IMG/VR virus record: IMGVR_UViG_3300010158_000052
From: an uncultured virus (IMG/VR IMGVR_UViG_3300010158_000052)
Taxonomy: Duplodnaviria; Heunggongvirae; Uroviricota; Caudoviricetes
Length of the DNA stretch: 20,000 nucleotides
Strand: one strand, 5' to 3'
Under the pieces are notes generated by a model, which had not been told where the DNA came from, did not search any database, and worked only from the letters and a program-made list of their open reading frames with translations. Position numbers and translations under genes: made by a program. This document shows, piece by piece, positions 1-20,000 of the stretch (the stretch's first letter is position 1; every line of letters begins with the position of its first letter).

Positions 1-1
1 A

Positions 2-115
2 TTGAACAATCTACTGAAGGATGCCGATACCCAGCCATATATTTACTGGCCAAATCGAAGTGCCAAGATCGCAGAAGTTCTTAAGCGACTTGATACAATC
101 GACAAGTCTAAATAA
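2..115 (+). CDS. 3' end of conserved T4-like phage hypothetical protein (partial)
   Basis: Frame 2 reads LNNLLKDADTQPYIYWPNRSAKIAEVLKRLDTIDKSK*. The YIYWPNR motif resembles a small conserved gene found near uvsX in T4-like phages (recalled, not searched). Confidence 0.7.
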   Translation: MNNLLKDADTQPYIYWPNRSAKIAEVLKRLDTIDKSK

Positions 116-139
116 AACTGAGAGGTAGTTCCTCTCGTT
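116..139 (+). promoter_or_regulatory. Stem-loop in uvsX leader
   Basis: AAC-t-GAGAGG-tagtt-CCTCTC-GTT. A late-promoter-like CTAAATA (108-114) precedes it, and a G-free A/C-rich tract runs from it to the SD AAGGA. Confidence 0.55.
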
Positions 140-167
140 AAAACAATCAACAAACAAAGGAAATACA

Positions 168-1220
168 ATGAATACTAAACTAATGAGCAAGCTGTTGGCT
201 GCTGGTTCTATTAAGCTAGCCTCTACTCTTTCTGAGTCTGCTTTCTTCAATAAGAAAGATATCATTCAGACAAAACTTCCAATCCTAAACTTAGCTTTTT
301 CTGGATCGCTTGATGGTGGTCTAGTTCCTGGTCTGACAATCTTTGCTGGCGCATCGAAGTCATTCAAGACCTTGTTGGGTCTATATTGTATGAAGGCTTA
401 CTTCGATAAGTATCCAGATGCAATCGCCATCGTATATGATTCGGAGTTTGGTATTACTCCAGAATATCTTTCTAGTAATGGTATTGATACTTCACGAGTT
501 ATTCACATTCCTATTGAACACATTGAGCAACTCAAGTTTGATATTGTTAAGCGTCTAGAACAAATTAATCGTGGTGATCGTGTATTCTTGCTTCTTGATT
601 CTCTTGGTGCGTTGTCATCCAAGAAGGAAGTAGAAGATGCAATGGACGAAAAGTCTGTCACTGATATGACCCGTGCTAAGGCTATTCGTTCTCTTCTTCG
701 TATCATTACACCTCACTTGACGATGAAGGACATTCCTATGATTGTCGTCAATCACATCTATCAAACTATGGAACTCTTTTCCAGGTCTGTTGTAGGCGGC
801 GGTACTGCTGTTACATATTCTGCCAATCAAATTTTTATTATTTCTAAGGCACAAGAAAAAGATGGTTCTGATCTTGTTGGTTGGAACTTTACAATAAATA
901 TCGAGAAGTCTCGTTTTGTTAAAGAGAAGGCTAAGTTCCCATTCACAGTAACATACGAAGGCGGAATTAATAAGTGGTCTGGTCTTCTTGATATTGCAAT
1001 GGAAGCCAGTCTTGTTGTCAAGCCTTCTAATGGTTGGTATTCTCGTGTTAATCTAGAAACTGGAGAAGTAGAAGACAAGAAGTTTAGGTTTAAAGATACC
1101 AATACTTCTGAATTCTGGAAGGCTATGCTTTCTAATCCTCTCTTCAATGATAAGATTAAGAAAATGTATCAAATAGCAATGGCTCCTCCTTCTGAAAATA
1201 TTGCAGAGGATGACGATTAA
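168..1220 (+). CDS. uvsX: UvsX RecA-like recombinase
   Basis: Walker A GASKSFKT, YDSEFG, Walker B LLLDSLG, KEVEDA..K.V.DMTRAK, GGG..YSA, IEKSRFVKEK. SD AAGGA. Confidence 0.97.
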   Translation: MNTKLMSKLLAAGSIKLASTLSESAFFNKKDIIQTKLPILNLAFSGSLDGGLVPGLTIFAGASKSFKTLLGLYCMKAYFDKYPDAIAIVYDSEFGITPEYLSSNGIDTSRVIHIPIEHIEQLKFDIVKRLEQINRGDRVFLLLDSLGALSSKKEVEDAMDEKSVTDMTRAKAIRSLLRIITPHLTMKDIPMIVVNHIYQTMELFSRSVVGGGTAVTYSANQIFIISKAQEKDGSDLVGWNFTINIEKSRFVKEKAKFPFTVTYEGGINKWSGLLDIAMEASLVVKPSNGWYSRVNLETGEVEDKKFRFKDTNTSEFWKAMLSNPLFNDKIKKMYQIAMAPPSENIAEDDD

Positions 1221-1223
1221 AGG

Positions 1224-1252
1224 TTGACATTTTTATAATCCTACTATATACT
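1224..1252 (+). promoter_or_regulatory. Sigma70-type promoter for helicase
   Basis: TTGACA-N17-TATACT in the intergenic region. Confidence 0.85.
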
Positions 1253-1275
1253 CGTTCTATAACTAGGAGAAATTA

Positions 1276-2709
1276 ATGTCGATTGAGCAAACTATTCTAT
1301 CAAACCTTATTCACAATAAGGAATATGCGAGAAAGGTTCTTCCTTTCGTAAAGCCAGAATATTTTGCTGATCAATCGTATCGTACCTTGTTTTCTTTGAT
1401 TGATGAATACACACACAAATATAATGAGCCTCCCTCAAAGGAGGCTCTACATATTGACCTTGATAACAAAACAGGACTTAATGAAGAGTTGTTCAAAGAT
1501 ACACAAGAACTTGTGTCTTCTCTTCAGTATGATGATCAGACAAATTCTGACTGGCTTCTAGATGAAACAGAACGTTACTGTCAAGAACAAGCAGTCTATA
1601 ACGCCTTGATGGAAAGTATCGCTATCCATTCTGGTAATGATAAGGATAAGGATAAGGGGTCTATTCCTGAAATCCTTTCCGAAGCCTTGGCTGTATCTTT
1701 TGATACAAATGTTGGTCACGACTTTATTGATAATGCAGAAGAGCGATATGACTTCTATCATACGAAGGAAGATCGTATTCCGTTTGATCTTGATATTTTC
1801 AATAAGGTAACACAGGGAGGTGTCGCAAGAAAGACTTTGAGTATTGCTCTTGCCTCTACTGGTGTTGGTAAGACGATGTTTATGGCTCACTGTGCTGCTG
1901 CTAATCTTTTGCATGGTGTGAATGTTCTCTACATTACAATGGAAATGTCAGAAGAACGTATTGCTGAACGCATTGATGCGAACTTGATGAACATATCTAC
2001 TGAAGAACTACGTGAACTTCCTCGTGATTCTTTCCAGAAGAAGATGGCTCGTGTCAAGACAAAGGTTAAGGGTAAACTTATTATTAAGGAATATCCAACC
2101 AGTGGCGCTGGCGTATCTCACTTCAAGCATCTTATTCAGGAACTAAAGCTAAAGAAGGGCTTCGTTCCTGATGTTATCTATATTGACTATCTGAATATCT
2201 GTGCGTCATCTAGGATGAAGATGGGGAATAGCGTCAATAGCTATACTTACATCAAGTCTATTGCAGAAGAAATTCGTGGTCTAGCTGTAGAAACAAAGAC
2301 TGCTATCTTTACCGCTACACAAACAAATCGTGATGGTTATGCATCTAGTGATGTTGACCTCGCAAACACATCAGAAAGCTTTGGCGTTCCTGCTACTGCC
2401 GACTTAATGTTTGCTCTTATTGCTACCGAAGAACTTGAAGAAATGCATCAGCTAATGGTGAAAATCCTCAAGAACCGATATGCAGAGAACGGCAAGAAGT
2501 TTGTTATTGGTATGGATAGAGCCAAGATGCAGTTGTTCGACGCAGAACAATCTGCACAGGACGATCTCGACAATTCAACTCCTAAGAAGAGGAAGAAGAA
2601 TAAAGATGTTCCTGTGATGGATGAAACTCAGTATGGCGAACGTTACGAAGAAGACATGAAGGCAACATGGAAAAGCAAAAAGAAGAATTTTGATGATTTC
2701 ATGGCTTGA
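1276..2709 (+). CDS. 41: gp41-like replicative DNA helicase (DnaB family)
   Basis: ASTGVGKT Walker A, YITMEMSEERIAERIDAN, IIKEYPT, YIDYLNIC, ATQTNR, SESFG, KNRY. SD AGGAG. Confidence 0.97.
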   Translation: MSIEQTILSNLIHNKEYARKVLPFVKPEYFADQSYRTLFSLIDEYTHKYNEPPSKEALHIDLDNKTGLNEELFKDTQELVSSLQYDDQTNSDWLLDETERYCQEQAVYNALMESIAIHSGNDKDKDKGSIPEILSEALAVSFDTNVGHDFIDNAEERYDFYHTKEDRIPFDLDIFNKVTQGGVARKTLSIALASTGVGKTMFMAHCAAANLLHGVNVLYITMEMSEERIAERIDANLMNISTEELRELPRDSFQKKMARVKTKVKGKLIIKEYPTSGAGVSHFKHLIQELKLKKGFVPDVIYIDYLNICASSRMKMGNSVNSYTYIKSIAEEIRGLAVETKTAIFTATQTNRDGYASSDVDLANTSESFGVPATADLMFALIATEELEEMHQLMVKILKNRYAENGKKFVIGMDRAKMQLFDAEQSAQDDLDNSTPKKRKKNKDVPVMDETQYGERYEEDMKATWKSKKKNFDDFMA

Positions 2710-2733
2710 CAAATAAAATAAGAAATACTATAT
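2705..2733 (+). promoter_or_regulatory. Host-type promoter for hsp20
   Basis: CTTGAC-N17-CTATAT (also readable as TTGACA-N17-TATATA), overlapping the gp41 stop codon. Confidence 0.8.
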
Positions 2734-2740
2734 ATGCTTG

Positions 2741-2794
2741 GCGTTGCCAATGTGGGACGCTTTAATATATCTTGCTTAAATGGAGAAACACATG
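2741..2794 (+). promoter_or_regulatory. ROSE-like RNA thermometer in hsp20 5' UTR
   Basis: Hairpin 1 GCGTT-G-CCA-atg-TGG-GACGC (2741-2760). Hairpin 2 TCTT-G-CT (2770-2776) can pair with SD GGAGA (2782-2786) with a bulged G, matching the U(U/C)GCU ROSE signature upstream of an sHsp. Confidence 0.65.
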
Positions 2795-3223
2795 ATGCTT
2801 AAGACTTTTTTTAATCAGTATGAAGAATTGATGAAGCTAACTGCAAACCTTAATTCTGATTTGACACATATTCCTTATTATAATATTATTCGTAAGTCTT
2901 CTCTTGCGGACAATGGACATATTATCGAGATTGCTCTTCCTGGATTTACAGAAGAAGACATCGATGTGTCTAAGAAGGACAACCGTGTGTCTATTCATGC
3001 GAAGCGTTCCGATGCTGGCGAACGTCCGTATGTATATCGTGGTATCAATAAAAACCATTATGCAGTTTCTTTTGTCGTTCCAGATAATAGTATCGTAGAC
3101 GATGTTACTTTGGAAGATGGTATCTTGAAGATTCTTATTTCCTATGCCACAGATAAGGCAAAGGAAGAATCTATTCCGATCAATTCCAAAAAAGATAAGA
3201 AGAAAACCTTTATCCAAGATTAA
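2792..3223 (+). CDS. hsp20: Small heat shock protein (Hsp20/IbpA-like)
   Basis: PYYNII, IEIALPGF.EEDIDV, YVYRGI, LEDGILKI, C-terminal IPI motif. Start moved to ATG 2792, which follows SD GGAGA. Confidence 0.92.
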   Translation: MMLKTFFNQYEELMKLTANLNSDLTHIPYYNIIRKSSLADNGHIIEIALPGFTEEDIDVSKKDNRVSIHAKRSDAGERPYVYRGINKNHYAVSFVVPDNSIVDDVTLEDGILKILISYATDKAKEESIPINSKKDKKKTFIQD

Positions 3224-3231
3224 TATATCGA

Positions 3232-3259
3232 TTGACATTTGGTCAAATTGATATATTAT
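3232..3259 (+). promoter_or_regulatory. Sigma70-type promoter
   Basis: TTGACA-N16-TATTAT, or extended -10 TGaTATATT. Predicted start site about 3264-3266. Confidence 0.7.
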
Positions 3260-3263
3260 AAGT

Positions 3264-3336
3264 AGATAGACTGTCGTTTAATAAAGACCTCGCGGCTTTG
3301 AACCCGATGATGAAGGACACTCCTTCCAGTCTATCT
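3264..3336 (+). ncRNA. tRNA-Gln(UUG)-like RNA, non-canonical (no D-loop GG, no TTCRA T-loop, no CCA)
   Basis: Cloverleaf by eye: acceptor TAGACTG/CAGTCTA (extends to 10 bp); D stem GTTT/AGAC; anticodon loop CTTTGAA in stem TCG-c-GG/CCCGA; variable TGAT; T stem GAAGG/CCTTC with a 5-nt loop. Confidence 0.75.
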
Positions 3337-3359
3337 TTAATTTTTATGAAAGAATTGAA

Positions 3360-3527
3360 ATGACCGAGACGCCATCTGTACTTCGTGAAAAGATCACTCA
3401 TCAAATCTATGAAACTATGCAGAAGACAAAGCCATATCCAAGCAATCAACTTGTTTCTATGCATCAATGTCGTATGGCAGCTATTGCCGTTGTCGATATT
3501 ATTTTAGAGACAGCGGGTTCAAAGTGA
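3360..3527 (+). CDS. Hypothetical protein (55 aa)
   Basis: Manually translated ORF MTETPSVLREKITHQIYE...ILETAGSK* fills the gap on the coding strand. Confidence 0.6.
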   Translation: MTETPSVLREKITHQIYETMQKTKPYPSNQLVSMHQCRMAAIAVVDIILETAGSK

Positions 3528-3571
3528 GTTATACTATTCAGGAAATGGAAATGTCTTTAACAGGAAACAAA

Positions 3572-3754
3572 ATGAAAACGACTTTTTTTGTTGATTACTA
3601 TCTTGAAGAAGGTGGGCGAAAGTCTCGTCAACAAATGCAAGGCAGTTCTACTCTGAACTTAGCTGGATCGACTAGTGATTTTGCTGTTCAAAATTATTTA
3701 CAAGAACGCCATCAAGGCAAGACTGTGAGTATCATGAACATCAAGTGGTTGTGA
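3572..3754 (+). CDS. Hypothetical protein (60 aa)
   Basis: SD AGGA before ATG 3572 (MKTTFFVDYY...). The stop overlaps the next start (TGATG). Confidence 0.7.
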   Translation: MKTTFFVDYYLEEGGRKSRQQMQGSSTLNLAGSTSDFAVQNYLQERHQGKTVSIMNIKWL

Positions 3755-4041
3755 TGGAAGAAGAATTTTTAGTAACTTGTAATGAGTGTGGAACTGAGTT
3801 TGAAGGATTTTTTCATAATCAAGCAAACGACTGCGCTTCTACTTTTTATACTATGACAGGTCCTTATGACAGTACATTATACTTAGTAGCTGGTGGGTTT
3901 GGTTCTAAGCTCATTGATTTTGAATCTTGGAAGTTTAATAATGATCCTGGTTTAAACGTGGGCGATACCTTATGTGATTCTTGTATCAAGACATTTCAAG
4001 AATCTGGCGAATTAACCCTTTATAGAAACGAGTTGATATAA
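3754..4041 (+). CDS. Hypothetical protein with two CxxC motifs (putative Zn-binding)
   Basis: CNEC and CDSC motifs; translationally coupled on both sides. Confidence 0.75.
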   Translation: MEEEFLVTCNECGTEFEGFFHNQANDCASTFYTMTGPYDSTLYLVAGGFGSKLIDFESWKFNNDPGLNVGDTLCDSCIKTFQESGELTLYRNELI

Positions 4042-4202
4042 TGAGTAGAGAAGTAGAAATCGCTGCTATATTCAGATTGATTGAAAAGCTCAACGAGATG
4101 AAAGAAATGGGCGCAGCTCCAAAAGATATTGAAAATTTAGAAGATGATATTGGTAATTTACAAATGAATTCAATTATAGGAGATTTATTCGATGAAGATT
4201 AA
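4041..4202 (+). CDS. Small acidic hypothetical protein (53 aa)
   Basis: TAATG coupling; MSREVEIAAIFRLIEKLNEMKE...DLFDED*. Confidence 0.65.
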   Translation: MSREVEIAAIFRLIEKLNEMKEMGAAPKDIENLEDDIGNLQMNSIIGDLFDED

Positions 4203-4776
4203 TATTGGCAATGATTATTACGCATTAGAGACTTATGGACTTATTAATAAATATTTTATGAAGAAGTACAATAAGCCATATTTTTCTATGGAAGATAAAG
4301 AATTAAGTTTTATCGATAATGTAGTTGTTGCGATTGGCGATACTATTGATAATATTCTAAACGCTACTATCAATAAGATTATCTTCAAGATTCCCAAGAG
4401 GGTTAAGGTAAAGATCGAAAAGCACGATGTTTGGGCATTAGATTATACTCTGGCTCTTATTATTGTTCCTGCCCTTAAGAAGCTAAAGGATGCTAAACAA
4501 GGTTCTCCATTTGTTGATGATGTTGATGTTCCTGATCATCTGAAGGTCGATCCTTTAGAAGTAAAAGAACACCAATGGGATATCGATAGCCGCTATCATG
4601 CTCGTTGGGATTATGTTATCGACGAAATGGTCTGGACATTCGAACAACATGCTATTCAAAATACCTATCTAGAAGATGAGTTCAACACCGACAAAGCAGC
4701 ATATGATGCTCATTCTGTCAGAATTAAGAATGGAAATCGTCTCTTTGGTAAATATTATAATATGCTTTGGAGTTAA
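4192..4776 (+). CDS. Conserved phage hypothetical protein
   Basis: SD AGGAG. Motifs KIEKHDVWALDYTLA.II.P.LK.LK..KQGSP.VDD.DVP, RWDYVIDEM and LFGKYY are recalled from T4-like phage hypotheticals. Confidence 0.8.
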   Translation: MKINIGNDYYALETYGLINKYFMKKYNKPYFSMEDKELSFIDNVVVAIGDTIDNILNATINKIIFKIPKRVKVKIEKHDVWALDYTLALIIVPALKKLKDAKQGSPFVDDVDVPDHLKVDPLEVKEHQWDIDSRYHARWDYVIDEMVWTFEQHAIQNTYLEDEFNTDKAAYDAHSVRIKNGNRLFGKYYNMLWS

Positions 4777-4779
4777 TTT

Positions 4780-5880
4780 ATGAATTATTTGTTTACAAGC
4801 GAAAGCGTCAGCGAAGGTCATCCAGATAAAGTTGCTGATCTTATTAGTGATTCTATTTTAGATTTAGTCATGAAACATGAAGACACAAGCATGAGATGTG
4901 CGTGTGAAACATTAGTTACTACAGATAAAGTAATTTTAGCTGGAGAGTACAAAGGTATTTTAAATCCAGAAGAAGTTGAAAATACAGTTCGTTCTACTAT
5001 TAAAAATATTGGGTATGAACAATCTGGATTTAATTGGCGCACTGTAGATATTACTAATTTACTACACGGACAGTCAGAAGATATTGCTTTAGGTACTGAT
5101 AATTTTGGTGCTGGTGATCAGGGTCTTATGTTTGGTTATGCATGTAATGAGACTAAAAATTATATGCCAGCAGCTATTAATTATAGTCACCAGATAATGC
5201 AACATCTAACTTCTCTTCGTAAAAATGGACAAACTGAGCTAGGACCAGATTCTAAGGCACAAGTAACTTTAGAGTATGATGACCGTAATAATATTATCGG
5301 TATCCGTAAAATCGTATGCTCAACTCAACATAGAGAAGATGTAAAAATTGAACATGTTAGGGAAATAGTAGAAGGTGCTATCCGTAATTTAATTTCTGAA
5401 GTAAATTTAAAAAATACTGAATTTCTAATTAATCCTACAGGTAGATTTGTTATCGGTGGTCCAGATGGAGATACTGGTCTGACAGGTAGAAAGATTATCG
5501 TAGATACTTACGGAGGCTCTTCTCCTCATGGTGGTGGTGCTTTTAGTGGTAAAGACCCAACAAAAGTAGACAGAAGTGCTGCATACATGGCTCGATACTT
5601 AGCTAAGAATATCGTATATAATTGGGCGTATTCTACACCAATGTTTGCTACAGTTCAATTAGCATATGCTATTGGCGTTGCAGAACCAATTAGTGTGAGT
5701 GTTAAAGTTAATGGCCAAGAAGATCAACATTTATCTAATTGGATTTCTAAGAATGTTGACTTGACGCCAAAGGGAATTATTGATAAGTTTAAATTGTTCC
5801 GTCCCATATATACACAAACTACAAACTATGGTCATTTCGGAAAAACTGAGTTACCTTGGGAATCGTTAGATTTATTTTAA
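4780..5880 (+). CDS. metK: S-adenosylmethionine synthetase
   Basis: FTSESVSEGHPDK, GAGDQG, PDSKAQV, GGPDGDTGLTGRKIIVDTYGG, GGGAFSGKDPTKVDRS, YGHFG. Confidence 0.97.
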   Translation: MNYLFTSESVSEGHPDKVADLISDSILDLVMKHEDTSMRCACETLVTTDKVILAGEYKGILNPEEVENTVRSTIKNIGYEQSGFNWRTVDITNLLHGQSEDIALGTDNFGAGDQGLMFGYACNETKNYMPAAINYSHQIMQHLTSLRKNGQTELGPDSKAQVTLEYDDRNNIIGIRKIVCSTQHREDVKIEHVREIVEGAIRNLISEVNLKNTEFLINPTGRFVIGGPDGDTGLTGRKIIVDTYGGSSPHGGGAFSGKDPTKVDRSAAYMARYLAKNIVYNWAYSTPMFATVQLAYAIGVAEPISVSVKVNGQEDQHLSNWISKNVDLTPKGIIDKFKLFRPIYTQTTNYGHFGKTELPWESLDLF

Positions 5881-5895
5881 TAGTTGAGATATAAA

Positions 5896-6312
5896 ATGGG
5901 AACAAAACGAACTACTACTTCGAGTGGAAATTCTAGAAATACATTTAGCCGAAATACAAATGGCAAAACTGTTCAGTCTCATAGTTCAAAAAGTGGAAAC
6001 ATTAGAACTACTTCTAGTAGGCCCAGTAATGGTCCTACTAAGATCACTAAGACTTATACAAATTCATCTGGCTATGTAACAAGGAAAACCATCTCTCCAA
6101 AGAAAGTTAGAACGAAGGTTGTAAAGACTAAGGTTATTAAGCCAACTAAGTTCAAAGCTCCACCAAAGACAAAGTTGTATAAGCCAAGAGCAACACCTAG
6201 AACTAAAAATGTAAATCGTCGAAGAACCACTAAATCCAAACCGTTATCACTAACAGCAACGGTTTGGATATTTGGTTTTATTTTTTTAGCAATTATACTG
6301 TCTCATATCTGA
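5896..6312 (+). CDS. Highly basic K/R/T/S-rich protein with C-terminal transmembrane helix
   Basis: No Asp or Glu in the translation; ends TATVWIFGFIFLAIILSHI. Confidence 0.7.
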   Translation: MGTKRTTTSSGNSRNTFSRNTNGKTVQSHSSKSGNIRTTSSRPSNGPTKITKTYTNSSGYVTRKTISPKKVRTKVVKTKVIKPTKFKAPPKTKLYKPRATPRTKNVNRRRTTKSKPLSLTATVWIFGFIFLAIILSHI

Positions 6313-6315
6313 TAC

Positions 6316-6323
6316 TATAAATA
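6316..6323 (+). promoter_or_regulatory. T4-type late promoter
   Basis: Exact TATAAATA, intergenic. Confidence 0.75.
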
Positions 6324-6367
6324 ATGGGTGACTTCTGTTTTTAATATGGATCAAACAGGAGAATAAA

Positions 6368-6766
6368 ATGGTAGAAAAAAATCCAACATTTGGGGAAAGA
6401 TTAGCTGACCGTGCTGCTAAAACTTTAGGCTCTTGGAGATTTATTGTTTTACAAAGTTGTCTATTGCTTTCTTATATATTGTGGAATACTCTAGGTCCAA
6501 TAAATTTAAGGTTTGATTCGTTTCCTTTTATATTTTTAAATCTAGCATTATCATTTCAAGCAGCATATTCTGCTCCAATTATTATGATTAGTAACAATAG
6601 GCAATCTCAAATTGATCGTGAGCGTTCAATTTCGATATATAGATTAGAGACCTCTGAGCACGAACAATTGTATAAACTTACTGAGCATATTGATAAACAC
6701 TTTGAAAAAATTCATGAAAAGATCGAAAAACATGGGTTGACAAAAAATGAAGATGTGCTATACTAA
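6368..6766 (+). CDS. DUF1003-like membrane protein
   Basis: GERLAD....GSWRFI, FDSFPFIFLNLALSFQAAYSAPIIMISNNRQ; two TM helices; SD AGGAG. Confidence 0.85.
   Translation: MVEKNPTFGERLADRAAKTLGSWRFIVLQSCLLLSYILWNTLGPINLRFDSFPFIFLNLALSFQAAYSAPIIMISNNRQSQIDRERSISIYRLETSEHEQLYKLTEHIDKHFEKIHEKIEKHGLTKNEDVLY
6737..6764 (+). promoter_or_regulatory. Sigma70-type promoter
   Basis: TTGACA-N16-TATACT with extended -10 TG, lying inside the 3' end of the DUF1003 gene. Confidence 0.75.
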
Positions 6767-6782
6767 TGTCAAGGAGTACTTA

Positions 6783-7046
6783 ATGGCAAACGGACTTGAT
6801 AAGTACGAAGATTATCAACTATGGGTTGATTATGATGAACTGGTGTGTACAGCAAGATATTTCAAAAAGAAAAATCCAAGGATGTCTGGTCATGAAATGA
6901 TGATGGACATCTACGATTGTCTTTCTACAAAATATGGAATTACTTCTGAACAGGTTGATGAATCTATTAAACGACTAAATTCATACAATAAGAAAACCAT
7001 CAAACTTCTAAAGAAAATCCTCGACGTTAATCCATTACAGGACTAA
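6783..7046 (+). CDS. Hypothetical protein
   Basis: SD AAGGAG before ATG 6783 (MANGLDKYEDY...). Confidence 0.75.
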   Translation: MANGLDKYEDYQLWVDYDELVCTARYFKKKNPRMSGHEMMMDIYDCLSTKYGITSEQVDESIKRLNSYNKKTIKLLKKILDVNPLQD

Positions 7047-7052
7047 TATATC

Positions 7053-7553
7053 ATGAAAATATCAGTGGAGCCATACTCAGGACAAAAGAAGCCTACTGAG
7101 TATTGGGAAGATAGAGTTAAAAATGCGTTGATATTTTATGGAAGAAAACTATTCACAGAAGAAGAATTTTCTTCCATAGATGTTTCTGTAGTTTTTGATA
7201 AAACTTTGGTAAAAGAACAAACAGAAGGTCTATGTACCTGTATTGAATATGATGAAAATCCAAAATACTTTGAAATTTCTTTATCAACCGATAGAAAAGT
7301 AATTCTAGAAAAAACACTCGCCCACGAAATAGTTCACATCAAGCAATATGTGAAGAATGAATTAATTGATGTCATTGGTGCAGATAATTCTGTTATGTGG
7401 AAAAATCAAATGCATGTTATAAATGACGCCGACGAAGATGCTTACTTTGACAGCCCTTGGGAAATAGAAGCATTTGGGCGTGAGGTTGGGTTGTATAGTA
7501 GATATTTCCAATCTCTTGATATTGATACTCGTAAGTCGTATGGTTTAAAGTAG
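7053..7553 (+). CDS. Putative zincin metallopeptidase (HExxH)
   Basis: TLAHEIVHIKQY and PWEIEAFGRE, with a downstream Glu ligand. Confidence 0.8.
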   Translation: MKISVEPYSGQKKPTEYWEDRVKNALIFYGRKLFTEEEFSSIDVSVVFDKTLVKEQTEGLCTCIEYDENPKYFEISLSTDRKVILEKTLAHEIVHIKQYVKNELIDVIGADNSVMWKNQMHVINDADEDAYFDSPWEIEAFGREVGLYSRYFQSLDIDTRKSYGLK

Positions 7554-7562
7554 GAGAAATCT

Positions 7563-7715
7563 GTGATTGATATGAAGAAGAAACGTTCTAGCATTATGAC
7601 TTTTAAAACATACTATGAAATGAATGAGACAACCAATAATAATAAAAAGTTGTCTAAGAAGATTACATATTATGATCCATCAAAGACAGAACCTTGGATA
7701 CTCATAGTGAGATAA
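7563..7715 (+). CDS. Hypothetical protein (50 aa)
   Basis: SD AGGAG, GTG start; MIDMKKKRSSIMTFKTYYEMNE...WILIVR*. Confidence 0.55.
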   Translation: MIDMKKKRSSIMTFKTYYEMNETTNNNKKLSKKITYYDPSKTEPWILIVR

Positions 7716-7719
7716 CAAT

Positions 7720-8130
7720 ATGCGTGATCCGCATTTAAAAATTCTAAACATATTACAGGTCATGGCAGAAACAGTTCCTGTTGAATTTAGAGGAAGGCTT
7801 GCTGCTGCTGTTGTACATAGAAATGAGATACTTTCGTTTGGTGTAAATCAAATGAAGTCACATCCATTTCAACGTCAATATTCTTCTAACGAAGATTCTA
7901 TCTATCTTCACGCTGAGACTGATGCTATAAAAAATGCATTAAAAAAGCATGATATTGCGACAATTGCAAAATCAAAGCTTTACATTTGCAGAGTAAAGTA
8001 TGATAATGAGTTTGGGCGTACCCTTCAGTGGGGATTGTCTAAGCCGTGTGCAGGATGCCAAAAAGCTATTGCCACCTTTAATATTAAACATGTGTGTTAC
8101 ACAACAGATGATGGATATAATTGGTTATGA
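7720..8130 (+). CDS. Cytidine/dCMP deaminase-superfamily Zn deaminase
   Basis: HAE ... SKPCAGC catalytic motifs; LYICRV; IKHVCYT. Confidence 0.85.
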   Translation: MRDPHLKILNILQVMAETVPVEFRGRLAAAVVHRNEILSFGVNQMKSHPFQRQYSSNEDSIYLHAETDAIKNALKKHDIATIAKSKLYICRVKYDNEFGRTLQWGLSKPCAGCQKAIATFNIKHVCYTTDDGYNWL

Positions 8131-8672
8131 ATATTTTTATGTTAGACGAATGTCCCGTACAATCTGCTCAATCGATGGTAGATAGGCACGTTGTTAAGAT
8201 GATCCTAGAGTCCGCACAACTATTGTCAACTGCACACCGTGTGCTTGATGGTGCGCCTATAGAAGTTACTTTAGAAAAAGATGGCAAGCGCCGTAAGAAA
8301 ACGGTGTGGATTCTAGGAGACGGACGTAATGACATTCTTTATAGTGCTACTCATATTAATCATCCTTCTGCTATCTGGGCAAGGCAATCCATTAGCAACT
8401 ATAATTGGTTGGTTGATCATTTGTTTGCTCTTAGTGATGAGTATACCCATCGTTATAATAAGCGCCATGCTACTATGGCTAAGCTTGGGTATCTAATCCA
8501 ATCCCCACCATTCAATCTAAATGATTGGGATATGACACCAATGCCATCGTGTATGGATAAAGAATACATCATCTCTGATGATCCGATGATTAATTATAGG
8601 AATTATTATGTTAAAGGCAAATCACATTTAAAAAAATACACTAAGCGAGATATTCCTTATTGGTGGATTTAA
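8127..8672 (+). CDS. Pyrimidine-dimer DNA glycosylase/DenV-superfamily-like protein
   Basis: MNIF.LD..P..SAQ...DRHVVKMILESAQLLSTAH, THINHPSAIWAR, NYNWL, YRNYY. ATGA overlap with the deaminase gene. Confidence 0.75.
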   Translation: MNIFMLDECPVQSAQSMVDRHVVKMILESAQLLSTAHRVLDGAPIEVTLEKDGKRRKKTVWILGDGRNDILYSATHINHPSAIWARQSISNYNWLVDHLFALSDEYTHRYNKRHATMAKLGYLIQSPPFNLNDWDMTPMPSCMDKEYIISDDPMINYRNYYVKGKSHLKKYTKRDIPYWWI

Positions 8673-8675
8673 TCT

Positions 8676-8702
8676 AAAGCCTCCTTCGGGGGGCTTTTTT
8701 TT
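8676..8702 (+). terminator. Rho-independent terminator
   Basis: AAAGCCTCC-TTCG-GGGGGCTTTTTTTT: cUUCGg tetraloop plus U-tract. Confidence 0.93.
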
Positions 8703-8719
8703 GTTGGATTTTAATAAAG

Positions 8720-8726
8720 ATAAATA
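8720..8726 (+). promoter_or_regulatory. Late promoter (ATAAATA)
   Basis: Intergenic, just after the terminator and before the late block. Confidence 0.65.
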
Positions 8727-8754
8727 ACTAAAATCATTTCGTAGAGGCGAACCA

Positions 8755-9327
8755 ATGGCTAAGAAATTTTCGGATATTATTAAAGGTAGATTTGAAGCTT
8801 CTGGTCAAATCGTAAGAACTGCGTCTGGACAAGAACCCGATGAGATTATCATCAATCCGATGGAATCCGTAATCAATAAAGTTTTTGCCAGAAGTAAGAC
8901 GAATATAGAAGAAGAACATAGAATTACCGAAACAAATCCTGGTAGCGAAAAAACTCGTTATGCTGTTCGTAAGCATAGTAAGTCTGGTAAACCTATTGGT
9001 CAGCCTACTATTTTCACTACTCGTCGTGGCGCTGAAGAACATGTTGCTAGAGTAACTGAGGCAGTTATTCCTACTCCAACTGATAGCGCATTAGGTAAAA
9101 GTAAGTTTGGTGTTGATATTGGCATGGACGATCTTGATGGTGACGAAACTCAATTAAAGAGAAGAAGAGCCATGAAAAGAATTAAACAAATTTTTGCATT
9201 AGAGAGGGTTCTTGGATTTAGCGACAGGGAATACGAAGACCTAAAAGCTCCTCCAAAAGAACCAAATCCAGAAGTAGCGAAAAAAAGAATTGCTCGTAAA
9301 CTTGCTAAAAAAACAGAAATTAAGTAG
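8755..9327 (+). CDS. Hypothetical late protein (possible internal head protein)
   Basis: SD GAGG; charged, low in aromatics; several (I/V)-X-E sites. Confidence 0.7.
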   Translation: MAKKFSDIIKGRFEASGQIVRTASGQEPDEIIINPMESVINKVFARSKTNIEEEHRITETNPGSEKTRYAVRKHSKSGKPIGQPTIFTTRRGAEEHVARVTEAVIPTPTDSALGKSKFGVDIGMDDLDGDETQLKRRRAMKRIKQIFALERVLGFSDREYEDLKAPPKEPNPEVAKKRIARKLAKKTEIK

Positions 9328-9336
9328 GAGAATATA

Positions 9337-9777
9337 ATGTCAGTGGTTGCAGATAAATTAAAAGTTGTTTTAGCTGATACTTTTGCTATGTATCTTAAAA
9401 CTCATAACTATCATTGGAATGTAGAAGGCGCAGACTTTCCTCAGTACCATTCATTCTTTGATGGATTATATAATGAGCTTTGGTCAGCCACAGATGCTAT
9501 CGCAGAACACATTCGTGCCTTGGATGAATATTCTCCTGGCTCATTTTCTCGTTTCTCAGAACTAACAAACATCGAAGACGCTACTACTGTTCCAGATGCC
9601 CGATCAATGTTTTCAAGATTGTTGGCAGATAATGAAATTGTACTTAATACACTAAAAGAAGCATATGAAGCTGCTAATGATGCCAACGAAATTGGTCTAT
9701 CAAACTTCCTACAAGACAGAACAGACACCCATAAGAAGCATGGTTGGATGCTCAGAGCCACCTCCAAGAAATCATAA
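9337..9777 (+). CDS. dps: Dps mini-ferritin
   Basis: HNYHWNVEG..F..YH.FF..LY.E.....D.IAEHIRAL ferroxidase motifs; HKKHGWMLRA. SD AGGAG. Confidence 0.95.
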   Translation: MSVVADKLKVVLADTFAMYLKTHNYHWNVEGADFPQYHSFFDGLYNELWSATDAIAEHIRALDEYSPGSFSRFSELTNIEDATTVPDARSMFSRLLADNEIVLNTLKEAYEAANDANEIGLSNFLQDRTDTHKKHGWMLRATSKKS

Positions 9778-9780
9778 ATA
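9774..9780 (+). promoter_or_regulatory. Late promoter (ATAAATA)
   Basis: Overlaps the dps stop codon, upstream of ORF 9810. Confidence 0.65.
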
Positions 9781-9809
9781 GTAAGAAATTTTAATTAAAA
9801 GGACGAACC

Positions 9810-11063
9810 ATGTCATTTTCAGAAGAAGAACTAGAACACGATATCGAAACCATGACCGCCGAAGATTTTGAAGCCAAGTATTCTGGCGTCGATCTTGAAG
9901 AAGGTATGGCTAAAAGAGAAAATAAGTTGAAGAAGAATATTGCTACTACTAAACTTGGTATCCAGAAAAATAATTTTGGAAATCCAGAACTTGAAAAAGC
10001 TTTTGCTAGAATTGGTTCTGATGGCGGAAGAGCTTATGTAAAAGGTAAGCTACAACAGGGTAGAAAGATTCTTCGTAAGGAAGAAGTTGAACTTGGTGAA
10101 GAGCGTAAACCTAGTCCAATTGCAGGTACTCGTTTAGTTTCTACGCATACAGGTAAAGACGGTCGTCGTCATGAAGTTCGTTATAGTAAAGATTATAATG
10201 AATATCAAGTTCACCATTATGATCCCAAGGGCAAGCATATGGGCGAAGGTCCAGTTTCATATCATGGCGATGATAAAAAAGATGCTACAATTACTGCTAA
10301 TTATCACGCAAATAAAGTATCAGAAGATAAAGCACCTTGGATGGGTAAAAATTTAGATAAGCCAGCATATCAGCGTAAGGCTGAATATGAAAAGGCTAAG
10401 AAAGAAGGTCAAGGCGGTGGTCCTGCTCTTCATACTGCTAAGAATGAAGAAGTTGAACTCGAAGAAAAGTTAGCTGGTGGCGAAAAAAGTCGTCAAGCTT
10501 ATGCAGCTCGATATACTCCAACAGGCAAGAAGAAAAAGCCAGAAGTTGAAAAAGAAGCCGAACAGGTTGATGAGTTGTCAAGCAAAACTTATGGTGATTA
10601 TATTGGTAGCGCCAGTGCAAGTAAAAGTGCTCTTGCTCATGGCATTGGTAAGATTAATCAAAAAGCCGCAACTACAGGCACAACACCTAGAGATCGTGAA
10701 GATAGAAACGCTTTAAATAGAAAACACGCACAACGCTCAATAGGTATTGGAAGAGCTGTTAAAAATCTTACCAAAGGTGGGATTGAATTCGAAGAAGAGT
10801 GCGCTTCTTGCGAAGAAAAGAAACTTTCACCTAAGCAAATGAAAATTGCAAAGCTTGCTGGTGATCCTAATAAGATCGATGCTGAAGATTTCAAGAAGCT
10901 TCGTAAGGAAGAAACACAACGGGTAACTCCAGATACTCTTGTCAGCCGTAATAAGGCAGTTGAGCGTTCAATCATGGAAATTATGGCTACCAATCGTGAT
11001 CTTCGTCAAGAAGCTAAGATCGCTGCTTTCCAAAAGAACGCAAAGTCACAAGAAAAAGAATAA
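9810..11063 (+). CDS. Putative internal head/core protein with multiple prohead-protease sites
   Basis: Basic modules separated by VDLEE, EEVELGEE, VSE, EEVELEE, EQVDE and IEFEE. EQVDELSSKT...Y and LSPKQ.KI...KIDAEDFKKLR motifs are recalled from T4-like head proteins. Confidence 0.7.
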   Translation: MSFSEEELEHDIETMTAEDFEAKYSGVDLEEGMAKRENKLKKNIATTKLGIQKNNFGNPELEKAFARIGSDGGRAYVKGKLQQGRKILRKEEVELGEERKPSPIAGTRLVSTHTGKDGRRHEVRYSKDYNEYQVHHYDPKGKHMGEGPVSYHGDDKKDATITANYHANKVSEDKAPWMGKNLDKPAYQRKAEYEKAKKEGQGGGPALHTAKNEEVELEEKLAGGEKSRQAYAARYTPTGKKKKPEVEKEAEQVDELSSKTYGDYIGSASASKSALAHGIGKINQKAATTGTTPRDREDRNALNRKHAQRSIGIGRAVKNLTKGGIEFEEECASCEEKKLSPKQMKIAKLAGDPNKIDAEDFKKLRKEETQRVTPDTLVSRNKAVERSIMEIMATNRDLRQEAKIAAFQKNAKSQEKE

Positions 11064-11064
11064 C

Positions 11065-11247
11065 ATGTTCACTATTTCTAATGCTGCTACCATTACTAAT
11101 AGTGTTGGAGAAACAGTGAAAGAACTAAAGTCTGGGGAAGTACATCAAATTAAACTTCGTACTTCCCCAACTTACAACATTCAAGATTCAATAGTGAAAT
11201 TGGTCGATCCCGTAACAGAGTCTCGACCTATGTTATTAACAACCTAA
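11065..11247 (+). CDS. Hypothetical protein (60 aa)
   Basis: ATG 1 nt after the upstream stop; MFTISNAATITNSVGE... Confidence 0.6.
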   Translation: MFTISNAATITNSVGETVKELKSGEVHQIKLRTSPTYNIQDSIVKLVDPVTESRPMLLTT

Positions 11248-11254
11248 ATAAATA
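11244..11254 (+). promoter_or_regulatory. Late promoter (CTAAATAAATA)
   Basis: Overlapping CTAAATA/ATAAATA upstream of the structural gene. Confidence 0.65.
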
Positions 11255-11271
11255 AAACATAGGAGATAAAC

Positions 11272-12183
11272 ATGGCCTTATGGGGTAATTCAGACTATCA
11301 AAATAACGCACCTAAGTCTACGACTGTTACGTCAGACCGAGTTGCAAAGAAGAATATAACTGGAGCTGGTAACGTTGCTACAACAACTAGTGTTGCTATG
11401 CCTAGTGCAATAACATCGTTCAACAATACAACTGTTGGTGCATTCCAATCATTGTCTGCTATTGGTACATTTGGTGTAACAACCAATGAAACACAACAAG
11501 CTGGCGTGAAGGGTAAAGGAGTTTCTCCTGGTTGGGTTAACGTAAGATTTGGAACTGGACCAGTTACAGGGCTTACTATTGGTACTAGTAATGCTACTTT
11601 TAATACTACTAGCTTTTCCAACGGCGAAACAGTTGTAATCAGTGGAGGAACTTCAAATGGTTCAGCTACCATAACTACTAACGCCACATCAAACATCGTA
11701 AGTTTTTCCGTAACAAACGGTGGCTCTGGCTTTACTAATGCCGCTGCTGTTTCACTTGCCTTTGCTCGTCAAAAGAGAGTAAATTTAATTGTTGTTTCTG
11801 GTACTGCAACTGGATATAACAATACTGATATCTTTACTGTTTCTAATGGTATTTCTAATGCTACTGCTTCAGTTTCAACAAATGCAACTGGTGGCACACT
11901 AAGTTTCACTTTCACAAATCGTGGATTGTTTTCAAACACTGCTGCTAATGCTTCTGCTGTTGTTGCTGTTACCAATGCAACTGGTGGTGCTACTGGTGGT
12001 TCTGGCGCAACATTTTCTGCTAACTTGACTACAAGTGGAAACACTGGAGCAGTATTAAGTTCAACCTTTACTACAAGAACATTGGGTGGTCGTGCTAATC
12101 GTGTTCAATATGAAAATATTGCTTATATTCGTAGCATGGACACAACTGTTGACTCAGAAAATACCGTATTCGCTAATACCTAA
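11272..12183 (+). CDS. Virion structural protein (MALWG-type, Thr/Ser/Gly/Asn-rich)
   Basis: N-terminal MALWG, GWV, C-terminal GGRANRVQYE; central beta-rich modules containing TNGGSGFT. SD AGGAG. Confidence 0.75.
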   Translation: MALWGNSDYQNNAPKSTTVTSDRVAKKNITGAGNVATTTSVAMPSAITSFNNTTVGAFQSLSAIGTFGVTTNETQQAGVKGKGVSPGWVNVRFGTGPVTGLTIGTSNATFNTTSFSNGETVVISGGTSNGSATITTNATSNIVSFSVTNGGSGFTNAAAVSLAFARQKRVNLIVVSGTATGYNNTDIFTVSNGISNATASVSTNATGGTLSFTFTNRGLFSNTAANASAVVAVTNATGGATGGSGATFSANLTTSGNTGAVLSSTFTTRTLGGRANRVQYENIAYIRSMDTTVDSENTVFANT

Positions 12184-12188
12184 TATAA

Positions 12189-12232
12189 AATTGGAGGAGA
12201 TATGTCAAATATTATTAATATCTCCTCCAATT
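12189..12232 (+). repeat. Perfect 15-bp inverted repeat/hairpin
   Basis: AATTGGAGGAGATAT-N14-ATATCTCCTCCAATT. Confidence 0.9.
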
Positions 12233-12259
12233 CTACTTTGTAACTAGTAAAGCAATATT

Positions 12260-12652
12260 ATGAATGAAAAATTAGACGAAACCAATTTCTTATTATATGC
12301 CGCAAAATATTATGATAATCCACAATGTTTTGATACTCAAGAGTTTCTTGAAGATTTAAACAGGTTTAGATATATTAAGAGACTTTTAAAACGTTATAAA
12401 GAAACTGGTGAGTTAAAAGAACGTCTAATTTTAAACCATATCATTATCATTTATAATGTATTTGGTGTTCTTCCTGCCACAAGAATGTTATTTTTTAAAA
12501 TGACAAATATGCATTCTGAGCTTAAGCCTTTTCTAGAATTTTTAACTTATATGCCAAGTCGAATAGAAAATATTGGGTTCATTCCTAAAACATTAATCAG
12601 TGCAGATATTCCTTCTGATAAATATGTTGAAGAATGTTTAGCAAAAATATAA
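12260..12652 (+). CDS. Conserved T4-like phage hypothetical protein
   Basis: NFLLYAAKYYDNPQC...EF.EDL.RFRYIKRL...GELKERLILNHIII.YNVFG motif recalled from T4-like phages. Confidence 0.85.
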   Translation: MNEKLDETNFLLYAAKYYDNPQCFDTQEFLEDLNRFRYIKRLLKRYKETGELKERLILNHIIIIYNVFGVLPATRMLFFKMTNMHSELKPFLEFLTYMPSRIENIGFIPKTLISADIPSDKYVEECLAKI

Positions 12653-12663
12653 AGAGAATAACA

Positions 12664-12885
12664 ATGATGTCTTTCGTAGAATTTATATTGGCAGAAGATG
12701 GCGCAGTAGGCGGTGCTCCAGCGACTTCAACTGCTGGTGTAGTTGGTACAGGTGATGATAAGAAGACCGTTGTTGTTCGTCCAGAAATTAGAAACAAGTA
12801 TAAAGATGATAACGCTGCTTATCAAAAAAACAATACAGACTTAACTGGTATGATGAGACGCATTAATGGTCTCGGTATTAAGTAA
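12664..12885 (+). CDS. Small late protein with capsid-targeting-like N-terminus
   Basis: MMSFVEFILAE resembles the T4 CTS MKTYQEFIAE. ATAAATA at 12618-12624 lies upstream. Confidence 0.65.
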   Translation: MMSFVEFILAEDGAVGGAPATSTAGVVGTGDDKKTVVVRPEIRNKYKDDNAAYQKNNTDLTGMMRRINGLGIK

Positions 12886-13391
12886 TGTCTTTGTTTAATC
12901 TAATCCCTCTTCCATATAGAATATTAATCATCGCTCTTCTGTGCGGTGGTTTATTTTCGTTTGGATACTTAAAAGGTGCAGATCATTCTAAACAAGCTGA
13001 AGCAAAGTATGTTGCTGAACTTAATAAAAAATTAGCTGAAGCACAAATAAAAATAAATAAAAACAATGACGCCGTTGTGACTAAGTATGTTGATAAAGTG
13101 GTCACTATTACTAAAAAGGAATATGTTTATGTTAATCTTGCGACCTCAGTTGTTCCTTCTGACCATCTCATGTCTACTGGCTGGGTGCAGCTCCACAACG
13201 TCTCTGCAACCAACGGTGATAGTTCTAACGCCGCCAGCTATTCTGATGCAACCCCCACAACCATTAAAGACAATACCGCTCTCGCTATCGTTGTCGAAAA
13301 CTACGGAATCTGTGAAAAAAACTCCGAACAATTAAGAACTTTACAAGAATGGCTAATAACAACACAAAAAGCATTAGAAGGTAAAATGTAA
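12885..13391 (+). CDS. Rz: Rz-like inner-membrane spanin
   Basis: N-terminal TM, coiled coil, VVTKYVDKV, GWVQLHN, ENYGICEKNSEQLRTLQEW; contains an embedded lipoprotein ORF. Confidence 0.8.
   Translation: MSLFNLIPLPYRILIIALLCGGLFSFGYLKGADHSKQAEAKYVAELNKKLAEAQIKINKNNDAVVTKYVDKVVTITKKEYVYVNLATSVVPSDHLMSTGWVQLHNVSATNGDSSNAASYSDATPTTIKDNTALAIVVENYGICEKNSEQLRTLQEWLITTQKALEGKM
13129..13335 (+). CDS. Rz1: Rz1-like outer-membrane lipoprotein spanin embedded in +1 frame
   Basis: SD AAGGA 13116-13120; signal peptide MLILRPQLFLLTISCLLAG|C (lipobox LAGC, Cys codon 13186-13188); Pro-rich mature region. Confidence 0.8.
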   Translation: MLILRPQLFLLTISCLLAGCSSTTSLQPTVIVLTPPAILMQPPQPLKTIPLSLSLSKTTESVKKTPNN

Positions 13392-13852
13392 TGGCTGAAT
13401 TAGAGACCAGAGTCGCGTTACTTGAAAGAGAGCAAACTGGTCTCTCCTCGTTACTTGGACGATTTGATACCACTATAGAAAAATTAGCAGACGTATCAAA
13501 TTCAATTAAACAGCTATTAGCTGTACACGAGGTTCAATTGAAGAAGCACGACGAAGCAGACGACGAAATTTATATGTTACTAGATGCTCGTCGTGATGAG
13601 ATCGTGGCTCAAAATAATGTTATGCAACAAAAATTTAATGATCTTCATAATCAAGTTAAATTGGATATTACTTCTGTCGAGACATCTCTTATGTCTGAAA
13701 TGAAAGATATGAGAAATGACATGCACAAGCGTCATAAAGAATCAGAAAAAAGAACTGCTGTCTTAGAAAGATGGCGTTGGATAGCAATTGGTGTAATCGG
13801 CGCTGCCTTCATGTATTTTTCAAAAGTAAATATTTTTTCATTCATCCATTAA
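13391..13852 (+). CDS. Coiled-coil protein with C-terminal TM helix (conserved T4-like)
   Basis: RFDTTIEKL.DVS.SIKQLLAVHE and LERWRWIAIGVIGA. TAATG coupling to the spanin gene. Confidence 0.8.
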   Translation: MAELETRVALLEREQTGLSSLLGRFDTTIEKLADVSNSIKQLLAVHEVQLKKHDEADDEIYMLLDARRDEIVAQNNVMQQKFNDLHNQVKLDITSVETSLMSEMKDMRNDMHKRHKESEKRTAVLERWRWIAIGVIGAAFMYFSKVNIFSFIH

Positions 13853-13859
13853 AAATCAC

Positions 13860-13888
13860 TTGACAATCACATAAGCACCTGATATACT
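13860..13888 (+). promoter_or_regulatory. Sigma70-type promoter for primase
   Basis: TTGACA-N17-TATACT with extended -10 TG. Confidence 0.85.
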
Positions 13889-13917
13889 GGATGCTGAATT
13901 AATGATTGGATTTTGTT

Positions 13918-14916
13918 ATGTATTGGGTTGACGTTAAATATGCTATGCAACTTCGTGGACGATTGGACAAGTTCGTTGTCAAGAATCAATCACCACTGCT
14001 AATCAATTTCCGTTGCTATCTGTGCGGAGATTCAGAAAAAAACAAAACCAAAGCTCGTGGTTACATGTATGCACAGAAAGACACTGTGCATTATCATTGT
14101 CATAACTGTGGCGTGACAAAATCTATATCCAAAGTATTAAAAGAACTTGATCAACTCATGTACAAAGAATACTTGATGGAAACCTTTCAAAATGGAAACC
14201 AGAGAAAAGAAGATGCTCCTAGTATTTCTAATCCAAAACCTATATTTAAACGTCCTCCAGCAAACTTGGCTAAACTTAAGAAAGTCTCGCAGCTAGACCC
14301 AACCCATCCTGCAAAACTGTATGTGGTCGGCAGAGGTATTCCAACTAAGTATCATCACAAATTATATTTTTGTAGTAAGTTTGTTGCTTGGACAAATAGT
14401 ATGATACCAAACAAGCTTTCTCCAGAACATGAGCATTCTCGTCTCATTATTCCTTTGTTTGATAAGAATGGAGAAATGTATGGGTATCAGGGTAGAAGTC
14501 TAAGTTCAACTTCCAAGATGCGTTACATCACTATTATTCTTGATGAAGATGTGCCAAAGCTATACGGCATGGATACCTGTGATGTTTCAAAGACCCACTA
14601 TATAACAGAAGGACCAATTGACTCCATGTTCCTAGAAAATTCTATGGCCATGGTTGGGTCGGATGCTCCTTTAACGTGGTTTAATAAAGACACTGCTGTT
14701 TTTGTTTATGATAATGAACCTAGAAATAAAGAAATTGTAGCAAAGATAGCTAAGACAATTGCTCGTGGATATAAGGTAGTTATTTGGCCATCTTCTATTG
14801 ATAAAAAAGATATTAATGATATGGTGATGATAAATCTAGATGTAAATTCTATCGTTAAGGAAAATACGTTTAGCGGACTTGAGGCTATGGCAACGTTAGA
14901 AAAATGGAAAAAGTAA
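13918..14916 (+). CDS. 61: gp61-like DNA primase
   Basis: Zn finger NFRCYLCGDS...KARG...CHNCG; RLIIP; GYQGR; TOPRIM TEGPIDSMF; YDNEPRN; KDINDM. Confidence 0.96.
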   Translation: MYWVDVKYAMQLRGRLDKFVVKNQSPLLINFRCYLCGDSEKNKTKARGYMYAQKDTVHYHCHNCGVTKSISKVLKELDQLMYKEYLMETFQNGNQRKEDAPSISNPKPIFKRPPANLAKLKKVSQLDPTHPAKLYVVGRGIPTKYHHKLYFCSKFVAWTNSMIPNKLSPEHEHSRLIIPLFDKNGEMYGYQGRSLSSTSKMRYITIILDEDVPKLYGMDTCDVSKTHYITEGPIDSMFLENSMAMVGSDAPLTWFNKDTAVFVYDNEPRNKEIVAKIAKTIARGYKVVIWPSSIDKKDINDMVMINLDVNSIVKENTFSGLEAMATLEKWKK

Positions 14917-15203
14917 TGATCGATCCAAATGTAGTAGATGCAATCAATAGTGGATTTGCCTTTGTTGGCTCATTTTTTGTTATAGCTAATATTCGTACAA
15001 TGCTTAAAGATAAAGAACTTAAAGGGTCTTATTGGCTGACACCTTTGTTCTTTTACTGTGGTCAGTTGTGGGGTGCGTACTTCATGTGGACTATGGAAAA
15101 GTATTGGTCACTTGCAGGTGCAATAGTTCTCACTAGTCTGAACCTAACTTGGTATGGTATTATGATTTATTATAGGATAAAGGGAAAAAATGACAATAAG
15201 TGA
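14916..15203 (+). CDS. Small 3-TM membrane protein
   Basis: Three hydrophobic segments with a KDKELKG loop; TAATG coupling to primase. Confidence 0.75.
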   Translation: MIDPNVVDAINSGFAFVGSFFVIANIRTMLKDKELKGSYWLTPLFFYCGQLWGAYFMWTMEKYWSLAGAIVLTSLNLTWYGIMIYYRIKGKNDNK

Positions 15204-15366
15204 AGCAGTAGGATTTGCTCGTAGAACTCTAGCAGAGCATTATAATTTAGTTTTGATTGATGGTAAGATGCATGGTGATATTGAAGCAGCAAATGCTTAC
15301 AATAAACTAGCATCAGCATTTTGGTATTATGATAACAAAGAAGAATTGGACAAGTATCATGTCTAA
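15190..15366 (+). CDS. Hypothetical protein (58 aa)
   Basis: SD AAGGG; MTISEAVGFARRTLAEHY...DKYHV*. Confidence 0.65.
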   Translation: MTISEAVGFARRTLAEHYNLVLIDGKMHGDIEAANAYNKLASAFWYYDNKEELDKYHV

Positions 15367-15475
15367 GATTTATTGGTGGAAGTGGACTTATATCTATAAG
15401 GCATTTGGTCTAAAGTTTCGTATTCGTTATTCTGAAGTTAAGAACAGAATCTTTTGTTCATTAAGGAAAATATAA
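15359..15475 (+). CDS. Small basic/aromatic hypothetical protein (38 aa)
   Basis: MSKIYWWKWTYIYKAFGLKFRIRY...RKI*. The stop overlaps the thyX start (TAATG). Confidence 0.5.
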   Translation: MSKIYWWKWTYIYKAFGLKFRIRYSEVKNRIFCSLRKI

Positions 15476-16173
15476 TGTCTAAAGTTGAATTGATTGGTAT
15501 CACAAAACCATCAGCTATTACTGATTGTAATACGGCAAACGAATTGGTTGCTTGGTGTGCAAGAGTAAGCAACCCAAGTAATCAAAATAATACACAAACA
15601 GCAGGAAAACTTGTAAAGTATTTAATTAACAATAAACATTTTAGTCCATTAGAAATGGTACACGTTGTTATGAATATTTCTACAACAAGGGACATTGCAC
15701 GTCAAATCTTGCGTCATCGTTCATTCTCATTCCAAGAGTATAGCCAGCGTTACGCTGATCCTACCAAGGATTTGGGATTTGTCACACGGGAAGCCAGACT
15801 TCAAGACCCAAAGAATCGTCAGAATTCAGTAGAGACTGAAGACTCTCGTCTCGAAGAAGAATGGAATATGAGGCAGCATAAGTCTATGGCTGAAGCTCTC
15901 ATCTCTTATCGCTGGGCTATTGATAATGGTATTGCGAAGGAAATAGCAAGAAGCGTATTGCCAGAAGGAAATACTGAATCAACTATCATAATGGCTGGTA
16001 GTTTGAGAAGTTTTTGGCACTATATTTTAGTCCGTCATCATCCAGCAACACAAAAAGAGCATAGAATTGTTGCTGAACAAATTTCAGATATTATAATGCA
16101 TCATTTTCCAGATATGCGAGAGTTATTGGAAGAGCAGATTGCAAATAACTACAAAGACGAATCCAACCATTAA
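15475..16173 (+). CDS. thyX: Flavin-dependent thymidylate synthase
   Basis: ARVSNP, H.SPLE, RQILRHRSFSFQEYSQRY, KEIARSVLP, TQKEHR. SD AAGGA. Confidence 0.96.
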   Translation: MSKVELIGITKPSAITDCNTANELVAWCARVSNPSNQNNTQTAGKLVKYLINNKHFSPLEMVHVVMNISTTRDIARQILRHRSFSFQEYSQRYADPTKDLGFVTREARLQDPKNRQNSVETEDSRLEEEWNMRQHKSMAEALISYRWAIDNGIAKEIARSVLPEGNTESTIIMAGSLRSFWHYILVRHHPATQKEHRIVAEQISDIIMHHFPDMRELLEEQIANNYKDESNH

Positions 16174-16201
16174 CGGGTTTATTCGTAGAAAAGTAAACCG
16201 C

Positions 16202-16261
16202 TGCTGGGAAATTATTGGCATTCACTTCCCTGATATTATTGAGGCATTGAAAGATGGCTAG
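16202..16261 (+). pseudogene. Displaced second copy of ThyX C-terminus (within 40-codon ORF 16139-16261)
   Basis: CWEIIGIHFPDIIEALKDG* aligns with the in-frame ISDIIMHHFPDMRELLEEQ. Confidence 0.6.
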
Positions 16262-16403
16262 TAGAAACCTCGGCAATAAAAACTTCAAAGGCAAAAAGAC
16301 ATTTGCTTTTATGTATGGAAAGTTTGTCGAAGATATATTTGTAAACTTCAAAGAATCTGTTCTGAAAAAAGAACACACCAAACAAATGAAAGAAGGCGAG
16401 TGA
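16254..16403 (+). CDS. Hypothetical protein (49 aa)
   Basis: SD GAGG; MASRNLGNKNFKGKK...KEGE*; TGATG coupling. Confidence 0.65.
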   Translation: MASRNLGNKNFKGKKTFAFMYGKFVEDIFVNFKESVLKKEHTKQMKEGE

Positions 16404-16576
16404 TGACTAACATTTATACAGCCGAAGTTTGTGAAGGACTCGATGGAGAGCTATATATAGAATTTCCTGATGGTTTGATAAAAGATTTAGGTTGGGATGA
16501 AACAACCAAATTGATTTGGGATTTAACAGAAGAAAAGACTACATTGAGAAAGTTGATTGACGATGAAGAAGTATAG
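16403..16576 (+). CDS. AbrB/MazE-like small protein (57 aa)
   Basis: YTAEV....DGELYIEFPDGLIKDLGWDE...LIW pattern of swapped-hairpin domains. Confidence 0.65.
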   Translation: MTNIYTAEVCEGLDGELYIEFPDGLIKDLGWDETTKLIWDLTEEKTTLRKLIDDEEV

Positions 16577-16799
16577 AATTAAAGAAAAACTAGATGGATC
16601 GTGGAAGGTAGAGCATAAAGGATTTTTAGGGTTCTGGTACGATTCTATTATTGATTATTATGATCGCCCCACACCTAAATGGACATATTATCAATGCAAA
16701 GATTATATTAAAAGGCAACACGAGATAGCTACCTTTAAGCCAAAGATCATTTATCCTCCGTTTCCAGATAGTGACCCAAACACTGGTCATGGTGTGTAA
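16563..16799 (+). CDS. Hypothetical protein
   Basis: MKKYRIKEK...VEHKGFLGFW; overlaps the upstream ORF and ends just before the deaminase start. Confidence 0.65.
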   Translation: MKKYRIKEKLDGSWKVEHKGFLGFWYDSIIDYYDRPTPKWTYYQCKDYIKRQHEIATFKPKIIYPPFPDSDPNTGHGV

Positions 16800-16800
16800 T

Positions 16801-17229
16801 GTGAAAGATAAGTTTGTAGATTTTTTTGCAAATATCGCAGAAGAAACCGCAAAGTTGTCTTATGCAAAAAGACTTCAGGTGGGTGCTATTTTAGTTAAGG
16901 ATGGAAGAATACAATCCATTGGCTATAATGGCACTCCATCTGGGTCTGACAACAAATGCGAAAATGAAGATGGTAGAACAACAGATGATGTAATTCACGC
17001 CGAAGAAAACGCCATTTTGAAGATGGCTAAATCTAATGACTCCTCAGATGGTTCTGTGCTTTTTGTGACACATTCTCCATGTATCCATTGTGCTAGGTTG
17101 ATTTATCTTGCAGGAATTTCAAAAGTGTATTATATTAACGACTATAGATCAAATGATGGTTTAGATTTCCTAAAAAAGGTAAAGCTAGACTATACAAAAG
17201 TAGAAAGAAGTAAACTGAATGAGCATTAA
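16801..17229 (+). CDS. cd: dCMP deaminase
   Basis: LSYAKRLQVGAILVKDGRI.S.GYNGTPSG..N.CE, HAEENAI, THSPCIHCA. Start uncertain (GTG 16801 or ATG 16789). Confidence 0.92.
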   Translation: MKDKFVDFFANIAEETAKLSYAKRLQVGAILVKDGRIQSIGYNGTPSGSDNKCENEDGRTTDDVIHAEENAILKMAKSNDSSDGSVLFVTHSPCIHCARLIYLAGISKVYYINDYRSNDGLDFLKKVKLDYTKVERSKLNEH

Positions 17230-19495
17230 TGTTGTTAAGCGAGATGGGCATAAAGAGCCATTGGATATCGACAAGATTCATCGTGTCGTTGCTTGGTCTT
17301 GTGCCGATCTTTCTGTTGTATCTGCATCTGAAATTGAACTTCAAACTAAGATTCAATTCTATAATGGAATGAAGACTTCTGATATTCAGGAGACTTTGAT
17401 CAAGGCTGCTGCTGATCTAATCAGCGAAGAAGCGCCAAATTATCAATATGTTGCTGGTCGTCTTATCAACTACCATCTCCGTAAGCAAGTTTATGGCACA
17501 TATGAGCCTGAACCTCTATTGAAGCATTATATTAAAGTGCGCGATCAGAGCTATTATGATCGTGATATGGGTGATATGTATTCTGTCGAAGAGTTTGATG
17601 AACTTGATGATTATATAGATCACAATCGTGACAACCTATTGACTTATGCTGCTATGGAACAATTCCGTGGCAAGTATCTAGTAAAAAGCAGGGTTACTGG
17701 ACAAATCTTTGAAACGCCACAGATGGCTTTCATGTTGATTGCCATGACCCTTTTCCAAAATTACACAACAGACCGCATTAAGTGGGTAAAGGAACTTTAT
17801 GATGCCATTTCTACGTTTGATATTAGTCTCCCCACTCCTATTATGGCAGGTGTGCGGACACCTGACCGCCAATTTAGTTCTTGTGTGCTCATCGAGACTG
17901 AAGACTCTTTGGATTCTATTAACGCAACAACGTCAGCAATCGCAAAATACGTTTCACAACGTGCCGGGATCGGTATCGGCGCTGGTCGTATTCGTGCTGT
18001 CAATTCTCCTGTTCGTAACGGTGCTACTAGCACTACTGGCGTTATTCCTTACTACAGGTTGTTTCAGTCTGCTGTTAAGTCTTGTTCGCAGGGCGGCATC
18101 AGGGGTGGTGCAGCTACTCTCCATGTGCCTCTCTGGCATCTTGAAATTGAAGACATTATTGTTCTAAAGAACAACAAGGGGACAGAAGATAACCGTGTGC
18201 GTCACCTAGATTATAGTATTCAACTTAACAAGGTAATGTACGAAAGGCTTCTGACAAATGGCAATATTACTCTTTTCTCTCCTCACGATGTACCTGATAT
18301 GTATAATTCGTTCTTCACTGATGTCGATAAGTTTAGAACTTTGTACGAAGCAGCCGAAAAGAACCCGAAGCTACGAAAGAAAGTAATTCCTGCTTCTGAA
18401 CTTTTCTCTGCTTTCATGCAAGAGCGCAAGGAAACTGGTCGTCTCTACTTGATGAATGTCGATCATGTCAATGATCATAGTTCTTTCGTCAAGACAGAAG
18501 CACCAATCTATATGTCAAACTTGTGTCAGGAAATTACTCTTCCAACTAAGCCAATTGATAATATTCGTGATGAAGAAGGCGAGATTAGCCTATGTACTCT
18601 TGCGGCTATTAACTGGGGCAAGATTAAGAAGCCAAGCGACTTTGAAAAGCCATGTACACTTGCTGTCCGTGCCTTGGATGCTTTGCTAGATTATCAGTCT
18701 TATCCTGTCGTGGCTGCTCAGAAGAGCACTATGGCTCGTCGTCCTCTTGGTATTGGCATCATTAACTTTGCTTATTGGTTAGCTAAGAATAACAGTAACT
18801 ATTCTAATCCAAATCTTGATCTAGTTCATGAATATGCAGAAGCATGGTCTTACTATTTGATCAAGGCATCTGTTGATCTTGCTCAAGAGTTTGGCGCATG
18901 TTCAAAATCAAATGAAACTAAATACGATGCTCACATTTTCCCTATTGACACGTACAAGAAAGAAGTTGACGAGCTAGCAGAACCAGTTTATAATATGGAT
19001 TGGCAAGCATTAAGGAACAGGGCTGATTTGTTTAGTATTCGCAATTCAACTCTGATGGCTCTAATGCCTAGTGAAACTTCTTCTCAGATTTCTAATGCTA
19101 CTAATGGTATTGAACCACCTAGGGCATTGGTATCAGTGAAGCAATCTAAGGATGGTGTACTAAGGCAAGTTGTTCCTGGTATCCAGAAGCTAAAGAATAA
19201 GTATGAACTCTTATGGGATCAAAAGTCTCCAGAAGGTTATCTAAAGATTGCTGCCGTTTTACAGAAGTTTATTGACCAAGCTATTTCGGTTAATACTTCT
19301 TATAATCCAAGGTTCTATGAAAACGAAGAAATTCCTATGAGTGACTTGCTTCGCCATCTTGTTCTACATTATAAGTGGGGCGGCAAGACACTTTACTACT
19401 TTAACACGAACGATAACTCTTCAGACGAATCAGAAGATGCACCATTAGCCATTGGCGATCTTGATGATGAAATTTGTGACGCCTGTAATATTTAA
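17219..19495 (+). CDS. nrdA: Ribonucleotide reductase class Ia alpha subunit
   Basis: ATP-cone VVKRDG; PTPIMAG; QFSSC; SNLCQEI; MPSETSSQ; KTLYY; C-terminal CDAC. Confidence 0.98.
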   Translation: MSINVVKRDGHKEPLDIDKIHRVVAWSCADLSVVSASEIELQTKIQFYNGMKTSDIQETLIKAAADLISEEAPNYQYVAGRLINYHLRKQVYGTYEPEPLLKHYIKVRDQSYYDRDMGDMYSVEEFDELDDYIDHNRDNLLTYAAMEQFRGKYLVKSRVTGQIFETPQMAFMLIAMTLFQNYTTDRIKWVKELYDAISTFDISLPTPIMAGVRTPDRQFSSCVLIETEDSLDSINATTSAIAKYVSQRAGIGIGAGRIRAVNSPVRNGATSTTGVIPYYRLFQSAVKSCSQGGIRGGAATLHVPLWHLEIEDIIVLKNNKGTEDNRVRHLDYSIQLNKVMYERLLTNGNITLFSPHDVPDMYNSFFTDVDKFRTLYEAAEKNPKLRKKVIPASELFSAFMQERKETGRLYLMNVDHVNDHSSFVKTEAPIYMSNLCQEITLPTKPIDNIRDEEGEISLCTLAAINWGKIKKPSDFEKPCTLAVRALDALLDYQSYPVVAAQKSTMARRPLGIGIINFAYWLAKNNSNYSNPNLDLVHEYAEAWSYYLIKASVDLAQEFGACSKSNETKYDAHIFPIDTYKKEVDELAEPVYNMDWQALRNRADLFSIRNSTLMALMPSETSSQISNATNGIEPPRALVSVKQSKDGVLRQVVPGIQKLKNKYELLWDQKSPEGYLKIAAVLQKFIDQAISVNTSYNPRFYENEEIPMSDLLRHLVLHYKWGGKTLYYFNTNDNSSDESEDAPLAIGDLDDEICDACNI

Positions 19496-19503
19496 GGAAC
19501 AAA

Positions 19504-20000
19504 ATGTCAGTATTTGAACTACATAATCAAGACTTTACTAAGAGCACCATGTTTTTTGGTCCGAAGGTAAATATTGCTCGTTATGATAAACAGAAGTATC
19601 CCCAATTTGAAAAATTGACTGAGCAGCAACAGGGGTTCTTCTGGCGACCACAGGAAGTCGATTGTTCAAAGGACATTAAGGATTTCAAGACCCTTAGTGA
19701 TGCACAGAAGCATATCTTTACTTCTAACCTAAAGCGTCAAATCCTTTTGGATTCCGTTCAAGGTAGAGCGCCTGTAGAGGCATTTCTTCCTATTTGTTCA
19801 CTACCAGAAATTGAAAACTGGTTGATTACATGGTCATTCTTTGAAACTATTCACTCTCGGTCTTATACTCATATTATTCGTAATGTATATTCTGATCCAT
19901 CTAAAGTATTTGACGAGATGTTGGACGTTAAGGAAATTGCAGACTGCGCCAGTGACATCAGCAAATACTACGATGATCTGATTGATATAAATGGTTGGAA
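19504..20000 (+). CDS. nrdB: Ribonucleotide reductase class Ia beta subunit (partial, runs off window)
   Basis: MSVFE...MFFG...RYD..KYP.FEKL...Q.GFFWRPQEV, NLKRQILLDSVQGR, FETIHSRSYTHIIRN. SD AAGGA. Confidence 0.97.
   Translation, partial: MSVFELHNQDFTKSTMFFGPKVNIARYDKQKYPQFEKLTEQQQGFFWRPQEVDCSKDIKDFKTLSDAQKHIFTSNLKRQILLDSVQGRAPVEAFLPICSLPEIENWLITWSFFETIHSRSYTHIIRNVYSDPSKVFDEMLDVKEIADCASDISKYYDDLIDINGW

What the first reader, a model, noticed from the sequence alone, without database searches (positions are those of the whole stretch)
3232..3345. Separately promoted tRNA-Gln(UUG) mimic with both elbow loops shortened and no CCA
Seen: all four cloverleaf stems are retained, with perfect acceptor and T stems, U1-A72 as in tRNA-Gln, and an intact anticodon loop CU-UUG-AA. 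The D-loop (AATAA) lacks GG and the T-loop (ACACT) lacks TTCRA, so both partners of the elbow contact are gone. The anticodon stem has a bulge, and the acceptor stem is extended to 10 bp, burying the discriminator/CCA positions. A TTGACA promoter puts the start at about 3264-3266, the base of the stem, and TTTAATTTTT follows. Inference: losses confined to loops fit a repurposed, non-chargeable tRNA-like RNA better than random decay. It could be a decoy for anticodon nucleases (RloC-type enzymes act on the wobble position of Glu/Gln/Lys tRNAs), a sponge for U34-modifying enzymes or synthetases, or a structured leader for the downstream small-ORF/metK run. Standard tRNA finders may miss it. This is my best candidate for an undescribed system here.
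Basis: partly seen in the sequence, partly recalled or inferred. Interest (0 to 1): 0.85.

Follow-up and report, generated by a model that had tools for sequence, protein, structure and literature searches.

The report
Elbow-less tRNA relic heading phage transcript
An uncultured freshwater T4-like phage carries one tRNA-Gln-shaped remnant that has lost the parts a working tRNA needs and sits directly after a promoter, most likely as a folded leader for the genes behind it; its function is untested.

Summary
Window 3267-3334 folds as a four-armed cloverleaf with a UUG anticodon, a 5-nt D-loop, a 5-nt T-loop and no CCA. The acceptor stem extends to 10 bp (3264-3336). A TTGACA-16-TATTAT promoter ends 5 nt upstream, and a U-rich tract follows.

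It is tRNA-derived rather than chance. Rfam tRNA scores 25.9 bits, below the 29-bit cut-off, with E 3.4e-5 per 20-kb record. No comparable sub-threshold hit lies outside tRNA arrays in 228 kb of related phage records.

It is almost certainly not a decoding tRNA. The same phage's tRNA-Gly, tRNA-Thr and tRNA-Ser have canonical T-loops and encoded CCA.

Relatives at 50-63% helicase identity scatter real tRNAs through the same region, but none carries this element. I found only near-identical copies, so covariation could not be tested.

Klebsiella phage RaK2 places its two annotated pseudo-tRNAs the same way: promoter, extended acceptor stem, T-rich tract, small gene.

My best reading (0.42) is a tRNA relic kept as the 5'-terminal structured leader of a transcription unit. 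A neutral pseudogene (0.3) and a trans-acting decoy (0.1) remain open. Nothing tested here bears on the decoy idea. Interest is moderate.

The parts
3221..3258 (.). Imperfect palindrome (arms 3221-3233 and 3246-3258) running from the hsp20 stop codon across the -35 box into the -10 box. It could be an operator-like site in DNA or a roughly 16-bp hairpin in read-through RNA.
   Evidence: I8: 13 nt, 92% complementary; hairpin in the minimum-energy fold of 3200-3350, z -4.66
3232..3259 (+). Sigma-70-type promoter TTGACA-16-TATTAT. It can also be read as an extended -10 box, TGATATATT at 3249-3257. The predicted start is about 3264-3268.
   Evidence: 11 of 12 consensus matches; among the 7 best matches in the window, and one of three that sit in intergenic spacers before genes, with 1224 and 13860; sequence match only, no mapped 5' end
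3264..3336 (+). tRNA-derived cloverleaf with the acceptor stem extended to 10 bp. The core that matches the tRNA model is 3267-3334.
   Evidence: 25.9 bits, E 3.4e-5 per record; I21; z -3.19, 0 of 200 shuffles fold as well
3276..3288 (+). D-arm: 4-bp stem and 5-nt loop AATAA. A14 and A21 are kept; G18 and G19 are absent.
3290..3307 (+). Anticodon arm: 5-bp stem with C3293 bulged, 7-nt loop CTTTGAA, anticodon TTG at 3298-3300 (Gln).
3312..3326 (+). T-arm: perfect 5-bp stem (G53-C61 kept) and 5-nt loop ACACT in place of the 7-nt TTCRANY loop.
   Evidence: compare the canonical T-loops of the phage's own tRNAs
3336..3359 (+). A/U-rich tract. TTTAATTTTT (3336-3345) can pair with AAGAATTGAA (3350-3359), leaving ATGA in the loop. 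One strain (L002) has TTTTTTT in place of TTTTT.
   Evidence: fold of 3264-3420; run-length variant
3346..3363 (+). Five-codon mini-ORF (MKELK) whose stop codon overlaps the next start codon (ATGA). Neither start has a Shine-Dalgarno sequence.
   Evidence: direct reading; AGGAG-type sites stand before other genes of the window (printout)
3360..3527 (+). First gene of the unit, 55 aa, no known family. It is truly coding: in a variant contig, 6 of the 7 listed differences fall on third codon positions.

Best explanation
The element is the remnant of a phage tRNA-Gln(UUG) gene that no longer decodes. It persists as the folded 5' end of a transcription unit. A sigma-70-type promoter would start RNA at about 3264-3268, the first bases of the 10-bp outer stem. 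The primary transcript would then begin with a compact four-way junction and no single-stranded 5' tail. An A/U-rich tract follows, then a mini-ORF and the small genes that run on towards metK.

Inferred mechanism: a structure flush with the 5' end shields the message from 5'-end-dependent decay (pyrophosphohydrolase and RNase E entry). It may also supply a tRNA-shaped landmark for cleavage in transcripts that read through from hsp20. The stems are what matter, so the two loops that make the tRNA elbow and the CCA end were free to shrink.

Shown: the tRNA ancestry, the loss of decoding features, the sequence-level promoter, the single-copy status, and the fact that the downstream ORF is coding. 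Inferred: the transcription start, any effect on stability or processing, and selection on the stems.
For: tRNA ancestry: 25.9 bits, E 3.4e-5 per record. There were no such hits outside tRNA arrays in 228 kb of relatives, and none elsewhere in the three records of this phage (74.5 kb summed; they overlap).

Not a working tRNA: the phage's tRNA-Gly(UCC), tRNA-Thr(UGU) and tRNA-Ser(UGA) score 49.9-70.6 bits, have 7-nt T-loops and encode CCA.

A tRNA-Gln(UUG) ancestor is plausible. All three real tRNAs have U34, and CAA makes up 117 of 165 Gln codons in 24 ORFs of the window. Relatives place real tRNAs 0.1-5 kb downstream of the same helicase gene: 5 of 60 IMG/VR loci, and 12 of 22 metagenome loci against 0 of 18 further IMG/VR loci. 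One of them, tRNA-Asn in L095, lies 19 nt after a TTGACA-17-TATACT promoter.

Leader anatomy: the promoter ends 4 nt before the stem. All 24 pairs are standard. The spacer is strongly structured: z -3.19 for 3261-3348 and -4.66 for 3200-3350.

A contig from an RNA library spans 3223-3621 without a difference, so the element and the ORF are contiguous there. This is weak, because DNA can be present in such a library.

A variant contig, 3266-3545, has 9 differences. Seven are listed; all lie in 3371-3464 and none in the spacer. Fisher tests of third-codon sites against spacer sites give p 0.0015, or 0.005 if both unlisted differences fall in the spacer.

The same architecture occurs in an unrelated large phage. 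RaK2 pseudo-tRNAs gt006 and gt007 each lie 9-12 nt after TTGACA-17-TATAAT and have 13-bp extended acceptor stems. In gt006 a T-rich tract and a small ORF follow directly. In gt007 about 220 nt lie between the stem and the T-rich tract before the next ORF.
Against: No covariation evidence exists. Every copy found is identical across the element: 3 IMG/VR contigs plus G001. No homolog was found in 560,596 plus 169,571 bases of relatives or in records G003-G005.

The perfect stems are partly an ascertainment effect.

The variant-contig evidence is one contig at depth 3.4. Its differences cluster, which could reflect a recombination mosaic, and two differences near its ends are not located.

The RNA-library contig starts at 3223, upstream of the predicted start, so it shows read-through or DNA, not a promoter-initiated RNA. 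Contigs cannot show ends.

The cloverleaf is 2.1 kcal/mol above the predicted minimum.

The likeness to RaK2 is one of architecture only. Model R1 gives 15.2 bits (E 0.022) for gt006 and 6.2 bits (E 6.1) for gt007, and Rfam tRNA does not match gt006 at E<=1.

The stabilising role rests on general knowledge of 5' stem-loops in E. coli messages, which I recall and did not test here.
Confidence: 0.42

Rival explanations
1. Neutral pseudogene: a dead tRNA-Gln copy decaying in a spacer, with no role of its own. The promoter serves the downstream genes and the T-rich tract belongs to their translation start region.
For: The element is a singleton with no family. Relatives turn tRNAs over in this region, including a tRNA fragment left beside an HNH gene in L046. 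Pseudo-tRNAs are routinely annotated in large phages (RaK2 paper, passages read). The cloverleaf is not the predicted minimum.
Against: All 24 pairs are standard, while both elbow loops have been remodelled by deletions. The stem is extended by three further pairs exactly where the transcript should begin. No difference is listed in the spacer of a variant whose adjacent third-codon sites differ at 6 of 35. Phage spacers are short, and 70 nt of dead DNA is unusual in this window.
Confidence: 0.3
2. Trans-acting tRNA-Gln mimic: an RNA of about 75-80 nt made from its own promoter and ended at the U-rich tract. It is not chargeable. It would titrate an anticodon-directed defence nuclease, a U34- or A37-modifying enzyme, or a synthetase.
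For: The anticodon loop is intact and 7 nt long, with U33, UUG and A37, while the elbow and CCA are gone. A promoter precedes it and a U-rich tract follows. Working phage tRNAs that evade tRNA-cleaving defences are in print: eLife 2023 PMC10264068, Nature 2024 PMC11464382, Nat Commun 2024 PMC11555353 (search listing only).
Against: No discrete small RNA was shown, and the RNA-library contig runs through the tract into the ORF. The tract is interrupted, follows an A/U-rich stem base with 4 G-C pairs of 10, and can pair downstream instead. The terminator scan does not call it. No partner gene lies nearby. No other lineage has it. The bulged anticodon stem and the alternative fold that buries UUU argue against faithful mimicry.
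Confidence: 0.1
3. Attenuator or leaky intrinsic terminator. The 10-bp outer stem plus the U-rich tract stops part of the transcripts coming from hsp20 and from the promoter, setting the dose of the small-ORF/metK run. A tRNA-binding factor might stabilise the junction.
For: A 10-bp perfect stem is followed at once by TTTAATTTTT. Total folding energy is -23 kcal/mol.
Against: The scan does not call it. The interior is a 53-nt multibranch. The stem base is A/U-rich. The RNA-library contig crosses it. No Rfam riboswitch or leader family matches at E<=10. The window's clear terminator looks quite different: 8676-8697, 9 pairs, then TTTTTTTT.
Confidence: 0.08
4. A working but unusual tRNA-Gln(UUG), processed from the paired leader and trailer, given CCA by the host enzyme and used to read CAA.
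For: The anticodon loop is intact. U8, A14, A21, U33 and G53-C61 are kept. CAA is the main Gln codon, 117 of 165. Leader-trailer pairing occurs in tRNA precursors (recalled).
Against: The T-loop has 5 nt and lacks T54-Psi55-C56. The D-loop has 5 nt and lacks G18G19. Position 73 is U and 2-71 is A-U, whereas I recall G73 and G2-C71 among the GlnRS identity elements in E. coli. The phage's three real tRNAs all encode CCA and have canonical loops. The score is below the Rfam cut-off and ARAGORN makes no call in any mode.
Confidence: 0.03

Closest known systems
Pseudo-tRNA genes of large lytic phages, in particular F403_gt006 and F403_gt007 of Klebsiella phage vB_KleM-RaK2 (NC_019526; annotated tRNA-OTHER, pseudo)
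   Same: Each is a tRNA-shaped, non-canonical element lying a few bases after a TTGACA/TATAAT-type promoter, with the acceptor stem extended beyond 7 bp (13 bp in RaK2, 10 bp here). After gt006 a T-rich tract and a small ORF follow directly, as here. The RaK2 paper calls them pseudo-tRNA genes and assigns no function (passages read).
   Different: The phage lineage is unrelated. There is no demonstrable sequence homology: R1 gives 15.2 bits (E 0.022) for gt006 and 6.2 bits (E 6.1) for gt007. The RaK2 elements keep 7-nt T-loops, and gt006 is less tRNA-like by Rfam, with no match at E<=1. After gt007, about 220 nt separate the stem from the T-rich tract and the next ORF. The window element has both elbow loops cut to 5 nt and a clean UUG anticodon loop.
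Canonical phage-encoded tRNAs, including those shown to evade tRNA-cleaving defences (T5 tRNA against PARIS, phage tRNA-Tyr against retron Eco7, mycobacteriophage tRNAs with altered anticodon loops)
   Same: A phage-borne tRNA-type gene with a U34 anticodon, as in the phage's own Gly, Thr and Ser tRNAs. It lies in a region where relatives keep real tRNAs.
   Different: Those are full, chargeable tRNAs. This one lacks the elbow loops and CCA and falls below the tRNA cut-off. I saw only titles and the starts of abstracts for these papers.
5'-terminal stem-loop stabilisers of bacterial and phage messages (for example the ompA 5' UTR; recalled, no call)
   Same: A stable helix stands flush with the predicted 5' end of a primary transcript, ahead of an A/U-rich translation start region.
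   Different: Those are simple hairpins. This is a four-way junction of tRNA descent, and no stabilising effect was measured.
Non-chargeable tRNA-like RNAs of other viruses and cells (gammaherpesvirus 68 tRNA-like RNAs, mascRNA, tRNA-like domains of bacterial Y RNAs; recalled, no call)
   Same: tRNA-shaped RNAs that are not used in decoding.
   Different: As I recall them, those keep the T-loop/D-loop elbow and are recognised by RNase P, RNase Z or the CCA-adding enzyme. Here the elbow is what is missing.

Membership tests
tRNA (Rfam RF00005), working gene | Score at or above the curated gathering score of 29 bits | tested here: not met
   25.9 bits. There was no match at gathering threshold in the window.
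tRNA (Rfam RF00005), working gene | Four-armed cloverleaf with a 7-nt anticodon loop, U33 and a purine at 37 | tested here: met
   All 24 pairs are standard; the loop is CUUUGAA.
tRNA (Rfam RF00005), working gene | 7-nt T-loop with T54-Psi55-C56 and a D-loop with G18G19 (the elbow contact) | tested here: not met
   The T-loop is ACACT and the D-loop AATAA. ARAGORN finds nothing at default, 95% or 80% thresholds, or in mitochondrial mode.
tRNA (Rfam RF00005), working gene | A 3' CCA encoded, as in this phage's own tRNA genes | tested here: not met
   Positions 73-76 read TCTT and are paired into the extended stem. The Gly, Thr and Ser genes all end in CCA.
tRNA-derived relic (pseudo-tRNA) | Significant similarity to the tRNA model together with loss of features needed for function | tested here: met
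   E 3.4e-5 per record. Empirical null. Losses as listed above.
tRNA-derived relic (pseudo-tRNA) | An intact counterpart at the same place in relatives | tested here: inconclusive
   Relatives at 50-63% helicase identity carry Tyr, Asn, Thr, Glu, Pro, Gly, Leu, Ile or Met tRNAs downstream of the helicase, but no tRNA-Gln and no hsp20 junction. The 73-74% clade could not be fetched.
Intrinsic terminator | A G+C-rich hairpin with a short loop, followed at once by an uninterrupted U-tract | tested here: not met
   The scan does not call it. The stem has 4 G-C pairs of 10, the interior is 53 nt, and the tract is TTTAATTTTT. The RNA-library contig crosses it.
Known riboswitch or leader RNA families, including the SAM classes (considered because metK lies downstream) | A match to an Rfam covariance model | tested here: not met
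   Of the 8 matches at E<=10 in 3100-3500, only tRNA is below E 0.5.
Promoter-proximal tRNA-like leader modules (RaK2 type; not a curated family) | A sigma-70-type promoter no more than about 12 nt upstream, an acceptor stem extended beyond 7 bp, then a T-rich tract and a small ORF | tested here: met
   Window. RaK2 gt006 and gt007.
Promoter-proximal tRNA-like leader modules (RaK2 type; not a curated family) | Sequence or structure homology to the RaK2 elements | tested here: inconclusive
   R1 with filters off on 10 kb of RaK2: gt006 is the best hit but weak (15.2 bits, E 0.022); gt007 scores 6.2 bits, E 6.1.
Phage counter-defence tRNA or decoy | Interaction with, or protection from, a tRNA-directed nuclease | not testable with these tools
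   The host is unknown and no defence or repair gene was seen nearby.

The most novel reading that the evidence does not exclude
Large lytic phages of unrelated lineages (this freshwater T4-like phage and RaK2-type jumbo phages) repeatedly turn tRNA genes into promoter-flush, elbow-less tRNA-shaped caps on early transcripts. In this phage the cap also keeps a faithful tRNA-Gln anticodon loop because it is released as a small RNA of about 75-80 nt. That RNA would decoy an anticodon-directed host nuclease or a U34-modifying enzyme, without being chargeable.
Probability: 0.1. Interest if true: 0.8.

Novelty: new variant of a known kind. Interest (0 to 1): 0.4.

Why it matters
Why phages carry tRNA genes, and what becomes of them when decoding is no longer needed, is still debated. 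This element shows one possible fate in a very clean form. The two elbow loops and the CCA end are gone, every stem is intact, and the gene sits flush against a promoter. RaK2 places its pseudo-tRNAs the same way. If such relics are kept as 5' caps or processing marks of early messages, many calls of 'pseudo-tRNA' or 'no tRNA' in phage genomes hide a class of leader RNA. That class could be tested with simple reporter and end-mapping experiments. If the element is only a decaying gene, it is an ordinary by-product of the tRNA turnover seen in the relatives.

Tried and rejected
Searches for relatives that led nowhere:
- Megablast of 2700-4100 and blastn of 3224-3360 against 50,697 phage records gave no match.
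- blastn of the 74-nt element at E<=10 gave 4 records with 18-23-nt matches at E 7, which is chance level.
- An exact 26-mer, and an IUPAC pattern that fixed the loops and freed the stems and anticodon, each found the same 3 IMG/VR contigs.
- Protein-anchored fetches with Hsp20, the helicase and ORF55 returned only identical contigs or relatives at 29% identity.
- The helicase alignment found no IMG/VR locus above 62% identity apart from the phage's own contigs.
- The P0002 helicase in JGI metagenomes gave loci at 50-63%.
- The helicase alignment in GTDB contigs gave 9 loci at 52-57%.
- The clade at 73-74% helicase identity (P0002-P0005) was therefore not reached.

Other searches and checks:
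- Model R1 found no homolog in 84 sources, 22 sources and 5 records.
- The best non-self hits were 18.5 bits inside an ORF of L046 and 14.2 bits in L057, both with many non-pairs. I rejected them.
- The nearest of 24 distinct real tRNAs from the fetched loci shares only 42 of 68 positions, so no donor could be named.
- ARAGORN at a 60% threshold gives 133 calls in the window, which is useless.

Sequencing runs:
- All four runs laid are kept as contigs, so no starts, ends, strand or levels could be read.
- Parts without cover, such as 3208-3222 in the RNA run, say nothing.
- X12 and X14 cover only up to 3269 and 3240.
- The short pieces at 3187-3228 inside long contigs of X14 and X15 are about 80% alike and are probably unrelated.

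Earlier findings of this scan: nothing by place or by sequence.

Ideas considered and dropped:
- A SAM riboswitch for metK (no Rfam match).
- A gene on the minus strand (the ORF 3243-3467 on the minus strand overlaps a plus-strand ORF whose variant sites show it is coding).
- An assembly artefact (identical in 4 independent contigs and in contigs of several runs).
Full report
**Setting.** The window comes from an uncultured T4-like phage of fresh water. Pfam finds the following genes:
- UvsX at 168-1220
- a gp41-type helicase at 1276-2709
- Hsp20 at 2780-3223
- S-adenosylmethionine synthetase at 4780-5880
- DUF1003, two deaminases, a pyrimidine-dimer glycosylase, ferritin and ThyX
- a class I ribonucleotide reductase

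PHROGs adds a primase at 13906-14916. The best cultured relatives of the helicase are Stenotrophomonas phage DLP_6 (55.9%) and cyanomyoviruses (58-59%). The runs that hold the stretch are labelled freshwater or lake metagenomes. The window's own assembly is not held. A near-identical 20.9-kb IMG/VR record (G001) and two overlapping records of the same phage (G002, G003) are held.

**The observation.** The Rfam tRNA model aligns 3267-3334 end to end at 25.9 bits. The anatomy is:
- a 7-bp acceptor stem with U1-A72
- a 4-bp D-stem with the 5-nt loop AATAA
- a 5-bp anticodon stem with C3293 bulged
- the anticodon loop CUUUGAA, anticodon UUG
- a 4-nt variable region
- a perfect 5-bp T-stem with the 5-nt loop ACACU
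- U at position 73 and no CCA

Three more pairs extend the acceptor stem to a perfect 10-bp inverted repeat, 3264-3273 with 3327-3336 (I21). TTGACA-16-TATTAT lies at 3232-3259 and matches 11 of 12 consensus positions. TGATATATT at 3249-3257 also reads as an extended -10 box. Either reading puts the start near 3264-3268. TTTAATTTTT follows at 3336-3345. ARAGORN finds no tRNA in the window at default settings, at 95% or 80% thresholds, or in mitochondrial mode. Rfam at gathering thresholds also finds nothing.

**Is it more than chance?** Yes, as a tRNA relative.
- The E-value for the tRNA model alone is 3.4e-5 in G001 and 4.2e-5 in G002.
- In those three records of this phage, the only other matches at E<=1 are three true tRNAs.
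- In five related phage records (228 kb), the 38 matches above the cut-off are tRNAs. The three below it are a tRNA cut by a contig end (23.8 bits) and two pieces inside tRNA arrays (19.2 and 13 bits). None lies in ordinary sequence.
- The segment folds better than all 200 shuffles (z -3.19).
- The 10-bp stem alone would not be remarkable, since the window holds 31 such repeats.
- The cloverleaf (-20.9 kcal/mol) is not the predicted optimum. A three-way junction with the same outer stem and T-arm reaches -23.0.

**Not a working tRNA.** The same phage carries tRNA-Gly(UCC), tRNA-Thr(UGU) and tRNA-Ser(UGA), 11-15 kb upstream of the element in G002. They score 49.9-70.6 bits, have the usual GTTCGAnTC-type T-arms, and all encode CCA. 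Against that standard, the element lacks both partners of the elbow and the 3' end. A UUG anticodon would nevertheless fit the phage. All three real tRNAs have U34, and CAA accounts for 117 of 165 Gln codons in 24 ORFs. Descent from a once-functional tRNA-Gln(UUG) is therefore plausible, though it is an inference.

**Relatives.** I could not find a copy that differs.
- Three IMG/VR contigs and G001 are identical over the element. One of them has TTTTTTT instead of TTTTT in the tract.
- Fetches anchored on Hsp20, the helicase and ORF55 gave only those contigs or very distant ones.
- The protein search shows a clade at 73-74% helicase identity (P0002-P0005). Neither IMG/VR (no locus above 62% apart from the phage's own contigs), JGI metagenomes (50-63%) nor GTDB contigs (52-57%) yielded it.
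- A covariance model of the element (R1) found only itself in 560,596 bases of 84 sources, nothing in 169,571 bases of 22 sources, and nothing in records G003-G005.
- A loop-anchored pattern with free stems and anticodon found only the same three contigs.

Covariation, the test that would settle function, is therefore not available.

**What the relatives do show.** The region downstream of the helicase is a tRNA zone.
- 5 of 60 IMG/VR loci have one tRNA (Ile, Leu or Met) 140-1163 nt after the helicase match.
- 12 of 22 metagenome loci have one to four tRNAs (Tyr, Asn, Thr, Glu, Pro, Gly) 0.65-5 kb after it, set singly between small ORFs. None of 18 further IMG/VR loci has any.
- These tRNAs turn over. 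In L046 an HNH-type ORF and a different tRNA stand where L049 has tRNA-Leu, and the 3' end of the old gene is left behind.
- One real tRNA (Asn in L095) lies 19 nt after a TTGACA-17-TATACT promoter. That is the only one of 26 distinct tRNA contexts with an 11-of-12 promoter.
- None of 24 distinct tRNAs from these loci is close to the element; the best shares 42 of 68 positions.

**Reads.** All runs were available only as contigs, so ends and levels cannot be read.
- One metatranscriptome run has a 399-nt contig covering 3223-3621 with no difference, and another covering 2775-3207. The element is therefore contiguous with ORF55 in that library. The contig begins upstream of the predicted start, and DNA cannot be excluded.
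- A DNA run holds a variant contig, 3266-3545, with 9 differences. The 7 that are listed lie at 3371-3464, and 6 of the 7 fall on third codon positions of the 3360 frame. This shows that ORF55 is a real gene. None is listed in the spacer.
- Third-codon sites (6 of 35) against spacer sites (0 of 63, or at worst 2 of 94 if both unlisted differences lie there) give p 0.0015 or 0.005.
- This is one contig at depth 3.4, and its differences cluster. I treat it as a hint of constraint, not proof.

**Surroundings.**
- The promoter is wrapped in an imperfect palindrome, 3221-3233 with 3246-3258 (I8). In read-through RNA this would form a hairpin of about 16 bp.
- The U-rich tract can pair with AAGAAUUGAA at 3350-3359, leaving AUGA in the loop.
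- A five-codon mini-ORF (3346-3363) ends in an ATGA overlap with the ORF55 start. Neither start has the AGGAG-type site seen before other genes of the window.
- The downstream proteins up to metK have no family, and none is tRNA-related.
- No Rfam leader or riboswitch family matches.

**A parallel.** Notes from earlier agents of this scan (e1-321088, e1-217346, e1-328470) said that RaK2-type jumbo phages put tRNA-like modules between early promoters and the first gene. I checked the named example.
- In NC_019526 the two annotated pseudo-tRNAs, gt006 and gt007, each lie 9-12 nt after a TTGACA-17-TATAAT promoter and have 13-bp extended acceptor stems.
- After gt006, a T-rich tract and a small ORF follow directly.
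- After gt007, about 220 nt lie between the stem and the T-rich tract before the next ORF.
- The RaK2 paper lists them only as pseudo-tRNA genes (passages read).
- The layout matches the window element, but homology is not shown. R1 gives 15.2 bits (E 0.022) for gt006 and 6.2 bits for gt007, and Rfam tRNA does not match gt006 at E<=1.

**Explanation.**
- Near-certain: the element descends from a tRNA and is not used in decoding.
- Most likely (0.42): it survives because the transcript of this unit begins with it. It would act as a compact helix junction flush with the 5' end that protects or marks the message, with stems under constraint and elbow loops free to shrink. The steps from promoter match to real start, and from structure to stability or processing, are inferred.
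- Neutral pseudogene: 0.3.
- Trans-acting tRNA-Gln mimic: 0.1.
- Attenuator: 0.08.
- Odd but working tRNA: 0.03.

**Novelty and score.** Pseudo-tRNAs in large phages are known. A relic with both elbow loops trimmed, all stems intact and a promoter flush against it, matching the RaK2 layout in an unrelated phage, is a new variant of that kind. It is a singleton with no covariation and no mapped RNA ends, so I score its interest at 0.4. The decoy reading is not excluded and would be of high interest, but I give it about 0.1.

Noticed in passing
window 3221-3258: An imperfect palindrome (TAATATATCGATT / AATTGATATATTA, with further near-matches inward) encloses the -35 box and overlaps the -10 box of the 3232 promoter. 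It could be an operator for a dimeric regulator, or a hairpin of about 16 bp in read-through RNA from hsp20. The other two intergenic TTGACA promoters (1224, 13860) have no such palindrome.
   Followed up: partly
window 3336-3363: A five-codon mini-ORF (MKELK) ends in an ATGA overlap with the start of the 55-aa ORF. The U-rich tract can pair with the purine run just before that start. Neither start has a Shine-Dalgarno site, although AGGAG-type sites precede other genes of the window. This may mean translational coupling or control by an A/U-rich enhancer.
   Followed up: no
L046 6103-6670 compared with L049 5793-5876: In one relative an HNH-type ORF (150 aa) and a different tRNA-Leu(UAA) occupy the slot where another relative has a tRNA-Leu(UAA). 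The last 30 or so bases of the displaced tRNA remain downstream. This looks like homing-endonuclease-linked tRNA replacement.
   Followed up: partly
L094-L112 (metagenome loci), 0.65-5 kb downstream of the helicase: Freshwater T4-like relatives scatter single tRNA genes (Tyr, Asn, Thr, Glu, Pro, Gly) between small early ORFs instead of clustering them. Some abut the stop codon of the preceding ORF, for example tRNA-Tyr at L106 8086. The layout resembles mitochondrial tRNA punctuation.
   Followed up: partly
L140 (NC_019526) 6501-6617 and 5609-5736: Both annotated pseudo-tRNAs of Klebsiella phage RaK2 lie 9-12 nt after consensus TTGACA-17-TATAAT promoters and have 13-bp extended acceptor stems that begin AATCAAGACAAG. 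After gt007 there is a further G+C-rich structured stretch of about 200 nt before the next gene.
   Followed up: partly
window 12186-12235: An 18-nt inverted repeat, 94% complementary with a 14-nt loop, in the spacer before the ORF at 12260. One arm holds GGAGGAGATATG, a ribosome-binding site plus ATG, so the hairpin could mask a start site or end the preceding unit.
   Followed up: no
window 8676-8705: The clearest intrinsic terminator of the window: a 9-bp G+C-rich stem with a TTCG loop followed by TTTTTTTT, after the glycosylase-like ORF. It is useful as this phage's own standard for what a terminator looks like.
   Followed up: no
window 4780-5880, 6368-6766, 9337-9777, 2780-3223: Auxiliary genes that are unusual together in a T4-like phage: MetK, DUF1003, ferritin and Hsp20, alongside ThyX and two cytidine/dCMP deaminase-family genes.
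   Followed up: no
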